This document shows, piece by piece, positions 1 to 64,000 of a DNA stretch of 64,000 bases (position 1 is the stretch's first letter; each line of letters begins with the position of its first letter). A program made the translations under genes and the position numbers. The stretch comes from Opitutia bacterium Tous-C4FEB. Its GTDB lineage: Bacteria; Verrucomicrobiota; Verrucomicrobiia; Opitutales; Opitutaceae. The stretch lies in NCBI GenBank assembly GCA_002304445.1, contig NEVA01000008.1, positions 53,657 to 117,656 on the forward strand, read 5' to 3'. The notes beneath the pieces are model-generated. The model searched no databases. It worked only from the letters and a program-made list of their open reading frames with translations, and was not told where the DNA came from.

Positions 1-262
1 CCGCCTCATAGTGTCCCTCCGGAATTTCGCCCCCATTCTTCAACAGGTCCGACGCAAACAACCGGTTCACAAAGTCCAGCGCCACGATCTCATGCCTCAC
101 CCCCGCCAGCGCCGCCTGCTCCGCCGCAAACGGAATCTCCCGATGATTGTGCTTCGCCCCGTAGTCGAAGCTCACTGCTGCCACCACCACATGCTCCCGC
201 CGCGCCCAATGCAGCGCCACCACCGAATCCATTCCCCCCGAGCAAAGCACGACAACGTTCAT
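1..262 (-). CDS. queC: 7-cyano-7-deazaguanine synthase QueC, N-terminal part (gene runs off the left edge)
   Basis: Reverse translation from ATG at 262 gives MNVVVLCSGGMDSVVALHWARREHVVVAAVSFDYGAKHNHREIPFAAEQAALAG... It has the SGGxDS PP-loop and a typical QueC N-terminus. It is absent from the ORF track because the stop lies outside the window. Confidence 0.8.
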   Translation of the reverse strand, partial: MNVVVLCSGGMDSVVALHWARREHVVVAAVSFDYGAKHNHREIPFAAEQAALAGVRHEIVALDFVNRLFASDLLKNGGEIPEGHYEA

Positions 263-276
263 TCGCCCTACTTGGC

Positions 277-313
277 CACGGATTTTTCGAAAAGTCACAA
301 TTAGAAATCCGTG
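277..313. promoter_or_regulatory. Inverted repeat in the queC / deacetylase divergent intergenic region
   Basis: CACGGATTT (277-285) and AAATCCGTG (305-313) are perfect 9-nt arms. They enclose the nested palindrome TTTTCGAAAA. The repeat lies 15 nt upstream of the queC ATG on the queC strand. Confidence 0.4.
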
Positions 314-377
314 CATTTCCGCCGTTCTCAGGCTTTGGATTCTTGCGCCTCCGGCACCTTTTTGCGGCCCTTTCCCC

Positions 378-1277
378 ATGCTCATCTTTCACGACCCCCT
401 GTGCGCGGCCTACGGCTCCGCCATGCGCCCCGAGCAGCCCGCCCGCGTTACCCGCTCGGTTGCGCACCTCCGCACCGCCCATCCCGATTGGGAATTCCGC
501 ATTCCGGCCCCCGCAACCTCGGTTGCCGACGCGACCTTGCTGCTCGCTCATACCCCCGCCCACCTGCGCCGCCTCGACGAAACCCGCGACTTTGACGCTG
601 ACACGCCTTTCTTTGACGACATCGCCGCCCACGCTCGCCGCGCCGTGTCCGCCGCTCTCGCCGCCGCCGCCCACGCGCTCACCCGGCGCACGCCCGCTTT
701 CGCCCTCATGCGTCCACCCGGTCATCACGCCACCGCCGCCACTGCCATGGGCTTCTGCTATCTCAACTCCATCGCCATCGCCGCCCTTCACTCACACCAC
801 CGGCTCGGTGCTCGCCGCGTCGCCGTTTGGGATTTCGACGCCCACCACGGTAACGGCACCGAAGCCATCCTCCACGCCCACGCCGACACCCCAACGTTCT
901 TCTTCGCGTCAGTCCACCAGCACCCTTGCTACCCCGGCACCGGAATCACCGATCTCGGGCCCCGCACCCGCAACTGGCCTATCGCCCCCCGCACTCCAAG
1001 GCCCCAACATCTCGCCGTGCTTCGCGCTTCGCTCGATGCCGTTATCGCCTTTCAACCCGACCTGATTCTCGTCTCTGCCGGCTTCGACGCCTACGTCCGC
1101 GACCCCATCACCGCCATGACCCTCGAAGCCGACGACTTCGCTACCCTCGGCACATGGCTCGCCGAAACTCGCGCCCACCACGCCATTCCGTCGGCCGCGA
1201 TTCTCGAAGGCGGCTACAGCTCTGATCTGCCTCAACTCATCGATTCGTTCCTCACCGCTTGGTCCGCTCCGGCCTGA
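378..1277 (+). CDS. Histone deacetylase-family protein (acetoin utilisation / acetylpolyamine amidohydrolase-like)
   Basis: 299-aa ORF with the deacetylase-fold motifs RPPGHHA, WDFDAHHGNGT, SAGFDAY and LEGGYS. Confidence 0.8.
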   Translation: MLIFHDPLCAAYGSAMRPEQPARVTRSVAHLRTAHPDWEFRIPAPATSVADATLLLAHTPAHLRRLDETRDFDADTPFFDDIAAHARRAVSAALAAAAHALTRRTPAFALMRPPGHHATAATAMGFCYLNSIAIAALHSHHRLGARRVAVWDFDAHHGNGTEAILHAHADTPTFFFASVHQHPCYPGTGITDLGPRTRNWPIAPRTPRPQHLAVLRASLDAVIAFQPDLILVSAGFDAYVRDPITAMTLEADDFATLGTWLAETRAHHAIPSAAILEGGYSSDLPQLIDSFLTAWSAPA

Positions 1278-1382
1278 TCTTCCCGTTCCCCTCACCGACT
1301 TCACCCCGCTAATTTTTGCCCCAACTCCATTTTCCGCACTCGCCCTTCGCCGAACCGCCGCCCACGCTCTTCGCCTGTCGAG

Positions 1383-2606
1383 ATGATTTCACGTTTACTG
1401 TCTCCTTCCGTTCGCCGCTTTTTCGGCGTCAAGCCCCCCGCCACCACGGCCCCCCCCGCGTCCCGTCCCACTTCGCGTCATCCCGCGCGTCCGACTCACT
1501 ACAAGCTGCTCGACCGCCCCGGCTCCCTCGCTCCGCTCTTGGCCGCCCTCAACCGCGTCGACGAGGTCTTCCTCGATACCGAGGCGGACAACATGTTTCA
1601 CTACAAGGTCCGGCTTTGCCTGCTCCAATTCTATGTCGACGGCGAAGTCTACCTCGTTGACGCCCTCGCTCCCGAACTCGACCTCACGCCTCTCTGGGAT
1701 CGACTCGCCCAGGTCCACCTCGTGATGCACGGCAGCGATTTCGATCTGCGCCTGTTGCATGACCGCTGCGGCTTCCGCGCCAAGAGCATCTTCGACACCA
1801 TGCTCGCCGCACAACTGCTCGGCCGCCAACGCATCGGTCTCGCCGCCCTCCTCGAAGAACACTTCGGCATCACCGCCGACAAATCCGGTCAAAAGGCCAA
1901 CTGGTCCCGCCGACCCATCGTCCCGAAGCTGCTCGACTACGCTGCCCTCGACGTCTGGCACCTCCCCGGCCTACGCGACATCCTTACCCGCGGACTTGCC
2001 GACCTCGACCGGCTCGAATGGCTCGACCAACAATGCCGCGCCCAAATCCAAGCCGGCACCGAGGGCTTCGCCCCCGCCACCGAGCACGATTGGCGCATCG
2101 GCCGCAGTGAACGCCTCCGCGGCCTCGGCCAACCCGTGCTCCACGCCATCTGGCACTGGCGTGAAACCACGGCCGAACAGATCGACACTCCGCCGTTTAA
2201 AGTCTGCAACAACGACCTCCTGCTCGACATCGCCTACGCCGCCGAAGACGGCCAGACGGCGGAGGCCATTTTAACCCAAGTGGATCTCGGCAAACGCCAC
2301 GACCGGCTCATGCCCTCTCTCACCGCCGCTCTCCGCCGCGGCTTCGAGACCGATCCCTCCACGCTGCCTCGCCGGCCCGGCCGCGACGCGGGTCGCCGCT
2401 CACTCAACCAGTCCGAACTTGCCCGCCTCGACCGCATCAAGGAGGACCGCGACCGCATCGCCACCCAGCTTTCTATCGAAGCAACCTTGATTGCGAACCG
2501 CGCCCAACTTTCCCACCTTGCCCAAGTCCCTTCCGACCTCGATGACGTTCTGCTCCCTTGGCAAGCCTCCCTCCTTCGATCTATCCCCTCCCTTAAATCC
2601 CCCTGA
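1383..2606 (+). CDS. rnd: Ribonuclease D (DEDD 3'-5' exonuclease with HRDC-like C-terminus)
   Basis: Motifs LDTEAD, MHGSDFDL and YAALDVWHL (ExoI-III), plus a KANWSRRP segment. The length of 407 aa fits. Confidence 0.8.
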   Translation: MISRLLSPSVRRFFGVKPPATTAPPASRPTSRHPARPTHYKLLDRPGSLAPLLAALNRVDEVFLDTEADNMFHYKVRLCLLQFYVDGEVYLVDALAPELDLTPLWDRLAQVHLVMHGSDFDLRLLHDRCGFRAKSIFDTMLAAQLLGRQRIGLAALLEEHFGITADKSGQKANWSRRPIVPKLLDYAALDVWHLPGLRDILTRGLADLDRLEWLDQQCRAQIQAGTEGFAPATEHDWRIGRSERLRGLGQPVLHAIWHWRETTAEQIDTPPFKVCNNDLLLDIAYAAEDGQTAEAILTQVDLGKRHDRLMPSLTAALRRGFETDPSTLPRRPGRDAGRRSLNQSELARLDRIKEDRDRIATQLSIEATLIANRAQLSHLAQVPSDLDDVLLPWQASLLRSIPSLKSP

Positions 2607-2614
2607 TCTTCGCT

Positions 2615-2875
2615 ATGAAATCATCGCTCCGCCCCGCTCTGGTTCTGCTCACATTCACGGTGCTGTTTAGCGCCGGTTGCGCCACCCGCACCACGCCGTC
2701 CGGCGGCAAAGAAACCTCGCTCCTCGGCGGGGCCCTCACCGTCGCCACCAATTCTTTCCAGCCCTCCGCCGCCACCACCGTAGCGGTCGACACCACCAAA
2801 CTCGTCGGCCAAGGTAACCCCTCCGGCGCCAAGACCACGCTCCTTTGGGGCCTCATCACCCTCCAAGATTATTGA
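2615..2875 (+). CDS. Small lipoprotein, function unknown
   Basis: N-terminus MKSSLRPALVLLTFTVLFSAGC contains a lipobox (SAGC). The gene is followed directly by a stem-loop terminator. Confidence 0.5.
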   Translation: MKSSLRPALVLLTFTVLFSAGCATRTTPSGGKETSLLGGALTVATNSFQPSAATTVAVDTTKLVGQGNPSGAKTTLLWGLITLQDY

Positions 2876-2878
2876 GGT

Positions 2879-2908
2879 AAAGCCCGATGTCCCCATCGGG
2901 CTTTTGTT
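2879..2908 (+). terminator. Rho-independent terminator
   Basis: AAAGCCCGAT (2879-2888) / loop gtcccc / ATCGGGCTTT (2895-2904), followed by a T-rich tail. It lies 4 nt after the lipoprotein stop. Confidence 0.7.
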
Positions 2909-2953
2909 CCACCCCCGACACTCATCCAACCCCGCCACCCGCGGGGTTTTTCT

Positions 2954-4657
2954 TTGCCCCGCCGCGTCCAACCGCAAACCTGCCGCCCCGTGACCGCTCT
3001 CGCCGAGAACAACGCCAACATCGCCCGCCACCTCGCGCTCATGGCCGCCGCGTCACCCGCCACCGCTGCCCTAAAGATTCCCCGCGGCCGCACCACGGCC
3101 GGCGATATCGACTACCTCACGCTCACCTTCTCCGAACTCGCCGCCGAAGTCGCCGCTTGGCAACTCCGCCTCACCACCGCCGGCGTGCAATCCGGCGACC
3201 GCACACTCCTGATGGTCCGCCAAGGCCTGCCGCTCATTGCCTCCGCCTTCGCCCTCTTCTCCCTCGGTGCCGTACCGATCGTGATCGACCCCGGCATGGG
3301 CCTCAAAAATTTCCTCGCCTGCGTCACCCGCTCCCGCCCCACCGCCCTCGTGGGCATTCCCCTCGCACGCATCCTCAGCCGCCTCTTCCGCCGCACATTT
3401 TCTTCCGTCAAGCACCGCATTCCCGCCGACAGCTCTCTCACCGCCCGCCTCACCCGCGCCAACCTCCAAAACCCGAAACCCTTGGTCGTCGCCAACCGCC
3501 AGGACTCGGATCTCGCCGCCGTATTGTTCACCAGCGGCTCCACCGGTACACCGAAAGGGGTCTGCTACGAGCACGGTCACTTCGACGCTCAGGTCCGCCT
3601 CATCCGCGCCACTTACTCGATCCAACCCGGGGAAATTGACCTGCCGCTTCTCCCGATCTTTGCCCTCTTCAATCCCGCCCTCGGGATGACCACCATCGTC
3701 CCCGAAATCGATCCCCGCCGACCCGCGGCCCTTAATCCCGCCCACCTCGTTCAGGCCATCCGCCAAGAGAACGTCACCAACTCCTTCGGCTCACCCACGC
3801 TCTGGCAAAAAATCGGCGCTCACTGCGTCGCCGAGAACATCACCCTGCCGACCATTCGCCGCATCCTCTGTGCCGGTGCCCCCGTCCCTGCCTCGCTCTG
3901 GTCCACGTCCCGCTCCTTTCTGCCCAACGGCCAACTCCACAGCCCCTACGGAGCCACCGAATCGCTTCCTCTCTCCACCATTTCCTCGGCCGAAATTGCT
4001 GACCAATCATGTGAAAAACGTCCGCCACGCCCCGGCGCCTGCGTCGGTCGCCCGGTCGCCGAGATCACCATCAAGATCATCGCCCACACCGATACTCCGC
4101 TCGCCGACCTGACCTCCGCCCGCGAACTCCCTGCCGGAGAAATCGGCGAAATCATCGCCACCGGTCCCGTCGTGACAAAATCCTACGACGCCTTGCCCGA
4201 ATCGACCGCGCTCGCAAAAATCTCCTCGCCCGGCGGCATTTATCACCGTCTCGGCGACTGCGGTTACTTCGACGACGACGGTCGACTCTGGTTTTGCGGC
4301 CGAAAAATCGAACGCGTCACGACCGCCCAAGGTCTCCTTTACACCGAACCCTGCGAGCAGATTTTCCGCGCCCATCCCCGCGCCGCCCGCTGCGCCCTGA
4401 TCGGTCTCGGCCACGCGCCCGACCAACTCCCTGCGATCGTGGTTGAAACCTCCGTGCTCGATTCGACCGAAGGCCATGCCCTCGCCCGTGAACTGCGCGA
4501 ACTCGCCCTGACCTCGCCCTCCACCGCCGCCATCAAACGCTTTTATTTCCACCCCAAGTTCCCCGTCGACGTCCGCCACAACGCCAAAATCCACCGCCTC
4601 ACACTGACGTCCTGGGCTCGCACCGCCAAAGGCTACCCGAGCGACCCCAACCGGTAG
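2954..4657 (+). CDS. AMP-dependent synthetase/ligase, OleC-like (olefin beta-lactone synthetase family candidate)
   Basis: Adenylation motif FTSGSTGTPKGV, YGATE, and a C-terminal FPVDVRHNAKIHR segment that I associate with OleC-type ligases. The start is uncertain: TTG 2954 or GTG 2990. Confidence 0.6.
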   Translation: MPRRVQPQTCRPVTALAENNANIARHLALMAAASPATAALKIPRGRTTAGDIDYLTLTFSELAAEVAAWQLRLTTAGVQSGDRTLLMVRQGLPLIASAFALFSLGAVPIVIDPGMGLKNFLACVTRSRPTALVGIPLARILSRLFRRTFSSVKHRIPADSSLTARLTRANLQNPKPLVVANRQDSDLAAVLFTSGSTGTPKGVCYEHGHFDAQVRLIRATYSIQPGEIDLPLLPIFALFNPALGMTTIVPEIDPRRPAALNPAHLVQAIRQENVTNSFGSPTLWQKIGAHCVAENITLPTIRRILCAGAPVPASLWSTSRSFLPNGQLHSPYGATESLPLSTISSAEIADQSCEKRPPRPGACVGRPVAEITIKIIAHTDTPLADLTSARELPAGEIGEIIATGPVVTKSYDALPESTALAKISSPGGIYHRLGDCGYFDDDGRLWFCGRKIERVTTAQGLLYTEPCEQIFRAHPRAARCALIGLGHAPDQLPAIVVETSVLDSTEGHALARELRELALTSPSTAAIKRFYFHPKFPVDVRHNAKIHRLTLTSWARTAKGYPSDPNR

Positions 4658-4705
4658 CGCCCAGTTTTTTAGACACGCAGTCCCTTCTGGTTTTTTATCC
4701 GTTCC

Positions 4706-5764
4706 GTGTGTTCCGTATCGTTCGTGGGCCAATCCTTTTCCACTCTTGTCACCGGCGGCACCGGCTTCCTCGGCCGCCATCTCGTCGAGCGCCTGCTCGC
4801 TGCCGGCCGCTCCGTCACCATCCTCGGCCGCACCCCCGCACCCGACCTCGAAAAACGCGGCGTCCGTTTCATCCGCGCGTCCCTCGATGACGCCACCGCC
4901 GTCGCCGCCGCCTGCACCGGCATCGATACCATTTTTCACGTTGCCGCTAAAGTCGGCGTCTGGGGCTCCTACCACGACTTCTTCAAGACCAACGTTCTCG
5001 GCACCCGCGCGCTGCTCGACGGTGCCCGCACCCACGGCGTCCGCCGCTTTATCCACACCAGCACTCCGAGCGTGGTCTACAACGGCCAAGCCCTCGCCGA
5101 TGCCGATGAATCCCTGCCTCTCACCACCGATTGCCCCAGCCCTTATCCTCTCACCAAAGCCATCGCCGAACGCGAAGTCCTCGCCGCCAATTCTCCCACC
5201 CTGCGCACCGTCGCCCTTCGACCGCATCTTATCTGGGGTGTCGGTGACCCGCACCTCGTTCCCCGCGTGCTCGCCCGCGCCCGCGCCGGCCGTTTGCGCA
5301 TCGTCGGCGACGGCCAAAATAAAGTGGACATGGTCCACGTCGAGAACGCCACCGACGCCCACCTCCTCGCCGAGCGTGCTCTCATCGCGCACCCTCCGGA
5401 CCCGTTTCACCCAAAAGATGCCTCTCATCCCGTGGCCGGCCGGGCGTATTTTATCACCAACGGCGAGCCCGTGCTCCTTTGGGATTGGATCAACGCCCTC
5501 CTCACCGCCCTCGGTGAACCACCGATCACCCGACGCCTCTCCCTCCGCTCCGCCTCCACTATCGGGGCCGTGTGCGAGACCCTCTGGCACACCCTCCCGC
5601 TCAGCGGCGAGCCCCCGATGACGCGCTTCATCGCCGCTGAGCTCGCCAAAGACCATTGGTTCAATCTCGACGCCGCCCGGCGCGATCTCGGCTACGTTCC
5701 CCGCATCTCGATGGCCGCCGGCACCGCCGCTCTCGTCACTTCCCTCCGCGCCTCCCGCCCATGA
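4706..5764 (+). CDS. NAD(P)-dependent 3-beta-hydroxysteroid dehydrogenase/epimerase family reductase, OleD-like
   Basis: Rossmann motif VTGGTGFLG and YxxxK (SPYPLTKAIAE). It lies immediately downstream of the OleC-like gene. Start is GTG 4706 or GTG 4724. Confidence 0.6.
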   Translation: MCSVSFVGQSFSTLVTGGTGFLGRHLVERLLAAGRSVTILGRTPAPDLEKRGVRFIRASLDDATAVAAACTGIDTIFHVAAKVGVWGSYHDFFKTNVLGTRALLDGARTHGVRRFIHTSTPSVVYNGQALADADESLPLTTDCPSPYPLTKAIAEREVLAANSPTLRTVALRPHLIWGVGDPHLVPRVLARARAGRLRIVGDGQNKVDMVHVENATDAHLLAERALIAHPPDPFHPKDASHPVAGRAYFITNGEPVLLWDWINALLTALGEPPITRRLSLRSASTIGAVCETLWHTLPLSGEPPMTRFIAAELAKDHWFNLDAARRDLGYVPRISMAAGTAALVTSLRASRP

Positions 5765-6282
5765 CCACCGCCCGTCAGATTCTCCCGCCCGCGCTCGCGA
5801 TGTCAGCCATCGTGCTCGTTTCCAACCTCCTCGTGCAATTCCCCATCAACCCATGGCTCACGTGGGGCGCGTTTTCTTATCCTGTCGCCTATTTTGTGAC
5901 CGATGTGTGCAACCGCACATCCGGTCCTTCCGTTGCCCGCCGCGTGGCTTGGGTCGGCTTCGCCGTCGGCCTCATTCTTTCCGCCATCTTCGCGCCGCTC
6001 CGCATCGCGCTCGCTTCCGGCACCGCCTTCATCGTCTCCCAACTGTTGGACGTCTCCATCTTCAACCGCCTCCGCCAAAAAACCTGGTGGCAAGCTCCGC
6101 TCTTCGGTTCCGCGGCCGCTTCCATCGTGGATACCTCCCTTTTCTTCGGCATCGCTTTTGCCGGTTCGGCCATCGCCTGGCTCCCGCTCGCCGCCGGCGA
6201 TCTTGGCGTGAAACTCTTTTTGGCACTCGCCCTTTTGCCGCCCTACCGGCTGCTCGTTACCCGGCTCGCCGGCCGAAATTAG
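5761..6282 (+). CDS. yhhQ: Queuosine-precursor transporter (VUT/YhhQ family, DUF165)
   Basis: ATG 5761 overlaps the upstream stop (ATGA). Polytopic protein: ...LVQFPINPWLTWGAFSYPVAYFVTDV...SQLLDVSIFNRLR...SIVDTSLFF... is typical of YhhQ. The track ORF from 5656 carries an Arg-rich spurious extension. Confidence 0.7.
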   Translation: MTTARQILPPALAMSAIVLVSNLLVQFPINPWLTWGAFSYPVAYFVTDVCNRTSGPSVARRVAWVGFAVGLILSAIFAPLRIALASGTAFIVSQLLDVSIFNRLRQKTWWQAPLFGSAAASIVDTSLFFGIAFAGSAIAWLPLAAGDLGVKLFLALALLPPYRLLVTRLAGRN

Positions 6283-7507
6283 TCATCAGCTCGGCGTAGA
6301 TTTTAGCACTGGCGATCAATTCCTTCACCTTCGCCCGCTCATCCACGCCATGGTAATCCACGCCGCCCGGGCCGTAGCCGAGCGTCGGAATCTTCAACTC
6401 CGAGGCGAAGAAGTGCATGTCATTAAAACCGGTCGAAACATTAAACTTGGCCGGCGCGCGCCTCACCCGCGCCACCGTCTCCGCCATCGCCGCAAAAAAC
6501 GGATGCTCCGGCGGCGTGAAGCAGGCGAAATTCTCCGATATCTTCAGCATCGATATCCGACACTCCGGAATCTTTTTCGCCGCCGCCGCCAGCGCCGCTC
6601 TTAACTCCCTCTCCGCCGCCGCGTGGTCTTCGATCGCGAGCACCCGCCGATCGATCGTAAACGTCGCCGTTGCCGGCACCGTGTTGATCTTGGCGCCCTC
6701 GCCGCAGCCAAAAACTCCCCCCACGTTGATCGTCGGCACCATGATCTTGCCCTCGGGGGTCTTGAATTTCCGCCGCGCGAGTTCCCGTTTGTGTCCCTCC
6801 AATCCGAGCACCAACGCCGCCATTTTCTCGAGCGCATTGATCCCGCGCTCCGGCATCGAACCGTGCGCCGGCTTGCCGTGCACCGTTACTTCGAGCCACA
6901 CCACGCCGTTGTGCCCGCAACACACGGTCGGGCCTTCGCCCCCTTCCATCACCACCGCGTAGTCCGGCTTGATCGGCGCGTGCCGCACCAACCAACCCGT
7001 GCCCAGCGCTGAATCGGTCTCTTCATCGGCGGTGAACGACACTTCGACGTTCAGTTGCGGCGTCGTGCCTGTCGCCTGCATCGCCTCCAGCGCCATCAAC
7101 AGGCTCGCAATCGAGCCCTTCATGTCCGCCGTGCCACGGCCATACATCCAGCCGTTTTCCACCGCGCCGCTAAACGCACTGCCGTGCTTCCACTTTCCCG
7201 AAACGGGCACCACATCATAGTGTGCATTGAAATGCAGCGACTGCTTCGCTCCGCGCACCGCAAGTTTTCCCAACACGTTAAAGCGCGGAAACGCGTGTTG
7301 CACCGCCGGCAACGAGCGCTTGAGCAAAGCGGTCGGAATCGGAAACCGCTGCGCCTTGAGCCCCAACTCCGCCAGCTCACGGGTCAGTCCGGCCGTGATC
7401 AGATCGTAATTCTCCCCCGGCGGGTTGACCGTCGAAATCCCGATCAGTTTCCGCAGTCGGCGGAGCAACCCGGCGGTATTGCGATCGATGTAGGCGGCGG
7501 GCGTCAT
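6257..7507 (-). CDS. M20 family metallopeptidase (ArgE/DapE/ACY1-type deacylase)
   Basis: 416-aa ORF with HFNAHYDVVP, GRGTADMKG, ADEETDS and HGKPAHGS motifs. Confidence 0.75.
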   Translation of the reverse strand: MTPAAYIDRNTAGLLRRLRKLIGISTVNPPGENYDLITAGLTRELAELGLKAQRFPIPTALLKRSLPAVQHAFPRFNVLGKLAVRGAKQSLHFNAHYDVVPVSGKWKHGSAFSGAVENGWMYGRGTADMKGSIASLLMALEAMQATGTTPQLNVEVSFTADEETDSALGTGWLVRHAPIKPDYAVVMEGGEGPTVCCGHNGVVWLEVTVHGKPAHGSMPERGINALEKMAALVLGLEGHKRELARRKFKTPEGKIMVPTINVGGVFGCGEGAKINTVPATATFTIDRRVLAIEDHAAAERELRAALAAAAKKIPECRISMLKISENFACFTPPEHPFFAAMAETVARVRRAPAKFNVSTGFNDMHFFASELKIPTLGYGPGGVDYHGVDERAKVKELIASAKIYAELMTNFGRRAG

Positions 7508-7520
7508 GGCAAAAAGAGAC

Positions 7521-8288
7521 TTACCGCGGCCGCATCAGCTCGATGTAAGCAAGACGACCAATGGTAAGCGTCACTATCGTCAGAAATACCGGTCGGATGA
7601 AGCGAGTGCCTTTTTTCACCACCCATCCCGCGCCCACCCGGGCTCCCAACAACTGGCCTACCGCCATCACCCCGCCCGCTAACCAGTGAATCTGCCCGCC
7701 AGCCGCAAAGACGAGCACCGCCGTCAGATTGCTCGCCGCGTTCATGACTTTGGTCTGACCCGTCGCCGCCAAAAAATCCTGTCCCAGCAACCCCACCAGC
7801 GCGATGGTCCAAAACGATCCCGTGCCCGGTCCGAACACGCCGTCATAAAAACCCAAGCCCAGACCCGCTACGCCCCAAAATAGATTCGGCGCCAACCGTG
7901 GCCTTCGTTTCTCGCGGCCCAATTCCGGTTTGAAAATCGTATAAACAAGAATCGCCGCCAACAGCCATGGAATCATCACTCCGAGCCGACTCGCATCGAT
8001 TCGTTGCACCGTCCACGCCCCGATCAGCGCTCCGATCAACGTCCAGACGACGCCTTGACGGCAACTGCGCCAGTCAATCACGCCGTTTTTTGCGTAATGC
8101 GCCGCCGCCGCCGCGCTGCCAAAGAACGCCTGAAGTTTGTTGGTCCCCAACGCAAGCGGCACCGGAAAACCGGCCGTCAGGAGCGCAGGCAAAGCAATCA
8201 ACCCACCTCCTCCGGCGATGGCATCCACCAAACCCGCCACCAGGGCGGCAAGAAACAGCAACAAATACACCCACGCTTCCAACTCCAT
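7521..8288 (-). CDS. TauE/SafE (TSUP) family anion exporter
   Basis: 255-aa polytopic membrane protein with repeated G-rich helices (GGGGLIALPALL..., GPGTGSFW...). Confidence 0.7.
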   Translation of the reverse strand: MELEAWVYLLLFLAALVAGLVDAIAGGGGLIALPALLTAGFPVPLALGTNKLQAFFGSAAAAAHYAKNGVIDWRSCRQGVVWTLIGALIGAWTVQRIDASRLGVMIPWLLAAILVYTIFKPELGREKRRPRLAPNLFWGVAGLGLGFYDGVFGPGTGSFWTIALVGLLGQDFLAATGQTKVMNAASNLTAVLVFAAGGQIHWLAGGVMAVGQLLGARVGAGWVVKKGTRFIRPVFLTIVTLTIGRLAYIELMRPR

Positions 8289-8422
8289 GACCTCAAGCTC
8301 CGCTAGTTTTTCCCAAAACGAAAGCTCCGAGCACGCCGAGACCTGACGCCGCAGTAAATTGCCTTACTTTTCCGCGATGATTTTTGACAGGCCTCGCCCA
8401 GCCGAGCAGAACGACGCTCAAC

Positions 8423-9061
8423 ATGAGTTTGGCCGATCTCCGCAAAGACTACACCCTCGCCGGTCTCGCCGAAAAAGACCTCGCGCGCGATCCGTTCCGC
8501 CAATTTGAAAAATGGTTTCAGGAAGCCGAAGCCGCCAAACTTGCCGAGCCCAACGCCATGACGTTGGCCACCGCCTCGCCGGACGGTCGGCCTTCCGCCC
8601 GCACCGTGCTGCTGAAGGGCCTCGATGGGCGGGGCTTTGTTTTCTATTCGAACTACGAAAGCCGCAAAGGCCGCGAGCTCACCCTCAACGCCCGCGTCGC
8701 GCTCGTCTTCCCGTGGATCGCCCTTGAACGCCAAGTCCTCATCGAAGGCACCGTCACCAAAGTCGCCCGCGAAGAAAGCGCGGCCTATTTTCACTCCAGA
8801 CCGCGCGCCAGCCAACTCGGAGCTTGGGTCGCGCAGCAAAGCTCCGTCATCCCGGGTCGCGCCACCCTCGAAGAAGCGATGAAAGCTCTGGAGAAGAAAC
8901 ACGCGGGCGCCGAAATCCCACTTCCGCCCAACTGGGGCGGCTATCGCGTGGCGCCTGAGACCATCGAGTTCTGGCAGGGCCGTCGCAGTCGTCTCCACGA
9001 TCGCCTCCGCTATCGCCGGGACCAAGAAGGGGGCTGGCTCGTCGAGCGCCTCTCTCCCTGA
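8423..9061 (+). CDS. pdxH: Pyridoxamine 5'-phosphate oxidase
   Basis: [35 protein letters not shown]...[19 protein letters not shown]...[10 protein letters not shown]...[14 protein letters not shown]. Trimmed to ATG 8423; the track start at 8384 is TTG. Confidence 0.9.
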
Positions 9062-9165
9062 TCGCGCTCCCGCTTTCCTCCCCGTTGCAAACCCCACCTC
9101 CAGTTTCGCCACTCAACGTTGCCAGACAACTGCTGGATTCCTGAACCGTTTTTTCTGTTTTCGCG

Positions 9166-9639
9166 ATGCAGCTCTACCTGATTCGTCACGCTCACGCCCT
9201 CGCCGAGGAAATCGATCCGGATCGCCCCCTCAGTCCCAAGGGACGCGCCCAAATCAAAAAGCTCGCCCGCTTCCTTCAGGCCAAATCCGCCTTCGCGCCC
9301 GCCGAGCTCTGGCACAGTCCTCTCGCCCGATCCCGCCAGACCGCCCGATTACTCGCCGGCGCCGTCTGCTCCTCCGCAAAAGTTTCCGAGATTCCCCACC
9401 TCGAACCCGAGGCCAAACCGTCCACCATCGCCGCACGTCTGAAAACGTTCCGGCGCGATCTCGCGATTGTCGGCCATGAACCCCATCTGAGCTCACTCGC
9501 GTCTCTGCTTGTTACTGGAACGGTCCGCGCCGACGTTTTTAAAATCCGTAAATCAGCGGTGCTTTGTCTCGATCGGTCCGGGCCGCAAGCGGCCTTTTGG
9601 CGCGTGCGTTGGTTGCTGGCTCCGGAGCTTTTGGATTAG
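9166..9639 (+). CDS. sixA: Phosphohistidine phosphatase SixA
   Basis: MQLYLIRHAHA... is the histidine-phosphatase RH motif. At 157 aa the size and layout are typical of SixA. Confidence 0.75.
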   Translation: MQLYLIRHAHALAEEIDPDRPLSPKGRAQIKKLARFLQAKSAFAPAELWHSPLARSRQTARLLAGAVCSSAKVSEIPHLEPEAKPSTIAARLKTFRRDLAIVGHEPHLSSLASLLVTGTVRADVFKIRKSAVLCLDRSGPQAAFWRVRWLLAPELLD

Positions 9640-9658
9640 CTCCGCTCAGTTTTGGACC

Positions 9659-10588
9659 ATGCGAATTTTTCTCACCGGTGCATCCGGTCTTGTCGGCTCC
9701 GCGTTTGCCCGCGCCTCCGCCCGTCGCGGCCATACCCTCACCGGAATTGTCGGTAATTTTTCAGGCGATGTTCCTGGTCTTAGCTCCCGCCGCCCGCTGG
9801 ATCTCACCGATGAATCCGCGCTCTCCTCCGCGCTCCTCGATGTTTTCCCCGATGCCATCGTCAATTGCGCCGCCGTTTCCGAACCCGCCACCGTCGATCA
9901 AGACCCCGCCCGCGCCCAAGCCCTCAATGTCGCACTGCCCGCCGCTCTCGCCCGATTAGCCCACCATCTGAGCGCGCGGCTCGTGCATGTATCGTCCGAA
10001 CAAGTCTTCGATGGCACCCGGTCTTTGCCTTACACGGTGGCCGACCTCCCTGCTCCGCTTAATCTCTACGGCCGACAAAAAGTCGCCAGCGAACAACTCG
10101 TTCGCGCCCTGGCACCTGAGTTCAGCGCCGTAGTTCGCGCCCCGTTGTTGATGGGTAACAGTCCCGGAGGGCGCCGCAGCTTGCACGAGCGTTTATTGGG
10201 AGATTGGACGGCTGGAAAAACAGCCCGTCTTTATCTCGACGAGTATCGCCAGCCGTGCACCGCAGAAAACCTGGCCGAGGTCTTGCTCGAATTGTGCGAA
10301 CGTCCGGAGTGCCGCGGCACGTTCCATTGGGCGGGTGCCGATTTGATCTCGCGTCATGCCCTCGGTTTGGCGCTCCGATCCCATTTCAACTTATCACCCG
10401 AACGGGCGCCCATCGTTGCGGTGCGACGGACCGACCAGCCCGAGATCTCCAAGAACCGGCAAGCGTGTCTGGCACTCGATCTTGCTCCGTTATTGGGCGT
10501 GCTTAAAACCCGACCACAAACCTTAGCGGAACAACTCGCCGAATTGCACGTTCCGCCTGCCTGCCAGGATTGGTGTTTGAAATCCTGA
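9659..10588 (+). CDS. SDR-family NAD(P)-dependent oxidoreductase, RmlD (dTDP-4-dehydrorhamnose reductase)-like
   Basis: MRIFLTGASGLVGSAF Rossmann motif and YGRQK (YxxxK). Trimmed to ATG 9659. Confidence 0.65.
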   Translation: MRIFLTGASGLVGSAFARASARRGHTLTGIVGNFSGDVPGLSSRRPLDLTDESALSSALLDVFPDAIVNCAAVSEPATVDQDPARAQALNVALPAALARLAHHLSARLVHVSSEQVFDGTRSLPYTVADLPAPLNLYGRQKVASEQLVRALAPEFSAVVRAPLLMGNSPGGRRSLHERLLGDWTAGKTARLYLDEYRQPCTAENLAEVLLELCERPECRGTFHWAGADLISRHALGLALRSHFNLSPERAPIVAVRRTDQPEISKNRQACLALDLAPLLGVLKTRPQTLAEQLAELHVPPACQDWCLKS

Positions 10589-10609
10589 TCTCCCGTTCAC
10601 CTTCAAGTC

Positions 10610-11005
10610 ATGCGCACGCTCAGCTGTTTTCTATTGGTTCCCTTGATGCCCACCGCCGTTTTTATCGTGATCACTCTGGCGCGGGCTAAGGCCGACGTGT
10701 GGGATATTTTACCCGCTTTCCTGATGATCTGTTACCCGTGGTGTTGGTCGGTCGGTGGCATTGTCTATGTGGGCTTGCGGCATTTTCGCCGGGACGGCTT
10801 CGTGGCTTGTGGCTGCGCCGGGGCCTTTATCGCCGTCCTCTATTTTCTGATCCCTTTTGCACTGGGACCCGACCGATTTGAGATCTCCCGCTCGTTGCTC
10901 CAATTCCCGCTTCTTTTGGCGGCTACCGGAGTTTTTTCCGGGGTTTTCTTTCGCAGTTTGCGGGGACCCTTTGCTCGGTCCGAGAAGACGCCCAGCCAAG
11001 GATGA
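10610..11005 (+). CDS. Small polytopic membrane protein, unknown function
   Basis: 131 aa with about 4 hydrophobic helices. Its stop overlaps the next ATG (ATGA at 11002-11005). Confidence 0.5.
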   Translation: MRTLSCFLLVPLMPTAVFIVITLARAKADVWDILPAFLMICYPWCWSVGGIVYVGLRHFRRDGFVACGCAGAFIAVLYFLIPFALGPDRFEISRSLLQFPLLLAATGVFSGVFFRSLRGPFARSEKTPSQG

Positions 11006-11736
11006 CCATGAGATTGGATGTCTTACCTCATCGCACCGCAGGCGCGGCCGAAAACATGGCCAATGATTTTCTCCTGCTCCAACGTTATCCGGAATCTGCG
11101 GCTGCCCGTTTGCGCACTTATAGCTGGCGGGGATCGGCCTGGACTTTCGGTTACAGCCAGAAAATCGCGTTCGTCCGCACTCAGCTCCCTATTGCCGCCG
11201 GGCCAAATGATATCTGCCGGCGTGTGACCGGAGGCGGCGTGGTGGATCACCGCGAAGACTGGACGTATGCTCTCGTGATTCCGCGGGGCTTTGCCTTGGA
11301 AGAATTGCGGGCGAGTGAAAGCTACCGGCACGTCCACGAGTGCTTGGCGGCTGTCCTGCGAACCGCCGGCGTACCTGCAAGCGTCAAAGTAAGCTGTGAA
11401 CCTCCCACGGACGGTGAGCTCGCTTGCGGACCCGCTGGCGTCTGCTTTCAACGAGCCGAACTGTACGATATCATTAATGAAACCACCGGCCAAAAGATCG
11501 CCGGTGCCGCTCAAAAGCGTAACAAGCACGGTTTATTGTTTCAGGGCTCACTTTGGCGACCCGCCGTGGCCCCGATCACCGTCGATTGGGATAGTCTGGC
11601 CGCAACTTTTGCGACGACGCTTGCCACCATGCTGGAAGCTGAAACCGTTGAAAAACCTTGGCCCGACTTCAACGAAGACGAGCTCTCAGCTTTGGTGGAA
11701 CACTACGGCTCAACCGAGTGGATCGAGCACCGTTAA
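11002..11736 (+). CDS. Biotin/lipoate A/B protein ligase family protein (LplA/LipB catalytic-domain-like)
   Basis: 244 aa. The segments ...RTYSWRGSAWTFGYSQ...RRVTGGGVVDHREDWTYALVIP...GQKIAGAAQKR... match the BPL/LPL catalytic pattern. Confidence 0.55.
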   Translation: MTMRLDVLPHRTAGAAENMANDFLLLQRYPESAAARLRTYSWRGSAWTFGYSQKIAFVRTQLPIAAGPNDICRRVTGGGVVDHREDWTYALVIPRGFALEELRASESYRHVHECLAAVLRTAGVPASVKVSCEPPTDGELACGPAGVCFQRAELYDIINETTGQKIAGAAQKRNKHGLLFQGSLWRPAVAPITVDWDSLAATFATTLATMLEAETVEKPWPDFNEDELSALVEHYGSTEWIEHR

Positions 11737-11741
11737 ATCGA

Positions 11742-12620
11742 CTATTCGTAGCGTTGCGCCCTGCCCAGGTAGTTGAGCATCCAAATCTCCTTCCACACAC
11801 GGTAACGGCCCTCGTGGGTGATCTTGCCAAAATCTTCGCGTTCCGGGTGGGGATGGAGAAAACCCAATTCGGTGTTCAACCGGTCCAACTCATTTTGCGC
11901 GAAATTGAGATCGTTCAAAGGCTCGGTTGAAAACGAAACTGCCGTCACCTTCGCCGCCAACAGTCGCGCACGATGTCGCTCAAGCAATCGCACCAAGGAA
12001 CGGCTCCATGGACGCCGTTCAACAAACCAGTTTTCGGGATAAAAGCCGGCGAAGGGAACCGTGAGATTGTCGGTGATATAGCGCTCTCCCGCACTCGTGA
12101 TCGAAGTCAGCGTGTAGCAAAGTCCGATTGCCCCGTTGTTCTGCGGAAGAAAGGTCACCTGAACCCGCAACGTGCTCGCCGCGTCCTGATAAATTGAAAC
12201 CCGGAGATAGAGACCGCCCCCGACTTCCGCTTTGAGTGCTTGCACCTGTCGCAAGCCCTGAGCCCTGAGCCATTCCCGCACTTTCAGGAGTCGGGGCTGC
12301 ACCGGCCATTCCTCACCGGATGAATTGATCGCATAGCGTGGAAAGAGAGGCAACGGGCTTACACTCAACGCTGAAATCGCCAACCAATTGTAAAGTGTCT
12401 CCCCGAGAAACCAGATGAAGAAAAAAGCCGCGACCAACACCCAATAAGGCCGGTTAACCAGTTCGAGAAAGAGACAAAAATGTGCCGCACCAAACGAAAA
12501 AATCAGCCACCGCAACCAACGATCCGCGATCGCCAACAACGGCGATGCGTATCGAAAATTTAACTGCACAATCGCCAACGAGAGCACGATCGCCGCCAGC
12601 AACAGATATTGTACGATCAT
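11742..12620 (-). CDS. Membrane-anchored hypothetical protein
   Basis: 292 aa with about 3 N-terminal TM helices and a soluble C-terminal domain. I recognise no family. It lies in the low-G+C stretch. Confidence 0.5.
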   Translation of the reverse strand: MIVQYLLLAAIVLSLAIVQLNFRYASPLLAIADRWLRWLIFSFGAAHFCLFLELVNRPYWVLVAAFFFIWFLGETLYNWLAISALSVSPLPLFPRYAINSSGEEWPVQPRLLKVREWLRAQGLRQVQALKAEVGGGLYLRVSIYQDAASTLRVQVTFLPQNNGAIGLCYTLTSITSAGERYITDNLTVPFAGFYPENWFVERRPWSRSLVRLLERHRARLLAAKVTAVSFSTEPLNDLNFAQNELDRLNTELGFLHPHPEREDFGKITHEGRYRVWKEIWMLNYLGRAQRYE

Positions 12621-12708
12621 CTAAATGGATCGGATCACCGAACTTTAGGCGGTTTCAAACGAACAAAAAAGAAAGCTGCCGATGATAGGATTCCGCCTAA
12701 GCTTAACC

Positions 12709-13833
12709 TTAACTCAATCGGACGGGCATGATTACACAAATGAAGCTCTCAAGCGTTTTGAAAACTCCGGGACTCACTTCATCTTTCACTTCGAAAAACA
12801 CTTCGTCTTTTGTCAGCGCTTTCAGCGGATCCATGAGGAAGGCCGGATTAAACGCCACCTGAAGATCGGGACCATTGTAGCCGATTGCCATGGATTCGTG
12901 TGCTTCGCCGAAATCAGAACTCGCCGCAAAAATTTCGAGCAAATTGCTGCTGATTTTGATTTTTACCGAGTTGGCTTTTTCGGAACAGACCAACTGCGCC
13001 CGATGCACACACTGCAGCAACAATTCACGTTCCAATTTGATTCGCTGATGGGTTTCTTTTGGAACCACCTGCTGATAATTTGGATAATTTCCTTCAACCA
13101 CTTTGGAGTAGAGATACACGTGATCGATCAACCCGCTGGTATCCTTATCGGTTGAAATCTGGAACGCCGCCCGGCGTTCGTTAAAATTAATTTTTACTTT
13201 CGTTCCTTTGTCCAAAAGCCGATTCAGCTCAGAAACGGTTTTTGCCGGCAAAATGATGGCTCCGGCATTGGCTGCCGGCACTTCCATTTCTTTGGCAATC
13301 AACGCAAGCCGGCGCCCGTCCGTCGCGACCAGAGTCAATTTCTCATCCCGAAAATTAAAATAAACTCCGTTTAGAATGTAACGTGTTTCGTCGGTCGATT
13401 GCGCGTAGGAAACGCTTCGCAACATGCTGACCAGTTCGCTTTGGTCCAAGGTGTAGGCTTTTTCATCACCAAATTCGGGCAATGGCGGAAATTCGTCTTT
13501 GCCGATGCCCATGATCTTAAACGTTGAGCCACCTGACGTTAATTTCACCTGATGGTTGGGCGAACCATCGAACGTCACATCCACGCTCGGCAGCTCCCGC
13601 ACAATCGTTGCTAGTCGCTTCACTGGGAGCGTAACCGAACCGCCTTCTTTGATCTCTGCCTTGATTTTGCAACGAATGCCCAAATCGAGATTGGTCGTTG
13701 AAAGCGAAATCTGGTCTTTCTCTGCCTCAATCAACACGTTGCTCAAAATAGGCATCGTTGCTTTGGACCCTACGACATTGAGCACTTGGGCAAGGCCGTT
13801 GGCAAAATGATCACGATTGATTTTGAATTTCAT
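12709..13833 (-). CDS. dnaN: DNA polymerase III beta sliding clamp
   Basis: [53 protein letters not shown]... over 374 aa is a classic DnaN. Composition is unusual: 26-28 G+C per 60 nt in the lines I counted. Confidence 0.9.
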
Positions 13834-14068
13834 GAAGAAGGAGCAGGGGTCGGAACGTGGCGCAGGAAGAAGTTAACAAATGCCAAAAGAATAGAGGTTC
13901 AATAATGAATTATATCCGTATCACTATGGGCTGTGAGCAACTCCAATAACTCGGGGAATCTGCTCGAAAACAGAGCGGAATCTGGTCGTGAAGAACCAAG
14001 GGTTGGGCTTTGATAAGAGCGGGGTTATTCAGAGGGAAAAAGTTGTTGGGCAGTCATCGGCATGTTGC

Positions 14069-14962
14069 TCACACGGAATTAACCGGGGTTTGTTTGCGGG
14101 CTGCCCGAGCTCGTCGCCAGTGACGAATGAGCCCGAAGAAAATGTAACTCAGGGTGCAGGCCAAAAGACCGAACTCCTTGAACAGGATAAGGGCCCCGGC
14201 CACCACGACGATCACGACAAACGTCGTAAGTCGCGTGCTTGTTTGTAGATCAACTTTTTTGCCGCTGGGATACCGAACCGTGCTGACCATAAGAACAGCA
14301 ATCAGCACCAGCAGGGGCGGCAAAATCACCGCCCAACGATGAATATCTCGGTCGCTCTCGGCCAAACTCAGCAGAGCCAAAACCAGCGAAGCAACCGTCC
14401 CGGCCGCCGCCGGCACCGGCAAACCCAGAAAATCTTTGCTCGAATCTTTGGCGTCCCGCCGGACCAACGGATTGGTGATGACGTTAAAACGAGCGAGGCG
14501 CACCGCGGCACAGAGAAGATAGATGAAACTAAGAAATCCACCGAGTTGTTGGAAAATGGGATAGCCGTGGGTGGGAGACAAAATCAGGAAAAAAACCAAC
14601 AACGCCGGCACGAGCCCGAAAGAAACAACATCGGCCAATGAATCGAATTCCGCCCCAAAAAGAGACTCGCGACCACCCATTCGCGCCAACCGACCGTCGA
14701 GGGTGTCAAAAGCGGCGGCACCCAAAATCAACCAAACGGCCCATTTGAAATACCCAATGGCAACCGGCGAAAGTTCCGAAACCATCTGCATCCCGGAGTG
14801 ACGCATCTCATAGTTCGCTTTGATGCAAAAAATGATCGCGACGAAACCACAGCACAAATTGCCCGCGGTCATCAAATTCGGCAGGAAATAAATCCTGCTC
14901 GCATTCGTGACATTGTAAGGATCCTCCGGGTCAGACCGGTCGGAACGGCGCGGCGAAATCAT
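14069..14962 (-). CDS. pssA: CDP-diacylglycerol--serine O-phosphatidyltransferase
   Basis: CDP-alcohol phosphatidyltransferase motif DTLDGRLARMGGRESLFGAEFDSLADVV, in a polytopic protein. ATG 14962 overlaps the upstream stop (ATGA). An alternative start lies at 14992. Confidence 0.85.
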   Translation of the reverse strand: MISPRRSDRSDPEDPYNVTNASRIYFLPNLMTAGNLCCGFVAIIFCIKANYEMRHSGMQMVSELSPVAIGYFKWAVWLILGAAAFDTLDGRLARMGGRESLFGAEFDSLADVVSFGLVPALLVFFLILSPTHGYPIFQQLGGFLSFIYLLCAAVRLARFNVITNPLVRRDAKDSSKDFLGLPVPAAAGTVASLVLALLSLAESDRDIHRWAVILPPLLVLIAVLMVSTVRYPSGKKVDLQTSTRLTTFVVIVVVAGALILFKEFGLLACTLSYIFFGLIRHWRRARAARKQTPVNSV

Positions 14963-15312
14963 TTTTTGGTGAGACTTTCGAGGTACTTCCAAAATTTGGA
15001 ATGTTGTTCCACAAGTTGCTGTTCTGAAACGGGCAGCTTGTTGCGCAGGAGGAAATCCTCGAGCGAGTTTTTGTGGAGGATGTAATTCACATGCAGTTTC
15101 TCGCCATGCGCATCAAAATAGAAGCGGAAATCCCCGGCACGTAACCGGTAAAATTCTTTGCCGGCCCGCGTAAAGCGGCCCAGCGGCTCTCTTGGGTGCA
15201 ATAAATCTTCGGGTTTCAGCCCGGTGATGGGCTCGACCACATCGAGCTGAGTCAGCTGATCCAGCTGATTGAGCTCATGCATCGCCTGGGAAGAAAAAGT
15301 GACCTGATACAT
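14959..15312 (-). CDS. RelE/StbE-fold protein with a C-terminal extension
   Basis: MYQVTFSSQAMHELNQLDQ...GKEFYRLRAGDFRFYFDAHGEKLHVNYILHKN follows the RelE/ParE pattern (Y.i.f...a...l..L......yRlRvGdyRiiY......i.i..i.hR). Trimmed to ATG 15312. Confidence 0.5.
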   Translation of the reverse strand: MYQVTFSSQAMHELNQLDQLTQLDVVEPITGLKPEDLLHPREPLGRFTRAGKEFYRLRAGDFRFYFDAHGEKLHVNYILHKNSLEDFLLRNKLPVSEQQLVEQHSKFWKYLESLTKK

Positions 15313-15624
15313 GGGACGCTTAGAGCTACCGGTCGGGGGGCGTGCGGCAACGCTATTTCCCCCGTCGTTTTCGCACACGTACCGGGGAAATGGTTCGAAG
15401 GTGATGCGGGTCGCCCAACAGCAACGGGGCGTGGTAGCAGCTAGAGCGGGCAACCACCCTCTCGGGCTCGCATATCACGGCAAACGGTCCGGGATTCCTG
15501 TAACGGCAGTCACGCCCGGTTACGCGCTGTAGATCAAGATTTCGCCCTGCGAAAAAATGGGTGCCCAGGGTGTTCTTGGGTGGACCAGATTTTGCAAAGG
15601 CCCGCGGAGCAATCAACTCCCTCG

Positions 15625-15837
15625 TCAGGCCGGCGGGATCACGGCGATAATCTCCCGGGCGGCGGTAGCGTCATCGTCCTCAACTTGCACGCGAATGCCG
15701 CCGATCGCGAAAGCATAGGGACTGGCGGCTTGCACGGTGAGTTCGTCGGGGATGTAGGCCGCGATGCCGCTCCCCTCAAGTGCGGCTCGGATAAGGTGAG
15801 CCTCGATCAGGAGGTTGACGTTGGCGATGGTGGTCAT
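15625..15837 (-). CDS. DUF2007-like small protein (putative signal-transducing fold)
   Basis: 70 aa: MTTIANVNLLIEAHLIRAALEGSGIAAYIPDE...IRVQVEDDDATAAREII. This is the typical DUF2007 pattern. Confidence 0.55.
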   Translation of the reverse strand: MTTIANVNLLIEAHLIRAALEGSGIAAYIPDELTVQAASPYAFAIGGIRVQVEDDDATAAREIIAVIPPA

Positions 15838-15988
15838 CGGGTGAGATTGTAACCTCGAAGGTGCAGCGTAAGCGAACTTGATCCACCGCTGCTTGAGAGA
15901 AAATATATTGGGTTGATCACGGCGAGAGTTCAGACGTTCGTTTCAACGACGCTTCGAGATCAAAAATCCATCGGAGCGAACAAAATTT

Positions 15989-16954
15989 ATGGCTCTTTTT
16001 TCAATGATGGGTCGTGTGGCGCGGGTCGTATCGGGTGTAACCGCGTGGAGCGTTTTCAGCGCGGAGGTGGGAGGCGCGGAGGGTTTAAGTCCGCCGCACC
16101 CCACGGTTCTCTTGGTTGAGTCGGGTGAATCGCGGTTACCGGTGTGGAATGTCGCGGGAGCGAGTCCGATCGTTGATCGTGATGGCAAAAAGACCAAGTT
16201 GAGAAGCGATGCCGTCTTCTTTGCCGAACGCGCGCCTCACTATGCCGATGGCGATGTGAAAATCGCAAAATTGACCGTCAACGGTATGTCCATGGTCGCG
16301 ACGGTCGATACCATGGCGGATGTATCCCGTGTCGGCGGCAGGCTTGGGGGTACGGCGTATTTTGAATTCACGGCGAATGCATCGGTGGATCTGAAGGGTG
16401 CGTTTGTCGCGGTTTTGGTTTATGACAAAACCTTCCTGACCGACGACCGGGTCAACCCGGTGCCCGAAATCGTGGTGCGAGAACTGCCGGCTCTTCTGGC
16501 GGGTGAGGACACGAAGATTGGGTTTAGCAGCCCCTTGTCCGATCCTAAAGTTCGGCCGGGAGTGTTGATACTGGTTTTTGCGGCGGGCGGTGCCGAGGTG
16601 CAGACCAACTTTTCGTCTTATGTCGGTCGTTATTTTCAACGGATCGCTCAAGCGCGTCTTGCCGTTGCGCTGCCAAAGTATCTGGCGGAGCCAGGACCTT
16701 TGGACCGGGCGGCCGTTCCCGCCCTGCGCTTCAACCCGATTCTGCCTGAAAACGTCATCAAACCAAAAGCACCCATCGAAGCGATGTTGGTGGTCAGTGA
16801 AAAAGGTTGGGTGACCGAGGTGGAACTACCGGAGGAAATCGATCCGAGACTGGCGACGTCGCTGACAGCGAATTTGCAGGGCTGGATGTTTTTGCCGCGA
16901 GTCGTCGCGGGCACACCGGTTTCCACGCGAATCAAGTTACCTCTTAAATTTTAG
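15989..16954 (+). CDS. Secreted hypothetical protein with a TonB-C-like tail
   Basis: 321 aa with a hydrophobic N-terminus. The C-terminus ...VSEKGWVTEVELPEEID...LQGWMFLPRVVAGTPVSTRIKLPLKF resembles a TonB C-terminal domain. Confidence 0.45.
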   Translation: MALFSMMGRVARVVSGVTAWSVFSAEVGGAEGLSPPHPTVLLVESGESRLPVWNVAGASPIVDRDGKKTKLRSDAVFFAERAPHYADGDVKIAKLTVNGMSMVATVDTMADVSRVGGRLGGTAYFEFTANASVDLKGAFVAVLVYDKTFLTDDRVNPVPEIVVRELPALLAGEDTKIGFSSPLSDPKVRPGVLILVFAAGGAEVQTNFSSYVGRYFQRIAQARLAVALPKYLAEPGPLDRAAVPALRFNPILPENVIKPKAPIEAMLVVSEKGWVTEVELPEEIDPRLATSLTANLQGWMFLPRVVAGTPVSTRIKLPLKF

Positions 16955-16983
16955 GCTCCGGGCGATGGAGCAGAGAGCCGCGG

Positions 16984-17526
16984 CTATTTCACTTTTGCGT
17001 AAAAAATGCAGTCGCGGGGTTCGGTGCCGATGTTGGGGGAAACGTGCCAGCGGCGAAGCAAGGCCTCGCGGGTGAGGCCGGATTTTTGCATCACGCGGCC
17101 GGAGGCGGGATTGGCGGCATCGCAATAGGCCCATACGCGGTAGACGTCGGTTTGGGCGGTCGTCCATTCGACGACGGCGGTGAGGGCCTCGGTCATCATG
17201 CCGCGGCCCCAGAATTTTTTCGCGAGCACGTAGCCGCACATGACTTTCCCGCCGTCGGGCATCAGCCCGATGGAACCGATAGGCGAATCGGTGCCGCGCA
17301 GACAGAGTAACCAGGCGTAATGCGGGCTGTTGGGACGCTCCCAATCCGCCGCCCGGTCCCGCAAGAAATCGGCTAGAAGTTCAACGTGGGAGTAGGGAGC
17401 CCAGGAAAGGTAGCGGGTCACATCCGGATCGTTGGCGTAGGCGGCAAAAACGGCGGGTGCATCCTCGGCGCGGGGGCGGCGAGCGGTGAGGCGGGCGGTG
17501 GCAAAAGTCTCGGGCGGACGAAGCAT
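16984..17526 (-). CDS. GNAT family N-acetyltransferase (RimJ/RimL-like)
   Basis: 180 aa from ATG 17526: ...IGSIGLMPDGGKVMCGYVLAKKFWGRGMMTEALTAVVEW...VWAYCDAANPASGRVMQKSGL. The track ORF extending to 18330 is a shadow extension antisense to ndh. Confidence 0.75.
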   Translation of the reverse strand: MLRPPETFATARLTARRPRAEDAPAVFAAYANDPDVTRYLSWAPYSHVELLADFLRDRAADWERPNSPHYAWLLCLRGTDSPIGSIGLMPDGGKVMCGYVLAKKFWGRGMMTEALTAVVEWTTAQTDVYRVWAYCDAANPASGRVMQKSGLTREALLRRWHVSPNIGTEPRDCIFYAKVK

Positions 17527-17637
17527 ACGCGGCGGGCGTTGGGTGACTGGGCGATAGACGCACCCGACGGTCAAACGTTGTGCGTGGGCGAAGCGGGGTT
17601 TGCGCCGCGATACGATCGTCTCTACGGTAGGTTTGGG

Positions 17638-19200
17638 ATGCATTTTGATATTGTGATCGCAGGCGGAGGTTTTGCCGGGGCGTATTGTGCGCGGGCGCTC
17701 GGTCGGGCGTTGGGGCGGGAAGAAGGCGAGCGACGGGTAGCTCTGATCGCTGAGCGCAACGTGCTCGTTTTCCAACCCATGTTGGCGGAGGTGGAGGGCT
17801 CGGCCCTCAATGCCACCGACGTGGTTAATCCTCTCCGGCAGTTTTGCCGCGGGGTGAATGTGCTGCAGGGCGCGATCCAACATATCGATTGGGCCACGAA
17901 GACCCTCACGCTCGACGGCGGGCGCTTTACGCGAAATCATGCGGTATCGTTCGATCGGTTGGTCTTGGCGCTCGGGAGCGTCACGGATTTGAGCGCGGTG
18001 CCGGGCATGGCCGACTACGGGTGGCCGATGAAAAACGTGGCCGACGCGCTGCGGCTGCGTGCGGTGATCATCAACCGGCTGGAGGAGGCGAATCTCATCG
18101 ACGACGCGGCGGTGCGGCGGCGGTTGCTCACGTTTGTCGTGGTGGGCGGCGGCTACACCGGCGTGGAGACAGCGGGGCAGCTGTTGGATTTTGTGCGCGA
18201 TGCCCATGGGTTTTACGCCAATCTGCGAGATACGGAGCCGCGGGTGATTCTCGTGCACGCCCGCGGGCAATTGTTTACGGAAATCGGCGCCGATCTGGGT
18301 GTTTACGCGGCCGAGGTGCTGGAGCGACACGGGGTGAGTGTACGCCTGAACACGCGGGTAGCCGAGGTCACCGCCACGCGGGTAATCTTAGACTGCGGCA
18401 ACTCCATCGATGCCAACACCGTGGTGACGACGATCGGCAGTTCGCCGAATCCGATCGTGCTGGACGTGTGTCGTCAGCTCGGGATCGAAGCGGTGAAAGG
18501 GCGGGTGCCGACTGCGAACACGATGCGGGTGCCGGGTCATGACGACTTGTGGATCGCGGGTGACTGTGCGGCGGTGCCTTGGAACGACCGGGGCGAGATG
18601 AAGATCGCTCCGCCCACGGCCCAGTTGGCCTTGCGGCAGGGGACCTTGCTGGGGCGAAATCTGGTGCGGGTGCTGCGGGGCGCGGAACCTTTGCCGTTTA
18701 CCTACCGTTACATGGGCCAGCTCGCGGCTATCGGTCGACGTAAGGCGGTGGCGGAGGTCATGGGTTTTCATTTCCGCGGATTTTTCGCCTGGTGGATGTG
18801 GCGCACGATCTATCTCTCCAAATTGCCGGGCACGCTGCGGAAATTGCGGGTGGTGATGGATTGGACGTTTGATCTGGTTTTCCCTCGCGACATCAGCCTG
18901 CTTTTGCCGCCGCCCGACGAGCCGTTGCGTTCGATCCATTTGGAGAAAGGGGAGATTCTCTTCACCTGCGGCGAAAAGTGCCGGTCGTTCTTCTACCTGA
19001 AACGAGGGACTCTTGCGGTTGAGCGTGGGGGAGCTGAAAGCGAAATTCTGCCGATGGGCACCGTGATCGATCAGACGAAGGTCAATGTGGACGGCTGCTG
19101 GAGCGTGACGGTCTCGGCGGAAGAGAGCTGTGATGTCATGGTGTTTCGTGGTCGGGCGCTGGAGCTGCTGCGGGCGGATTTGCGGTTGGTGAAACGCTGA
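17638..19200 (+). CDS. ndh: Type II NADH dehydrogenase (NDH-2) with an extra C-terminal cNMP-binding-like domain
   Basis: MHFDIVIAGGGFAGAYCA (FAD GxGxxG), VVGGGYTGVETAG (NAD) and IAGDCAAVP. There are about 100 extra C-terminal residues, HLEKGEILFTCGEKCRSFFYLKRGTLAV...VMVFRGRALELL. Confidence 0.8.
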   Translation: MHFDIVIAGGGFAGAYCARALGRALGREEGERRVALIAERNVLVFQPMLAEVEGSALNATDVVNPLRQFCRGVNVLQGAIQHIDWATKTLTLDGGRFTRNHAVSFDRLVLALGSVTDLSAVPGMADYGWPMKNVADALRLRAVIINRLEEANLIDDAAVRRRLLTFVVVGGGYTGVETAGQLLDFVRDAHGFYANLRDTEPRVILVHARGQLFTEIGADLGVYAAEVLERHGVSVRLNTRVAEVTATRVILDCGNSIDANTVVTTIGSSPNPIVLDVCRQLGIEAVKGRVPTANTMRVPGHDDLWIAGDCAAVPWNDRGEMKIAPPTAQLALRQGTLLGRNLVRVLRGAEPLPFTYRYMGQLAAIGRRKAVAEVMGFHFRGFFAWWMWRTIYLSKLPGTLRKLRVVMDWTFDLVFPRDISLLLPPPDEPLRSIHLEKGEILFTCGEKCRSFFYLKRGTLAVERGGAESEILPMGTVIDQTKVNVDGCWSVTVSAEESCDVMVFRGRALELLRADLRLVKR

Positions 19201-19203
19201 ACT

Positions 19204-19231
19204 CCAATCCGCGGGCGTTCGGACTGGTTTT
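19204..19231 (+). terminator. Candidate rho-independent terminator after ndh
   Basis: CCAATCCG (19204-19211) / 8-nt loop / CGGACTGG (19220-19227), followed by TTTT. Confidence 0.45.
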
Positions 19232-19296
19232 CACTTCGCCTTGTGGCCAACGTTTCTCGCGCGCCGCCCGAAATCGGGCGTCAGCGCAACCCGACC

Positions 19297-20418
19297 ATGA
19301 TTTCTTCACGCCTCTGCCGGTGCATTTTTTTTGTTGCGACCGCCGCCGTTTTGACGGCCCGGGAACGACCGCATCACGTCGTGTTGATCACGATCGACGG
19401 ATTGCGCTGGCAGGAAGTATTCAGAGGAGCGGAAGAGGCGCTGATGACGACGGACAAGACGGCGGGCGGAGGCGTGCCCAAGGGTTCGCTCACGGCGCTG
19501 AAAGCTGATTTTTTGGCCGCCACGCCGGAAGAGCGGAGGAGGAAGTTGATGCCGTTCTTTTGGGGCACGCTGGTGCCGGCCGGCCAGGCGTTCGGCAACC
19601 GCGACCTTGGCAGTGCCGCGCGGGTGCTCAACGCCGAGCACATCTCGTATCCGGGCTACAATGAACTGCTGACGGGTGCGCCGGATCCTTTGATCACATC
19701 GAATGTGCCGATCCCCAACCGTAATGTGACCGTGTTGGAGTGGCTGCACGGCCGGCCCGGTTTCGCCGGTCGTGTCGGAGCGGCGGCGGCGTGGCGGGTA
19801 TTTGCGCCGATTATCAACATCGGCCGGAGCCGGTTGCCGGTTTTTGTGACGCAACAGCACTCGGCTCCCGGAACCGTCTCGCCGCGCATCACGGAGTTGG
19901 AGCGGATGATGGACGATATCCCGCCGATCACGCCCGACGAAAATTTCGATGCTTTTGTCTATTATGCGACGCTCGACATGATCGATACCCTGCGACCGCG
20001 GGTATTTCTTTTCGCCCTCGGTGAGCCGGACGAGTGGGCCCACGACCGACGTTATGACCGTTATCTGTATTCGATCCAACGGTGTGACCGGTTCATCCGG
20101 CAGCTCTGGGAAAAACTGCAGGCCGATCCGGAGTATCGTGGCACGACGAGCTTCGTCCTCTCGTCCGATCACGGGCGGGGTGTCACGCCGGAGGATTGGA
20201 TCGGGCACAACAAAAAGATCCCGCACGCCGAAGAAACATGGATCGCGGCGATGGGCCCCGGGGTGCCGGCGCTCGGTGAACGGCGCAGTGTGGCCGAGGT
20301 CCAGCAGGCGCAGATTGCGGCGACCGTAGCCGCGTTGGTCGGCGAGGATTTTCGGGCGGCATTTCCGCAAGCGGCGGAACCGATTGCCGATGTGGTGCGC
20401 GGCCCGGTGGTGAAGTGA
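19297..20418 (+). CDS. Alkaline-phosphatase-superfamily protein (type I phosphodiesterase / nucleotide pyrophosphatase-like)
   Basis: Signal-like MISSRLCRCIFFVATAAVLTA, then HVVLITIDGLRWQEVF (metal/nucleophile motif) and VLSSDHGRG. Confidence 0.7.
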   Translation: MISSRLCRCIFFVATAAVLTARERPHHVVLITIDGLRWQEVFRGAEEALMTTDKTAGGGVPKGSLTALKADFLAATPEERRRKLMPFFWGTLVPAGQAFGNRDLGSAARVLNAEHISYPGYNELLTGAPDPLITSNVPIPNRNVTVLEWLHGRPGFAGRVGAAAAWRVFAPIINIGRSRLPVFVTQQHSAPGTVSPRITELERMMDDIPPITPDENFDAFVYYATLDMIDTLRPRVFLFALGEPDEWAHDRRYDRYLYSIQRCDRFIRQLWEKLQADPEYRGTTSFVLSSDHGRGVTPEDWIGHNKKIPHAEETWIAAMGPGVPALGERRSVAEVQQAQIAATVAALVGEDFRAAFPQAAEPIADVVRGPVVK

Positions 20419-20434
20419 GGCGCGGTCCCGGCCG

Positions 20435-21013
20435 TTAGCCCAGCGCTTCGCGAACGAGGTCGGTGATGGCGGGAGGCAGAGTGAGACCCCGCGCGGAGTG
20501 TTGCGCGTCGGGGCTGAGTTTGCGCCAAGTCTTCCGCAAGATATCGATAAACTTTTCGCGCGGGTAATCGGCGTGTTGGGCGGCGAAGGCGGTGATTTCG
20601 TTTTCCAAAAAAACGAGCACGGCGGCATCTTCCAAGGTTTGCGTGCCGGGGTTGGTTTTGAGCCCGGTTTTGGAAACCCAAGTGGCGGCTTCGGCGGCTT
20701 CTGCAGCCGATACGCCGGCTTCCAGCAGCAGGGTGCGGGCGCGCTCGGCCTGTTTCACGTAGAGTGAGCGTCGCCATGCGAGGTAGCCGGATTTGCCCTC
20801 GGGAAACGTGGCGCGGGGCGTGAGCCAGCGTTCGAGATGTTGGCAACGGGCGGCGAGGCGCAGAATCGGCGAGGCGTCCGGGACAAGACGCACCACCCAA
20901 GCCTCGACGCGTTCGCCGTAGACGAGTTCGGCGGGTCCGCCGTCAGCGGTGCGGACCGGGTCGGCGGCGTGGGCGTCGTCGATGAGTTGGCGGGCGCGGG
21001 CGTAGGCTTCCAT
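20435..21013 (-). CDS. DUF4202 family protein
   Basis: 192 aa from ATG 21013: MEAYARARQLIDDAHAADP...LRLAARCQHLERW...YLAWRRSLYVKQAERA... matches the DUF4202 pattern. Confidence 0.6.
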   Translation of the reverse strand: MEAYARARQLIDDAHAADPVRTADGGPAELVYGERVEAWVVRLVPDASPILRLAARCQHLERWLTPRATFPEGKSGYLAWRRSLYVKQAERARTLLLEAGVSAAEAAEAATWVSKTGLKTNPGTQTLEDAAVLVFLENEITAFAAQHADYPREKFIDILRKTWRKLSPDAQHSARGLTLPPAITDLVREALG

Positions 21014-21070
21014 ATCAAGGTGAGAGCCGAAACGGTTGCGTGGAGCGCGGCAAGCGGTTGGTTTTTCACG

Positions 21071-21415
21071 ATGTTCCCGCCCCCGGACTGCCAGCGTTGC
21101 GGTGTCTGTTGTTTCTCGAAGCTGGAAACCTACGTCCGCGTGACGGGAGACGATTGGTCGCGGCTCGGCGGTGACGCGGAGCGGGTAGTGCACTTCATCG
21201 GCCACCGCGCCTACATGCGGATGGAGCGGGGACGCTGCGCGGCGCTGGCCGTGCGCGAGGACGGGGAGGGTAGGAGAGAGTTTTTTTGCACCGTCTATGC
21301 GACGCGCCCGCAGACTTGCCGTGATCTCGAGCGCGGCTCGCCGGAGTGTGCGGGAGAAATTGAACTGAAGGGCGACCGGCCGGGCATGGAAGTTTTTAAG
21401 CCCGGCGGTCGTTGA
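21071..21415 (+). CDS. YkgJ-family cysteine-cluster protein (UPF0153)
   Basis: MFPPPDCQRCGVCCF...GRCAAL...FFCTVYATRPQTCRD is the characteristic CxxCxxCC...C...C..Y..RP..C layout. Confidence 0.7.
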   Translation: MFPPPDCQRCGVCCFSKLETYVRVTGDDWSRLGGDAERVVHFIGHRAYMRMERGRCAALAVREDGEGRREFFCTVYATRPQTCRDLERGSPECAGEIELKGDRPGMEVFKPGGR

Positions 21416-21431
21416 ATGAGCTGGCTTCCCG

Positions 21432-23231
21432 ATGACGAAGAAAAACGATTGCTCCATGCCCACGCGTCGCCAATTCCTCCGCACCGCCGCCGTCGGCGCC
21501 ACCGCTTTACCGGTCCTCGCCTCGGCCACAGCTTCGCCGGTCTCAGCCGCGCCGGCCTCGGTCGCTGTGACACCGCCCACCCGCGACGCGCTCCTCGCCC
21601 GCCATCGCAATCTCTTCAACGGCGATACCTGCGTCTATTTCTACAACCCGGAAAAATGGCAGCCCGAGGGCGGGCCGTTCTCCGCTAAAGCCATCCACCG
21701 CTACGTCGACCTGCTCGCCGACAACGGCGTCGATACCTTCGTCATCAACGCCAACGCCTCCCGCGCGTGGTATCCGAGCAAAACCATCCCGAGCATCCTC
21801 GACGGTTACCGCCGCGGCGATCGTGAGTTCTTCCGCGGCCACGCCATCTGCGCCGGCGCCACCGAGCCCGCCGCCGTCGAGAAGTATATCGATACGATCA
21901 TGGCGTTCATGAATCTCTACCAAGATCTCCTCGACACCGGTGTCGATTGGCTCGCCGAGACCGCCACCGCTTGCCGCCGGCGCGGCGTTGCCCCGTGGGT
22001 CAGCGTCCGCATGAACGATATGCACGGCCACCTCAACTACGCCGGCAGCTTCTTCAACGCCCCGCTCCTCGCGCAGCCCGCGATGCGCCTCCACCACAGC
22101 GCCTATTCGCCCACGATGCGTCTGCCTGACTATCGCTCCGGCCTTAACTACGAAAAACCCGAGGTGCGTGCCTTCATGTTCGCGCAGATCAAGGAAGTCG
22201 TCGAAGCCTACGACTTTGCCGGCCTCGAACTCGACTGGTGGCGCAACGCCCTCTGCTGCGAACCCACCGCCTCGCCCGCCACCGTCGCGCTCATGAACGA
22301 CTGGTTCCGCTCCATCCGCGCGCTCACGCAACGCCGCGCCGCGCAGACCGGCCGCGCCTATCCGTTTGGCTTCCGCATCCCCGGCCGCATCGGCGAACTC
22401 AAAGCCATCGGCATCGACGTCGAGACCCTCTGCCGCGAGGGCACGCTCGACTACGTCATCGTCTCCAATTTTTGGCGCACCTCGTGGGATATGCCGCACG
22501 ACGCCCTGCGCCGGCAACTCGGCCCGCAGGTCGCAATCTACGGCGGCATCGAAAATGGCGCCAACCGCCTCGCCGCGTTTTCTCCCGCCGCCAACGTCAC
22601 CCAGGAAATCCGCCTCACCGCCGCCAGCCGCCCGATGCTCTACGCCAACGCCGCCGGCAAACTCGCCCTCGGCGCCGACGGCATCGAGTGGTATAATTTC
22701 TTCTGCACCGACCAGGCGAAAATCCCCGGCGTGGTCTGCGACTACGGCGCCCTCCGCGATATCCACCGCCTCGACCACCTCCGCGGTCAACCGAAGCACT
22801 ACACGTTCTCCGATAAAGGCGGCACTCGCGAACAGATCCCGTTCGAGCTCGTGCCGCAGCTTCCGGTCGCCCTCGAGCGCGGCTGGCCCCACGCCTTCCG
22901 CCTGCCCATGTGCGCTGAGCCCGCCGACCGCGGTCTGGAGTTGGTCGTGCAAGTTGTGCTGAAGAAAACCGACACCTTCGCCCAACTCCCCATCGCCTTC
23001 AACGGCAGTTGGCCGCAACTCACCGCGACGCGCTCCGATTTGCTTCTATTCCCCTGCGGTTCCTTCACGCACCACAGCGCCGAACACACCGGCTACAACT
23101 ACCGTTTCCCCGTCTCCCTCCTCCGCGACGGCTGGAACGAGATCACCGTCGAAAACGGCGGCGACAAAACCATCACGGTCGTCGCGCTTGAACTGGCGGT
23201 CCAACCTGCCGCGCCCGCGGCACGGGCTTGA
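21432..23231 (+). CDS. Twin-arginine-exported hypothetical protein (possibly a glycoside-hydrolase-like TIM barrel)
   Basis: N-terminus ...MPTRRQFLRTAAVGATALPVLASA is a Tat signal. Of the 599 aa I recognise no family for the rest. Confidence 0.55.
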   Translation: MTKKNDCSMPTRRQFLRTAAVGATALPVLASATASPVSAAPASVAVTPPTRDALLARHRNLFNGDTCVYFYNPEKWQPEGGPFSAKAIHRYVDLLADNGVDTFVINANASRAWYPSKTIPSILDGYRRGDREFFRGHAICAGATEPAAVEKYIDTIMAFMNLYQDLLDTGVDWLAETATACRRRGVAPWVSVRMNDMHGHLNYAGSFFNAPLLAQPAMRLHHSAYSPTMRLPDYRSGLNYEKPEVRAFMFAQIKEVVEAYDFAGLELDWWRNALCCEPTASPATVALMNDWFRSIRALTQRRAAQTGRAYPFGFRIPGRIGELKAIGIDVETLCREGTLDYVIVSNFWRTSWDMPHDALRRQLGPQVAIYGGIENGANRLAAFSPAANVTQEIRLTAASRPMLYANAAGKLALGADGIEWYNFFCTDQAKIPGVVCDYGALRDIHRLDHLRGQPKHYTFSDKGGTREQIPFELVPQLPVALERGWPHAFRLPMCAEPADRGLELVVQVVLKKTDTFAQLPIAFNGSWPQLTATRSDLLLFPCGSFTHHSAEHTGYNYRFPVSLLRDGWNEITVENGGDKTITVVALELAVQPAAPAARA

Positions 23232-23264
23232 GAAGTTGGCGCACGTTGCTTCGACTCGTTCCCG

Positions 23265-24980
23265 ATGACGAATCACCCCACGACTCCCGGCGCGCGCGAG
23301 CACACGTTTGACGCCATCGTCATAGGCTCCGGCATCAGCGGCGGCTGGGCGGCGAAGGAACTCTGCGAGGCCGGCCTGCGCACGCTTGTCCTGGAGCGCG
23401 GCCGCGACGTGAAACACCGCGACGACTATCCGACGGCGTTGAAAAACCCGTGGGAGTTCCCGCACCGCAACAAGACCCCCCGCGCCGTCGTCACCGCGAA
23501 TCCCATCGCGAAAAAATGCTATGCCTTCGACGAAGCCAGCGCGCACTTCTTCGTCAAAGACGACGAGCATCCCTACGTGCAGGACCGGCCCTTCGACTGG
23601 ATTCGTGGCTATCAGGTCGGCGGCAAATCCCTCATCTGGGCCCGCCAGACGCAGCGCTGGAGCCGCTTTGATTTCGAGGGTCCGGCCCGCGACGGCTTCG
23701 GCGAGTGGCCGATCACTTACGACGAACTTGCACCGTGGTATTCCCACGTCGAGCGCTTCGCCGGCATCAGCGGCAATTACGACGGCCTCGAGACCTTGCC
23801 CGACGGCGAATTTCTCCCCGCATGGGAAATGAACGACGTCGAGAAACACGCGCAGGGTAAAATCATGGGCGCCTTCCCCGGTCGCCACGTGATCCAGGGC
23901 CGCTGCGCCCACCTCACCGCGCCCCAGCCGCAACACCTCGCGCAAAACCGCGGCCAGTGTCAGGCCCGCAACCTCTGCTACCGCGGTTGCCCCTTTGGCG
24001 CCTATTTCAGTTCCAACTCCGCCACGCTTCCCGCCGCGGCTGCCACCGGCCGGCTCACGCTCCGGCCACACTCCGTCGTCGAGTCGATCTTGCACGACCC
24101 CGTCACGGGCCGCGCGAGCGGCGTGCGCGTGATCGACGCCCAGACGAAACAGGTCACGGAATTTTTTGCCCGCGTCATTTTCGCCAACGCCTCCTGCCTC
24201 AACACCAACCTCCTGCTCCTCAACTCGACATCCGCACGTTTCCCCGCTGGCCTCGGCAACGACCACGGTCTGCTCGGCCGCTACGTCGCGTTCCACAACT
24301 ACCGCGGCAGCCTCTCCGCGTCCGTCGAGGGCTTTGAGGATTCCTACTATTCCGGTCGCCGCCCCACGCAGTTGATGATGCCTAATTTTCGCAATGTGCG
24401 GAAGCAGGAGACCGATTTCCAGCGCGGCTACATGGTGTTCTTCGGCGCGTCGCGCGCCGGCTGGCAGCAGGGCAATTACGCGCCCGGAGTGGGTGCGGCC
24501 TTCAAAGACCGGATCACACGCCCCGGTCCTTGGGGCATTTATATGATGATGCAGGGCGAGACGGTCCCGCGGAAAGAAAACCACGTCCGCCTCTCAGCTG
24601 ACCGCAAAGATGCGTGGGGCATTCCCCAGCTCGTCACGTCCATCGGCTACGACGACAACGACGAGAAACTCATGCGCGACTTTCTCGCCCGCGGCCAAGA
24701 GATGCTCGAAGCCGTCGGCGCCAAGAAAATCACCGCCCGCGATTCCAAGCAGAACCCCGGCCTCGACATCCACGAGATGGGCGGCGTGCGCATGGGCCAC
24801 GACTCCAAGACCTCGCTACTCAACCGCTGGAATCAACTCCATGCGTGCACCAACGTCTTCGTGACCGATGGCGCCTGCATGACGTCGACCGGCACCCAAA
24901 ACCCCTCGCTCACCTTCATGGCGCTCGCCGCCCGCGCCGCACAACTTGCCGTGGCTGAGCTGAAGAAAGGCAATCTGTGA
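23265..24980 (+). CDS. GMC family FAD-dependent oxidoreductase (gluconate 2-dehydrogenase flavoprotein-like)
   Basis: FDAIVIGSGISGGWAAKELCEAGLRTLVLERG is a FAD Rossmann motif. The C-terminus HEMGGVRMG...FVTDGACMTSTGTQNPSLT is typical of GMC enzymes. Confidence 0.85.
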   Translation: MTNHPTTPGAREHTFDAIVIGSGISGGWAAKELCEAGLRTLVLERGRDVKHRDDYPTALKNPWEFPHRNKTPRAVVTANPIAKKCYAFDEASAHFFVKDDEHPYVQDRPFDWIRGYQVGGKSLIWARQTQRWSRFDFEGPARDGFGEWPITYDELAPWYSHVERFAGISGNYDGLETLPDGEFLPAWEMNDVEKHAQGKIMGAFPGRHVIQGRCAHLTAPQPQHLAQNRGQCQARNLCYRGCPFGAYFSSNSATLPAAAATGRLTLRPHSVVESILHDPVTGRASGVRVIDAQTKQVTEFFARVIFANASCLNTNLLLLNSTSARFPAGLGNDHGLLGRYVAFHNYRGSLSASVEGFEDSYYSGRRPTQLMMPNFRNVRKQETDFQRGYMVFFGASRAGWQQGNYAPGVGAAFKDRITRPGPWGIYMMMQGETVPRKENHVRLSADRKDAWGIPQLVTSIGYDDNDEKLMRDFLARGQEMLEAVGAKKITARDSKQNPGLDIHEMGGVRMGHDSKTSLLNRWNQLHACTNVFVTDGACMTSTGTQNPSLTFMALAARAAQLAVAELKKGNL

Positions 24981-25513
24981 ACCGCCGCGAAGCCCTCCGC
25001 CAAACTGCGCTCGCTGCCGGCGCTGCCACCCTCTGGGCGAGCCTGCCCGCCGGCACTTGGGCCGCGCTCGCCGCTCCCACGGCCTGGTCCGCCGCCGACG
25101 AAGCGCTGCTCACCCTCATCGGTGACACCATCATCCCCGCCACCGCCGCTTCGCCGGGTGCTGGGTCCGTGGCCATCGGCCGCTTCATCATCACGCAGGC
25201 CACCGACTGTTACCCGCCCCAATCCGTCGAAATCCTCCGCCGCGCGCTCCGCGAGATCGACGACGCCAGCCACCAGCGTTTCAACCAGTCCTTCCCCGCG
25301 CTCGCCGTTGCCGAACGGGAGCAAGTCCTTACCGCCTACGAAGCCGCGCCGCAGTCCGGCGCCCATCCCTTCCGCCTCATCAAGGAACTGACGCTGCTCG
25401 GCTATTTCACGTCCGAACCCGGCGCCACGCAGGCCCTGCGCTACGACCCGATACCCGGCGCCTATGTTGGTTCTGTGAAACTCGGCCCCTCCGACCGCAG
25501 CTGGGCGCTCTAA
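24977..25513 (+). CDS. Gluconate 2-dehydrogenase subunit 3-like Tat-signal protein
   Basis: The GTG start overlaps the GMC stop (GTGA). MNRREALRQTALAAGAATLWA is a Tat-like signal. The 178-aa size and the pairing with a GMC flavoprotein are typical. Confidence 0.7.
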   Translation: MNRREALRQTALAAGAATLWASLPAGTWAALAAPTAWSAADEALLTLIGDTIIPATAASPGAGSVAIGRFIITQATDCYPPQSVEILRRALREIDDASHQRFNQSFPALAVAEREQVLTAYEAAPQSGAHPFRLIKELTLLGYFTSEPGATQALRYDPIPGAYVGSVKLGPSDRSWAL

Positions 25514-25522
25514 CGCCGCGCC

Positions 25523-26677
25523 TCAGGCTGTAGCCGCGAGAAACGCCGTATCCAGCGCCAGCTTCGCCGTTTTGCCGTTCGCCGCCGTGATCAAGATGCC
25601 ACTGCCACCCGCCTGCGCCTGCACATTCGCGACGATATCGAAGCCGCGCGGAATCGCCGTGACCGCGAAGATGTGCGGCACGCGCAACGGCTTTTTGGGC
25701 GAGAGGTTGATCGTCGTGGGATAACCCGCCGCGCTGAGCGGATTCGGTTTCGCGGACTCCGCTTGGCCGAAGTGGAAATACGACGTCGTTTCCTCCAGCC
25801 CGAGCACGTTGCGGTGCCGGCCGCTCCATGGCGCGTAGTGGCGGCCGCCATTTGAGTGCCAGAGGATCGTGTGCCGCAGGATTTCCGGGTTCTTCAACTG
25901 GAGAAAGACCCAGCCGTCTTTCGGAAACGTCACCGCGGTCCAGCCGATGGAGCGGCCCGGTTTTCCCATGAGCATCACGAGATCGTCGAACCCCGCGCGC
26001 GCCGGATAGCGCGTGAGGTCGGCCGTGCCGCCGTTGGCGAGCGGCACCGCGTTCAGATTATCAAACCGCGCGCTTGGCTTGAGCGACGAGTAGCCGCCGG
26101 TCGCCGGATCCTCAAACGGCACAGGCAACACCTGCCCATGGTCCCAGCCGCCGGCCGAGATCCGCGCGTGGCCTTCCGGCCCGGGGAGATGCAGACACGG
26201 ATGCGTGCCGAGCGCCAGCGGTCCGCTAAAGCCGCTCAAGGTATGTTCGCAGTAAATCGCGGTGTGTCCTGGGCGCAGCGTGATGCGTTTGTCGATTACG
26301 CCGGCGCACACCTTCGTCTTCAGCCGTAGGTGGAGCGACGCCGCTTCCTTGCCCCGCGTCGCGTCCACCCACGTCCAATCCGCGTTGGCCGATTCGCCGT
26401 GTGGCGGATGCTTTTCGCCGCGCCACGCCACGCCGTTGCCGCCGAACGGCGCGCAGAAAAAATCACCGCGCAGCGCGTGCAACAGTGGCGGCAGGCCGGC
26501 GTCGATTTTCTCACCGGCCCACGGGGCGACGGCAAACGGCTGCACGGCGCGCCCGCCCGGCAGGTTAAACGTCGCGGGCGCCATCATACCGGCGGTGCGG
26601 GTGACGAAAAGTTCGACGGTGTTGCTTTTTAGCCGCCAGCTGGGTTGGCCCGATTTTGAAACCAAAGGTGACTTCAT
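25523..26677 (-). CDS. Conserved hypothetical protein (galactose-mutarotase/DUF4432-like beta-sandwich suspected)
   Basis: 384 aa from ATG 26677: MKSPLVSKSGQPSWRLKSNTVELFVTRTAG... The fold guess is weak. Confidence 0.45.
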   Translation of the reverse strand: MKSPLVSKSGQPSWRLKSNTVELFVTRTAGMMAPATFNLPGGRAVQPFAVAPWAGEKIDAGLPPLLHALRGDFFCAPFGGNGVAWRGEKHPPHGESANADWTWVDATRGKEAASLHLRLKTKVCAGVIDKRITLRPGHTAIYCEHTLSGFSGPLALGTHPCLHLPGPEGHARISAGGWDHGQVLPVPFEDPATGGYSSLKPSARFDNLNAVPLANGGTADLTRYPARAGFDDLVMLMGKPGRSIGWTAVTFPKDGWVFLQLKNPEILRHTILWHSNGGRHYAPWSGRHRNVLGLEETTSYFHFGQAESAKPNPLSAAGYPTTINLSPKKPLRVPHIFAVTAIPRGFDIVANVQAQAGGSGILITAANGKTAKLALDTAFLAATA

Positions 26678-26728
26678 GGGGAAAAGCACAGTTGCCGCGA
26701 CGCGCCGAGGCAAGCGGCGGCGCGCACG

Positions 26729-26797
26729 CTATAGAACCGACCGGTGGTCGGTTCGGCCGCTGAAGGAAAGCCCGCCGACCAGCGGTCGGGCCTACAG
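26729..26797. repeat. REP/BIME-like element: two hairpin-forming units in inverted orientation
   Basis: The left unit is CTATAGAACCGACCGGTGGTCGGTTC. The right unit is CCGACCAGCGGTCGGGCCTACAG. The reverse complement of the right end matches the left end at 19 of 23 positions. The 21-mer GACCAGCGGTCGGGCCTACAG recurs at 56861-56881 with one mismatch. Confidence 0.6.
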
Positions 26798-26863
26798 TTT
26801 GGGGCCGATGACTCGGCCTACCGGCGTGCTTGCCTGCGTTGCGGCGGGCTTCCACCGTGCGCA

Positions 26864-27604
26864 ATGTCCGTCCCGATCCCCTCCACCGCTCCGGTCTCCC
26901 GGCCTGGTTTCGTGCGTCGGTTGGGGGCGGCCGGACCGTTTGCGCTGATGCTCACGTTTTGCCCGCCGCTCGGGGCATTGGTGCTGTTGTCCACGCTCAC
27001 GAGCTTCGGGCCGTGGCTGCGGGATCACGGTGCGGTCGGGATGTTGTTTTTCTTTTTGGTCATCGGGTTGCTGCTGGGGGTCTCGTTCGTGCCGACTTAC
27101 ACGAGCGCGATTTTGGCGGGTTGGGCGTTTGGTTTTTGGGTGGGCTGGCCCTTGGCCTTGGCGACGCTCACCGCGGCATCGCTGTTGGCGCGCGTGCTCG
27201 GGACGTGGGTCGCCCGTGATCGCGTGATGGCGATCATCCGGGAAAAGCCGTCGCTCTTTGCGGTGCACCAAGCACTCCTCGGCGCGCCGACCGGGAAAAC
27301 GGCGTTGGTGGTGACGTTGCTTCGCGTGTCACCGATGTCGCCGTTTGCGCTGACGAATTTTGCGTTCTCGGCGGCCCAGGTGCCGTTGGGTGCCTATCTT
27401 TTTGGCACCGTCGTCGGGCTGGCGCCGCGCACGGCGTTGGCGGCGTATGCGGCGGCGGGAGTCGAGCAACTCATGTTCAAACAGGTGGGCGACCGCACGA
27501 CGGTGATCGTTGGGATCGCGGTGACGGTGGTGGCGTTTGGCATCGTGGGTCTGTTGGCCAAACGGGCGTTGCGCGGGCTGACGACGCCACCGAAAAGCCG
27601 TTGA
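26864..27604 (+). CDS. TVP38/TMEM64 (DedA-related) family membrane protein
   Basis: Polytopic: ...VPTYTSAILAGWAFGFW...LLRVSPMSPFALTNFAFSAAQVPLGAYLFGTVVGLAPRT. The start was taken at ATG 26864, after the repeat element. Confidence 0.7.
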   Translation: MSVPIPSTAPVSRPGFVRRLGAAGPFALMLTFCPPLGALVLLSTLTSFGPWLRDHGAVGMLFFFLVIGLLLGVSFVPTYTSAILAGWAFGFWVGWPLALATLTAASLLARVLGTWVARDRVMAIIREKPSLFAVHQALLGAPTGKTALVVTLLRVSPMSPFALTNFAFSAAQVPLGAYLFGTVVGLAPRTALAAYAAAGVEQLMFKQVGDRTTVIVGIAVTVVAFGIVGLLAKRALRGLTTPPKSR

Positions 27605-27721
27605 TCGGCGCGGGCGACCGCGAAATCAAGGATGGAAGGCGGGCGCTCGGTGAAGAATGAGACGCCTAGCCGTCGGCAGTGACAAAGACCGGGCGGGCCA
27701 CAAATCGGCGACGGTCTGGGC

Positions 27722-28552
27722 TCAAAAGACACGCGTAAGGTAGTCTCGTCCGCGAAGGCCGCGCGCCAAGGTATCGGCAACGGATTCGTTTTCCCGGGCG
27801 GACATTTCGATGATCAGTCCGCCCTCGAAACGATAACGCCGGAGTTCGCCGAGGAGCCAAGGCCAGTCGATGCTGCCTTCGCCGGGAATGAGATGGGCGT
27901 CGCGGTCACCGAGGTTGTCGTTGATGTGAACCATCCGGAGGTGGCCGGAGAGTTTGTGCACCACGGTGCCGAGGTCGCCGCTGAGCCGGGCGTGGCCGGT
28001 ATCGAGACAGGCGCCGACGGTGCAGGTGTTGATCGAGCCGAGAAGGAACATGAGGTCGCCGGTCGGGCCGAAGAGCAGGTGAGGCAACATGTTTTCAAGC
28101 TGGAGCTGAATGCCTTGTTCGCAGCAAAAGGCGGCGACCTGATTGAGTGAGACGGCCGCGTGCTGGATGCGCTGTTGAAATTCTTCGGCGGGCGGGCGGC
28201 CGGAGTGCTCGGGGCCGGGGTGCAGGACGATGTTCTCCGCGCCGAGCAAGGCGGCGGCCCGGCAAGCGACGATGAGTTCGGCCACCGCCGCGGCGCGGAT
28301 GGCGGGGTCAAGCGAGGTGATGTCGATCCGATCGGCGAACGGGGCGTGAAAGGAGTAAGGCCGGAGGCCGAGGGCGCGGATCAGTTCGCCGGCCCGGCGG
28401 ACCTCGCCCTCGCGGTGGTAGTCGAGGTGGGCGGGAAAGGAGCAGACCTCGATCGCGTCGAATCCGCTCTCGCGGATAGATTCCAGCACGGTGAAAATGC
28501 TGCGCCGGTAAAAGCAACCGGTGGACAGACCAATGGGCCAAGCCGGACTCAT
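27722..28552 (-). CDS. Xylose-isomerase-like TIM-barrel protein (AP-endonuclease-2 superfamily: sugar-phosphate isomerase/epimerase or Nfo-like)
   Basis: Metal-ligand string FHAPF, VLHPG, QLEN, CLDTGH, VHINDN..GDRDAHLIPGEGSIDW, IIEM. ATG 28552 overlaps the stop of the upstream gene (ATGA). Confidence 0.7.
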   Translation of the reverse strand: MSPAWPIGLSTGCFYRRSIFTVLESIRESGFDAIEVCSFPAHLDYHREGEVRRAGELIRALGLRPYSFHAPFADRIDITSLDPAIRAAAVAELIVACRAAALLGAENIVLHPGPEHSGRPPAEEFQQRIQHAAVSLNQVAAFCCEQGIQLQLENMLPHLLFGPTGDLMFLLGSINTCTVGACLDTGHARLSGDLGTVVHKLSGHLRMVHINDNLGDRDAHLIPGEGSIDWPWLLGELRRYRFEGGLIIEMSARENESVADTLARGLRGRDYLTRVF

Positions 28553-29949
28553 GAAAGCGAAGGAGCGAGCAGGGACCGGCGACACGGTTCGAGGTCGCAG
28601 GAGCCGTGGGCAGGCGGAAAGCAGAAGCCTTTCTCCCGGTTCGAGGTGCAGCTCAGGTCGCCGAGCTGATCAAGGCCGACGGCGATCTGGCCGGCGAACA
28701 GCCGGGTGTAGAAATCGGCGCGGAGGGCGGGCGCGTAGTCGCTCCAATCGACGCCCCAGTGGTAGGCGGGGTTTTCGAATTTTGAGCGAATGAAGCCCGC
28801 GATGTGGCGGGGATGCCAACCGGCGGCGAGCAGGCAGCGGGTGGCGAGTTGCATGCCGGCGGGTTTGAGCAGGAGATCGTTGGGCCAAGTAGCGAGGTGG
28901 CGCATGCAGGCGGGCAGCGGCTCGAGCGGGGTGCGGTCATACGTTTGGGCCCAGCGACCGGCGGCATCATGATGTTCGGCGTAGTAGTGCAGGTGAAACC
29001 GCCGCAGGGCCGAGGTGAGGTAGTCGTGGAGGAGGCGCGCGGTGCCGGCTTCTTGGATTGGAATGCGGACGCAAGCACGCTGGGCGAGGGCGCAGACCTC
29101 TGCATCGACGGAACGAAATTTGACCGCTTGCCGGGCGTCGATTTCATGCAAAGGCAGACTGTAGATCGCCGGCAACCCGGGGGCGGAGTCCACGCGGTGG
29201 GCGAGGCCAAGGAACGACGGTTTGCAATACCGGGTGAAGGGCATGCGAAGGGAGCGGGTGTGCAGCGGGTCGCCATACTCGGAGATGTCGATCGAGATGA
29301 TTTCGCGACGGCCGGTGGCGGTTGGGCCGACATGCACGGCGGTGATCTCCACGGGAATCTCGGTGACGTGCCCGGCGGCTGCTTTTTCGCGATGGGCGAG
29401 ATACTCCATCACGAGAGCGGTCGCCGCGAAGACGCCGTGGGCCCGGAGGTCGATGGATTTCCGGTGCGTTGGCGGCACCCGTTGTGCGCAGGCGTCGAGC
29501 AGTTCGGGTGCAGGGCCCAGCGCGTCGAGCAAATCAGCCGAGGGAGAGTTTCGAGCGATACTCCAGATGAAGTGATGGCCCTGCCCGGTGATGAGGTGAA
29601 GCGGGCGAATGCCCAAGCCGAGCAGGAGAGCCTCGACGGTTTGGGCTGCCGGCTCCAGTAAAGCGAACGTGCGTTCGGGATCGAGATAGGCTTGGACGGG
29701 CGAATCAAAGTTCACGTAGTCCACATCGACGTGAAAAAGGATTGATTCGGAGTCGGCCAGAGATCGGGCGATGTCCGTCCCCGCCTCGAGCAGCCGGTCA
29801 AGTTCGGCGGGGCGTCGTAAACGCGCTCGGTCGAAATTGTAGCCGTCGGTGTGGGTGAGGTAAATGGCCGTGGCGCGGTCCAACGACCCGCCCCCTAAAA
29901 ACTCAATGAGCCGATCACGCACGGCGGGATGAGCGTAGAGGGGGGACAT
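28549..29949 (-). CDS. Hypothetical protein with AEP (PriS-like) primase-polymerase motifs and a PriL-like Cys-cluster C-terminus
   Basis: 466 aa. Contains ILFHVDVDYV (DxD), LITGQGHHFIW (GxGxH), SIDISEYGDPLHTRSLRMPFTRYCK, LPACMRHL...GWHPRHIAGFIRSKF, and Cys at 434, 443, 451 and 456. The ORF is well supported. The function is inference. Confidence 0.45.
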   Translation of the reverse strand: MSPLYAHPAVRDRLIEFLGGGSLDRATAIYLTHTDGYNFDRARLRRPAELDRLLEAGTDIARSLADSESILFHVDVDYVNFDSPVQAYLDPERTFALLEPAAQTVEALLLGLGIRPLHLITGQGHHFIWSIARNSPSADLLDALGPAPELLDACAQRVPPTHRKSIDLRAHGVFAATALVMEYLAHREKAAAGHVTEIPVEITAVHVGPTATGRREIISIDISEYGDPLHTRSLRMPFTRYCKPSFLGLAHRVDSAPGLPAIYSLPLHEIDARQAVKFRSVDAEVCALAQRACVRIPIQEAGTARLLHDYLTSALRRFHLHYYAEHHDAAGRWAQTYDRTPLEPLPACMRHLATWPNDLLLKPAGMQLATRCLLAAGWHPRHIAGFIRSKFENPAYHWGVDWSDYAPALRADFYTRLFAGQIAVGLDQLGDLSCTSNREKGFCFPPAHGSCDLEPCRRSLLAPSLS

Positions 29950-30075
29950 GGGTTTGTGATGCCGAAGGCAGCCAAGCCGCCAGCCGCAGCGTTCAAGGTG
30001 GGAGCGGGGCCTCGTGCGGAGACGGCGGCCCAGGCGCCCTAACGCCGGAGCGGGCGCGCCGGGCCCCGGCCGAGA

Positions 30076-30531
30076 TCAGGGTATGCCGTTTTCCTGCATG
30101 ACGTAGAGCGGCTCGAGTTGCGAGTAGCTGGGTTGGAGGAACGCGACCAGATCGATCAATTGTTGGACGGTCATGACCCGGTTGAACGAGCGCATGGGGG
30201 AGGTTAACAGCTTTGCTTGTTGCTCGGGTGAACGGGCGTCCGACAGGGCGAATTCGGGATGGATGATCGAGGTGAGCAGGTCACCGTAGGTGCGCATTCG
30301 GGCGACCTTTCCGCCGAGGGCCAAGGTCTTGAGTGCGGGGGCGGTCGGGGGCGGCAGATCGACGCCGGCGACCGAGTGGCAGCGGATGCATTGTAGGCTC
30401 ACGAAGGCGGCTTGACCGTTGACGGCGTTCCCTTCGGGCAGGCGAAAGGTGCGGGTGGATTTGACGTTGTCTTTGCAGCCGACGGCGAAAAGGCCGAAGG
30501 CTGCCAAGCAGACGAGGGCAACACGTTTCAT
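30076..30531 (-). CDS. Lipoprotein c-type cytochrome
   Basis: MKRVALVCLAAFGLFAVGC is a lipobox. There is a single haem motif, CIRCH, with a distal Met region (LLTSPMRSF). Confidence 0.7.
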   Translation of the reverse strand: MKRVALVCLAAFGLFAVGCKDNVKSTRTFRLPEGNAVNGQAAFVSLQCIRCHSVAGVDLPPPTAPALKTLALGGKVARMRTYGDLLTSIIHPEFALSDARSPEQQAKLLTSPMRSFNRVMTVQQLIDLVAFLQPSYSQLEPLYVMQENGIP

Positions 30532-30602
30532 GACAGACTCCTTGATTTTTGGTTGGGGGTGGCCGCGCCGGGCGGCGTTGAGGATACGGCGGGTGACGAT
30601 CG

Positions 30603-30887
30603 CTAGATCGCCAAGCCGAACCGGGCTTTGACGGCAGAGGGATCGAGCACGAGCGATTCGAGCAGCATGGCTGACGCGATGCGTTCGGCGGCGATCCTTA
30701 ACAGCCGGTCGTATTGGAGGCCGACGAGGGCCACGCCGTCGTGCCGGATTTCGCCGATGCGGGCCCGGGCGACGAGCAGATGCATGAGGAAGTCTTCCGC
30801 TTCGATCGGATCGTCGGTGAAGTGCGTGCAGACAGCGTGATTATGCTGTGGATGGATCGTGTAATCGATGGCGTATTTTTTGAGCAT
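30603..30887 (-). CDS. Hypothetical 94-aa protein
   Basis: ORF MLKKYAIDYTIHPQHNHAVCTHFTDDPIEAEDFLMHLL... is co-oriented with the flanking genes. I recognise no family. Confidence 0.4.
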   Translation of the reverse strand: MLKKYAIDYTIHPQHNHAVCTHFTDDPIEAEDFLMHLLVARARIGEIRHDGVALVGLQYDRLLRIAAERIASAMLLESLVLDPSAVKARFGLAI

Positions 30888-30935
30888 GGTCGTGGTTCCC
30901 CGGTGGGAGGATTGGGTTGATCGGGCGGAGTGGTT

Positions 30936-31154
30936 TTAGTTGGCCTGAGCCCGGGCGCGGACCCGTTGGAGGCGCTCGCCAATGGCGACTGCGACGCGAC
31001 GGTCGCCCGCTGGGCCGGGGGCGTGGGGACGGTATTTTGGATCGCTTTGATCGGTGACGAGCGTGTGGGCGATGGTCTGCCGCGCCGAAGCGGGCTCGGA
31101 AGAGCGTTTGGCGGCGGCGGACGCGAAAGCAGATTTTTTGGATGGGCTTTTCAT
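30936..31154 (-). CDS. Hypothetical 72-aa basic protein
   Basis: ORF MKSPSKKSAFASAAAKRSS... Its ATG overlaps the stop of a further 35-aa upstream ORF (31151-31258). Weak support. Confidence 0.3.
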   Translation of the reverse strand: MKSPSKKSAFASAAAKRSSEPASARQTIAHTLVTDQSDPKYRPHAPGPAGDRRVAVAIGERLQRVRARAQAN

Positions 31155-31638
31155 GATTTAGGGGCGGGTTGAGAATCGGAGGTTAAGGTGGCGGTCGATT
31201 CGACCGGATCGGCCGGGGAGGGGCCGGCGAGAGAGAGCGTGGAAGTCGGGGCGTTCATCGTGGCGGGGGTGGGACCGGCTTTGGCGGGAGGGGTGGTGGT
31301 GAACGGAGTTTGGAGAGCAGTGAGGCTTTCTGTACTCTACTCTATTGGCTGAGGGATGCTCCGCTTCCTTTGCCCAAAGTGAGGCGGATCTTGGCCGCCT
31401 CTACCGGCGACGAGAGGAGGCGCCGCAGAGGTTTTGGCGGTTTTGGCGGACTTGAAATCATCGAGCCCTCGGTCTGGACCGGATGCGGAACATGCCGAGG
31501 GCGTCGCCTCGGGCAGGCGGTGAACCAACAACAAACGAGCCCCTATAAAGTGGGGGCGCGAAAGGTTTGAAGCTTGAGCTTGTGGGGTGGGCATTGGTTT
31601 GTGGGGTGTGTCGTGTTTCACCCCCATCCCACCATCCC

Positions 31639-32484
31639 ATGAGAATCGGTCTTAACTCCTTCCTTTACGCGTCTCCGTTCACCACCGAGAGCACCAAGCT
31701 CTTCGCCAAGTTCAAGAAGTGGGGCTTCGATACGGTCGAAATCCCGGTAGAAGACCCAAGTCACATCGACCCCGTGAAAGTCCGCGCGGCCGCCGAGAAA
31801 GCCGGTATCGCCATCGGTAGCATTTGCGCCTGCATGGGGCCGGGTCGCGATTTCCGTGGCTCTGATGAGGACCAGAAAGCCGGCATGGATTATTGCATGG
31901 CGCTCATCGATCAGGCCGCCGTCATGGGCTGTCCCCGCGTGATCGGTCCGATTTATTCCGTGGTCGGAAAGGCCGATGCCGTCGAGCCGGCCCAACAGAA
32001 GATCGAGTGGGCGCTCGTGGTGAAGAATCTCAAAGTCCTCGCGAAGCACGCCGAGGCCAAGGGCGTCGAGATCTGCATCGAGCCGCTCAATCGTTTCGAA
32101 ACCGATTTCCTCAACACCAGCGACCAAGGCCTGCGGCTCGTAAAGGCCGTCGGCTCGAAGGCGGTGAAGCTCCACCTCGACACTTTCCACATGAACATCG
32201 AGGAGAAGAATCAGGCCGCCGCCATCCGCAAGGTGGGCAAATTGCTGGGGCACTTTCATGCCTGCGGCAGCGACCGTGGTACGCCGGGCGGGGACCACAT
32301 CGCGTGGCCGGAAATCGTCAAAGCGCTCAAGGCGATCGGCTACAAAGGCGATGTCGTGATCGAGTCGTTTACGACCGACGTGAAGGTGATCGCCCGTGCC
32401 GCCGCCATCTGGCGCAAGATCGAGCCGAAGCGCGACGATATCGCGGTCAACGGCCTCAAGTTCCTGCGTAAAGTTCTCAAGTAA
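31639..32484 (+). CDS. Sugar phosphate isomerase/epimerase (ketose 3-epimerase-like TIM barrel)
   Basis: MRIGLNSFLY...GFDTVEIPV...ICIEPLNRFETDFLNT...LHLDTFHMNIEE...FHACGSDRGTPGGDHIAW...VVIESFT. Trimmed to ATG 31639. Confidence 0.75.
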   Translation: MRIGLNSFLYASPFTTESTKLFAKFKKWGFDTVEIPVEDPSHIDPVKVRAAAEKAGIAIGSICACMGPGRDFRGSDEDQKAGMDYCMALIDQAAVMGCPRVIGPIYSVVGKADAVEPAQQKIEWALVVKNLKVLAKHAEAKGVEICIEPLNRFETDFLNTSDQGLRLVKAVGSKAVKLHLDTFHMNIEEKNQAAAIRKVGKLLGHFHACGSDRGTPGGDHIAWPEIVKALKAIGYKGDVVIESFTTDVKVIARAAAIWRKIEPKRDDIAVNGLKFLRKVLK

Positions 32485-32517
32485 CCCCGCGCCTCCAACC
32501 TAGTCTCAAAGGCCGCG

Positions 32518-33438
32518 ATGAAACTGTCCCTGACACTTGCGTTCATTGCGGCCGTTTTTGCCGCCGGCGGCGTGCATGCAGCCGACAAAAAAATCGTGCT
32601 GATCGCCGGCAAGCCCAGCCACGGGCCGGGGGCGCATGAGCACCGTGCGGGCTGTCTATTGTTTCAAAAATGCCTCGCCGGTTTTCCGGGGGCGAACGTC
32701 GTCGTTTACGACGGCGGTTGGCCGACGAAGCAGGTGGACGGAAAAGCGGTGGACGACGACGCGGCCCTCGATGACGCGGCGGCGATCGTTTTCTACAGTG
32801 ACGGCGGCGAGAAACACCCGGCGTTGGTCGGAGACCGGTTGGCGGTGCTCGGCCGGCAGGTGAAACGCGGGGCGGGCATCGGGGCCATTCACTACGCCGT
32901 CGAGCCGACGAAAGAGAAAGGTCAGGCCGAGTGGATCGACTGGATCGGGGGCGCGTTTGAGATCCACTGGTCGGTGAATCCGCACTGGGATGGAGATTTC
33001 AAAACGTTGCCGGTACATGCGACCACGCGGGGCGTAAAACCGTTCACGACCCGCGACGAATGGTATTTCAACATGCGTTTCCGCCCGGGCATGAAAAACG
33101 TCACGCCGATCCTCGAGGCAGTGCCGCCGGCCGACACCATGAGCCGGCCGGATGGCAAGCACTCGGGCAATCCCGCGGTGCGCGAACAGGTCGCCAAAAA
33201 GGTGCCGCAAACGGTGATGTGGACTTCCGAGAATGAGGCCGGCGGCCGTGGATTCGGGTTTACAGGCGGACACTTTCACGCGAGCTGGCAAAAGGAAGAC
33301 CAGCGCAAACTCATGCTCAACGCGATCGTCTGGCTGGCGCATCTCGAAGTGCCGGCGGGTGGGGTGGTCTCGAGCGTGAGCGGCGCGGAGATTGCGGCGA
33401 ATCTCGATCCGAAGCCCGCGCCGAAGAAAAAGTCTTAG
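32518..33438 (+). CDS. ThuA-domain protein (secreted)
   Basis: Signal MKLSLTLAFIAAVFAAGGVHA, then KKIVLIAGKPSHGPGAHEH...DEWYFNMRF...VMWTSENE... matches the ThuA-like pattern. Confidence 0.7.
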   Translation: MKLSLTLAFIAAVFAAGGVHAADKKIVLIAGKPSHGPGAHEHRAGCLLFQKCLAGFPGANVVVYDGGWPTKQVDGKAVDDDAALDDAAAIVFYSDGGEKHPALVGDRLAVLGRQVKRGAGIGAIHYAVEPTKEKGQAEWIDWIGGAFEIHWSVNPHWDGDFKTLPVHATTRGVKPFTTRDEWYFNMRFRPGMKNVTPILEAVPPADTMSRPDGKHSGNPAVREQVAKKVPQTVMWTSENEAGGRGFGFTGGHFHASWQKEDQRKLMLNAIVWLAHLEVPAGGVVSSVSGAEIAANLDPKPAPKKKS

Positions 33439-33609
33439 CGGGGCGTCGCCACCGCCGACCGTTTTGGTTTTTTCCGACTCGCGCTCAGTGGGCGGGCGGC
33501 GTGGCGGGTTTGAATGCCGTTGCGAACCACACGGCGAGCATGATGAGCCCGAAGCTCACGGCGTAATTCCCCGTGAGTTTTTCCTTGAGCACGAACCGCC
33601 AGTGGGCTC

Positions 33610-34590
33610 CTACCGCGGAAGCTGATAGTAGTCGCGGAACCAGGCGACGAAGCGCCGTAGGCCTTCCTCCAGCGGGACCTTTGGCGTGTAGCCGACGGCG
33701 GCGGTCACCCGCGTGAGATCGGCGCAGGTTTCAAACATGTCGCCGGTCTGGGGCGGGAGTAGTTCGATCTGGGCTTTGCGACCGAGGAGTTGTTCGAGCA
33801 TCTGCACGAAGAGGAGCGTCTCAACGGGGCGGTGGTGGCCGAGATTGAAAATGCGCGCGGGCGGGACGGGCGCGGCGGCGGGAGGATACAGCAGGACGCG
33901 CACGATGCCGTCCACGATGTCGTCGACGTAGGTGAAATCGCGCAGATTTTTGCCGTGGTTGAAGAGTTTGAGCGGGCGGCCCTCGGCGAGCGCACGGGCG
34001 AAAAGGGTCGGCGCCATATCGGGGCGACCCCAGGGCCCGTAAACCGTGAAGAAGCGCAGGCCGGTCACGTTGAGGCCATGGGTGCGCGCGTAACTGTGCG
34101 CGAGGAGTTCGTTGGCTTTCTTGGTCGCACCGTAAAACGACGTGGGCTGGTCGGTGTCGGCGTCCTCCCGAAAGGGTGCGGTCGCTCCCGCGCCATAGAC
34201 GCTGCTGCTCGAAGCATAGACGAGGTGCTTGGGCGGCGTGCGCCGGCAGGCCTCGAGCACACTGGCGAAACCGACCAGATTGCTGTGCGTGTAGGCGGCG
34301 GGATTTTCCAAGCTGTGGCGCACGCCGGGTTGAGCGCCGAGGTGGACGACGTAGTCGGGTTTGAATCGGGCGGTGAGCGCGGAAAAATTCTCGGCGTCGG
34401 CGAAATCACTTTGGAGAAAATGGAATTTTTCGAGCGCGGCGAGTTCCCCGAGCCGGGCACGTTTCAGCGCGACGTCGTAGTAGTCGGACAGGTGGTCGAC
34501 CCCGAGCACTTCGCAACGCTTCGTCTCGGCGAGGCGGCGGGAGACGTGGTAACCGATGAAGCCGGCGGCGCCGGTCACAAGGACTTTCAT
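33610..34590 (-). CDS. NAD-dependent epimerase/dehydratase, UDP-glucuronate 4-epimerase-like
   Basis: MKVLVTGAAGFIGYHVSRRL...ASSSSVYG...YGATKKANE (YxxxK)...RFFTVYGPWGRPDMA. Confidence 0.8.
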   Translation of the reverse strand: MKVLVTGAAGFIGYHVSRRLAETKRCEVLGVDHLSDYYDVALKRARLGELAALEKFHFLQSDFADAENFSALTARFKPDYVVHLGAQPGVRHSLENPAAYTHSNLVGFASVLEACRRTPPKHLVYASSSSVYGAGATAPFREDADTDQPTSFYGATKKANELLAHSYARTHGLNVTGLRFFTVYGPWGRPDMAPTLFARALAEGRPLKLFNHGKNLRDFTYVDDIVDGIVRVLLYPPAAAPVPPARIFNLGHHRPVETLLFVQMLEQLLGRKAQIELLPPQTGDMFETCADLTRVTAAVGYTPKVPLEEGLRRFVAWFRDYYQLPR

Positions 34591-34780
34591 TCTGCCGAGC
34601 GATAGCGCGACCCGTGCGGCGGCGCTAGGAAAAAGACAACGGGATCGTTATCCGCACAGATTGGAAGCCGTTGGTTTTCGCCATGACAAAATTTCTTCGG
34701 AAAACCCCAAGAGTGGGCTTGATTGGGAAAAATCACGGCCTATGAGTTGCACCCCGGTTGTCCGTCGCCACGATTCCATC

Positions 34781-35116
34781 ATGAAGATCAAAGCCTATCT
34801 CAAGCCCTCCTGCGGTTGGTCCAACGGCGTTCGTGCGGTCATGAAAAAGCACAGTCTCGCCTTCGAGGACATCGATATCATCAACAATCGCGCGAACTAC
34901 GCCGAGATGGTCGCCAAGTCCGGTCAGCCCCTTTCGCCGTGTGTCGAGATCGACGGCGTGATGCTGGCCGATATCTCGGGTGAAGAAGTGGAAAATTACC
35001 TGCTCAGCAACGACCTCGTGAAACCTTCCGATGCCTCCGCCGGCGCTGTGCTCAATGCCGGCTGCTCCGACGAGGAACACGCCAAAATGGCCACTAAAAC
35101 TGTTCGTTTTTTCTAA
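34781..35116 (+). CDS. Glutaredoxin-like (thioredoxin-fold) protein with a CxxS site
   Basis: [33 protein letters not shown]...[18 protein letters not shown]. An alternative start lies at ATG 34742. Confidence 0.6.
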
Positions 35117-35144
35117 CGCTGAGAGCCTACCGCGCATAACTTCC

Positions 35145-35181
35145 GGGCCGCTCTCGCAAACGCGAGGCCGGCCCTTTTTTT
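35145..35181 (+). terminator. Rho-independent terminator
   Basis: GGGCCGCTCTCGC / aaac / GCGAGGCCGGCCC (11 of 13 paired), followed by T7 (35175-35181). Confidence 0.7.
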
Positions 35182-35237
35182 GCGTAGTGCGCGCCTCATC
35201 CGGCTCCGATCCTGCTTCCGAAACCTTACTTTTATCC

Positions 35238-38200
35238 GTGAACACCGCCCACCATACCGCCACGCCTGTTTCAGCCGATGAGTCCGCCGCGCCGCCGCTC
35301 GCGCGTCCACCCGGGAAACAAGGCCTCTACGATCCCTCGTTTGAGCACGATGCCTGCGGGGTCGGCTTCGTCGTCGATATGCAGGGCCGGAAATCGCACA
35401 AGATCGTCGCGGACGCGCTCCAAGTTCTCACCAATCTCGACCACCGCGGCGCCGCCGGCAGCGAGCCCAACACCGGTGACGGTGCCGGTATCTTGATTCA
35501 GATGCCGCATAAGTTTTTCGCGGAAGTCTCCAAGACCGCGCGCATCACGCTGCCCGAGGCCGGCCACTACGGCGCAGGGCTCGTTTATCTTCCGCGCAAC
35601 CGCACCGTTCGCCGCAAGGTGGAGGAAGTGTTCGAGCAAGTGGTGCAATCCGAGGGCCAGGTTTTTCTCGGCTGGCGCACCGTGCCCACCGACAACAAGA
35701 GCCTCGGCGAGACGGCCAAGTCGTGCGAACCGTTCATGCGTCAGGTCTTCATCGGCCGCGGTCCCGATATCGCCACCGACCTGGATTTCGAGCGCAAGCT
35801 CTTCGTCATCCGCAAGCGCGCCTACAACGATATCCGCACCTCGACCATCGCCGGTTCCGAGACGTGGTATGTCGCGAGCCTGTCGATGAAGACGCTCGTC
35901 TACAAAGGCATGTTGCTGACCGAGCAGGTCGGCCACTACTTCCCCGATCTCGCGCATCCCGCGATGGAATCGGCGCTCGCGATCGTCCATTCGCGTTTTT
36001 CAACCAACACGTTCCCCAGCTGGGAGCGCGCACATCCCTACCGCTACATCGCGCACAACGGCGAAATCAACACGCTCCGCGGCAACATCAACTGGATGCA
36101 TGCCCGCCAAGCGCTTTTCGACAGCCCCGTCTTCGGCGACGACATCAATAAAATCCTGCCGATCATCAATCCGAACGGCTCCGATTCTTCGATGTTCGAC
36201 AACACGCTCGAACTGCTCGTGCTCGCCGGCCGGCCGCTCGCGCACGCCGTGATGATGATGATCCCCGAGCCATGGTCCAACCACGAGACGATGGAGGACA
36301 ACCGCCGCGCGTTTTACCAATATCACTCGTGCTTGATGGAGCCATGGGACGGCCCCGCCGCCATCGCGTTTACCGATGGCATCCAGATCGGCGGCGTTCT
36401 TGACCGCAACGGCCTGCGTCCCTCGCGCTATTACATCACCAAGGACGGATTCGTCGTCGTGGCCTCCGAGGCCGGGGTGTTGCCGATTCCCGCCGAGGAG
36501 ATCGCCGAAAAGGGCCGCGTGCAGCCGGGCAAGATGTTCCTCGTGGACACCGCGCAAGGCCGCATCATCTCCGACGAGGAGCTGAAGCAGGAAATCTGCA
36601 CGGCGCGTCCCTACCGCCAGTGGCTCAACGAGCACCTCGTGCACCTCAGCGACTTGCCCGAAGCCCCGAAGCATGAGCAGCCGGACCACGTCACGCTCCT
36701 CCAACGTCAGATCGCCTTCGGTTACACCAACGAAGACGAGCGCATCATCCTCGCGCCGATGGCCAAAGACGGCGTCGAAGCCATCGGTTCAATGGGCAAC
36801 GACGCGGCGCTCGCCGTGCTCTCCAACAAGCCGCGTCTGCTCTACGATTACTTCAAGCAGCTCTTCGCGCAGGTCACCAATCCCCCGATCGACGCCATTC
36901 GCGAAGAGATCATCACGTCCTCCGAGACGCGTCTCGGCTCCGAAGGCAACTTGCTCAACCCGCAGCCGACCGCGTGCCGCCGCGTCGAGTTGAAATACCC
37001 GATTCTCACCAACGAGGAGTTTGCGAAAATCCGCCGCACTGATCTGCCCGGCCTGAAGACCGCCGTGTTACCCATTCTTTTCCGCGTCGCGCGCGGCGAG
37101 AAGGGTCTCGCGAAGTCCATGGAAGAACTCTGCATGATGGCCCGCCGCCACATCGAGGAAGAGGAGGTCAACGTCCTCATCCTCTCCGACCGCGGTGTGA
37201 CCAAGGAATTCGCGCCCGTGCCCGCGCTGCTCGCCGTCGCCGGCCTGCACCATTATCTCATCCGCGAAGGTCTCCGCACGCGCGCCTCGCTCGTCGTCGA
37301 AACCGGCGACGCCCGCGAGGTGCATCACTTCTCGTTGCTCATCGGCTACGGCGCGTCGGCGATCAATCCCTACGTGGCGTTTGAGACGATCGACGACATG
37401 ATCAAGGAAGAGCTGATCACCGGCGTCGACCACAAGACCGCGTGCAAGAACCTCGTGAAGGCCGCTTCGAAAGGCGTGGTCAAGGTCATGTCCAAGATGG
37501 GCATTTCCGCGATCCAGAGCTACCGGGGCGCACAGGTCTTCGAGGCCCTCGGGCTCAACCAGTCCGTCGTGGACCACTACTTCACCTGGACGCCCACCCG
37601 CATCGGCGGCATCGGCCTCGATGTCGTCGCTCAGGAAGTCCTTGCCCGCCACCGCGCGGCCTACCCGGACCGCACGGCCAACGCCGCCGTGCTGCCCTCC
37701 GGCGGTCAATACCAGTGGCGCAACGACGGCGAAGCCCATCTCTTCACGCCGGAGTCTATCCATCATCTGCAAAAGGCCGTCCGCACCACGAATTTCGCGA
37801 CGTTCCGCAGTTACTCGAAAATCGTCAACGAACAGGGTACCAAGCTCTGCACGTTGCGCAGTCTGCTCGAGTTCAAGGCTTCGACCGCCGTTCCGATCGA
37901 GGAAGTCGAGTCCGTCGAGGCGATCATGAAGCGCTTCAAGTCCGGCGCCATGTCCTACGGCTCCATCTCCGCCGAGGCGCACGAGACGCTCGCGATCGCG
38001 ATGAACCGCATCGGCGGCAAGTCCAACACCGGCGAAGGCGGCGAAGATCCCGCGCGTTTCATCCCGATGGCCAACGGTGATTCCAAAAACTCCGCCATCA
38101 AGCAGGTCGCCTCCGGCCGCTTCGGCGTCACGAGCGAATACCTCACCAACGCCCAAGAAATCCAAATCAAGATGGCCCAAGGTGCGAAGCCCGGCGAGGG

Positions 38201-39890
38201 CGGCCAGTTGCCCGGCGCCAAGGTGTATCCTTCGATCGCCAAGACCCGAGGCACCACCGCCGGCGTCGGCCTCATCTCGCCACCGCCGCACCACGACATC
38301 TACTCGATCGAAGATCTCGCGGAGCTTATCCACGACCTGAAGAACGCCAACCGCCACGCACGCGTGAGCGTGAAGCTCGTCTCCGAAGTCGGCGTCGGTA
38401 CCATCGCGGCCGGCGTCGCCAAGGCGCACGCCGACGTCGTGCTTATCTCCGGCTATGATGGTGGCACCGGTTCATCGCCGCAGACCTCCATCACGCACGC
38501 CGGTCTCCCGTGGGAACTCGGACTCGCCGAGACCCACCAGACGCTCGTCTTGAACAACCTTCGCTCGCGCATCGCCGTCGAGACTGATGGCCAGCTCAAG
38601 ACCGGCCGCGACGTTATCATGGCCGCGTTGCTCGGCGCCGAGGAGTTCGGTTTTGCGACCGCGCCATTGGTGGCCTCGGGCTGCATCATGATGCGCGTCT
38701 GCCATCTCAATACCTGCCCGGTGGGCGTGGCGTCCCAAGATCCACGGCTCCGCGCTAAATTCGCCGGTAAGCCCGAACACATCGTGAACTTCATGACGTT
38801 CGTTGCCACCGAGGTCCGCGAGCTCATGGCGCAGCTCGGCTTCCGCACCATTGAGGAGATGGTCGGCCGCACCGATCGGCTCGAAGCCCAGCGCGCCGTC
38901 ACGCACTGGAAAGCCAAGGGGCTCGACTTCTCGAAGATCCTTTACTCGCCGGACGTCGGTCCCGAGGTCGGTCGCTTCTGCTCGATCAAGCAGGACCACG
39001 GCCTCGACAAGAGTCTCGACCTCACGACGCTCCTCGGCCTCGCCCAACCCGCCATCGACCGCGGTGAAAAAGTGATCGCCGAGCTGCCGATCAAGAACGT
39101 CAACCGCGTCGTCGGCACCATCACGAGCTACGAGATCACCAAAAAATTCGGCGCCAAGGGTCTGCCCGAGGACACGATCCGCTTCCGTTTCAAGGGCTCC
39201 GCCGGCCAAAGCTTCGGCGCCTTCGTCACGCGCGGCATGACGCTCTCCATCGAGGGCGACGCCAACGACTATTTTGGCAAAGGCCTGTCCGGCGGCAAAC
39301 TCATCGTCCACCCGCCGGCCAACGCCGGCTTCAAGGCCGAAGATAACATCATCATCGGCAATGTGGCCCTTTACGGCGCCACCGCCGGTGAGATCTACGT
39401 CAACGGCCGCGCCGGCGAGCGTTTCGCCGTCCGCAACTCCGGCGTCACCGCCGTGGTTGAGGGCGTGGGCGACCACGGCTGCGAATACATGACCGGTGGC
39501 CGCGTCGTCGTGCTCGGCCCCACCGGCCGGAACTTCGCCGCCGGCATGTCGGGCGGTATCGCCTACGTGCTCGATGAGACGGGCAAGTTCGCTGAGCAGG
39601 CCAACGTCTCGATGGTCGGTCTCGAAAAGGTGGAGACCAAAGCCGAGATCGCCGAACTCCGTGCGATCATCGAGCGCCACGTCGGTTACACCGGCAGCGC
39701 CCGCGGCAAACAGGTGCTCGCGGCCTTCGATTTGTTTTTGCCGAAATTCGTCAAAGTCTTCCCGAAGGACTACAAGCGGATGCTCGGCTGTATCGAAAAA
39801 GCCGAGGCTCAGGGCCTCACCGGCGAAGAAGCCATCATGGCCGCCTTCGAAGAAAACGCCCGCGACCTCTCGCGCGTCGGCGGCAACTGA
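35238..39890 (+). CDS. gltB: Glutamate synthase large subunit
   Basis: GTG 35238 is the first start after the upstream terminator. Features are the Ntn amidotransferase Cys in [14 protein letters not shown], the FMN/3Fe-4S region [16 protein letters not shown], and the C-terminal [11 protein letters not shown]. Confidence 0.93.
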
Positions 39891-39902
39891 CGGTTCGCCG
39901 CT

Positions 39903-39930
39903 CTCCACCCTCAACTCTCAGCTCTCAACT
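39903..39930 (+). repeat. Tandem heptanucleotide repeat (CTCAACT)n, 4 units
   Basis: Units are CTCCACC CTCAACT CTCAGCT CTCAACT. The array lies in the 49-nt gltB-gltD spacer, 10 nt before the gltD ATG. Confidence 0.85.
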
Positions 39931-39939
39931 TTTCCGATC

Positions 39940-41424
39940 ATGGGCAAACCAACCGGCTTCATCGAATACCTCCGCGAACTCCCCGTCGACCGCTCGCCGC
40001 TCGAACGCACGAAGGACTGGAAGGAGTTCCACGTTCACATGGAGGAAAAGAAACTCCGCAATCAGGGCGCGCGCTGCATGAACTGCGGCGTGCCGTTCTG
40101 CCATACCGGCAAACTTGTCAGCGGCATGGCCAGCGGCTGCCCGATCAACAACCTCATCCCCGAGTGGAACGACCTCATCTATCGCGGTCTCTGGAAAGAA
40201 GCCCTCGACCGTCTGCACAAGACGAACAACTTCCCGGAGTTCACCGGCCGCGTTTGTCCCGCGCCCTGCGAAGGTTCCTGCGTGCTCGGCATCAACAACC
40301 CCGCCGTCACGATCAAGAACATCGAGGCCGCTATCACCGACCGAGGTTGGGACGAGGGTTGGGTGGTTCCGGAGCAGCCCAAGGTCCGCACGGGCAAGAA
40401 AGTCGCCGTCATCGGCTCCGGCCCCGCCGGTCTTTCCTCCGCCGAGCAACTCAACAAGGCCGGCCACACGGTCACGGTCTTCGAGCGCGCCGACCGTCCC
40501 GGCGGCCTACTGATGTATGGCATCCCCAACATGAAGTTGGACAAAAAGGAAGTTGTCCTCCGCCGCATCAAGTTGATGGAAGACTCCGGCATCAAATTCA
40601 TCTGCAACGCCACCGTCGGCGAAAATGTCGAGGCGCAGATCTTCCTGAAAGAATACGACGCCACTGTCATCTGCACCGGGGCCACCAAGCCGCGCGACCT
40701 GCCGATCGAGGGTCGCGACCTGAAGGGCGTGCACTACGCGATGGAGTTTCTCAGCGCCAACACGAAGGCCGTGCTCAACGGCGGCGCCGATCACGCCGCG
40801 ATCCATGCACTCGGCAAGGATGTGATCGTGATCGGCGGCGGCGACACCGGCACCGACTGCGTCGGCACCTCGATGCGCCACGGTTGCAAGAGCATCGTGC
40901 AGATTGAAATCTTGCCCAAGCCACCGCTTGAGCGCACGGCCGACAACCCATGGCCCGAGTGGCCCAAGACCTACAAGATGGACTATGGCCAAGAGGAAGC
41001 CGCCGCGAAATTCGGCGCCGATCCCCGCGTCTATCTCACGACCGTCAAAAAATTCGTCGGCGATGAGGCCGGAAAGCTGAAGGAGATCGTGACCGTCGAA
41101 ATCAAGTGGGAGAAGAACGACAAAGGTCAGTTCATCCCGAAGGAGCAGCCCGGCACGGAAAAGACTCGCCCCGCGCAACTCGTCCTTCTCGCGATGGGTT
41201 TCCTAGGGCCGGAACAGTCGATTCTCAAAGACATCGGCGTCGAAGTGGACGGCCGCACCAACGTGAAAGCCGAGCACGAGAAATACACGACGAACGTCCC
41301 GCGCATCTTTGCCGCCGGCGACTGCCGCCGCGGTCAGAGCCTCGTGGTCTGGGCGATCAACGAAGGCCGTGGCGCCGCGCGTGAAGTCGACCGCTTCCTG
41401 ATGGGTTCGACCGACCTGCCGTAA
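39940..41424 (+). CDS. gltD: Glutamate synthase small subunit (NADPH)
   Basis: [15 protein letters not shown]...[11 protein letters not shown]...[14 protein letters not shown]...[14 protein letters not shown]...[16 protein letters not shown]. Confidence 0.93.
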
Positions 41425-41444
41425 CGCGGCGGGTCGGGAGGAAA

Positions 41445-41588
41445 CTAAGACTCCGACGGTTTCTCAGCCGGCGCGTCCGAGGGCCTGCGCTCGGCTTCTA
41501 ACCACGTGGCCTCGGCTTGGTTTTCCAAGTAACCGCCGCGTTCCCAGAGGTCGTAGGCTTTGGTCGCGATCGGCGGCGGGAATTTCAA
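41445..41588 (-). CDS. DUF2934-like small protein (start uncertain; TTG assumed)
   Basis: The C-terminal part ...IATKAYDLWERGGYLENQAEATWLEAERR matches the DUF2934 signature (A...W...G......DW..AE). No ATG is available downstream of the neighbouring gene's stop. Confidence 0.4.
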   Translation of the reverse strand: MKFPPPIATKAYDLWERGGYLENQAEATWLEAERRPSDAPAEKPSES

Positions 41589-41617
41589 GGACCGCGCCCG
41601 TCGCGGCGGATCTGATT

Positions 41618-42757
41618 TTACCGCCCCACGAGGGCGGCGCGGAGATACGGCTCCATCACGTCGGCTTGGCGGACGAAGCCGAGGTCGTTGGGGTGAGAGC
41701 CATCGGTGGTGCCTTCGCCGTCGTCGCCGAGCAGGTTGTCGCCGGGAATGTAGGTGAGGCCGGTGACGCCGGCGGCTTTGAGTTTTTCGAAGCACTCGCG
41801 CAGGGCGGCGTGGTTGGCGGTGTGGTGGGCGTCACGCTTCGGGAGGATCCAAGAGTTGGTGTTGCGCCGGTCCTCGACGAGCACGATGGGCGTCGTGGGA
41901 TGCGCGGCGCGGAGCTGGTTGACGAGCGGGATGCACTTCGCGCGCACGGCGGCGGCGTCCATGTTGGGCAGGCAGTCGATCACGAAGACGGCGGCATCGA
42001 TCTTGATGAGGAGGTCGCCCACGGCTGCGTCCATGCGACCGTTGCCGGAGAAGCCGAGGTTGACGACGGGGCGGTCGAAGCGACGGCCGAGGATCGCGGT
42101 GTGGACCATGCCGGGGCGGGAGGCGCTGGCGCCGTGGTTGATCGAGGTGCCGTAAAATACGATGGGCTTGGCGGCGCGCGGGGCGAGGGGCTCAAACTTT
42201 GCGCCGGGAGGCACGCCGACCGAGAGGCTTTCAACGCCATTGTAGAGCGGGAGGTAGAGCGCGTATTCGCGCAGGCCGGGGGCTAGCTCGCCGACGATCT
42301 GTTGTTTCATGGTTTTCTTGTCGGGGCGGCTGACGCCGGCCCAGCGCCACTGGCCGTTGGGGTCGCGCGCGTAGAGATCGAGGCCGCTGGCACCGATGGG
42401 CGTCATGTTGACGCCGTTGAGTTTCTCTTTGAGCACGGTGATGTCGGCCGAGATGGCGGTGGCGTCGGTTTTGAAGCGGACCATCATGCCGGCGCTGTCG
42501 CGGCTGAGATTCCAGACGGCGGCCGTGACTTTGCCTTCGGCGCTGGCGGGGAAGCGGTCGAACCAACGTTTGCGTTCCATGTCGCCGAAAGCGCGGCCCT
42601 CCGTGCCCCAGGTGGTGACGTCGTGCCATGTGAGTGAAGGCTCGGCCGACGGGGTGGGCGCTGCGGGCGGCGTGGTGGCAGGAGTTTGGGCGAGGGCCGA
42701 CGCGGCGAGCGCGAAGGCGGCGAGCAAGGAAGCCAAGCGGGGGTAAAGCAGGTTCAT
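41618..42757 (-). CDS. Secreted SGNH/GDSL-type hydrolase with an N-terminal beta-sandwich domain
   Basis: Signal MNLLYPRLASLLAAFALAASALA, then IVFYGTSINHGASASRPG (block I-like), LGFSGNG, and the C-terminal DGSHPNDLG (DxxH). Confidence 0.65.
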   Translation of the reverse strand: MNLLYPRLASLLAAFALAASALAQTPATTPPAAPTPSAEPSLTWHDVTTWGTEGRAFGDMERKRWFDRFPASAEGKVTAAVWNLSRDSAGMMVRFKTDATAISADITVLKEKLNGVNMTPIGASGLDLYARDPNGQWRWAGVSRPDKKTMKQQIVGELAPGLREYALYLPLYNGVESLSVGVPPGAKFEPLAPRAAKPIVFYGTSINHGASASRPGMVHTAILGRRFDRPVVNLGFSGNGRMDAAVGDLLIKIDAAVFVIDCLPNMDAAAVRAKCIPLVNQLRAAHPTTPIVLVEDRRNTNSWILPKRDAHHTANHAALRECFEKLKAAGVTGLTYIPGDNLLGDDGEGTTDGSHPNDLGFVRQADVMEPYLRAALVGR

Positions 42758-42870
42758 GGGGAGAATAAGTTGAGCCGAAAATCTCACGGCGGCCCCGGCC
42801 CCGCGCAAGCCTGCGGCGTGCCTTTAGCCTGGCGTTGCACCGGGACGCTGGCTCAGCTCACGCTCAGGTT

Positions 42871-44403
42871 ATGAGCACTTCGGCGCGCCCCACGTTGATC
42901 AACCGTTTCCTTGGCCACGTCGAACGCGCCGGTAACGCCCTCCCGCATCCCGCGACGCTCTTCGTCGCCCTCGCCGGGCTGGTCGTCCTCGTATCGTGGC
43001 TCTGCCACAGTCTGGGCGTCACCGTGACCAATCCCGCCAACGGCAAGGTCGTCGCGGCGGTCAATCTCCTCTCGGTCGAAGGCATGCAGCGGATGATCTT
43101 GGAAGCGACGCGCAACTTCCTCGCCTATCCGCCGCTCGGCGTCTCGCTCGCCTGTCTGCTCGGGATCGGCATCGCCGAATACTCCGGGCTCATGGGTGCG
43201 ATGCTCCGGCTGGTGGTGCTGAAGTCTCCGGCGAAGTGGGTCACGCCGATGGTCGTCTTCGCCGGGGTGATGTCGAATGCCGGCAGCGAGGTCGGCTACG
43301 TGTTACTCATCCCGCTCGCCGCCGCCCTCTATCACGCGCTGGGGCGGCACCCGTTTCTCGGGCTGGCGGCGGCATTTGCCGGGGTCTCGGGCGGTTACAG
43401 TGCCAATCTGCTCGTGGGCTCGGTCGATGTGTTGCTCGCGGGACTCTCCGAGGCGGCGGCGCGGATCGTGGACCCGGCTTACACCGTCAACGCGATGGCC
43501 AACTATTATTTCATGGCGGTCTCGACCTTCATCGTGACGGCGGTCGGCACATGGGTGACGGAGCGCATCGTGGCGCCGCGGCTCGGCGCTTACACCGGCG
43601 CCGCACCGCGCGAGGAGCTGAAGCCGATCGTCGCCGCCGAGCGGCGCGGGCTGTGGGCGGCGGCCGGAGCGACGGTGCTGCTCACGGCAGTCGTGCTCTG
43701 GGGCGTGTTGCCGGAGAAAGGTTTTTTGGTGAACCCCAAGAATCCGGACTTCGCCGCGTCGGCGTTTATGGTGGGGCTGGTGACGTTTATCTTTCTCTAC
43801 GGTTTGCTGCCGGGCATCGCCTACGGCGTGGCGGCCGGGACGATCAAGAGCGACCACGACGTGATGGCGGGGATGAACGGGACGATGAAGTCGATGGCGT
43901 CATTTATCGTGCTCTCGTTTTTCGCGGCGCAGTTTATCGCGTATTTCACGTGGACGAATCTGGGCATCATCACCGCCGTGAGCGGCGCGGAACTGATCTC
44001 GCATCTCGGGCTGCAGGACCTGCCGATTTTACTGATGATCGCTCTGGTGCTGTTTGCCGCGACGGTGAACCTGCTGATCTCGAGTGCCTCGGCGAAATGG
44101 GCGCTGCTCGCTCCGGTGTTCGTGCCGATGTTTATGCTGCTCGGCTACACGCCGGCGCTGGTGCAAGGCGCGTTTCGCGTGGGCGACAGTGTGACGAACA
44201 TCATCACGCCGCTGATGAGTTACTTTCCGCTGATTCTCACGTTCGCGCACAAGTACGATCCGCGCGCGGGTATCGGCACCTTGATCGCGACGATGCTGCC
44301 CTACTCGGTCGCGTTTACGATCGCGTGGACGCTGCTGCTGGTGGGCTGGATCGCGCTCGGCCTGCCGATGGGCCCGGGAGCGCCGTTGGAGTTGGTGAAG
44401 TGA
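42871..44403 (+). CDS. abgT: AbgT family (p-aminobenzoyl-glutamate-type) transporter
   Basis: MSTSARPTLINRFLGHVERAGNALPHPATLF... is the typical AbgT N-terminus. The protein is a 510-aa polytopic transporter. Confidence 0.8.
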   Translation: MSTSARPTLINRFLGHVERAGNALPHPATLFVALAGLVVLVSWLCHSLGVTVTNPANGKVVAAVNLLSVEGMQRMILEATRNFLAYPPLGVSLACLLGIGIAEYSGLMGAMLRLVVLKSPAKWVTPMVVFAGVMSNAGSEVGYVLLIPLAAALYHALGRHPFLGLAAAFAGVSGGYSANLLVGSVDVLLAGLSEAAARIVDPAYTVNAMANYYFMAVSTFIVTAVGTWVTERIVAPRLGAYTGAAPREELKPIVAAERRGLWAAAGATVLLTAVVLWGVLPEKGFLVNPKNPDFAASAFMVGLVTFIFLYGLLPGIAYGVAAGTIKSDHDVMAGMNGTMKSMASFIVLSFFAAQFIAYFTWTNLGIITAVSGAELISHLGLQDLPILLMIALVLFAATVNLLISSASAKWALLAPVFVPMFMLLGYTPALVQGAFRVGDSVTNIITPLMSYFPLILTFAHKYDPRAGIGTLIATMLPYSVAFTIAWTLLLVGWIALGLPMGPGAPLELVK

Positions 44404-44454
44404 GCGTGAGTGTGCGCCTGCGGCGGGGTTCGGTGAACCCACCCTGCACGTCGA

Positions 44455-46059
44455 TCACTTCCGGCGCTGTTCGGGCGGGAGGGACTCGACGAGTTGGTTG
44501 GCCTGGCCGGCGCGTTTTTTCAGGGTGAACGCATCGTAGGGCCGGCCGGTCGCGGTGCGGGCGGTGTAGCGCAACTCGTCGCCGTCCACGGTGATGATTT
44601 GGTAGAGCTGGAGATCTTCGCCGGCGCGCACGGCGAAGCCGTCGCTGGAGATGTCGTACATCTTCGGGCCGCTCACGCTCACGACGTAAACCGTGCCGAT
44701 GGCGGGATCGTAGGCTTGATTGTAGCCGGTGGGCATGTTGGCGGTGCCGACGACGGCGGTTTTGCCGGAGACATCGCCGCTGCGGGCGTAGGTGTGGTCG
44801 TGGCCGGTGAGCACGAGATCGACTTTGAATTCATCGAGGACCGGCTTCCACGCGGCGCGGAGCGCGGGGTTGTCGCGGCCGCGCGCCGGGGAGAAAATCG
44901 GGTGGTGGAAGGTGACGATGGTCCAGCGGTTGGGGTTTTTTGCGAGCACGCTGCGCAGCCACGGCACCTGCTCGGCTTGGAGGCGGTTGGAGTCGAGAGA
45001 GATAATGCGGGCGCCTTGGTAATCGGTGAAGAAACACGTCTCCTCGAGGCCGGCGGGCACACCTTGATCGACGGGCAACGTGAACTGCGGGCGCCAATGG
45101 CCGGAGAGCGTGCGCACACCGGGGTTCTGCGAGCGGTCTTCAAGGGGCTTTTTGTCGGGTTGGATGCCGACGACTTCGGCCGGTTTCCAGCCGGTGATCT
45201 CGGTAAACGCGGCGTCCACGGAGGCAATGAGCTCCTTGTCGTCGAGCATGAGGAGGGTCGTCTTGCCGCCCGGCGCGGTGGCGACGACGCGGGTGGTGCC
45301 GGATGCTTTGTCCTCGGTGGCGGAGATCTTTACGTCGATGGCGGTGCCGTCGCGCTTGGTCCAGCGGCGGTCTGAGGCCGGGCTGGCGCCTTCGTTGAAG
45401 TGCTCGTGGTTGCCGGGAGAAGGGAAGACGGGGATGGTGGCGTTGACCCACGCTGGGGCGCCGAACCACTCGCCCCACTCGGCGTCGCGGTTGGCCCGGT
45501 TGATCAGATCGCCGGCATGAAGCGTGAAGGCGGCGCGGGGCGCATCGCGAAAGGCTTCGCGGAAGACGCGCGACCAGTGGGTTTTGACGTCGTTTTGGGC
45601 GTCGCCGAAATAGACGAAGGTGAAGGGCGCGGCCTCGCGTTTGGCGGTGCGGAAGTGAAACCATTCGGACCAATTGGCGCCGTCGCCGACGCGGTAGGCG
45701 TAGAGCGTATCTGGAGTGAGGCCGGTGAACTCGACGGAGTGGAGGTGGGCCTCGCCGAGATCGGAGGTGAAATCGGCGGTGCGCGCAGGGTGATCGGTGG
45801 CCTTGAGCTTGGAATTGTCGGCGGCGAGAGCGAGTTGGGCCAGACTGCGTTCGACGCTGGTGGCGGTGCGCCAAGTGACGGCCTGAGTGGTCGCGGGATC
45901 GCCGGACCACGTGAGCACGACGCGGTCGGGCAACGGCGTGGCGGCGTGGGCGAGTTTCTCGGCGTAGGGCGTGGGCTTCCAAGCGTGGGTGGCCGCGTCG
46001 TGCGCGAAGGCGAGGCTGGCGGTGAGGAGAGCGGCGCCGGAGCGCAGAAGAGTCTTCAT
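44455..46059 (-). CDS. Secreted metallophosphoesterase (purple-acid-phosphatase-like)
   Basis: Signal MKTLLRSGAALLTASLAFA, with motifs FVYFGDAQND, HAGDLINR, PGNHEH, FHHPIFS and GHDHTY. Confidence 0.8.
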   Translation of the reverse strand: MKTLLRSGAALLTASLAFAHDAATHAWKPTPYAEKLAHAATPLPDRVVLTWSGDPATTQAVTWRTATSVERSLAQLALAADNSKLKATDHPARTADFTSDLGEAHLHSVEFTGLTPDTLYAYRVGDGANWSEWFHFRTAKREAAPFTFVYFGDAQNDVKTHWSRVFREAFRDAPRAAFTLHAGDLINRANRDAEWGEWFGAPAWVNATIPVFPSPGNHEHFNEGASPASDRRWTKRDGTAIDVKISATEDKASGTTRVVATAPGGKTTLLMLDDKELIASVDAAFTEITGWKPAEVVGIQPDKKPLEDRSQNPGVRTLSGHWRPQFTLPVDQGVPAGLEETCFFTDYQGARIISLDSNRLQAEQVPWLRSVLAKNPNRWTIVTFHHPIFSPARGRDNPALRAAWKPVLDEFKVDLVLTGHDHTYARSGDVSGKTAVVGTANMPTGYNQAYDPAIGTVYVVSVSGPKMYDISSDGFAVRAGEDLQLYQIITVDGDELRYTARTATGRPYDAFTLKKRAGQANQLVESLPPEQRRK

Positions 46060-46573
46060 CTTTGGAAATGTGGAGGTGAGACGGGCGAAATGCACGCCCT
46101 CACGGGTGAATTTTGGGTGACGGCAGACGAGCGCCGGAAATGTGCGGCGGGAGATCTGGGGCGAAAGTAGGCGGTCGGAAACGACGATGAGTTTCTGGCC
46201 CTCGCCGGCGGCACTGCGGCGAAAACGGATTATAACCGGTTTCAAACGGGTCGAACTTGACGAGTGAGAGGCAAATGTGATCGGTGGCTAGGATCCGGCG
46301 TTCAAAAGCGGGAGAGGGTAGCAGTGTTCAGCGAAAATCGCGCCGTATGGAAGGAACGATTCGAGCGACGCGAGCCCGCTACCTGCTCGGCTTCACGGTG
46401 ACGGACGAGTTGTCGCTGGCCGTTTCCGCCCGCACTTTGGGCGGTGATGGGCCGTTTTCTGCCATCAGGAACCCCGCCGGCATGAGGGCTGGCTTTTCGG
46501 TACTCCCGGGTAGGGGGCAGGGAGCCTCTTCGCTCCGATAACAAGGCGCACAGACGCTCGGACTCTCGGGTTG

Positions 46574-46620
46574 GGCAAAATAAAAACTTGACGACGATGC
46601 CTAAGACATATTATGTCTTA
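46574..46620 (+). promoter_or_regulatory. Candidate recA promoter with overlapping palindromic operator
   Basis: A-tract AAAATAAAAAC, then TTGACG (46588-46593), then the 9-1-9 palindrome TAAGACATA-T-TATGTCTTA (46602-46620). The palindrome covers -10-like TATTAT/TTATGT hexamers. The recA ATG is at 46675. Confidence 0.5.
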
Positions 46621-46674
46621 CCTATCGTATATTTCGAAACCCAGCAGAACCCTCCGTCCTCATCCCCTTCTCCC

Positions 46675-47745
46675 ATGTCCAAAGCCGCTCCCGCTAAAAC
46701 TGCCACCTCTGCCTTGGCTCCCGTCGCCCACGCCCGCGAGAAAAACATCGAGCTCGCCCTCTCTTCCATCACCAAACAGTTCGGCGACGGCTCCATCATG
46801 CGTCTCGGCTCCAACGCCAAGATGAAGGTCGAGACCCTCTCCACCGGCTCCCTCGCCGTGGATCTCGCCCTCGGCGTCGGCGGCTTGCCCAAGGGCCGCA
46901 TCATCGAGATCTACGGACCTGAATCCTCCGGTAAGACCACGTTCTGTCTGAGCGTGATCGCCGAGGCCCAGAAAAAGGGTGGGCTCGCCGCCTTCATCGA
47001 CGTCGAACATGCACTCGACCCGAAATACGCCCGCGTCGTTGGGGTAAATCTCGATGACTTGCTCGTCTCCCAGCCCGATTCCGGTGAAGACGCCCTCAAC
47101 ATCATGGAGACGCTCATCCGCTCTAACTCGATCGACGTCATCGTCCTCGACTCCGTCGCCGCCCTCATCACCAAGGCCGAGCTCGACGGGCAGATGGGCG
47201 ACATGACCATGGGAAGCCAGGCCCGCCTTATGTCTCAGGCCATGCGCCGTCTCACCGCCGTCGTCAGCAAAACTAACTGCGTCTGCATCTTCACCAACCA
47301 GATCCGCGAAAAGATCGGCGTCATGTTCGGCAGCCCCGAAACCACCTCGGGCGGCCGCGCCCTCAAGTTCTTCTCGTCCGTGCGCATCGACATCCGGCGC
47401 AAGGACCAGATCAAGACTCCCGACGGCAAAGTCATCGGCAACCGGACGAAGATCAAAATCGTCAAAAACAAAGTCGCCCCGCCCTTCACCGAGGTCGAAT
47501 TCGACATCATGTATGACGAGGGCATCTCCAAGATGGGCTCGCTCATCGACCTCGGTATCGAACACAAAATCCTCGAAAAGAAAGGTGCGTGGATCGCCTA
47601 CGAGGGCGCACTCGTCGGCCAAGGCCGCGACGCCGCCAAAGCCGCCCTCAAAGAGAAGCCCGAGCTCGCCGAGAAAATCTCCAAGGCGATCATGGAAAAG
47701 GTCGTCATCACCGCCACCGGCCCCAAAGCCGACGACGACGTCTGA
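46675..47745 (+). CDS. recA: Recombinase A
   Basis: ...[25 protein letters not shown]...[15 protein letters not shown] (Walker A)...VVLDSVAAL...[29 protein letters not shown]. Confidence 0.95.
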
Positions 47746-47786
47746 AGTTCCCCGTGACGCGGCCTTTAGCCGTTAACAGTCCGGTA

Positions 47787-47815
47787 GGGCAGGTCTCCGA
47801 CCTGCCCTTTTTATT
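47787..47815 (+). terminator. Rho-independent terminator of recA
   Basis: GGGCAGGTC / tcc / GACCTGCCC is a perfect 9-bp stem, followed by TTTTTATT. Confidence 0.85.
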
Positions 47816-47888
47816 GCCCACGTTTCGCCGCTGTGCTCACTTTCGCCTTACGATTCGCCCGGTCATTTACGTTGGAAAAACTAGCCCT

Positions 47889-48737
47889 ATGAACCCGCTC
47901 TCCGCTCCTTCGGTTCGATTCCTTCTTTGCCTCGGTGTGTTCACCTCGGGCCTGGCCGGTCTCACCACGAGCGTCACGGCCGCTGAACGCACCGGCTCCG
48001 CCCCCGTCTTGATGAAGGCCGCCGACCGCGTGCCTTGGACCAACCTCGCCGAGCTCGAGGCGTTCGCCGCCCGCGGTCACCTCCAAGCGTGCGCCCAACT
48101 CGGCGAACAGCTGCTGCGCGGCGACGGCGTTGCCCAAAACATCCCCCGCGCCTTGCCGCTCCTCGAACAAGCCGCCCGCGGCGGCATCGGCTCGGCGATC
48201 TTCCGCCTCGGCATGGTTTACGAAGAAGGCCAGGGCGTCACCCGCGACCGTCTCCGCGCTCTCGAGTATTTCCGCGCGGCCGCCGCCGCTGGCGAACCCG
48301 AGGGGTTCTTTAACGTCGGTGCGGCCTACGTCGGCGCCCACGGCGTGAAACGCGACTACACCGAGGGTCTCGCGTGGATTATCCTGGCCGCCAAACGCGG
48401 CGCGGGCGGCAACACCGAGCAGACCGTGCGCGACCGCATCCTCAAGTTGCGCCGCCCCGAATGGATCCGCGCGGCCGAAGCCCGCGCGCCGGCTATCGAA
48501 CGCGAACTCGCCGCCAAACCCGTTGCGGACTTTCTCCCTGCCTCTGGCGCGCTCGTGCCCCCGCGCGCCGCTGCTCCTGCCGCGCCCGCCCCCGTCATCA
48601 CCGCCCCGGTCCAAAAAGCTCCCGTCCCCGGCAAAATCCAGCCTGCCGCGCCCGCGCTCACGCTGCCCATCGCTCCTCCTCCCGCCTTCGACTTGCCACC
48701 TCCACCGCCGCCGAAAACGGCACCGTCCAAACCCTGA
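47889..48737 (+). CDS. Secreted Sel1-repeat protein with a proline-rich tail
   Basis: Signal MNPLSAPSVRFLLCLGVFTSGLAG. Repeated Sel1-like units (AC.QLGEQLLRGDGVAQN...A..LLEQAA..G...A...LG..YEEGQGV..D...A..YF..AA). The C-terminus is PPPAFDLPPPPPPK. Confidence 0.7.
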   Translation: MNPLSAPSVRFLLCLGVFTSGLAGLTTSVTAAERTGSAPVLMKAADRVPWTNLAELEAFAARGHLQACAQLGEQLLRGDGVAQNIPRALPLLEQAARGGIGSAIFRLGMVYEEGQGVTRDRLRALEYFRAAAAAGEPEGFFNVGAAYVGAHGVKRDYTEGLAWIILAAKRGAGGNTEQTVRDRILKLRRPEWIRAAEARAPAIERELAAKPVADFLPASGALVPPRAAAPAAPAPVITAPVQKAPVPGKIQPAAPALTLPIAPPPAFDLPPPPPPKTAPSKP

Positions 48738-49087
48738 GCCTCGGGCGCACGCCGGTTTTCTCTTCTTGGCGCCCTGACCGAAGGCCGCGGCGTCCTGCCA
48801 ACGCCCGGCGTTTGATTCTGCGGCCGGGACAACGCCGGCGGCCCAGGCTTGGCCAAACCCGGCTTTATCGTGCGGGGCCTCGAGGTCGCTCACGCCATCA
48901 AACACGCTCCGGCGGAGGGTCAGCCCCTCACGCCCGCGATAAAGTCCCTCCGCGCTTGAAAACGGAAAACCCGCCCGGAACGCGAGCGACTCCGCTCGGC
49001 CCGGGATGAACCTCGCCCTTGCGCCGACGAATCCTTGGCGCACGCTTTTCCCCGGCCTTCGCACCCACGCGCTGCACCGCCGTTTCC

Positions 49088-49909
49088 ATGCCACCACTGC
49101 TCTACGAATCCCACGCCCACACCACCCTCTGCAAACACGCGCACGGCACGCCATCCGAGTATGCCGCTCAAGCGGAGGCGCGCGGACTAAAGGGCATCAT
49201 CTTCACCTGTCATTGCCCGCTCCCCGACGGCCTCAGTCTTCAATACCGGATGAGCCCCGAAGAGTTTCCCGCTTACGTCGATCTCGTTGCCCGCACCCGC
49301 GAGGAATTCGCGGGCCGCGTCGATGTTCGCCTCGGCCTGGAGAGCGATTACTTGCCGGGTTTCGGCCTGGAAACTTGGCTCCGTGATCTGCACGCCCGCG
49401 TGCCGCTCCATCATGTGCTCGGTTCCGTCCACATGCAGATGATTCCCTACAAAGCCCGCTTTCTCACCGGCGACGCCTTTGCCTACCAACGCACTTATTT
49501 TGACCACGTCGCCGAGTCTGCCGAGTCCAGGCTCTTCGATACTGTGGCCCACCCCGATCTCGTGAAAAACGAGTCCCCCGCCGACTGGGATTTTTCCCGC
49601 ATCCAGCCCGACATCGAGCGCGCCCTCGACCGCATCGCCGCCACCGGCGTCGCGATGGAACTCAACACCAGCGGCCTCAACAAAACCTTCCCCGAGATGA
49701 ATCCCAGCTCCGCGATGCTCGCCCTCATGCGCGCGCGCAACATTCCGGTCGTGATCGGGGCCGATGCCCATCGCCCCGGTCGCGTCGGCGACAACTACCC
49801 CGCCGCCCTCCGTCATCTCCAGACCGCCGGTTACACCGAGGTCAGCTTCTTCCTCGACCGCCAACGCCAGAGCGTCGCCATCACCGACGCACTCGCCTCG
49901 CTGCGATAA
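49088..49909 (+). CDS. PHP-family histidinol-phosphatase (HisJ/HisK-like)
   Basis: MPPLLYESHAHTTLCKHAHG...GLESDY...LGSVH...VAHPDL...IGADAH shows PHP metal-binding His/Asp motifs. Confidence 0.7.
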   Translation: MPPLLYESHAHTTLCKHAHGTPSEYAAQAEARGLKGIIFTCHCPLPDGLSLQYRMSPEEFPAYVDLVARTREEFAGRVDVRLGLESDYLPGFGLETWLRDLHARVPLHHVLGSVHMQMIPYKARFLTGDAFAYQRTYFDHVAESAESRLFDTVAHPDLVKNESPADWDFSRIQPDIERALDRIAATGVAMELNTSGLNKTFPEMNPSSAMLALMRARNIPVVIGADAHRPGRVGDNYPAALRHLQTAGYTEVSFFLDRQRQSVAITDALASLR

Positions 49910-49930
49910 CGCGCTTCACTCGCCCGCGTC

Positions 49931-51022
49931 ATGTCCGCCCCGCGCCTCAACCTCTACGATCTCACCCGCGAGCAACTCCGCGGGCAGCTCGTGCGTTGGG
50001 AGTTGAATCCGGTGCACGTCGCGCGGCTCTGGAACTACCTCTACATCGAGCTCGCCGCCTCGCTCGACGCCATGCCCGAGCTGCCGCCCAAACTCCGCGC
50101 CCGTCTCGCCGCCGAGACGCACCTCGGCGTGTTGCCCACGGCGCTCGAGACCGCCTCTGGCGACGGCTTCACCCATAAATATCTCCTCGCGCTCTCCGAC
50201 GCCGAAAAAATCGAGACCGTGCTCATGCGCTTCACCGGCCGGGTGACCGCGTGCGTGAGCTCGCAGGTCGGCTGCGCCATGGGCTGCGTGTTCTGCGCCA
50301 CCGGCCAGATGGGCTACACCCGCCACCTCACCCCCGGCGAAATCGTCGCCCAGGCCGTGCATGTGGCGCGGGCGCTCCGGCCTTCAACGCTCAATTCTCA
50401 ACTCTCAACTCGGCGCGATCATGCGCCAGCCCGCCTCCGGAACATCGTGCTCATGGGCATGGGCGAGCCGCTCCACAACTACGACGCGGTCATGACCGCC
50501 ATCGACATTCTCCGCGACGAAACCGGCCTCGCCCTCGGCGCCGAGCGGATCACGCTCAGCACGGTCGGCGTCGTGCCGGGGATTTTGCGCCTCGCCCGGG
50601 AAATGCGCCCGCTCCACCTCGCCGTCTCGCTCCACGCCGCCACGCAGGCCGAGCGCGCCGCTCTCGTGCCCGCCGCAAAAAAGTGGCCGCTCGACGAACT
50701 TATGGCCGCCTGTCGCACCTACAGCGAGATGACCGGCCGCCGCATCTTTTACGAGTGGACGCTGATCGAGGGGAAAAACGACTCCGAAGCCCACGCCCGC
50801 GCCGTCGGCGAACTGCTGCGGGGTCTCGACGCGCAGGTTAATCTGATCCCGCTCAATCCCACGGACGGCTATGACGGCGCACCCACGCGCAGCGCGGCCG
50901 CAAATGCGTTTCAACACGTCCTCGCCACAGAGTTCAAAATCCCCAGCACCGTCCGCCAACGCCGGGGTATCGACATCGCCGCCGGCTGCGGGCAACTGGC
51001 GGTCGCCGAAAGCGCGGGTTGA
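49931..51022 (+). CDS. rlmN: 23S rRNA/tRNA (adenine-C2)-methyltransferase RlmN (radical SAM)
   Basis: SSQVGCAMGCVFCATGQMG (CxxxCxxC), VLMGMGEPLHNYD, ITLSTVG, LAVSLHA and the C-terminal GIDIAAGCGQL. It contains the in-frame heptamer-repeat insertion at 50383-50410. Confidence 0.9.
   Translation: MSAPRLNLYDLTREQLRGQLVRWELNPVHVARLWNYLYIELAASLDAMPELPPKLRARLAAETHLGVLPTALETASGDGFTHKYLLALSDAEKIETVLMRFTGRVTACVSSQVGCAMGCVFCATGQMGYTRHLTPGEIVAQAVHVARALRPSTLNSQLSTRRDHAPARLRNIVLMGMGEPLHNYDAVMTAIDILRDETGLALGAERITLSTVGVVPGILRLAREMRPLHLAVSLHAATQAERAALVPAAKKWPLDELMAACRTYSEMTGRRIFYEWTLIEGKNDSEAHARAVGELLRGLDAQVNLIPLNPTDGYDGAPTRSAAANAFQHVLATEFKIPSTVRQRRGIDIAAGCGQLAVAESAG
50383..50410 (+). repeat. Tandem heptanucleotide repeat (CTCAACT)n, 4 units, inside the rlmN coding sequence
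   Basis: Units are TTCAACG CTCAATT CTCAACT CTCAACT. Translated in the rlmN frame they read STLNSQLST. Confidence 0.85.
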
Positions 51023-51143
51023 AGCCGAAAGGGGGCGACATGCCGGCAGACTCCGGCGTGGCGATCGCCCAGAATCGCGGCTAAAGTCGTTCCCACATCA
51101 CACTCTGAATCGGAGGGCGAGTCGGAGACTCAGCCCTGCTGGC

Positions 51144-51794
51144 TTACTTCTTTAAGTCCGCGAGCGCGTCTTTGGCGATCCAGCGGGCGGAGGGGGCGGG
51201 AAGCTTGGCGATACGTTTTGCCTCGGCGACGGCCGCTTTGCGGAGCGCGGGGTTGCGCTTGCCGATTTGCCGCAGCGCCCAGCTCACCGCTTTCTTCACG
51301 TAGAGACGGTCGTCGCCCGACTCGCGCACGATGTCGGGTAAAAAGGCCAAAAATACATCGTCGGTGAGTTCTTTGCGATGGATCGCCATGCCGGCCATCA
51401 CCGCAAACCCGGCGCGTTTCATGAACTCGCCTTGGCGCGTGCTCCAGAGGTGGGCCTTGGTTGCGGCGAAGGGCGTACGGTCTACCAAAAATGCGAGCGC
51501 ATCGGTGAGCGCCCAGGTATCGCACTCGCGCACCCAGCGCTCGGACTGGTCCCGGGTCAGCCGGGCGGGATCGGCGATAAAAGTGGCGAGCAGCCGGGCG
51601 TCGTGGATGTCGGTGATCCAGAGGTCGAGCGCGAGCGGGTGATTGAGCCGATGGGCCTTGGCGAGATCGCGGAGCACGGGCACGGCAACGCCCAAGATTG
51701 GAGTCTTCGGCTCAATGCCGGAGCGTTTTTGGCCCGCAATGCCGGCCTCGCTGCCAAGCGAGCGGAGATGGGAAATGAGTTCAGGCGAGGTCAT
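51144..51794 (-). CDS. DNA alkylation repair protein (AlkD/HEAT-like repeat family)
   Basis: 216 aa from ATG 51794: ...GVAVPVLRDLAK...WITDIHDARLLATFIADP...YVKKAVSWALRQIGKRNPAL... Confidence 0.65.
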   Translation of the reverse strand: MTSPELISHLRSLGSEAGIAGQKRSGIEPKTPILGVAVPVLRDLAKAHRLNHPLALDLWITDIHDARLLATFIADPARLTRDQSERWVRECDTWALTDALAFLVDRTPFAATKAHLWSTRQGEFMKRAGFAVMAGMAIHRKELTDDVFLAFLPDIVRESGDDRLYVKKAVSWALRQIGKRNPALRKAAVAEAKRIAKLPAPSARWIAKDALADLKK

Positions 51795-51921
51795 GAGCAG
51801 GGCTAAGGGCGTTTCGGTAAAAGAACGAGTATCGTGATTATCGGGTCGCAGGCAAGAGTGTGAAATTGCCCGGAGGAAAATTCTTAAGGTCCGTCGGGCT
51901 GCTTCGGCCGCGCTGGCGGGC

Positions 51922-52980
51922 TCACCGGCGGCGCTGCCGCACGGCGGCGGCGAGGTCTTCGAAGATCGGGAGCGTGTCTTCCCATGCGAGACAAGCATCC
52001 GTGACGCTGCGCCCGTAAACGAGCGGCGCGGCTTGATAGTCCTGCGCACCGCCGAGGAGATTGCTCTCGATCATCACGGAGGAAATCGCGCGGTCGCCGG
52101 CAGCGATCTGCGCGGCGAGTTCGGCGGCGACGGCGGGTTGGCGCGCGGGGTCTTTACCGCTGTTGGCGTGCGAGCAATCCACCATGACGTGGGGCGGGAG
52201 TTGGTTTTTGGCGAGGAGCGCGGTGGCGGCGCGGATATCGGCGGCGCCGCAATTGGGCCCGCGCGAACCGCCGCGGAGGACGAGGTGGGTGTGATCGTTG
52301 CCCGTGGTGCCCATGACGGCCGGCGCGCCTTCGCGGGTGAGCGACGGGAACCAATGCGGATGCCGTGCGGAGCGGATGGCATCGATGGCGACTTGGATAT
52401 CGCCGTCGGTGCGGTTCTTGAAGCCCACGGGCATCGAGAGACCGGAGGCGAGTTCGCGGTGGATCTGGCTTTCCACCGTGCGCGCCCCGATCGCGCCCCA
52501 GGAAACGAGATCGGCGTAGTATTGGCCCAAGGTGGTATCCAGGAACTCGGTGGCGACGGGCAGGCCGCGGCCGGTGATATCGCTCAATAACCGGCGGGCG
52601 AGGCGCAGGCCTTTGTTGATCTGATAAGAGGCGTCGCGGTCGGGATCATTGATCAGGCCCTTCCAACCGACCACCGTGCGCGGTTTTTCGAAATAAACGC
52701 GCATGACGAGCAACAGTTCGGCCGCGTAAGCCGGTGCGAGGGCGGCAAGCCGGTCGGCGTAGTCGAGGGTGGCAACCGTATCGTGGACGGAGCACGGCCC
52801 GACGACCACGAGCAACCGATCATCGGCGCCCGTGACGATGGCGCCGACTTCGCGGCGCGTGCGGGCGACGAGGGCGGCGCGGGCGGCGTCGAGCGGGATT
52901 TCCTCTTCCAGGATCGCCGGCGCGAGCAGCGGTTTGGTCGCACGGATGCGGAGGTCGGCGGTGGCAGGAGGCAGAGACAT
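51922..52980 (-). CDS. aroG: 3-deoxy-7-phosphoheptulonate (DAHP) synthase, class I
   Basis: ...DDRLLVVVGPCSVHD...VMRVYFEKPRTVVGWKGLINDP...GLSMPVGFKNRTDG...MVDCSHANS. Which isozyme (aroF, aroG or aroH) cannot be determined. Confidence 0.9.
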   Translation of the reverse strand: MSLPPATADLRIRATKPLLAPAILEEEIPLDAARAALVARTRREVGAIVTGADDRLLVVVGPCSVHDTVATLDYADRLAALAPAYAAELLLVMRVYFEKPRTVVGWKGLINDPDRDASYQINKGLRLARRLLSDITGRGLPVATEFLDTTLGQYYADLVSWGAIGARTVESQIHRELASGLSMPVGFKNRTDGDIQVAIDAIRSARHPHWFPSLTREGAPAVMGTTGNDHTHLVLRGGSRGPNCGAADIRAATALLAKNQLPPHVMVDCSHANSGKDPARQPAVAAELAAQIAAGDRAISSVMIESNLLGGAQDYQAAPLVYGRSVTDACLAWEDTLPIFEDLAAAVRQRRR

Positions 52981-53068
52981 GGGCGGGGGAGCCAAAAGCA
53001 ACGCCCGTCCGGGGGCGAGTGAGGAGTGGCGGGCGCGGGTGCAAAAAACACCCGACGACCGTTCGGTT

Positions 53069-54475
53069 CTACAACCCGAGCGTCTGGCGCGCTTCCACGA
53101 CGGTCGGATTGGGCGAAAGCATCACCTCGGTCATCGCCGGCGCGAGGCCGAGGGCCTTGGCGCGGTGGAGCGTGGTGAGCCACGCCAGTGACGCGTGGGC
53201 GTTGCCCATCGCGTGGGGCGCAAATCCGTTAAACGTCGGTTCCAGCGGCGGGAGAATTTCTTTCGGCAACAGCGTCTTCTCCGCGAGAAACAACCCGAGC
53301 GCGGCCCCCAGCGTGTCGAGCCACGCGCGGGGCGAGCCCGGCACCGCATAAGGCACGCCGGCTTTTTCAGGCGTCCACTCCATGAAAAGACGGAGTTGCT
53401 CGTGGAGCTTGGCCAGCTCGGCTTCGGCGGTGGCCGGGGTCCAGCGCACGATAAACTGTTTCCGCTCCCGGAATTTCTTTATCTCCCAGATGCGCAAGAT
53501 CAGCTCGAAGTCGCCCGCTTTGTGTTGGAGCGCGCCGGTCACCACGTAGTCGAGGCCTTCGCCGTTGGGCGAATCGACGAGCTGGCGGAGGTTGTCGGTG
53601 GTCCACTCGGACTCGAAAATCACCGGTTGCTTGGCTCCGCCTCCGGCCGGTTGAAATACACCGACGGCGGCGATGGGCGCGTAGTGCGGTGAAAAATAAA
53701 ACGACTCGGCGAACCAGAGCGGCAGCGCGCGGGAGAGGCGGCCCAGTTCGTCTTCGGGCCGGGCTTGGGCGGCGAGCACATCGGGGTAAATGCCGGGCAG
53801 AGCCAGCTGGGCAAAAGCGATGCGACGGAGCCGGGAGCCTTTGGGTGGGAGAACCTTTTCCGCGAGCGGTTCGAGACCGTAGAACCAGATCGGTTTGCTG
53901 ATGCTGATGAGATCGACCTTGGCGATCGCGGGCGCGGTCGGCGCGGAACCGCCTGCCGAATCCGGGGCGCCGCCATAGGCGGGCAAGGGCGCGGCGCCGG
54001 AGACGATGAGCTCGGCGATCGCGTTGGAGAAGCCGTGGAGCCGGTCCTCGAGCTCGGGGCGATTGAGCTCGAAAAGCACGTCGAGCACATGTTGCGCGGC
54101 GTCGGCCTGCCGGAGCGCGAGGTAGGCTTGGAGAAGATTGAGGCCCGTGGCGGGGCCGTGGATCTGCGCGTCGTAGCGCGGGGCGACGAGTTCGACGATT
54201 TGGGCAACGTGTCCGGTGGAGCCGAGATCGCCGGAGATCGTGACGAGGACATCGGCGCGTTCACCGGCCGCGGCGAGAACCTCCTCATAAATGGCCAGGG
54301 CGCCGGGGAGATCCTTGGCCTCGAGTCGTTCGCGGGCGGCGGCGAGGCGCGGGAGGACGTTGCCGGCGGGGGCCGAAGGTTCGGGGGTCGTTGACGGCGC
54401 GGACGCAGCCGGCTTGGACGCAGGCGCGGAGGCAGGCGATGATTTCTTTCCAGCGAAGCGGTTGAAGAATCCCAT
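53069..54475 (-). CDS. Hypothetical protein (N-terminal amphipathic MGFFNRF, low-complexity linker, helical repeat region)
   Basis: 468 aa from ATG 54475. The track ORF extending to 55312 is a shadow extension across the rhomboid gene. I recognise no family. Confidence 0.5.
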   Translation of the reverse strand: MGFFNRFAGKKSSPASAPASKPAASAPSTTPEPSAPAGNVLPRLAAARERLEAKDLPGALAIYEEVLAAAGERADVLVTISGDLGSTGHVAQIVELVAPRYDAQIHGPATGLNLLQAYLALRQADAAQHVLDVLFELNRPELEDRLHGFSNAIAELIVSGAAPLPAYGGAPDSAGGSAPTAPAIAKVDLISISKPIWFYGLEPLAEKVLPPKGSRLRRIAFAQLALPGIYPDVLAAQARPEDELGRLSRALPLWFAESFYFSPHYAPIAAVGVFQPAGGGAKQPVIFESEWTTDNLRQLVDSPNGEGLDYVVTGALQHKAGDFELILRIWEIKKFRERKQFIVRWTPATAEAELAKLHEQLRLFMEWTPEKAGVPYAVPGSPRAWLDTLGAALGLFLAEKTLLPKEILPPLEPTFNGFAPHAMGNAHASLAWLTTLHRAKALGLAPAMTEVMLSPNPTVVEARQTLGL

Positions 54476-54516
54476 GAGCGGACAAAAGCGGTCTCTCACC
54501 CGGAGGCGAAGAGAAT

Positions 54517-55200
54517 TCAGCGCGGCCGGCCGCCAAGGAGTTTTGAGCGGAAACGCAGGCGCTGCACGTAGGTCGCGGCGAGCACGCCGGCGAGGTGGGC
54601 GAGGGGCACGGGCTGGATTCCTTCGGATGCAAATCGCGCGAACTGCGGTAAACTCACGGCAAACTCCGCCGCGATCTTCAGGATGATCAGAGCCAACACC
54701 GCCCGCCAAAACCAGCGGTCGGAGGTCGGCACGGGCCGGACCTCCGCACCTGCCACTACCACGGCGGCGGCCGCCTCGGTTTCCGCGATCCGCGCGAGCT
54801 GGGCGAACGCCAAGAACGTGAGCATCGCGGCCGTCACGCCCGAGAGCCCGCCATAGAATCCCAAGTTTGGATCGAGTCCGAAAAGCGCGACGCCGATGAT
54901 CGGCGGAGCCACGATCAGAAGCACCCTCGCCCGGCGCGGGGCCACGCGCTCCGCCCAGATGCCGGCAACCGCAAACACCGCGAGATTCCACAAAAGGTGA
55001 CTCAGCCCGAAGTGCACAAAGTGCCCCGTCCAAAGCCGCCAATATTCGCCGCGCTCCAGCGCCGCCCGATCGTAAAGCAACGACGGGGCGAGCGTCGGCG
55101 CGGCCGCCAGCCCAAGCGCCACCGCAACGACGCCAAGACTGGCCCACGGAATCGTGGCGAGTGCGGCGGGGTGACGGGAGGCGTTCGACGGTGCGGACAT
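54517..55200 (-). CDS. Rhomboid-family intramembrane serine protease (rhombosortase-like)
   Basis: GEYWRLWTGHFVHFGLSHLLWNL, then YGGLSGV (catalytic Ser), then the distal PLAHLAGVLAA (His). The protein has about 6 TM segments over 227 aa. Confidence 0.65.
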   Translation of the reverse strand: MSAPSNASRHPAALATIPWASLGVVAVALGLAAAPTLAPSLLYDRAALERGEYWRLWTGHFVHFGLSHLLWNLAVFAVAGIWAERVAPRRARVLLIVAPPIIGVALFGLDPNLGFYGGLSGVTAAMLTFLAFAQLARIAETEAAAAVVVAGAEVRPVPTSDRWFWRAVLALIILKIAAEFAVSLPQFARFASEGIQPVPLAHLAGVLAATYVQRLRFRSKLLGGRPR

Positions 55201-55439
55201 CCCTCAAACAAATCGCGCCGGAGCGTGACCCTGCAATCGTCGATTCGAGCCCGCATCCCGGGGACGTTTTGTTCTGGATTTCGCCTTTGGCGGCGCGACG
55301 TCGAACTACCACCCGATGGCTTCGGTCACAGAAGACTTTGATTTAGCCGAGCTGGAAACGCCCAAAAGAGAGGACACCGGGTTCTTCATTAGCATGGATT
55401 CGCTAAGATTCACGGTTAGCACTCTTTCCGCATCACACC

Positions 55440-56228
55440 ATGGATCACCTCACGGTCGGAGATTGTTGGAACGGCAACGCCGAGGCTTGGACGAAGCTCG
55501 CGCGCGCGGGCTATGACACCTATCGAGACCACCTGAACACGCCGGCGTTCATGGCGATGTTGCCGCCGGTCGAGGGGCTGGAGGGGCTCGATATCGGCTG
55601 CGGCGAGGGGCACAACACACGCCTGATTGCGCAGCGCGGCGCGCGGATGACGGGGTTGGACATCGCGGAGATTTTTATCCGCCACGCGCGCGAGGAGGAG
55701 CAACGCGCGCCGCTCGGGATCACGTATCACCACGCGAGTGCGGTCGAGTTGCCCTACAAGACGGCGTCGTTTGATTTCGCGGTCGGCTGCATGAGCCTGA
55801 TGGACATCCCGGAGACGGCGCAAGTGGTGGAAGAGGCGTTTCGCGTGCTGCGGCCGGGCGGGTTTTTGCAGTTTTCCATTTTGCACCCGTGCTTCAATCC
55901 TCCGCACCGGCGCAACTGCCGCGACGAACGGCAGCTCACGTTTGCGGTGGAGGTGGGAGACTATTTTTCGGAAACGCGCGGGCAGATCGACGAATGGATT
56001 TTCGGGACGGCGCCACTCGCGCTGCGGCAGCGGCTGCCGATGTTCAAGGTGCCGCGTTTCCACCGTCCGCTGGGGCAATGGATCAACCTGCTGATCGCGG
56101 CGGGTTTTGTGATTGAGTGCGTGGAAGAGCCGCGGCCGGACGATGCGACGGTGCTGGCCAACCCGAGTTTACAGGACGCGCAGGTGGTCGCGTATTTTCT
56201 GCATGTCAGGGTAAGGAAGGCGGGGTGA
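55440..56228 (+). CDS. Class I SAM-dependent methyltransferase
   Basis: GLEGLDIGCGEGHNT (motif I), LDIAE, FDFAVGCMSLMD and LRPGGFLQFS. Confidence 0.8.
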   Translation: MDHLTVGDCWNGNAEAWTKLARAGYDTYRDHLNTPAFMAMLPPVEGLEGLDIGCGEGHNTRLIAQRGARMTGLDIAEIFIRHAREEEQRAPLGITYHHASAVELPYKTASFDFAVGCMSLMDIPETAQVVEEAFRVLRPGGFLQFSILHPCFNPPHRRNCRDERQLTFAVEVGDYFSETRGQIDEWIFGTAPLALRQRLPMFKVPRFHRPLGQWINLLIAAGFVIECVEEPRPDDATVLANPSLQDAQVVAYFLHVRVRKAG

Positions 56229-56244
56229 GGCTTGAGGCCGAGAA

Positions 56245-56541
56245 CTACTCCAGCCGCTCGCGCCAGTAATCGGGCCGGCGTTTGAAGTGAGCTACGGCGA
56301 GGAGCATAATCCGATCCGGCCGCTACACGTAGATCAGCGCATACGGAAATTCACGATTAAAGTGTCGTCGCGTGCCGTGGCGCCAAGGGCGCTGGAGTTG
56401 TGGCGCGGCTTCGATTTCAGCGACCAATCGGAGAACTGTGTCGTAAAAACGATCCCCCAATCCTGGGACTATTCCAGCGTAGGAGGCCACAGCCTCCGCA
56501 AACTCGTCGTCGGCCTGCGGGTGGAAGATCGTAGGTTTCAC
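56245..56541 (-). pseudogene. ParE/RelE-family toxin interrupted by an in-frame TAG
   Basis: The 72-aa ORF ends ...RHFNREFPYALIYV at TAG (56323-56325). The same frame continues RPDRIMLLAVAHFKRRPDYWRERLE to TAG at 56245-56247. Together these restore a full-length ParE/RelE C-terminus. Confidence 0.65.
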
Positions 56542-56771
56542 CGACCGAGAATCTGCCGAGCGCGGGCAAATACTTGTTCGGCGGGTACGCCTTGCACCCG
56601 ACCACTGTCGAGTTCTTCGATGCGGCGTTTCACTTCATCGGACCACGCATCTTCGACGGATGAATCGGGGGCTATGGGCGCGAGGCGGGTTTCCAGCCAC
56701 GCTGCGACTTCTTGCAACTGCTCGGGGGGGAGTTTTTCCAAAGCGGCCTCGATTTCGGTCACGGTGCTCAT
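56538..56771 (-). CDS. Type II antitoxin (putative addiction-module component family)
   Basis: MSTVTEIEAALEKLPPEQLQEVAAWL...DAWSDEVKRRIEELDSGRVQGVPAEQV. Its stop overlaps the toxin ATG (ATGA). Confidence 0.65.
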   Translation of the reverse strand: MSTVTEIEAALEKLPPEQLQEVAAWLETRLAPIAPDSSVEDAWSDEVKRRIEELDSGRVQGVPAEQVFARARQILGR

Positions 56772-56841
56772 GGCGGGAAACGTGGCGAAGTTGAAGTAGA
56801 GGGCAAGGCTGCGGGCGGGGCGGGTTCAGGAACGCGAACGC

Positions 56842-56881
56842 CTATGCGACTGCGGAGCCCGACCAACGGTCGGGCCTACAG
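56842..56881. repeat. REP-like hairpin element (second copy)
   Basis: CTATGCGACTGCGGAGCCCGACCAACGGTCGGGCCTACAG. The hairpin is CCCGACC/aac/GGTCGGG. 20 of 21 positions are identical to 26777-26797. Confidence 0.6.
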
Positions 56882-56891
56882 CAAAGCGCAT

Positions 56892-57941
56892 TTAGCCGCG
56901 ATTTGGTGCCGGGATTTTTTCCGGGCTCACGCCGCCGCGGACGGCGACCAAGGCGCAGACTTTGGGGACGTAGAGGCGGGTCTCGGCAGGGAGCGCGGAC
57001 GCGATGCCGGCGTAGGTTTTGGTGGAGGTTTTTTCCAACAAACGGGTGACGCGGCCAGCGCCGGCGTTGTAGGCGGCGAGCGCGAGGGGCCATGAGCCGA
57101 ATTTTTCGTAGTTCACGCGGAGGAGACGGGCGGCGGCGCGGGCGGATTTTTCGGGGTCGGTGCGGTCGTCGGGCAAGAACGTGCTCAGGCCGAGGCCGCG
57201 GGCGGTTTCGGGCATGAGTTGATAGAGGCCGCGCGCGCCGACGGGGCTGCGGGCGCTGGGGTTGAAGGTGGACTCGGCTTCGGCGAGCCAGACGAGTTCG
57301 GGCGGAACGCCTTCGGCGATGAACGCGGTGCGAAGGACGGGAAGCAGGGCGGCGGAGCGACCGGGCGCGGCTGATGAACGGGCGCGGGCGAGGAAGAGGT
57401 CGTAGTGGGGGAGGAAATTTTCGATTTTCGATTTTTGAGTTTCGATTGGGGCGGAGGGTTTTTTCGGGAGCGGGGCGGGTGACGGTGTTGGAGGTGGCGG
57501 AGCGACGGGGCCGGGCGCGGGTTTGGGCGCGACGGGTTTTTGGGCGACGATCTGTTCGGCGGCTTCGAGTTCGTCGAGGCGGGCGGTGAGCCAATCGGCG
57601 TAGTCCGCATAGTCGGGGAAAAGGCGGAGTGCGGGCAGCGCGGCGCGGGCTTGAGGGGCGTAGTCGGCGAGGGCGCTGAGGTCGTCGCCTTCGAGGGCTT
57701 GTTGGAGGCGGGCGGCGAATTCGTCCCACTGCTGGCGCGAGGGGAATTCATACCGCGCCTTGATCTCGGGCGGGGCGAGTTGGTCGAAGAGTTGTTGGCC
57801 GAGTTGGAAGAGTTCGTCGGTCGTGGGGAGCGTGGGCTCGGCGGCAGCGGGGGTGGGGACAGGCGCGGGCTGCGCGACCAGCAACGCGGGCGCGAGGGTG
57901 AGGATGATGGGGAGGAGTAGACGACGGAAGAGCGGGCGCAT
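56892..57941 (-). CDS. Secreted lytic transglycosylase (SLT domain)
   Basis: Signal MRPLFRRLLLPIILTLAPALLVA. The SLT core is LAEAESTFNPSARSPVGARGLYQLMPETA...LAAYNAGAG. Confidence 0.8.
   Translation of the reverse strand: MRPLFRRLLLPIILTLAPALLVAQPAPVPTPAAAEPTLPTTDELFQLGQQLFDQLAPPEIKARYEFPSRQQWDEFAARLQQALEGDDLSALADYAPQARAALPALRLFPDYADYADWLTARLDELEAAEQIVAQKPVAPKPAPGPVAPPPPTPSPAPLPKKPSAPIETQKSKIENFLPHYDLFLARARSSAAPGRSAALLPVLRTAFIAEGVPPELVWLAEAESTFNPSARSPVGARGLYQLMPETARGLGLSTFLPDDRTDPEKSARAAARLLRVNYEKFGSWPLALAAYNAGAGRVTRLLEKTSTKTYAGIASALPAETRLYVPKVCALVAVRGGVSPEKIPAPNRG
57417..57444 (-). repeat. Tandem heptanucleotide repeat (ATTTTCG)n, 4 units, inside the transglycosylase linker
   Basis: On the + strand the units are ATTTTCG ATTTTCG ATTTTTG AGTTTCG. 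On the coding strand they encode ..ETQKSKIENF.. within a Pro-rich linker. Confidence 0.8.
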
Positions 57942-58085
57942 AGCTCAGGGGTGGACACGCGGGACGGAGAAAAGTGCGGCGAGTTGGAGAGCTCGACGAA
58001 CGCGAGAGTGCGAAAATGGCGGTGCAGACTGGCCGGGAAAGTGGCCACCGGCTCCGCAAAAGAAGAGACCGCGCCGGCCGAGCAT

Positions 58086-58136
58086 AATTCCCGGAAAATT
58101 TGTCACCGATTGAGTGACAAACGTTTTTCGGGAATT
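58086..58136 (-). terminator. Long imperfect hairpin between fic and the transglycosylase gene (possible fic terminator or other RNA/DNA structure)
   Basis: AATTCCCGGAAAATTTGTCAC / cgattga / GTGACAAACGTTTTTCGGGAATT gives an arm of about 21 bp with a 2-nt bulge. There is no clean downstream U-tract. Confidence 0.35.
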
Positions 58137-58162
58137 CGTCGCTCGCGGCTGTTCGCCTGCGA

Positions 58163-59173
58163 TCAGGCGAGGAGGTAGCGGCCGTTTTTGCGGGTGCCGA
58201 CGCGGCGGATGAGCTTCGTCTTTAAAAGCGGGGCGAGGATGTGGGCGGCGCCCTGTTTGGTGACGGCGAGCGCCGCCCAGAGCTCGGCGGGGGCGAGGCC
58301 CTCGTGGTGGTCACGGAGGAGACCGAGAAGTTTTTCTTGGCTGGGGCGGAGGACGGTTTTTTTTGGGCCGGATTTGGCGGCGAGTTGTTGCACGCGCAGC
58401 CAGACGCGCTCGAGAGTCGTGCGCACGCCTTCGGTGGTGTAGCCGAGCCACGCGGTGAGGTCGCCGCCGGCCCCGGGCACGGCGGCTAGGCCGGCGTAGT
58501 AGCGCGTACGGTCTTCGCCGTAGAACTCGTCGATGGAGAAGATGCGGTGCGTGTCGAAACCGCGGCGGTAGAGTTCCCAGAGCGCGAGCATGCGGCCGGC
58601 GCGGCCGTTGCCGTCGGCGAAGGGGTGGATGTCCTCGAACTGGTAGTGGAGGATCGCGGAGGTAAGCACGGGCGACCACTCGGCGCTGGGGCCGTTCCAC
58701 CAGGCGAGGAGCTCGCGCATGAAGCCGGAGACCAGGTCGGGGGCGGGCGGCAGGTGATTGCCGACGCGCACGGCGATGGTGCGGTAGCGGCCGGCCTCGC
58801 CCTGGTCCATGACGCCGTCGGCCAGCAGTTGGTGCAGGCGGAAGATATCCTCGTGGGTGACGGGCTTGGGCTGCTTTGCGCGTTTCTCGACCCAGCGGAG
58901 ACTGGCGAAGTAGTTGAGGACCTCGCGCCGGGCGCGCTCGGTGTGGTCGGGCAGCGGGGCGCCGCCCTCGAGCGCACGGACCTCGGCCAAAGTGAGGGGG
59001 TTGCCCTCGATGGCGGTGGAGGCGTGGGCGCCGCGCTGGCGGCTGTCCTGCTGGAGGCGGGGCGTCCAGGTGACCTGGATGGCGGCGGTGGCGATCTTGG
59101 CCTTCAGGTCGGCAATGGTCTCCAACTCCCGCAGGAGGCGGGCGGTGACGGTGAACTGGGGAGCGAAGGCCAT
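58163..59173 (-). CDS. fic: Fic-family protein with an N-terminal inhibitory helix and a C-terminal winged-helix domain
   Basis: Fic motif HPFADGNGRAGR. Inhibitory (S/T)xxxE(G/N) motif in ASTAIEGNPL. The C-terminus ...LAVTKQGAAHILAPLLKTKLIRRVGTRKNGRY is wHTH-like. Confidence 0.85.
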   Translation of the reverse strand: MAFAPQFTVTARLLRELETIADLKAKIATAAIQVTWTPRLQQDSRQRGAHASTAIEGNPLTLAEVRALEGGAPLPDHTERARREVLNYFASLRWVEKRAKQPKPVTHEDIFRLHQLLADGVMDQGEAGRYRTIAVRVGNHLPPAPDLVSGFMRELLAWWNGPSAEWSPVLTSAILHYQFEDIHPFADGNGRAGRMLALWELYRRGFDTHRIFSIDEFYGEDRTRYYAGLAAVPGAGGDLTAWLGYTTEGVRTTLERVWLRVQQLAAKSGPKKTVLRPSQEKLLGLLRDHHEGLAPAELWAALAVTKQGAAHILAPLLKTKLIRRVGTRKNGRYLLA

Positions 59174-59191
59174 AGTGGCGTAAGACCAGTG

Positions 59192-59252
59192 TGAGTCTAG
59201 TGATGAGTCAAGGGTGATGCCGTAGTAAGTCTAGCCTGAGTCTAGCGATGAG
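59192..59252 (-). promoter_or_regulatory. Direct 16-nt repeats in the fic promoter region (candidate operator)
   Basis: TGAGTCTAGTGATGAG (59192-59207) and TGAGTCTAGCGATGAG (59237-59252) match at 15 of 16 positions. There is also a partial copy TAAGTCTAG (59226-59234). On the fic strand a TTGACT hexamer overlaps the proximal repeat. Confidence 0.5.
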
Positions 59253-59350
59253 ACCAGAGGCTGGGGCGCAGGGGAATCGAGGCGGGCAAGGTGGTGCCGG
59301 TTTACCGTTTGACCCTCGGAGGGGCGTGTTTACTTAGACCCCTCCTACGG

Positions 59351-60772
59351 ATGAACCGGGTCCACATCAAAACCTACGGGTGCCAGATGAACGAGCGCGA
59401 CAGCGAGGCGGTCGCGGCGATGTTGCGTGCCCGGGGCTATCGAATCGTGGCGAGCGAACACGATTGCGATGTGCTGCTGCTCAACACCTGCAGCGTCCGT
59501 GACGCCGCCGAGCAAAAGGCCATCGGCAAGGCCGCCAACATCGCGCATCGCAAGCGTCACCAGCCCGACTTCGTGCTCGGGATCCTCGGCTGCATGGCGC
59601 AGAACCGTGGGGCCGAGCTCTTGGACAAGTTGCCCGACGTCGACCTGATCGTGGGCACGCAAAAATTTCACCAAGTGCCGGAGTATCTGGAAAACATCCG
59701 GGCGGCGCGGGCGGCGGGGGTGCCGTTGGCGACGAGCATCGTGGATATCGCGGAGGAAGCCGGCTCGCAGAACACGATTCGCGATCATGTGCTGTCGCAG
59801 GATGTGGCGGCGGAGAGCCATGCGGCCGGAGGGGCGGAAAACGCCGGCGTGGACGTGCCGCCGCAGATCAGTGCTTTTGTTTCCATTCAGCAGGGCTGCA
59901 ATATGGACTGCGCGTTCTGCATCGTCCCGAAAACGCGCGGCGACGAGCGTTCGCGGCCGATGGAAGACATCGTCGCGGAGTGTCGGGCGTTGGCCCATCG
60001 CGGCGTGCGCGAGATCACGCTTCTCGGCCAGATCGTCACGAGTTACGGCCGGCGCGACTACGCGCACACCGACGGGATTTCGCCTTTCGTGCAATTGTTG
60101 GAACGCGTGAGTGCCATCGACGGGATCGAACGGATTCGGTTCACCTCGCCGCATCCGCGCGGCTTCAAGCAGGACCTCGTGGACGCCTACGGCCGGCTAC
60201 CGAAGCTCTGCGGCTACGTGCACCTGCCCATGCAGTCCGGCAGTGAACGCATCTTGCGGGCGATGAATCGGCCTTACACCCGCGAGCGTTATTTCGAGAT
60301 CGTGGAGGCGCTGCGCGCGGTGCGGCCGGACATGTATTTTTCGACGGACATCATCGTGGGTTTTCCGGGTGAGACGGACGAGGAGTTCGAGCAGACCCGC
60401 GAACTGTTTGAACGGTGCAACTACGACATGGCGTATGTCTTCAAGTATTCGATCCGCAGCGGCACACCGGCGGCGGAGATGGGCGACCAGATTCCCGATG
60501 AGGTAAAGGAGGCGCGCAACGCCACGCTGCTGGGCCTGCTCCAGCAAAACTCCGTGCGTCGCAACGCCACCCTCGTTGGCACGGTCGAAGAGGTCCTCGT
60601 CGAGGGACCGGACAAGACGGGCAAGAAATTCACCGGCCGCACCCGCGGCAACCGCGTCTGCATCTTCGACGCCAACCCCCGCCTCATTGGCCAGCTCGTG
60701 TCGCTCAAGATCGACCGCGCGAGCGTGAGCACGCTTTACGGCGAGCTCGTCCTTGCCGGCGTCGAAGCCTAA
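59351..60772 (+). CDS. miaB: tRNA-2-methylthio-N6-dimethylallyladenosine synthase MiaB
   Basis: MNRVHIKTYGCQMNERDSE...LLNTCSVR (UPF0004 Cys), IQQGCNMDCAFCIVP (radical SAM) and a TRAM-like C-terminus. Confidence 0.9.
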   Translation: MNRVHIKTYGCQMNERDSEAVAAMLRARGYRIVASEHDCDVLLLNTCSVRDAAEQKAIGKAANIAHRKRHQPDFVLGILGCMAQNRGAELLDKLPDVDLIVGTQKFHQVPEYLENIRAARAAGVPLATSIVDIAEEAGSQNTIRDHVLSQDVAAESHAAGGAENAGVDVPPQISAFVSIQQGCNMDCAFCIVPKTRGDERSRPMEDIVAECRALAHRGVREITLLGQIVTSYGRRDYAHTDGISPFVQLLERVSAIDGIERIRFTSPHPRGFKQDLVDAYGRLPKLCGYVHLPMQSGSERILRAMNRPYTRERYFEIVEALRAVRPDMYFSTDIIVGFPGETDEEFEQTRELFERCNYDMAYVFKYSIRSGTPAAEMGDQIPDEVKEARNATLLGLLQQNSVRRNATLVGTVEEVLVEGPDKTGKKFTGRTRGNRVCIFDANPRLIGQLVSLKIDRASVSTLYGELVLAGVEA

Positions 60773-60798
60773 CTATCTTCCTCTTCGTTTTTCCAATC

Positions 60799-61338
60799 AT
60801 GTCACTCACCGTTGCCACGCTTATCCCCGGCCTGATTTTGCTCACTCTCGGTGTGCCGCTGTTGTTGGGAAACTCACTGGTCGGCGCGGCGCTGAAATCG
60901 TTTCCCCGGTCCACGGCGGCGGCGTATGTCTTCTTTGGTGCCGGAGCGGCGTGGTTCCTCTATAACATCTGGCACCTTTCGATGGCCGACATGGGTGAAT
61001 ACCGAAACATCCTCTTCGGTGGGTTTCTCATCGTCGCGGTGGCGGCGTTCAAATGCGTCCCGGATTTTCTCTCCGTGCGCGGACTTTGCGCACTGATGTT
61101 GCTGGCCGCGACGCCCTTGCTCGATGCCGCCTACATGGAGTGGGCCAAGCCTCAACGACTGCTGATGGTGAGCGTAGTCTACGTCGGGATCGCGGCGGCC
61201 ATTTGGCTCGGAGCCCAGCCGTGGCGAATGCGCGACTGGCTGAACTGGCTCTTCATCGTGCCCGGTCGCGCCAAGATTGCCGGCGGTATCGCCGCAGGCT
61301 ATGGCCTGTTGCTCTGCGGCGTCGCCTTCACCTATTGA
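60799..61338 (+). CDS. Polytopic membrane protein, unknown function
   Basis: 179 aa with about 5 hydrophobic helices. It lies between miaB and gmk on the same strand. Confidence 0.5.
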   Translation: MSLTVATLIPGLILLTLGVPLLLGNSLVGAALKSFPRSTAAAYVFFGAGAAWFLYNIWHLSMADMGEYRNILFGGFLIVAVAAFKCVPDFLSVRGLCALMLLAATPLLDAAYMEWAKPQRLLMVSVVYVGIAAAIWLGAQPWRMRDWLNWLFIVPGRAKIAGGIAAGYGLLLCGVAFTY

Positions 61339-61344
61339 ACGGCG

Positions 61345-61968
61345 ATGTCGGCTGCAACTCCCCCGCCTCTCCCCGCCAACCCGCCGCCCGTGCTGCTCGT
61401 GCTCGCGGGCCCGGCCGGCTCCGGTAAAAGCACCCTCTGCGAGCGGATCGTGCGCGAAGTGCCGGGCTTTGTCCGCGTCATCACGACAACGACCCGCGCG
61501 CCGCGGCCGGGCGAAATCAACGGGGTTCACTATCATTTTCTCACCCCGGAGCAATTCGACGCCAAGATCGCGGCCGACGAGTTTCTCGAATGGGCCTGGG
61601 TCCACGGGGAGCGCCGTTACGGGACGTTGGCCGCAAGCGTCCTCGAGCCGCTGAAACGCGGACAAAGTCTCGCGATCAACCTCGACGTGCAAGGTGTGGC
61701 GAGCCTGCGCGAAGCGGCGGAGCACTCGATTGTTCTGCAACGGGCGATGGCCACGATTTTCATTTTGCTCGATCATGAGCAACTCGTCGCCCGCATCCGC
61801 GACCGCGGCCAAGACGACGACGCCGAGATCGCGCGGCGCATGGCGACGGCCGAGGCGGAGCTGCTCGAGGCGCCGAAATTTGAATTCGTGATCAACAGCG
61901 GCACGCGCGAGGAAGATTTTGCGGCGTTGCTGAAGATTCTCGCGACGGCGCGGGCGCGCGCGGCCTAG
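61345..61968 (+). CDS. gmk: Guanylate kinase
   Basis: LVLAGPAGSGKSTL (P-loop), TTTTRAPRPGEINGVHYHF, EFLEWAWVHGERRYGT. Confidence 0.9.
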   Translation: MSAATPPPLPANPPPVLLVLAGPAGSGKSTLCERIVREVPGFVRVITTTTRAPRPGEINGVHYHFLTPEQFDAKIAADEFLEWAWVHGERRYGTLAASVLEPLKRGQSLAINLDVQGVASLREAAEHSIVLQRAMATIFILLDHEQLVARIRDRGQDDDAEIARRMATAEAELLEAPKFEFVINSGTREEDFAALLKILATARARAA

Positions 61969-61997
61969 GACTTGACACGTTTTCGTGTCGGACAAAC

Positions 61998-62228
61998 GTG
62001 TCCGACGTGACGACCACTCTCCGAGAATTTAGCCGGAATCTCGCTCGCCACCGCAAGGCAGCCGCAGGCGGTCAGGAGGTTTTGGTGCGGGATGCGAGTG
62101 GCGGCGTCTACGTTTTCAAGCGCGTAGACCCTGAGCAAAAATCGATGACTGACCTCGTCGGGCATCTCGCCGGCAGCGTGAAGACGGGGCGAAAAATCAA
62201 GACGTTGGCCGGCTATGGCCGCGTCTAA
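61998..62228 (+). CDS. Type II antitoxin (VapB/Phd-like)
   Basis: 76 aa from a GTG start: MSDVTTTLREFSRNLARHRKAAAGGQEVLV... It overlaps the PIN gene by 14 nt. It is preceded by TTGACA (61972-61977) and two short inverted repeats. Confidence 0.6.
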   Translation: MSDVTTTLREFSRNLARHRKAAAGGQEVLVRDASGGVYVFKRVDPEQKSMTDLVGHLAGSVKTGRKIKTLAGYGRV

Positions 62229-62631
62229 CGGCATCTTGCTCGATACCGGGCCTCTCGTCGGATTTTTGGACGCGAGTGATCAGTGGCACACGTGGTCGGT
62301 GGCGCGTTTTGGAGAACTTCCGGGTCCGATGGTAACATGCGAGGCCGTAGTATCGGAGGCGGTCTTTTTGTTGGGCGGTGGCGCCGCTGCGGCGCGGATT
62401 TTTGAAATGATAGAACTGGGTGCGCTCGAGGTCGTGCCGTTGTTGCCGAAGGAGGCCGGAAGAATCCGCGCATTTATGACCCGCTATGACGGTCGTACCC
62501 AATTGGCCGACGCCTGCTTGGTCCGCCTGAGCGAACTGCATCCGCGATGCCGCGTGCTGACGACCGATGGGCGGGATTTTGGAGTCTATCGGCGGAATCG
62601 CAACGAGTCGATTCCTCTCATCGCTCCGTAA
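62215..62631 (+). CDS. vapC: PIN-domain ribonuclease toxin VapC
   Basis: ILLDTGPLVGFLD (first acidic residue), CEAVVSEAVFLL, ADACLVRLSE, LTTDGRDF. Confidence 0.75.
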   Translation: MAASNGILLDTGPLVGFLDASDQWHTWSVARFGELPGPMVTCEAVVSEAVFLLGGGAAAARIFEMIELGALEVVPLLPKEAGRIRAFMTRYDGRTQLADACLVRLSELHPRCRVLTTDGRDFGVYRRNRNESIPLIAP

Positions 62632-62652
62632 TCACCGGTCGCCACGGGCCCC

Positions 62653-63669
62653 TCACCCGCCGATGTAGCTCATCTCGATTTTGGCGCGGGATTCGCCGGC
62701 GGCGAGCAGGCCGGCGCGTTCGTCGCTGTAACGGTCTTCGCGGCCGCGCCAGATGCGGGCGAGGTAGGTGGCGACTTCCGAATCATCGGCTCCCGCGCGG
62801 AGGCAGCCCAGCACGTCCCAGCCGAGCGAGGCGAAGAGACAGGTGAAAAGTTTGCCGTCGGCGGAGAGGCGCGCGCGGTGGCAGTCGCGGCAAAACGGCT
62901 CGGTCACGGAGCTGATCAGGCCGATCTCGCCGCGTCCGTCGGCGTAGCGGTAACGCGCGGCCACCTCACCGCGGTAGGCCGGACCGACGGGCTCGAGCGG
63001 CCATTTTTCCCCGATGCGGGCCACGAGTTCGCGGGCCGGCACGACGCGCTCGGCCGTCCAATGGTTGGTGTTGCCGACATCCATGAACTCGATGAAGCGG
63101 AGGGTATGGCCGCGGGCGCGGAAATAATCGCAGAGCTCAAGCAACTCGCCGTCGTTCACCCCGCGCTGGATCACGCAGTTGATCTTCACCGGCAAACCGA
63201 CCGCCGCCGCGGCATCGACGCCGCGCAGCACGCGGGCCACGCTGAAGCCGAGGCCGTTGAGCTTGCCCGCGGTGGTATCGTCGAGCGAATCGACGGAGAC
63301 GTTGACGCGGTCGAGACCCGCCGCGCGGAGGGCCGGCGCGAGTTTTTCGAGCAGCCAGCCGTTGGTGGTCAGCGCGACATCGCGCACCCCGAGCTCCTGC
63401 TTGAGCGCGCGAATGAGATCGGGGACATCGGGGCGCAGGAGCGGTTCACCGCCGGTGAGCCGGATTTTTTCCACACCGAGCGTCGTGAACGCCCGTGCGA
63501 TGCGGGTGAGTTCGCCGAGCGTCATCAGTTGCGGATCGCGCAAAAAGGCGTGGCCGGGACCGAAGACCTCTTTCGGCATGCAATAGGGACAGCGGAAATT
63601 GCAACGGTCCGTCACTGAGATGCGGAGATCGCGCAGCGGACGTTGGAATTGGTCGACGGGGCCGGACAT
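62653..63669 (-). CDS. moaA: GTP 3',8-cyclase MoaA (radical SAM)
   Basis: RDLRISVTDRCNFRCPYCMP, IRLTGGEPLLR, and the C-terminal CRDCHRARLSADGKLFTCLF. Trimmed to ATG 63669. Confidence 0.9.
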   Translation of the reverse strand: MSGPVDQFQRPLRDLRISVTDRCNFRCPYCMPKEVFGPGHAFLRDPQLMTLGELTRIARAFTTLGVEKIRLTGGEPLLRPDVPDLIRALKQELGVRDVALTTNGWLLEKLAPALRAAGLDRVNVSVDSLDDTTAGKLNGLGFSVARVLRGVDAAAAVGLPVKINCVIQRGVNDGELLELCDYFRARGHTLRFIEFMDVGNTNHWTAERVVPARELVARIGEKWPLEPVGPAYRGEVAARYRYADGRGEIGLISSVTEPFCRDCHRARLSADGKLFTCLFASLGWDVLGCLRAGADDSEVATYLARIWRGREDRYSDERAGLLAAGESRAKIEMSYIGG

Positions 63670-63766
63670 GGGGAAGGAGAGAATGTGGCCAACGGACCAA
63701 AGCAAAGGAAACGACGAATTTTCGTTCGCACCGCGCACCGCCGGACCGATAAACCTCACGCTTTCC

Positions 63767-64000
63767 ATGCTTACACCCGGCGAAGCCGAGCGGTTGATCC
63801 GCGAAAACATACCTCTCCTTCACCGCGAGGATTGCCCGCTCGCGTCGGCCCATGGCCGCATTTTGCGCGCCGATTTGCGCGCGGACCGCGATTTGCCGCC
63901 CTTCGACCGTGTGACGATGGACGGCTACGCGTTGCGGGCTTCGGCCCTGGCGGCCGGCACGCGGACCTTTCGCGTCGAAGGCGTGCAAGCGGCCGGCATG
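63767..64000 (+). CDS. moeA: Molybdopterin molybdenumtransferase MoeA, N-terminal part (runs off the right edge)
   Basis: MLTPGEAERLIRENIPLL...ASAHGRILRADLRADRDLPPFDRVTMDGYALRA is the typical MoeA N-terminus. Confidence 0.8.
   Translation, partial: MLTPGEAERLIRENIPLLHREDCPLASAHGRILRADLRADRDLPPFDRVTMDGYALRASALAAGTRTFRVEGVQAAGM

What the first reader, a model, noticed from the sequence alone, without database searches (positions are those of the whole stretch)
28549..29949. Orphan 466-aa protein reads like a single-chain PriS-PriL (archaeo-eukaryotic primase) homologue
I cannot name a family for this reverse-strand ORF. By eye it lines up with the AEP catalytic core.
- Motif I (hhhDhD) is ILFHVDVDYV, with D75 and D77 (nt about 29719-29733).
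- About 45 aa later, motif II (sGxGxH) is LITGQGHHFIW (residues 119-129). It is preceded by the usual hydrophobic helix, TVEALLLGLGI.
- About 95 aa further on there is a motif-III-like segment, SIDISEYGDPLHTRSLRMPFTRYCK. This is an acidic residue followed by R..R.P....K, as in the PriS/prim-pol pattern D......R(l/i).R.PGS.n.K.

The C-terminal third resembles the Fe-S domain of the primase large subunit.
- LPACMRHLATWPNDLLLKPAGMQLATRCLLAAGWHPRHIAGFIRSKF compares with the PriL signature as I remember it, PPC(M/I)..L......L.H..R.Q..LFLK.IG......F....F.
- Further Cys then occur at 434 (LSC), 443 (GFCF), 451 and 456. PriL places its remaining 4Fe-4S ligands in this region (..SC.., ..GCPF..).

Bacteria normally prime with DnaG. 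Known bacterial AEPs are mostly LigD-type NHEJ polymerases or mobile-element prim-pols. This gene has no ligase, Ku, helicase, integrase or phage neighbour.
Basis: partly seen in the sequence, partly recalled or inferred. Interest (0 to 1): 0.85.

Follow-up and report, generated by a model that had tools for sequence, protein, structure and literature searches.

The report
Primase-like enzyme paired with repair nuclease
This chromosomal gene encodes an unnamed but widespread bacterial protein whose predicted structure matches archaeal/eukaryotic-type DNA primase-polymerases, and it is almost always coupled to an endonuclease IV-like enzyme, which suggests an undescribed DNA repair or priming module.

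Summary

**Not an orphan.** It has more than 1,287 homologues, 615 clusters at 50% identity and 336 GTDB species. Most are Verrucomicrobiota. Others are Thermodesulfobacteriota, Elusimicrobia and an archaeal-looking contig. It matches no Pfam, NCBIfam, PHROG, PADLOC or PDB-sequence family.

**N-terminal domain.** A confident AlphaFold model (pLDDT 89) retrieves almost only AEP primase-polymerases, led by LigD-Pol at probability 0.99. The three AEP catalytic motifs are 92-100% conserved across relatives only 24-46% identical.

**C-terminal domain.** This helical domain carries a conserved four-Cys signature. It resembles the PriL Fe-S domain only weakly, and no single test is significant.

**Missed partner.** The downstream gene (27722..28552) overlaps by ATGA. 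It keeps all nine endonuclease IV metal ligands. The two genes are adjacent or fused in 81 of 81 loci where enough flanking sequence was available. No other neighbour is conserved. No copy was found in phages, plasmids or viral contigs.

**Verdict.** The AEP reading is supported. The PriL reading is suggestive only. The most likely function is a chromosomal module that incises or cleans DNA ends and then synthesises. This function is inferred, not shown.

The parts
28549..29949 (-). Gene for the 466-aa AEP-like protein (stop codon 28549-28551)
   Evidence: ORF list. More than 1,287 homologues and 615 clusters at 50% identity. AF2 model with pLDDT 89.
29149..29949 (-). N-terminal domain (about residues 1-267) with a predicted AEP (primase-polymerase) fold
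   Evidence: Foldseek against PDB: LigD-Pol 2r9l E 0.037, probability 0.99, TM 0.48. Prim-PolC, CAPP, pRN1 and PrimPol also match. BFVD returns primase-helicases.
29707..29742 (-). AEP motif I, ILFHVDVDYVNF (D75, D77), on a beta-strand
   Evidence: Translation. D75 in 75/79 and D/E77 in 75/79. Strand E69-80 in the model.
29563..29601 (-). AEP motif II, LHLITGQGHHFIW (T121-G-x-G-x-H126), at a beta-hairpin
   Evidence: Translation. G124 in 79/79, H126 in 73/79, G122 in 71/79. hhalign puts it in register with PRIM1 SGRRGVH, but not significantly.
29221..29295 (-). AEP motif III region, SIDISEYGDPLHTRSLRMPFTRYCK (D221; R232, R235, K243)
   Evidence: Translation. D221 in 79/79, R232 in 76/79, R235 in 74/79, F238 in 75/79, K243 in 69/79.
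28552..29148 (-). C-terminal all-helical domain (residues 268-466) with a four-Cys signature (C348, C434, C443, C451); weakly like PriL-CTD/PriCT
   Evidence: AF2 domain model with pLDDT 85. Foldseek gave 11 hits, 4 of them primase accessory domains, none significant. PF04104 at E 0.03-0.35. Cys signature in 71/79. hhalign P about 0.02.
27722..28552 (-). Translationally coupled partner gene (276 aa from ATG 28552; ATGA overlap with the stop of the AEP-like gene): endonuclease IV-like three-metal TIM barrel
   Evidence: PF01261 at E 8e-36. All nine E. coli Nfo metal ligands are invariant in 81/81 orthologues. Adjacent or fused in 81/81 informative loci. Junction sequence.

Best explanation
[quoted passage not shown] It belongs to a previously unnamed, chromosomally inherited family.

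Its N-terminal domain carries the AEP two-metal active site: D75 and D/E77 of motif I, D221 of motif III, and the nucleotide-binding sGxGxH126 of motif II. Its C-terminal helical domain holds four conserved cysteines that probably bind a metal centre. A [4Fe-4S] cluster, as in the PriL C-terminal domain, is the leading guess. By analogy with PriL-CTD and PriCT domains, this domain would hold the template and the initiating (or 5'-end) nucleotide.

The protein works with the translationally coupled, sometimes fused, downstream protein. That partner has the complete trinuclear metal site of endonuclease IV.

Inferred mechanism:
1. The endonuclease IV-like partner incises at abasic or otherwise damaged sites, or removes 3'-blocking groups, and leaves a 3'-OH.
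2. The AEP then fills the gap, extends the end, or primes afresh next to the lesion.

In effect this would be a ligase-less, Ku-less counterpart of the polymerase plus phosphoesterase pairing in LigD, or of Prim-PolC working with EndoIV in mycobacterial base excision repair.

What is shown here: the fold assignment, motif conservation, the Cys signature, the partner's ligand set, and the gene coupling. What is inferred: metal identity, substrate, activities and order of action.
For: **Fold and motifs**
- Fold.
- Motif conservation across sequences 24-46% identical.
- The motif II consensus (TGRGYHFVW) and the motif III consensus (LD.S.YGDP...R..R.PFS.Y.K) resemble PriS SGRRGVH and LD.NVS...HLLK.PFS.H.K. 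hhalign gives the same register for motifs I and II.
- Four-Cys signature in 71/79.
- Weak but specific PriL-CTD signals.

**Partner**
- PF01261.
- All nine Nfo ligands are invariant in 81/81.
- A second PF01261 protein in the same window lacks the four EndoIV-specific ligands.
- The nearest solved relatives are MJ1311 and TTHB071. Both are listed in the literature as EndoIV/AP-endonuclease-like.

**Coupling**
- 78 loci have a separate gene directly downstream, 2 are fused, and 1 has the order reversed, out of 81 informative loci. Most junctions show ATGA overlaps.
- About a quarter of the top database hits are fusions.
- The pairing persists in Thermodesulfobacteriota, in a CBS-fused form and in an archaeal-looking contig.
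- No other neighbour is conserved.

**Not mobile**
- No homologue in 72,556 plasmids, 50,697 phages or IMG/VR.
- No PADLOC or PHROG hit.

**Precedents**
- Prim-PolC and LigC work with EndoIV in BER (PMC5663958).
- Single-chain PriS-PriL NEQ395 (PMC10250227).
- PriCT and PriL-CTD are related (PMC5862659).
Against: **No significant sequence-level link to any AEP or PriL family**
- Pfam, NCBIfam and PDB searches are empty.
- hhalign probabilities are 1-5%.
- Column-shuffle controls: 17/150 reach the observed score for the N-domain against PRIM1, and 2/150 for the C-domain against PriL.
- The cross-control of the C-domain against PRIM1 scores about the same.

**Structural evidence is modest**
- Foldseek E-values are modest (0.04) and TM is 0.48.
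- The C-domain hits have E 5-9.
- I could not inspect model coordinates, so the clustering of the acidic triad and of the four Cys was not verified.

**The C-domain differs from PriL**
- The Cys spacing (C-x~86-C-x8-C-x4-8-C) differs from PriL.
- It could bind Zn rather than Fe-S.

**Nothing ties the pair to DNA damage**
- There is no LexA-type box or other conserved upstream motif.
- There is no repair-gene neighbourhood.

**The partner need not act on DNA**
- Its best NCBIfam match is the cobamide phosphodiesterase CbiR, far below cutoff.
- Some distant members lack the partner or sit beside thiM/thiE or a phosphoribosyltransferase.
Confidence: 0.5

Rival explanations
1. The pair acts on a non-DNA substrate. 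The AEP-like domain would be a nucleotidyl transferase, and the TIM barrel a CbiR-like phosphodiesterase, in cofactor, nucleotide-loop or small-molecule metabolism.
For: - The partner's best NCBIfam hit is the cobamide remodelling phosphodiesterase CbiR (3e-12).
- One subfamily carries an N-terminal CBS pair, which is typical of metabolite-regulated enzymes.
- Distant members lie beside thiM/thiE, a phosphoribosyltransferase and a rhodanese, or an adenine deaminase.
- Window neighbours are metabolic genes.
- There is no SOS box.
Against: - The CbiR score (46 bits) is far below its cutoff (105).
- These neighbours are not conserved.
- Every structural relative of the N-domain is a nucleic-acid polymerase.
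- The full AEP triad plus a PriL/PriCT-like helper domain is the signature of template-dependent initiation.
- The nine-ligand site is that of a DNA phosphodiesterase.
Confidence: 0.17
2. It is a true de novo primase used for repriming or replication restart on the chromosome, a bacterial functional analogue of eukaryotic PrimPol or of PriSL, rather than a gap-filling repair polymerase. The nuclease partner would process the bypassed lesion or the primer.
For: - The motif signatures are PriS-like.
- The C-terminal four-Cys helical domain resembles the module that primases need for dinucleotide formation.
- Inheritance is chromosomal and not linked to mobile elements.
Against: - The PriL-CTD homology is statistically unproven.
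- No helicase, SSB or replisome gene is linked.
- The top structural matches are repair AEPs, LigD-Pol and Prim-PolC, not replicative PriS.
Confidence: 0.18
3. It is a mobile-element or anti-phage prim-pol, like most bacterial AEPs.
For: Most bacterial AEP families outside LigD are encoded by mobile elements (PMC5862659). BFVD fold matches are phage primase-helicases.
Against: - No homologue in plasmid, phage or IMG/VR collections.
- No PADLOC or PHROG match.
- No integrase, helicase or phage genes nearby.
- Flanks are housekeeping genes and differ between genomes.
- Identity to the query is highest in two Opitutaceae-labelled genomes (90-94%) and 50-66% in the other Verrucomicrobiota listed.
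Confidence: 0.04
4. It is not an AEP at all. The motif resemblance and weak fold hits are coincidental, and the family has an unrelated fold and function.
For: No sequence or profile method reaches significance. Foldseek E-values are only 0.04 to 1.
Against: - 9 of the best 11 PDB matches are AEPs, as are the top BFVD matches, from a template-free high-confidence model.
- The three motifs fall on the expected strand, hairpin and strand elements.
- They are among the most conserved positions in the family.
Confidence: 0.08

Closest known systems
Bacterial repair AEPs: LigD polymerase domain and Prim-PolC (mycobacteria)
   Same: - Best structural matches to the model.
- Chromosomal bacterial AEPs.
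- They work with a 3'-end-cleaning phosphoesterase: the LigD PE domain, or EndoIV in the Prim-PolC/LigC BER pathway (PMC5663958).
   Different: - No ligase or Ku is linked.
- No match to PF21686.
- An extra 200-aa four-Cys helical domain is present.
- The partner is a TIM-barrel EndoIV-like enzyme that is genetically fused or coupled.
- One Prosthecobacter MAG examined (L001) also carries a canonical LigD 7 kb away.
Single-chain PriS-PriL primases (N. equitans NEQ395; PolpTN2) and heterodimeric PriS/PriL
   Same: - A catalytic AEP domain is followed in one chain by a helical Cys-containing domain.
- Motif II and III signatures look PriS-like.
- The LPxC...F segment aligns in register with PriL FPPCM.
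   Different: - Homology is statistically unsupported.
- There is no PriL N-terminal domain and no PriS Zn-knuckle.
- The Cys spacing is different.
- The host is bacterial and has its own DnaG-type replication.
- The EndoIV-like partner is obligate.
- The model is compact (pTM 0.91), not a flexibly tethered CTD.
MGE prim-pols with PriCT-1/PriCT-2 helper domains (pRN1 ORF904, RepB', PrimPol-PV1 supergroup)
   Same: An AEP domain is fused to a helix-bundle helper domain. pRN1, RepB' and DUF927-type proteins appear among the fold matches.
   Different: - It is not found on plasmids, phages or viral contigs.
- There is no helicase domain.
- The four-Cys signature is conserved.
Endonuclease IV (Nfo) and the EndoIV-like TIM barrels MJ1311 and TTHB071 (for the partner)
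   Same: Same PF01261 fold. All nine Nfo metal ligands are conserved. The closest solved sequences are MJ1311 and TTHB071.
   Different: - It scores far below the Nfo equivalog cutoffs (31 against 244 bits).
- Its activity is unknown.
- It is uniquely coupled or fused to an AEP-like protein.

Membership tests
AEP (archaeo-eukaryotic primase / prim-pol) superfamily | Motif I hhhDhD/E on a beta-strand | tested here: met
   ILFHVDVDY. D75 in 75/79 and D/E77 in 75/79. Strand 69-80 in the model.
AEP (archaeo-eukaryotic primase / prim-pol) superfamily | Motif II sGxGxH | tested here: met
   T121-G-Q-G-H-H126. G124 in 79/79, H126 in 73/79, T/S121 in 76/79.
AEP (archaeo-eukaryotic primase / prim-pol) superfamily | Motif III acidic residue (hD) on a strand, followed by basic residues | tested here: met
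   D221 in 79/79. R232, R235 and K243 are conserved. Strand 216-222.
AEP (archaeo-eukaryotic primase / prim-pol) superfamily | AEP catalytic fold (structural similarity to solved AEPs) | tested here: met
   Foldseek: LigD-Pol at probability 0.99, E 0.037, TM 0.48. 9 of the best 11 PDB hits are AEPs. BFVD returns primase-helicases. Coordinates were not inspectable.
AEP (archaeo-eukaryotic primase / prim-pol) superfamily | Significant sequence or profile match to a curated AEP family (PF01896, PF21686, PF09250 and others) | tested here: not met
   No Pfam or NCBIfam hit, even for family consensus sequences. hhalign against PRIM1 gives P 0.009-0.08, and 17/150 shuffles reach the score.
AEP (archaeo-eukaryotic primase / prim-pol) superfamily | Template-dependent primase or polymerase activity | not testable with these tools
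   Needs biochemistry.
PriL C-terminal Fe-S domain (PF04104) / PriCT | Significant profile match | tested here: inconclusive
   PF04104 at E 0.029-0.35, below the cutoff. hhalign is in the expected register with P 0.02 and 2/150 shuffles, but the cross-control is similar.
PriL C-terminal Fe-S domain (PF04104) / PriCT | Four conserved cluster-ligating cysteines, the first in a PPC motif at a helix start | tested here: met
   LPxC348 + C434-x8-C443-x(2-8)-C in 71/79. The spacing of the last three differs from PriL (x16, x39).
PriL C-terminal Fe-S domain (PF04104) / PriCT | Structural similarity to solved p58C / PriL-CTD | tested here: inconclusive
   Domain model with pLDDT 85. Yeast p58C at TM 0.33-0.37, plus Xenopus PRIM2 and RepB', among only 11 hits. 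All have E 5-9.
PriL C-terminal Fe-S domain (PF04104) / PriCT | Bound [4Fe-4S] cluster | not testable with these tools
   Needs UV-vis/EPR or an anaerobic purification.
PriL (full large subunit) | N-terminal helical domain that docks on PriS | not tested
   Only about 200 residues follow the catalytic domain, which leaves no room for a PriL-NTD. This was not compared explicitly.
LigD-type NHEJ polymerase | Genetic link to an ATP-dependent ligase and Ku | tested here: not met
   None in the window. No conserved neighbour other than the TIM barrel in 83 loci.
Endonuclease IV family (partner gene) | Nine ligands of the trinuclear metal site | tested here: met
   H69, H111, E153, D184, H187, H209, D218, H220 and E249 are invariant in 81/81. 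H69 was placed by motif because MAFFT gapped it.
Endonuclease IV family (partner gene) | Score above the curated Nfo equivalog cutoff | tested here: not met
   31 bits against a cutoff of 244 (NF002198). The best NCBIfam hit is CbiR at 46 against 105.
MGE-encoded prim-pols (PrimPol-PV1, DUF927 and others) | Location on plasmids, phages or integrated elements, often fused to a helicase | tested here: not met
   No tblastn hit in plasmids or phages, and none in IMG/VR. No helicase domain. Flanks are housekeeping genes.

The most novel reading that the evidence does not exclude
A vertically inherited, non-mobile bacterial (and possibly archaeal) primase-polymerase carries a PriL-like Fe-S helper domain and forms an obligate two-enzyme machine with an endonuclease IV-like nuclease. 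The nuclease would open or clean a lesion, and the AEP would initiate or extend synthesis there. This would be a previously unrecognised DNA damage repair or repriming pathway. It would show that PriS/PriL-type priming chemistry is part of core bacterial chromosome maintenance outside NHEJ.
Probability: 0.25. Interest if true: 0.8.

Novelty: new variant of a known kind. Interest (0 to 1): 0.66.

Why it matters
Bacterial AEPs are currently thought of in two groups: LigD/Prim-PolC repair polymerases, and primases of mobile elements. This family fits neither group.

- It is large: 615 clusters at 50% identity and at least 336 species.
- It is chromosomal and has no curated name.
- It combines an intact AEP active site with a conserved four-Cys helical domain.
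- It has a near-obligate endonuclease IV-like partner, and the two genes are sometimes fused, which points to a shared function.

If the inferred function holds, it defines a new repair or priming module. It also gives a compact, soluble bacterial system for testing what a PriL-like metal domain does for an AEP, a question the NEQ395 paper describes as unresolved. In addition, it would assign a function to an EndoIV-like TIM-barrel subgroup (the MJ1311/TTHB071 type) that is routinely mis-annotated as 'sugar phosphate isomerase/epimerase'.

Tried and rejected
**Sequence and profile searches of the AEP-like protein**
- Pfam, NCBIfam, PHROGs, PADLOC and PDB searches gave nothing. I ran them on the protein, on profiles of 48 and 79 sequences, and on family consensus sequences.
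- hhalign against a single LigD-Pol sequence from L001 was uninformative.
- hhalign against 113 eukaryotic PriL-CTDs and 100 vertebrate PRIM1s gave the expected registers but non-significant scores.
- Column-shuffle, reversed and cross controls show that these comparisons cannot establish homology.
- The PRIM1 set was vertebrate-only (Neff 2.3), which limits its power.

**Search for regulation and other partners**
- A Verrucomicrobia-type LexA box (TGTTC-N4-GAACA) or any shared upstream 7-mer in 86 upstream regions: none found.
- Conserved neighbours beyond the TIM barrel: none found.

**Ideas rejected**
- MGE or defence origin.
- Partner as a sugar isomerase. It has the five ligand positions (Nfo H69, H109, H182, D229, H231) beyond the sugar-isomerase-type E-D-H-E set. 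The second PF01261 protein in the window lacks four of them: H69, H109, D229 and H231.

**Things that could not be done**
- The search for related loci with the diverse alignment failed because no stretch was conserved enough.
- Iyer et al. 2005 (the AEP classification) is not in the held library. I therefore could not check whether it mentions this family.
- Model coordinates are not exposed, so I could not measure the distances between the acidic triad residues or between the Cys.
Full report
**1. Observation**

The reverse-strand ORF 28549..29949 exists, starts with ATG and encodes 466 aa.
- ILFHVDVDYVNF is residues 70-81, with D75 and D77.
- LHLITGQGHHFIW is residues 117-129.
- SIDISEYGDPLHTRSLRMPFTRYCK is residues 219-243, with D221.
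- LPACMRH...IRSKF is residues 345-391.
- Cys are at 348, 434, 443, 451 and 456.

**2. A large unnamed family, not an orphan**

- The protein has no hit in Pfam, NCBIfam, PHROGs, PADLOC or PDB sequences. This holds even with profiles and consensus sequences.
- It has more than 1,287 homologues in the 5.8-billion protein set.
- It has 615 clusters among the 50%-identity representatives.
- Relatives occur in 336 GTDB species genomes.
- The best 80 genome loci are all Verrucomicrobiota. The closest are Opitutaceae MAGs at 90-94% identity.
- More distant members (24-46% identity) come from Thermodesulfobacteriota, Elusimicrobia and unclassified bacteria.
- One contig has archaeal-type neighbours, NAC and Sec61-beta.
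- All names given by sources are 'hypothetical protein'.

**3. Conservation**

| Position | Conserved in |
|---|---|
| D75 | 75/79 |
| D/E77 | 75/79 |
| G124 | 79/79 |
| H126 | 73/79 |
| D221 | 79/79 |
| R232 | 76/79 |
| R235 | 74/79 |
| K243 | 69/79 |

H125 is usually Tyr. C154, C293 and C456 are not conserved. A four-Cys signature, LPxC348 ... C434-x8-C443-x(2-8)-C, is present in 71/79.

**4. Fold**

- A template-free AlphaFold2 model is confident: pLDDT 89.1 and pTM 0.91.
- Motif I lies on strand 69-80, motif II at the 117-132 hairpin, and motif III on strand 216-222.
- Foldseek against the PDB returns AEPs as 9 of the best 11 matches.
- These are Mtb LigD-Pol (E 0.037, probability 0.99, TM 0.48 on the target), Prim-PolC and the CAPP prim-pol. 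pRN1, AsfvPrimPol, human PrimPol and Pol alpha-primase follow lower down.
- Against viral models it returns DUF927 and primase-helicase proteins, RepB, and 'Primase C-terminal 2' proteins.
- The E-values are modest, but the specificity of the hit list is not compatible with chance.
- I take the AEP fold of residues 1-267 as well supported (about 0.85-0.9).

**5. C-terminal domain**

- A separate model of residues 268-466 (pLDDT 85) gave only 11 Foldseek hits with E below 10. None is significant.
- Four of the 11 are primase accessory domains: Xenopus PRIM2, yeast p58C twice (TM 0.33-0.37) and RepB'.
- PF04104 (primase large subunit) is the only Pfam family that recurs. It hits one member at E 0.029 and two consensus sequences at E 0.16-0.35, in the right region.
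- I rebuilt a PriL-CTD alignment from verified human and yeast sequences.
- In controls, 2/150 column shuffles reach that score. The cross-comparison of the C-domain with PRIM1 scores about the same.
- The N-domain against vertebrate PRIM1 aligns motif I to motif II in register (D75=D109, D77=D111, H126=H166). This is also non-significant: P 0.009-0.08, and 17/150 shuffles reach the score.

Conclusion: a Cys-ligated metal domain is very likely. Homology to PriL-CTD or PriCT is plausible (about 0.5) but unproven.

**6. The missed partner**

- The next gene downstream (27722..28552) starts at an ATG that overlaps the stop of the AEP-like gene as ATGA.
- It is a PF01261 TIM barrel at E 8e-36.
- Of 83 related loci, 81 had enough downstream sequence to judge. 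In 78 of these the TIM barrel is a separate ORF directly downstream, mostly with ATGA overlaps. In 2 it is fused, and in 1 it is directly upstream.
- About a quarter of the top database homologues are 745-777-aa fusions.
- The pairing persists in a Thermodesulfobacteriota contig and in a CBS-domain-fused subfamily.
- It also persists, in reversed order, on the archaeal-looking contig.
- No other neighbour is conserved.
- Aligned with verified E. coli Nfo, all nine ligands of the endonuclease IV trinuclear metal site are invariant in 81/81 partner sequences.
- A second PF01261 protein in the same window (31567..32484) lacks the four EndoIV-specific ligands.
- The nearest solved relatives are MJ1311 (4.5e-16) and TTHB071 (1e-9). 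Mtb EndoIV also scores 4.5e-5, with several ketose epimerases at comparable E-values.
- MJ1311 and TTHB071 are treated in the literature as EndoIV or AP-endonuclease homologues.
- The partner is therefore a three-metal phosphoesterase, not a sugar isomerase as some source annotations say.

**7. Not a mobile element**

- There is no tblastn match in 72,556 plasmids or 50,697 phage records.
- There is none in IMG/VR.
- There is no defence-system model match.
- Window neighbours are housekeeping genes: a GMC oxidoreductase, a cytochrome c, a DedA-type membrane protein, ThuA, an NAD-epimerase and glutamate synthase.
- There is no tRNA or Rfam element in the window.
- The flanks differ between genomes.

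**8. Mechanism**

Shown:
- An AEP-fold domain with an intact acidic triad and the sGxGxH motif.
- A conserved four-Cys helical domain.
- An EndoIV-type metal site in a translationally coupled or fused partner.

Inferred: the partner creates or cleans a 3'-OH at abasic or blocked sites, and the AEP fills, extends or primes there.

Precedents:
- LigD combines an AEP with a 3'-phosphoesterase.
- Mycobacterial Prim-PolC/LigC repairs most efficiently with EndoIV as the gap-processing enzyme (PMC5663958).
- Helper domains related to PriL-CTD are what AEPs use for initiation (PMC5862659; PMC10250227).

Against this reading:
- There is no SOS-type box or conserved upstream motif.
- There is no repair neighbourhood.
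- The partner's best NCBIfam relative is the cobamide phosphodiesterase CbiR, though below cutoff.
- There are scattered metabolic neighbours and a CBS fusion. A small-molecule role therefore remains a live rival (about 0.17).

**9. Comparison and novelty**

The family works like a repair or priming AEP. It fails membership of every curated AEP family at the sequence level. It lacks the ligase and Ku of LigD systems. It lacks the helicase and mobile-element context of prim-pols. Unlike NEQ395 or PolpTN2 it has no demonstrable PriL homology and no PriL N-terminal domain.

I found no paper describing an AEP/EndoIV-like pair. The foundational 2005 AEP classification could not be consulted.

I rate it a new variant of a known kind: a new family-level lineage of the AEP superfamily with a new, conserved partner.

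**10. Verdict**

The AEP reading holds. The PriL-like reading is suggestive only. 'Orphan' is wrong, and the key partner was missed.
- Interest is 0.66. A specialist would be surprised by a large, chromosomal, non-mobile bacterial AEP family with a PriL-like Cys domain tied to an EndoIV-like nuclease, and it is directly testable.

Noticed in passing
window 12709..13833 (-), and 12001-14000: dnaN (beta sliding clamp, three Pfam domains) lies in the only low-GC stretch of the window (49% against about 64%). This is where the cumulative GC skew reaches its minimum, so it may be near the replication origin. No dnaA was identified among the ORFs scanned next to it.
   Followed up: partly
window 31567..32484 (+) and 32518..33438 (+): A second PF01261 TIM barrel sits next to a ThuA-family gene. 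It lacks the EndoIV-specific ligands (equivalents of H69, H109, D229, H231), so it is the sugar-isomerase type. It serves as a useful internal contrast to the partner gene.
   Followed up: yes
window 17386..19200 (+): A type-II NADH dehydrogenase (Pyr_redox_2 + NDH2_C) carries a C-terminal cyclic-nucleotide-binding domain, which seemed an unusual combination.
   Followed up: no
L086 8001-10737 and L087 7469-10205 (Elusimicrobia): Two tandem paralogues of the AEP-like gene occur here. The second keeps the acidic motifs but lacks the LPxC and C-terminal Cys (hhalign probability 99.9 to the family). There is no TIM-barrel partner. thiM and thiE lie directly upstream. The two paralogues might form a heterodimer.
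   Followed up: partly
L092 4857-7626: On a contig with archaeal-type genes (NAC, Sec61-beta, beta-CASP RNase), a 390-aa PF01261 gene lies directly upstream of a 541-aa family member and overlaps it. The pairing therefore exists in reversed order, probably in an archaeon.
   Followed up: partly
L093 983-3627 (protein P0227): A subfamily carries an N-terminal CBS-domain pair fused to the AEP-like protein. It is still followed by the overlapping TIM-barrel gene, which hints at regulation by an adenosyl ligand.
   Followed up: partly
L001 1-1168: The Prosthecobacter MAG carries a canonical LigD (ligase plus LigD_Prim-Pol genes) 7 kb from the pair. The new family is therefore additional to LigD, not a replacement for it.
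   Followed up: no
window 21432..23231 (+) and 25523..26713 (-): Two long ORFs (599 aa and 396 aa) have no Pfam match.
   Followed up: no
L090 1221-4440: In one distant member, the AEP-like gene is flanked by a rhodanese-domain gene and an overlapping phosphoribosyltransferase gene. The PF01261 gene is 3 kb away.
   Followed up: no

What the first reader, a model, noticed from the sequence alone, without database searches (positions are those of the whole stretch)
27722..28552. Endonuclease-IV-fold TIM barrel translationally coupled to the AEP-like gene
The ATG at 28552 overlaps the stop of the AEP-like ORF (TCAT on the + strand, which is ATGA). The two are very likely co-translated.

The product belongs to the xylose-isomerase-like TIM-barrel superfamily. 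That superfamily contains sugar isomerases/epimerases and also the DNA repair enzyme endonuclease IV (Nfo). The ligand string is FHAPF / VLHPG / QLEN / CLDTGH / VHINDN..GDRDAHLIPGEGSIDW / IIEM. The H-x-N-D ... D-x-x-H ... G-x-G segment looks at least as Nfo-like as isomerase-like.

A primase-polymerase paired with an AP-endonuclease-fold enzyme would make a coherent, and to my knowledge undescribed, DNA gap-repair or priming module. Equally, the pair could act on a sugar-phosphate or nucleotide-sugar substrate.
Basis: inference. Interest (0 to 1): 0.7.

Follow-up and report, generated by a model that had tools for sequence, protein, structure and literature searches.

The report
Primase-like polymerase coupled to metal phosphoesterase
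Two overlapping genes, conserved or fused across several phyla, encode an undescribed primase-polymerase-like enzyme and a barrel enzyme with the three-metal site of DNA-repair endonuclease IV; they probably work together on nucleic-acid ends, but no activity has been tested.

Summary
The ORF at 27722..28552(-) starts at an ATG that overlaps the TGA of the 466-aa ORF at 28549..29949(-), giving ATGA.

**The barrel enzyme.** It matches PF01261. All nine endonuclease IV (Nfo) metal ligands are invariant. It is not an Nfo orthologue. By sequence and by fold its closest relative is the uncharacterised archaeal protein MJ1311, and ketose epimerases match the backbone about as well.

**The partner.** It has no Pfam, NCBIfam or PDB sequence match. 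Its model matches only archaeo-eukaryotic primase (AEP) enzymes such as Prim-PolC, LigD-Pol and phage primases. The three AEP catalytic motifs are conserved, and a helical C-terminal domain carries four invariant cysteines.

**The pairing.**
- The barrel gene lies directly downstream in 76 of 80 Verrucomicrobiota loci: 70 have 4- or 8-nt overlaps and 2 are fused.
- 23 of the 120 best protein clusters are fusions.
- The pairing recurs in distant clades, in reversed order on an archaeal-type contig.
- In two loci a DHH/DHHA1 phosphoesterase takes the barrel's place.

**Best reading (inferred).** The phosphoesterase cleans 3' ends and the polymerase extends them, analogous to PolX-PHP or LigD POL-PE. 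Whether the substrate is DNA, RNA or a nucleotide is open.

It is a new variant of a known kind.

The parts
27722..28552 (-). Gene for a 276-aa TIM-barrel metallo-phosphoesterase candidate (PF01261; MJ1311-type, with the endonuclease IV trinuclear ligand set)
   Evidence: Pfam E 7e-36. Best PDB relative MJ1311/3wqo by sequence (1.4e-22 with a profile) and by fold (TM 0.85). Model pLDDT 94.
27806..28348 (-). Span holding the nine metal-ligand codons: H69, H111, E153, D184, H187, H209, D218, H220 and E249
   Evidence: All nine are invariant in 37 homologues. They align with E. coli Nfo H109, E145, D179, H182, H216, D229, H231 and E261. H69 lies in an HAPF motif that aligns with the Nfo HAPY motif. 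They are kept in most partners from distant clades.
28549..28552 (-). ATGA start/stop overlap between the two genes (translational coupling site)
   Evidence: Sequence. The same 4-nt overlap occurs in 56 loci and an 8-nt overlap in 14, out of 76 related loci; 2 are fused.
28549..29949 (-). Gene for a 466-aa AEP-like (primase-polymerase superfamily) protein of an undescribed family
   Evidence: No Pfam, NCBIfam or PDB sequence hit. Model pLDDT 86, pTM 0.90. Foldseek best matches are Prim-PolC, LigD-Pol, CAPP, RepB' and pRN1 primase and phage AEP primases. The family has 614 representatives at 50% clustering.
29719..29727 (-). AEP motif I (D75-V-D77; D-x-E in most homologues), on a beta strand
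   Evidence: D75 is invariant in close homologues and present in at least 90% of the broad family. Strand 69-80 in the model.
29572..29589 (-). AEP motif II (T121-G-Q-G-H-H126) in a beta hairpin
   Evidence: Invariant. G124 is invariant and H126 present in at least 90% of the broad family.
29269..29295 (-). AEP motif III (S219-I-D221-I-S-E-Y-G-D227)
   Evidence: D221 is invariant across the whole family. It ends strand 216-221.
28597..28908 (-). Part of the all-helical C-terminal domain carrying four family-wide conserved cysteines (C348, C434, C443, C451); a candidate metal or Fe-S site
   Evidence: C348, C434 and C443 are invariant at 25-46% identity, and the C451 position is nearly always Cys. 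Metal binding was not tested.
30603..30887 (-). 94-aa ORF of unknown family, loosely associated with the pair
   Evidence: A homologue lies within 6 kb of the pair in 7 of 80 Verrucomicrobiota loci. It has no family match.

Best explanation
The two genes encode one conserved two-enzyme machine for processing and extending nucleic-acid ends. In some genomes it is a single fused polypeptide.

The 466-aa protein is a very divergent AEP-superfamily nucleotidyltransferase. It has the catalytic Asp/Glu triad and the NTP-binding His, plus its own helical, four-cysteine C-terminal domain. The 276-aa TIM barrel carries the trinuclear metal centre of endonuclease IV on an MJ1311-type scaffold and acts as a phosphoesterase.

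Proposed mechanism:
1. The barrel removes a 3' blocking group (3'-phosphate, 3'-phosphoglycolate or unsaturated aldehyde) or incises next to a damaged residue. This leaves a 3'-OH.
2. The AEP enzyme extends that end or fills the short gap, probably with ribonucleotides.
3. A separate ligase seals the nick.

The most likely setting is DNA repair in non-growing or stressed cells.

Shown: the folds, the conserved catalytic residues, the obligate pairing and fusion, and the replacement of the barrel by a DHH/DHHA1 phosphoesterase. Inferred: the substrate, the order of reactions and the physiological setting.
For: **Pairing**
- The barrel gene is directly downstream in 76 of 80 Verrucomicrobiota loci.
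- Start/stop overlaps occur in 70 of these and fused ORFs in 2.
- 23 of the 120 best protein clusters are fusions with no linker. One fusion has the identical sequence on 14 contigs.
- The pairing persists at 25-35% identity in other lineages (L082, L084-L087, L089). It is reversed on an archaeal-type contig, L083.
- In a second set of 75 loci with room for a neighbour, the barrel lies within about 1.4 kb on the same strand in 41.

**AEP identity**
- Foldseek returns only AEPs at the top of both libraries.
- Motifs I-III are conserved.
- No helicase, integrase or other mobile-element gene is conserved nearby. In this it resembles the repair AEPs rather than replicative ones.

**Phosphoesterase role of the partner**
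- All nine Nfo ligands are invariant. The window's other PF01261 protein lacks five of them.
- The HAPF motif aligns with the Nfo HAPY motif.
- In L088 and L090 the slot is filled by a DHH/DHHA1 phosphoesterase with all its motifs.

**Lean towards DNA**
- In 7 Verrucomicrobiaceae loci a PolX-type 8-kDa plus fingers HhH protein follows on the same strand.

**Precedent**
- Mycobacterial Prim-PolC fills gaps after EndoIV removes the 3'-phosphate (PMC5663958).

**Stress setting**
- USP, HPF, nitroreductase, a GAF sensor kinase and P-type ATPase genes lie nearby in a minority of loci.
Against: - No activity has been measured for either protein or for MJ1311.
- The barrel's backbone matches ketose epimerases as well as it matches MJ1311. 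No Nfo structure is in the top 50 fold matches.
- The Nfo N-terminal DNA-recognition region does not align. From memory, the MJ1311 crystal paper reported no DNA-binding groove.
- Foldseek E-values for the AEP match are weak (about 3e-3 to 7e-3; TM 0.36-0.53 on the target).
- No ligase or Ku gene is linked.
- No LexA-type box was found upstream in 77 loci.
- At least 12 loci of one clade have tandem AEP-like paralogues and no barrel within 4 kb. The barrel is therefore not indispensable to every member.
- The HhH association is confined to one family. The stress-gene association covers only about a quarter of Verrucomicrobiota loci.
Confidence: 0.45

Rival explanations
1. RNA 3'-end repair or maintenance. 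The phosphoesterase removes 2',3'-cyclic or 3'-phosphates from damaged tRNA or rRNA ends, and the AEP-like enzyme rebuilds the end. This would parallel CCA-adding enzymes that carry HD or DHH-CBS-DHHA1 phosphoesterase modules.
For: - The barrel can be replaced by a DHH/DHHA1 phosphoesterase.
- One family representative carries an N-terminal CBS pair.
- hisS (and aspS in L084) lie directly downstream of the pair in about 14 loci of one clade.
- A beta-CASP RNase J-like gene follows the pair on the archaeal-type contig.
- A ribosome hibernation factor lies nearby in L087.
- AEPs commonly use rNTPs (established knowledge).
Against: - The hisS/aspS synteny is confined to one clade and could be inherited gene order.
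- The best structural matches are DNA-repair AEPs.
- A PolX-type DNA gap-binding HhH protein is linked in 7 loci.
- No RNA ligase (RtcB), kinase or Hen1-type partner was seen.
Confidence: 0.2
2. Small-molecule metabolism. The barrel hydrolyses or isomerises a sugar-phosphate or nucleotide-containing metabolite, as CbiR does with cobamides. The AEP-like protein then transfers a nucleotidyl group to or from that metabolite rather than onto a polynucleotide.
For: - The best NCBIfam hit of the barrel is the cobamide phosphodiesterase CbiR, at 46.6 bits. CbiR shows that this superfamily includes non-DNA phosphodiesterases (PMC7733943).
- The global fold is as close to ketose epimerases as to anything else.
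- From memory, MJ1311 has a narrowed cleft and no DNA groove.
- Both proteins are mildly acidic overall.
Against: - The CbiR score is far below the 105-bit cut-off.
- No cobamide, sugar-transport or sugar-kinase genes are conserved next to the pair.
- All known AEP-fold enzymes act on nucleic acids (established knowledge).
- All nine trinuclear ligands are kept, whereas isomerases keep four or five.
- The replacement partner is a DHHA1-type enzyme with the GGGH motif, typical of nucleic-acid or nucleotide substrates.
Confidence: 0.17
3. A replicative primase or defence gene of a mobile element. The AEP-like protein primes replication of an integrated element or acts in anti-phage defence, with the barrel as an accessory nuclease.
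For: - Many bacterial AEPs are encoded by mobile elements.
- The BFVD fold matches are phage primase-helicases.
- The helical cysteine-bearing C-terminal domain recalls primase accessory domains (inference).
Against: - No helicase, integrase, Rep or phage genes are conserved nearby, and the neighbourhoods are ordinary and variable chromosomal genes.
- There are no PADLOC or PHROG matches.
- Sequence identity of 50-68% across Verrucomicrobiota classes looks like a vertically kept cellular gene.
Confidence: 0.05
4. An ordinary sugar isomerase/epimerase that merely sits next to an unrelated gene.
For: Source annotation as 'sugar phosphate isomerase/epimerase'. Epimerases are prominent among the fold matches.
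Against: - Conserved overlaps, fusions and cross-phylum pairing.
- The full trinuclear ligand set.
- All epimerase and isomerase NCBIfam models score 17-39 bits against cut-offs of 290-447.
Confidence: 0.03

Closest known systems
MJ1311 of Methanocaldococcus jannaschii (PDB 3WQO, 'D-tagatose 3-epimerase-like protein') and TTHB071 of Thermus thermophilus (PDB 3AYT)
   Same: These are the nearest relatives of the barrel by sequence (profile E 1.4e-22 and 6e-11). MJ1311 is also nearest by fold (TM 0.85, 26% identity). MJ1311 has the same nine metal ligands and the HAPF, HPG, LEN, DxGH, HxxDN, DxH, GEG and E motifs. It was listed as the predicted EndoIV homologue of M. jannaschii (PMC2770678).
   Different: Both are functionally uncharacterised, so they name a clade, not a function. 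Whether they have an AEP-like partner could not be checked. Identity is only about 26%.
Endonuclease IV (Nfo/End; E. coli b2159, M. tuberculosis 5ZHZ)
   Same: TIM barrel of PF01261. All nine trinuclear-site ligands are present. The HAP[YF] motif after beta 3 is shared. Nfo's 3'-phosphatase/diesterase chemistry is what the proposed mechanism needs.
   Different: NCBIfam Nfo models score far below cut-off. The N-terminal third does not align. No Nfo structure is in the top 50 fold matches. Nfo is not translationally coupled or fused to a polymerase.
Mycobacterial Prim-PolC / LigC excision-repair complex and LigD (POL-PE-LIG)
   Same: Prim-PolC is the best structural match of the partner. Prim-PolC fills short gaps with rNTPs after EndoIV removes the 3'-phosphate, in stationary phase (PMC5663958). 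LigD joins an AEP polymerase domain to a 3'-phosphoesterase domain (established knowledge).
   Different: There is no sequence similarity detectable by HMMER. No ligase or Ku is linked. The phosphoesterase has a different fold from LigD-PE. The C-terminal four-cysteine helical domain has no counterpart in Prim-PolC or LigD-Pol.
Bacterial PolX with C-terminal PHP domain (e.g. T. thermophilus PolX 3B0X; B. subtilis PolX)
   Same: The logic is the same: a small repair polymerase physically joined to a trinuclear-metal phosphoesterase with 3'-end-cleaning and AP-endonuclease activities (established knowledge). In 7 loci a stand-alone PolX-type 8-kDa plus fingers module is encoded next to the pair.
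   Different: The folds are unrelated: AEP instead of the Pol beta-type palm, and a PF01261 TIM barrel instead of PHP.
CbiR cobamide-remodelling phosphodiesterase (Akkermansia muciniphila)
   Same: Same superfamily. It is the best-scoring NCBIfam model and a phosphodiesterase rather than an isomerase (PMC7733943).
   Different: 46.6 bits against a 105-bit cut-off. There is no cobamide gene context. CbiR has no AEP partner.

Membership tests
Xylose isomerase-like TIM barrel superfamily (Pfam PF01261 AP_endonuc_2) | Significant match to the Pfam model above the gathering score | tested here: met
   124.6 bits against a cut-off of 31.1, E 7e-36, covering model positions 2-240 of 249.
Endonuclease IV (Nfo) | Nine ligands of the trinuclear metal centre (E. 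coli H69, H109, E145, D179, H182, H216, D229, H231, E261) | tested here: met
   H69, H111, E153, D184, H187, H209, D218, H220 and E249 are invariant in 37 homologues. They align with the Nfo ligands.
Endonuclease IV (Nfo) | Score above the curated cut-off of the NCBIfam Nfo models (TIGR00587, PRK01060) | tested here: not met
   24.0 bits against 129.65, 31.3 against 244 and 19.4 against 333.
Endonuclease IV (Nfo) | Nfo-type overall architecture, including the N-terminal DNA-recognition loops | tested here: not met
   hhalign aligns only Nfo residues 81-263. No Nfo structure is among the 50 best Foldseek matches, whereas MJ1311 and ketose epimerases reach TM 0.75-0.85.
Endonuclease IV (Nfo) | AP-endonuclease / 3'-repair diesterase activity on DNA | not testable with these tools
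   Needs a biochemical assay.
Ketose 3-epimerase / sugar(-phosphate) isomerase families | Score above the curated cut-offs of the NCBIfam epimerase and isomerase models | tested here: not met
   Fructoselysine 3-epimerase 39 against 305; psicose 3-epimerase 22 against 300; IolE 34 against 290; xylose isomerase 22 against 447.
Ketose 3-epimerase / sugar(-phosphate) isomerase families | Single-metal site (E, D, H, E) without the extra His/Asp ligands of Nfo | tested here: not met
   The focal protein has the additional H69, H111, D218 and H220. The window's other PF01261 protein (31567..32484) shows the isomerase-type pattern, for contrast.
CbiR cobamide phosphodiesterase | NCBIfam equivalog score and adjacency to cobamide biosynthesis genes | tested here: not met
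   46.6 bits against 105. No cobamide genes appear in any neighbourhood examined.
AEP (archaeo-eukaryotic primase / primase-polymerase) superfamily, for the partner protein | Catalytic motifs I (DxD/E on a strand), II (sGxGxH) and III (hhhD) | tested here: met
   D75-x-D/E77, T121GQGHH126 and D221. G124 and D221 are invariant, and D75 and H126 are present in at least 90% of a 25-46% identity alignment. They lie on strands 69-80, 117-132 and 216-221 of the model.
AEP (archaeo-eukaryotic primase / primase-polymerase) superfamily, for the partner protein | AEP fold by structure comparison | tested here: met
   The top PDB matches are Prim-PolC, LigD-Pol, CAPP, RepB' and pRN1 primase (probability up to 1.00, E 7e-3, target-normalised TM 0.36-0.53). 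The top BFVD matches are phage AEP primase-helicases. The E-values are weak, so support is consistent but moderate.
AEP (archaeo-eukaryotic primase / primase-polymerase) superfamily, for the partner protein | Match to an existing Pfam or NCBIfam AEP family model | tested here: not met
   No family at E<=0.01 for the whole protein. For the separate domains at E<=1 there is only a sub-threshold, non-AEP hit (PF07286, 14.5 bits against a cut-off of 25). No hits for distant members either. It would be a new family within the superfamily.
LigD / LigC-Prim-PolC repair systems | Linked ATP-dependent ligase and/or Ku gene | tested here: not met
   No ligase or Ku gene appears among the conserved neighbours in 167 loci or in the Pfam-annotated contexts.

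The most novel reading that the evidence does not exclude
The pair is a previously unrecognised, self-contained nucleic-acid repair or priming machine found in Verrucomicrobiota, Elusimicrobiota, Riflebacteria and some archaea. It combines a new AEP family, whose helical C-terminal domain binds a metal or Fe-S cluster through four invariant cysteines (as PriL does for eukaryotic primase), with an MJ1311-type trinuclear TIM-barrel phosphoesterase. It would rebuild the logic of bacterial PolX-PHP from unrelated folds, and it would give the first function to the structural-genomics orphans MJ1311 and TTHB071.
Probability: 0.4. Interest if true: 0.75.

Novelty: new variant of a known kind. Interest (0 to 1): 0.66.

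Why it matters
- **A new AEP family.** If the reading is right, this is a large, undescribed family of primase-polymerase enzymes: 614 clusters at 50% identity, with no Pfam or NCBIfam model and no paper found in the library searched. It is cellular rather than mobile-element-borne.
- **A handle on orphan structures.** The obligate partner gives the first functional clue for the MJ1311/TTHB071 clade. That clade keeps endonuclease IV's three-metal site on an epimerase-like scaffold and has stayed unexplained since its structures were solved.
- **A third polymerase-plus-phosphoesterase design.** It would be a third independent invention of a small repair polymerase welded to a metal phosphoesterase, after PolX-PHP and LigD POL-PE. 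It would also point to a repair route in environmentally abundant phyla that are hard to study genetically.
- **Easy to test.** The fusion proteins are natural single-chain versions, well suited to biochemistry.

Tried and rejected
- **Sequence searches for the partner found nothing.** Pfam, NCBIfam and PDB gave no hits, as a single sequence or a profile, for the whole protein or the separate domains.
- **Defence or phage origin.** PADLOC and PHROGs gave no hits for either gene.
- **CbiR-type cobamide remodelling.** Rejected: the score is below cut-off and no cobamide gene context exists.
- **Plain epimerase.** Rejected on the ligand set and on the pairing.
- **SOS regulation.** No TGTTC-N4-GAACA box (motif recalled from memory) lies within 300 nt upstream in 77 loci. 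No shared upstream k-mer stands out.
- **Promoter and terminator scan around the operon.** One weak promoter-like site inside the AEP-like gene and no terminator.
- **Rfam on the window.** Nothing.
- **Isoelectric points of the two families.** Uninformative.
- **Literature.** No paper in the held library links an AEP with a PF01261 or TIM-barrel enzyme. The MJ1311 structure paper could not be retrieved. What I say about its DNA groove is therefore from memory.
- **Taxon names for distant members.** Cluster look-ups gave only Elusimicrobia, Riflebacteria and 'bacterium'.
- **DHH-type replacement partner against PDB.** No informative sequence hit.
Full report
**1. The observation**

On the minus strand the ATG at 28552-28550 overlaps the TGA (28551-28549) of a 466-aa ORF at 28549..29949, giving ATGA. 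It matches Pfam PF01261 (xylose isomerase-like TIM barrel) at E 7e-36.

**2. The barrel enzyme**

*Family scores.* No curated NCBIfam family is reached. The best is the cobamide phosphodiesterase CbiR (46.6 bits, cut-off 105). Epimerase/isomerase models and endonuclease IV models follow, all far below their cut-offs.

*PDB by sequence.* A family profile ranks as follows (single sequence):

| Match | E-value |
|---|---|
| MJ1311 (3WQO) | 1.4e-22 |
| TTHB071 | 6e-11 |
| M. tuberculosis endonuclease IV | 9e-11 |
| Other endonucleases IV | 2e-8 to 6e-8 |
| D-tagatose 3-epimerases | 9e-8 |

*Metal ligands.* In 37 homologues the residues H69, H111, E153, D184, H187, H209, D218, H220 and E249 are invariant.
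- A profile alignment with E. coli Nfo (sequence taken from NC_000913) pairs them with Nfo H109, E145, D179, H182, H216, D229, H231 and E261.
- HMMER alignments pair the HAPF motif with the HAPY motif of endonucleases IV.
- The protein therefore carries the complete three-metal ligand set of Nfo.
- The window's second PF01261 protein (31567..32484) lacks the equivalents of H69, H111, H209, D218 and H220 in the same alignment. It shows the reduced isomerase-type pattern.

*Fold.* A confident model (pLDDT 94) is closest to MJ1311 (TM 0.85, 26% identity). Ketose 3-epimerases reach TM 0.75-0.85. No Nfo structure is among the best 50 matches. The Nfo N-terminal third does not align.

*Conclusion for the barrel.* It is an MJ1311-type protein with Nfo's metal chemistry on an epimerase-like scaffold. 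It is not an Nfo orthologue.

MJ1311 is uncharacterised. It was listed as the predicted EndoIV homologue of M. jannaschii (PMC2770678). From memory, its crystal paper noted the nine conserved Zn ligands but no DNA groove. I could not retrieve that paper.

**3. The partner**

The 466-aa protein has no Pfam, NCBIfam or PDB sequence match, even as a profile or split into domains.

*Fold.* An AlphaFold model built from 39 homologues is confident (pLDDT 86, pTM 0.90).
- Its best PDB fold matches are exclusively AEP enzymes: Prim-PolC, the LigD polymerase domain, CRISPR-associated Prim-Pol, RepB' and pRN1 primase. Probability reaches 1.00, E is about 7e-3, and target-normalised TM is 0.36-0.53.
- Its best viral matches are phage AEP primase-helicases.

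*Catalytic motifs.* The three motifs sit on the expected strands:
- motif I, D75-x-D/E77;
- motif II, T121-G-Q-G-H-H126;
- motif III, D221 within SIDISEYGD.

*Family breadth.* In a broad alignment (25-46% identity), G124, D221, R232, R235, C348, C434 and C443 are invariant, and D75 and H126 are present in at least 90%. Residues 270-466 form an all-helical domain. Four cysteines (C348, C434, C443, C451) are conserved throughout the family. Metal or Fe-S binding is an untested idea. The family has 614 representatives at 50% clustering. Named members come from Verrucomicrobiota, Elusimicrobiota and Riflebacteria, and all are annotated 'hypothetical'.

The protein represents a new family within the superfamily.

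**4. The pairing**

*Verrucomicrobiota.* A scan of one genome per species found 210 species with a relative. The best 80 are all Verrucomicrobiota, and the window is about 94% identical to an Opitutaceae MAG.
- In 76 of 80 loci the barrel gene is immediately downstream.
- The exceptions are two contig ends, one reversed order, and one lone second copy.
- Of the 76, 56 have the ATGA overlap, 14 have an 8-nt overlap and 2 are fused ORFs.

*Fusions.* Among the 120 best protein clusters, 23 are 745-777-aa fusions. The AEP-like C-terminus runs straight into the barrel N-terminus with no added linker. One fusion occurs with identical sequence on 14 contigs.

*Distant clades.* Members at 25-35% identity are also paired with a PF01261 gene.
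- L082, L086, L087 and L089 have 1-4-nt overlaps.
- L084 and L085 have a 47-nt gap.
- L083 has the barrel upstream and overlapping. Its context includes Sec61-beta and NAC genes, so it is archaeal-type.
- The distant partners mostly keep the nine ligands.

*Second, more diverse set.* Among the 75 of 87 loci (79 metagenome, 8 look-up) with room for a neighbour:
- 41 have the barrel within about 1.4 kb on the same strand;
- 2 have a different partner (below);
- at least 12 have two tandem paralogues of the AEP-like gene and no barrel within 4 kb.

Apart from the pair, neighbourhoods are not conserved.

**5. A telling replacement**

In L088 and L090 the gene right after the AEP-like gene is a 362-aa protein with all DHH/DHHA1 motifs: DFD, D, DHH and GGGGH. 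It scores Pfam DHH 1e-4 and PHROG 'DHH phosphoesterase' 2e-6.

A nucleic-acid or nucleotide phosphoesterase of unrelated fold occupying the same slot suggests that the partner's job is phosphoester hydrolysis, not sugar isomerisation.

**6. Context hints**

- In seven Verrucomicrobiaceae loci a 284-aa protein follows on the same strand. It consists of the 8-kDa and fingers HhH modules of PolX, with no palm or PHP domain.
  - It scores Pfam HHH_8 5e-17 and matches T. thermophilus PolX residues 2-170 at E 4e-20.
  - It lies directly after the barrel in three loci and after a P-type ATPase in four.
  - This favours a DNA-gap substrate, but it is confined to one family.
- About a quarter of Verrucomicrobiota loci carry USP, P-type ATPase, AAA_33 kinase-like or PpsA-like genes nearby.
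- L087 has three USPs, a ribosome hibernation factor and a nitroreductase next to the pair. L089 has a USP, a globin and a GAF sensor kinase.
- One family member has an N-terminal CBS pair.
- Together these hint at a stress or dormancy setting.
- No LexA-type box or shared upstream motif was found. There are no defence or phage signatures.

**7. Mechanism**

*Best-supported reading (confidence 0.45).* This is a two-enzyme end-processing and synthesis machine. The trinuclear barrel produces a clean 3'-OH by 3'-phosphatase/diesterase action or by AP incision. The AEP enzyme extends the end or fills the gap. A separate ligase seals it.

*Precedents.*
- Mycobacterial Prim-PolC fills gaps with ribonucleotides after EndoIV removes the 3'-phosphate, in stationary phase (PMC5663958).
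- LigD POL-PE and bacterial PolX-PHP have the same logic (established knowledge).

*Shown and inferred.* Shown: the folds, the conserved catalytic residues, the obligate coupling and fusion, and the phosphoesterase replacement. Inferred: the substrate, the reaction order and the physiology.

*Rivals.*
- RNA 3'-end repair (0.20): DHH and CBS parallels with CCA-adding enzymes; hisS (and aspS in L084) directly downstream in one clade.
- Small-molecule nucleotide or sugar-phosphate chemistry of the CbiR type (0.17).
- A mobile-element primase or defence gene (0.05).
- Chance adjacency of a sugar isomerase (0.03).

**8. Comparison and novelty**

The barrel is a member of PF01261 and of the MJ1311 clade. 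It is not a member of Nfo, CbiR or the epimerase families by their curated thresholds. The partner belongs to the AEP superfamily by fold and motifs, but to no described family.

The architecture works like PolX-PHP or LigD POL-PE but is built from different folds. I found no paper in the held library linking an AEP to a PF01261 or TIM-barrel enzyme.

I rate it a new variant of a known kind, with interest 0.66.

Noticed in passing
L005 4074-4925, L024 8288-9136, L013 ~8280-9131, L020 10952-11806, L026 10940-11812, L065 10939-11877, L007 6150-7355: A ~284-aa protein made only of the PolX 8-kDa and fingers HhH modules. It has no palm, thumb or PHP domain, and its ~110-aa C-terminal part is unassigned. 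It is encoded on the same strand after the pair in seven Verrucomicrobiaceae genomes: directly after the barrel in three, and after a P2-type ATPase in four.
   Followed up: partly
L088 7428-8516; L090 5422-6507: In two metagenome loci the barrel's place after the AEP-like gene is taken by a divergent DHH/DHHA1 phosphoesterase with all four motifs (DFD, D, DHH, GGGGH).
   Followed up: yes
L094-L096, L101, L102, L104, L108-L110, L114, L121, L124 (metagenome loci): Tandem paralogues of the AEP-like gene. The second copy has motif II changed from MTGQGYHF to NDSTSSGYHF but keeps motifs I and III and the cysteines. No barrel gene lies within 4 kb. This may be a heterodimeric version.
   Followed up: partly
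L083 4857-7626 (also L152, L153, L160): Archaeal-type context (Sec61-beta and NAC genes) with reversed gene order. A longer 390-aa barrel lies upstream and overlaps the AEP-like gene, and a beta-CASP RNase J-like gene follows. This barrel lacks the D218 equivalent.
   Followed up: partly
L087 2656-5992 and 12737-13443; L089 3985-4395, 8333-9337 and 11267-12316; 22 of 80 Verrucomicrobiota loci: Stress- or dormancy-type genes recur near the pair: universal stress proteins, ribosome hibernation factor, nitroreductase, globin, GAF sensor kinase, P-type ATPase, and an AAA_33/APH-like kinase resembling Rv2004c (the resemblance is from memory). Enrichment was not tested against a proper background.
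   Followed up: partly
window 30603-30887 (-): A 94-aa ORF of unknown family two genes upstream of the pair. A homologue lies within 6 kb of the pair in 7 of 80 Verrucomicrobiota loci, including L073, where the AEP-like gene has no barrel partner.
   Followed up: partly
window 30076-30531 (-): A small c-type cytochrome gene (Pfam Cytochrom_C, E 1e-5) lies 126 nt upstream of the AEP-like gene on the same strand. It is conserved there only in the two closest Opitutaceae loci (L001, L036).
   Followed up: partly
window 31567-33438 (+): A second PF01261 barrel with only the isomerase-type ligands, followed by a 306-aa secreted protein that looks ThuA-like by eye (not tested). This pair is kept in the closest Opitutaceae loci and served here as an internal contrast.
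   Followed up: partly
P0347 (612 aa, family representative): One AEP-like family member carries an N-terminal pair of CBS domains (Pfam E 3.5e-23), suggesting adenine-nucleotide sensing.
   Followed up: no
L073 6001-7377 (same MAG as L060): One Verrucomicrobiota MAG has a second, lone copy of the AEP-like gene with no barrel gene within 6 kb. A p94 homologue, a USP and sensor-kinase genes lie upstream.
   Followed up: no
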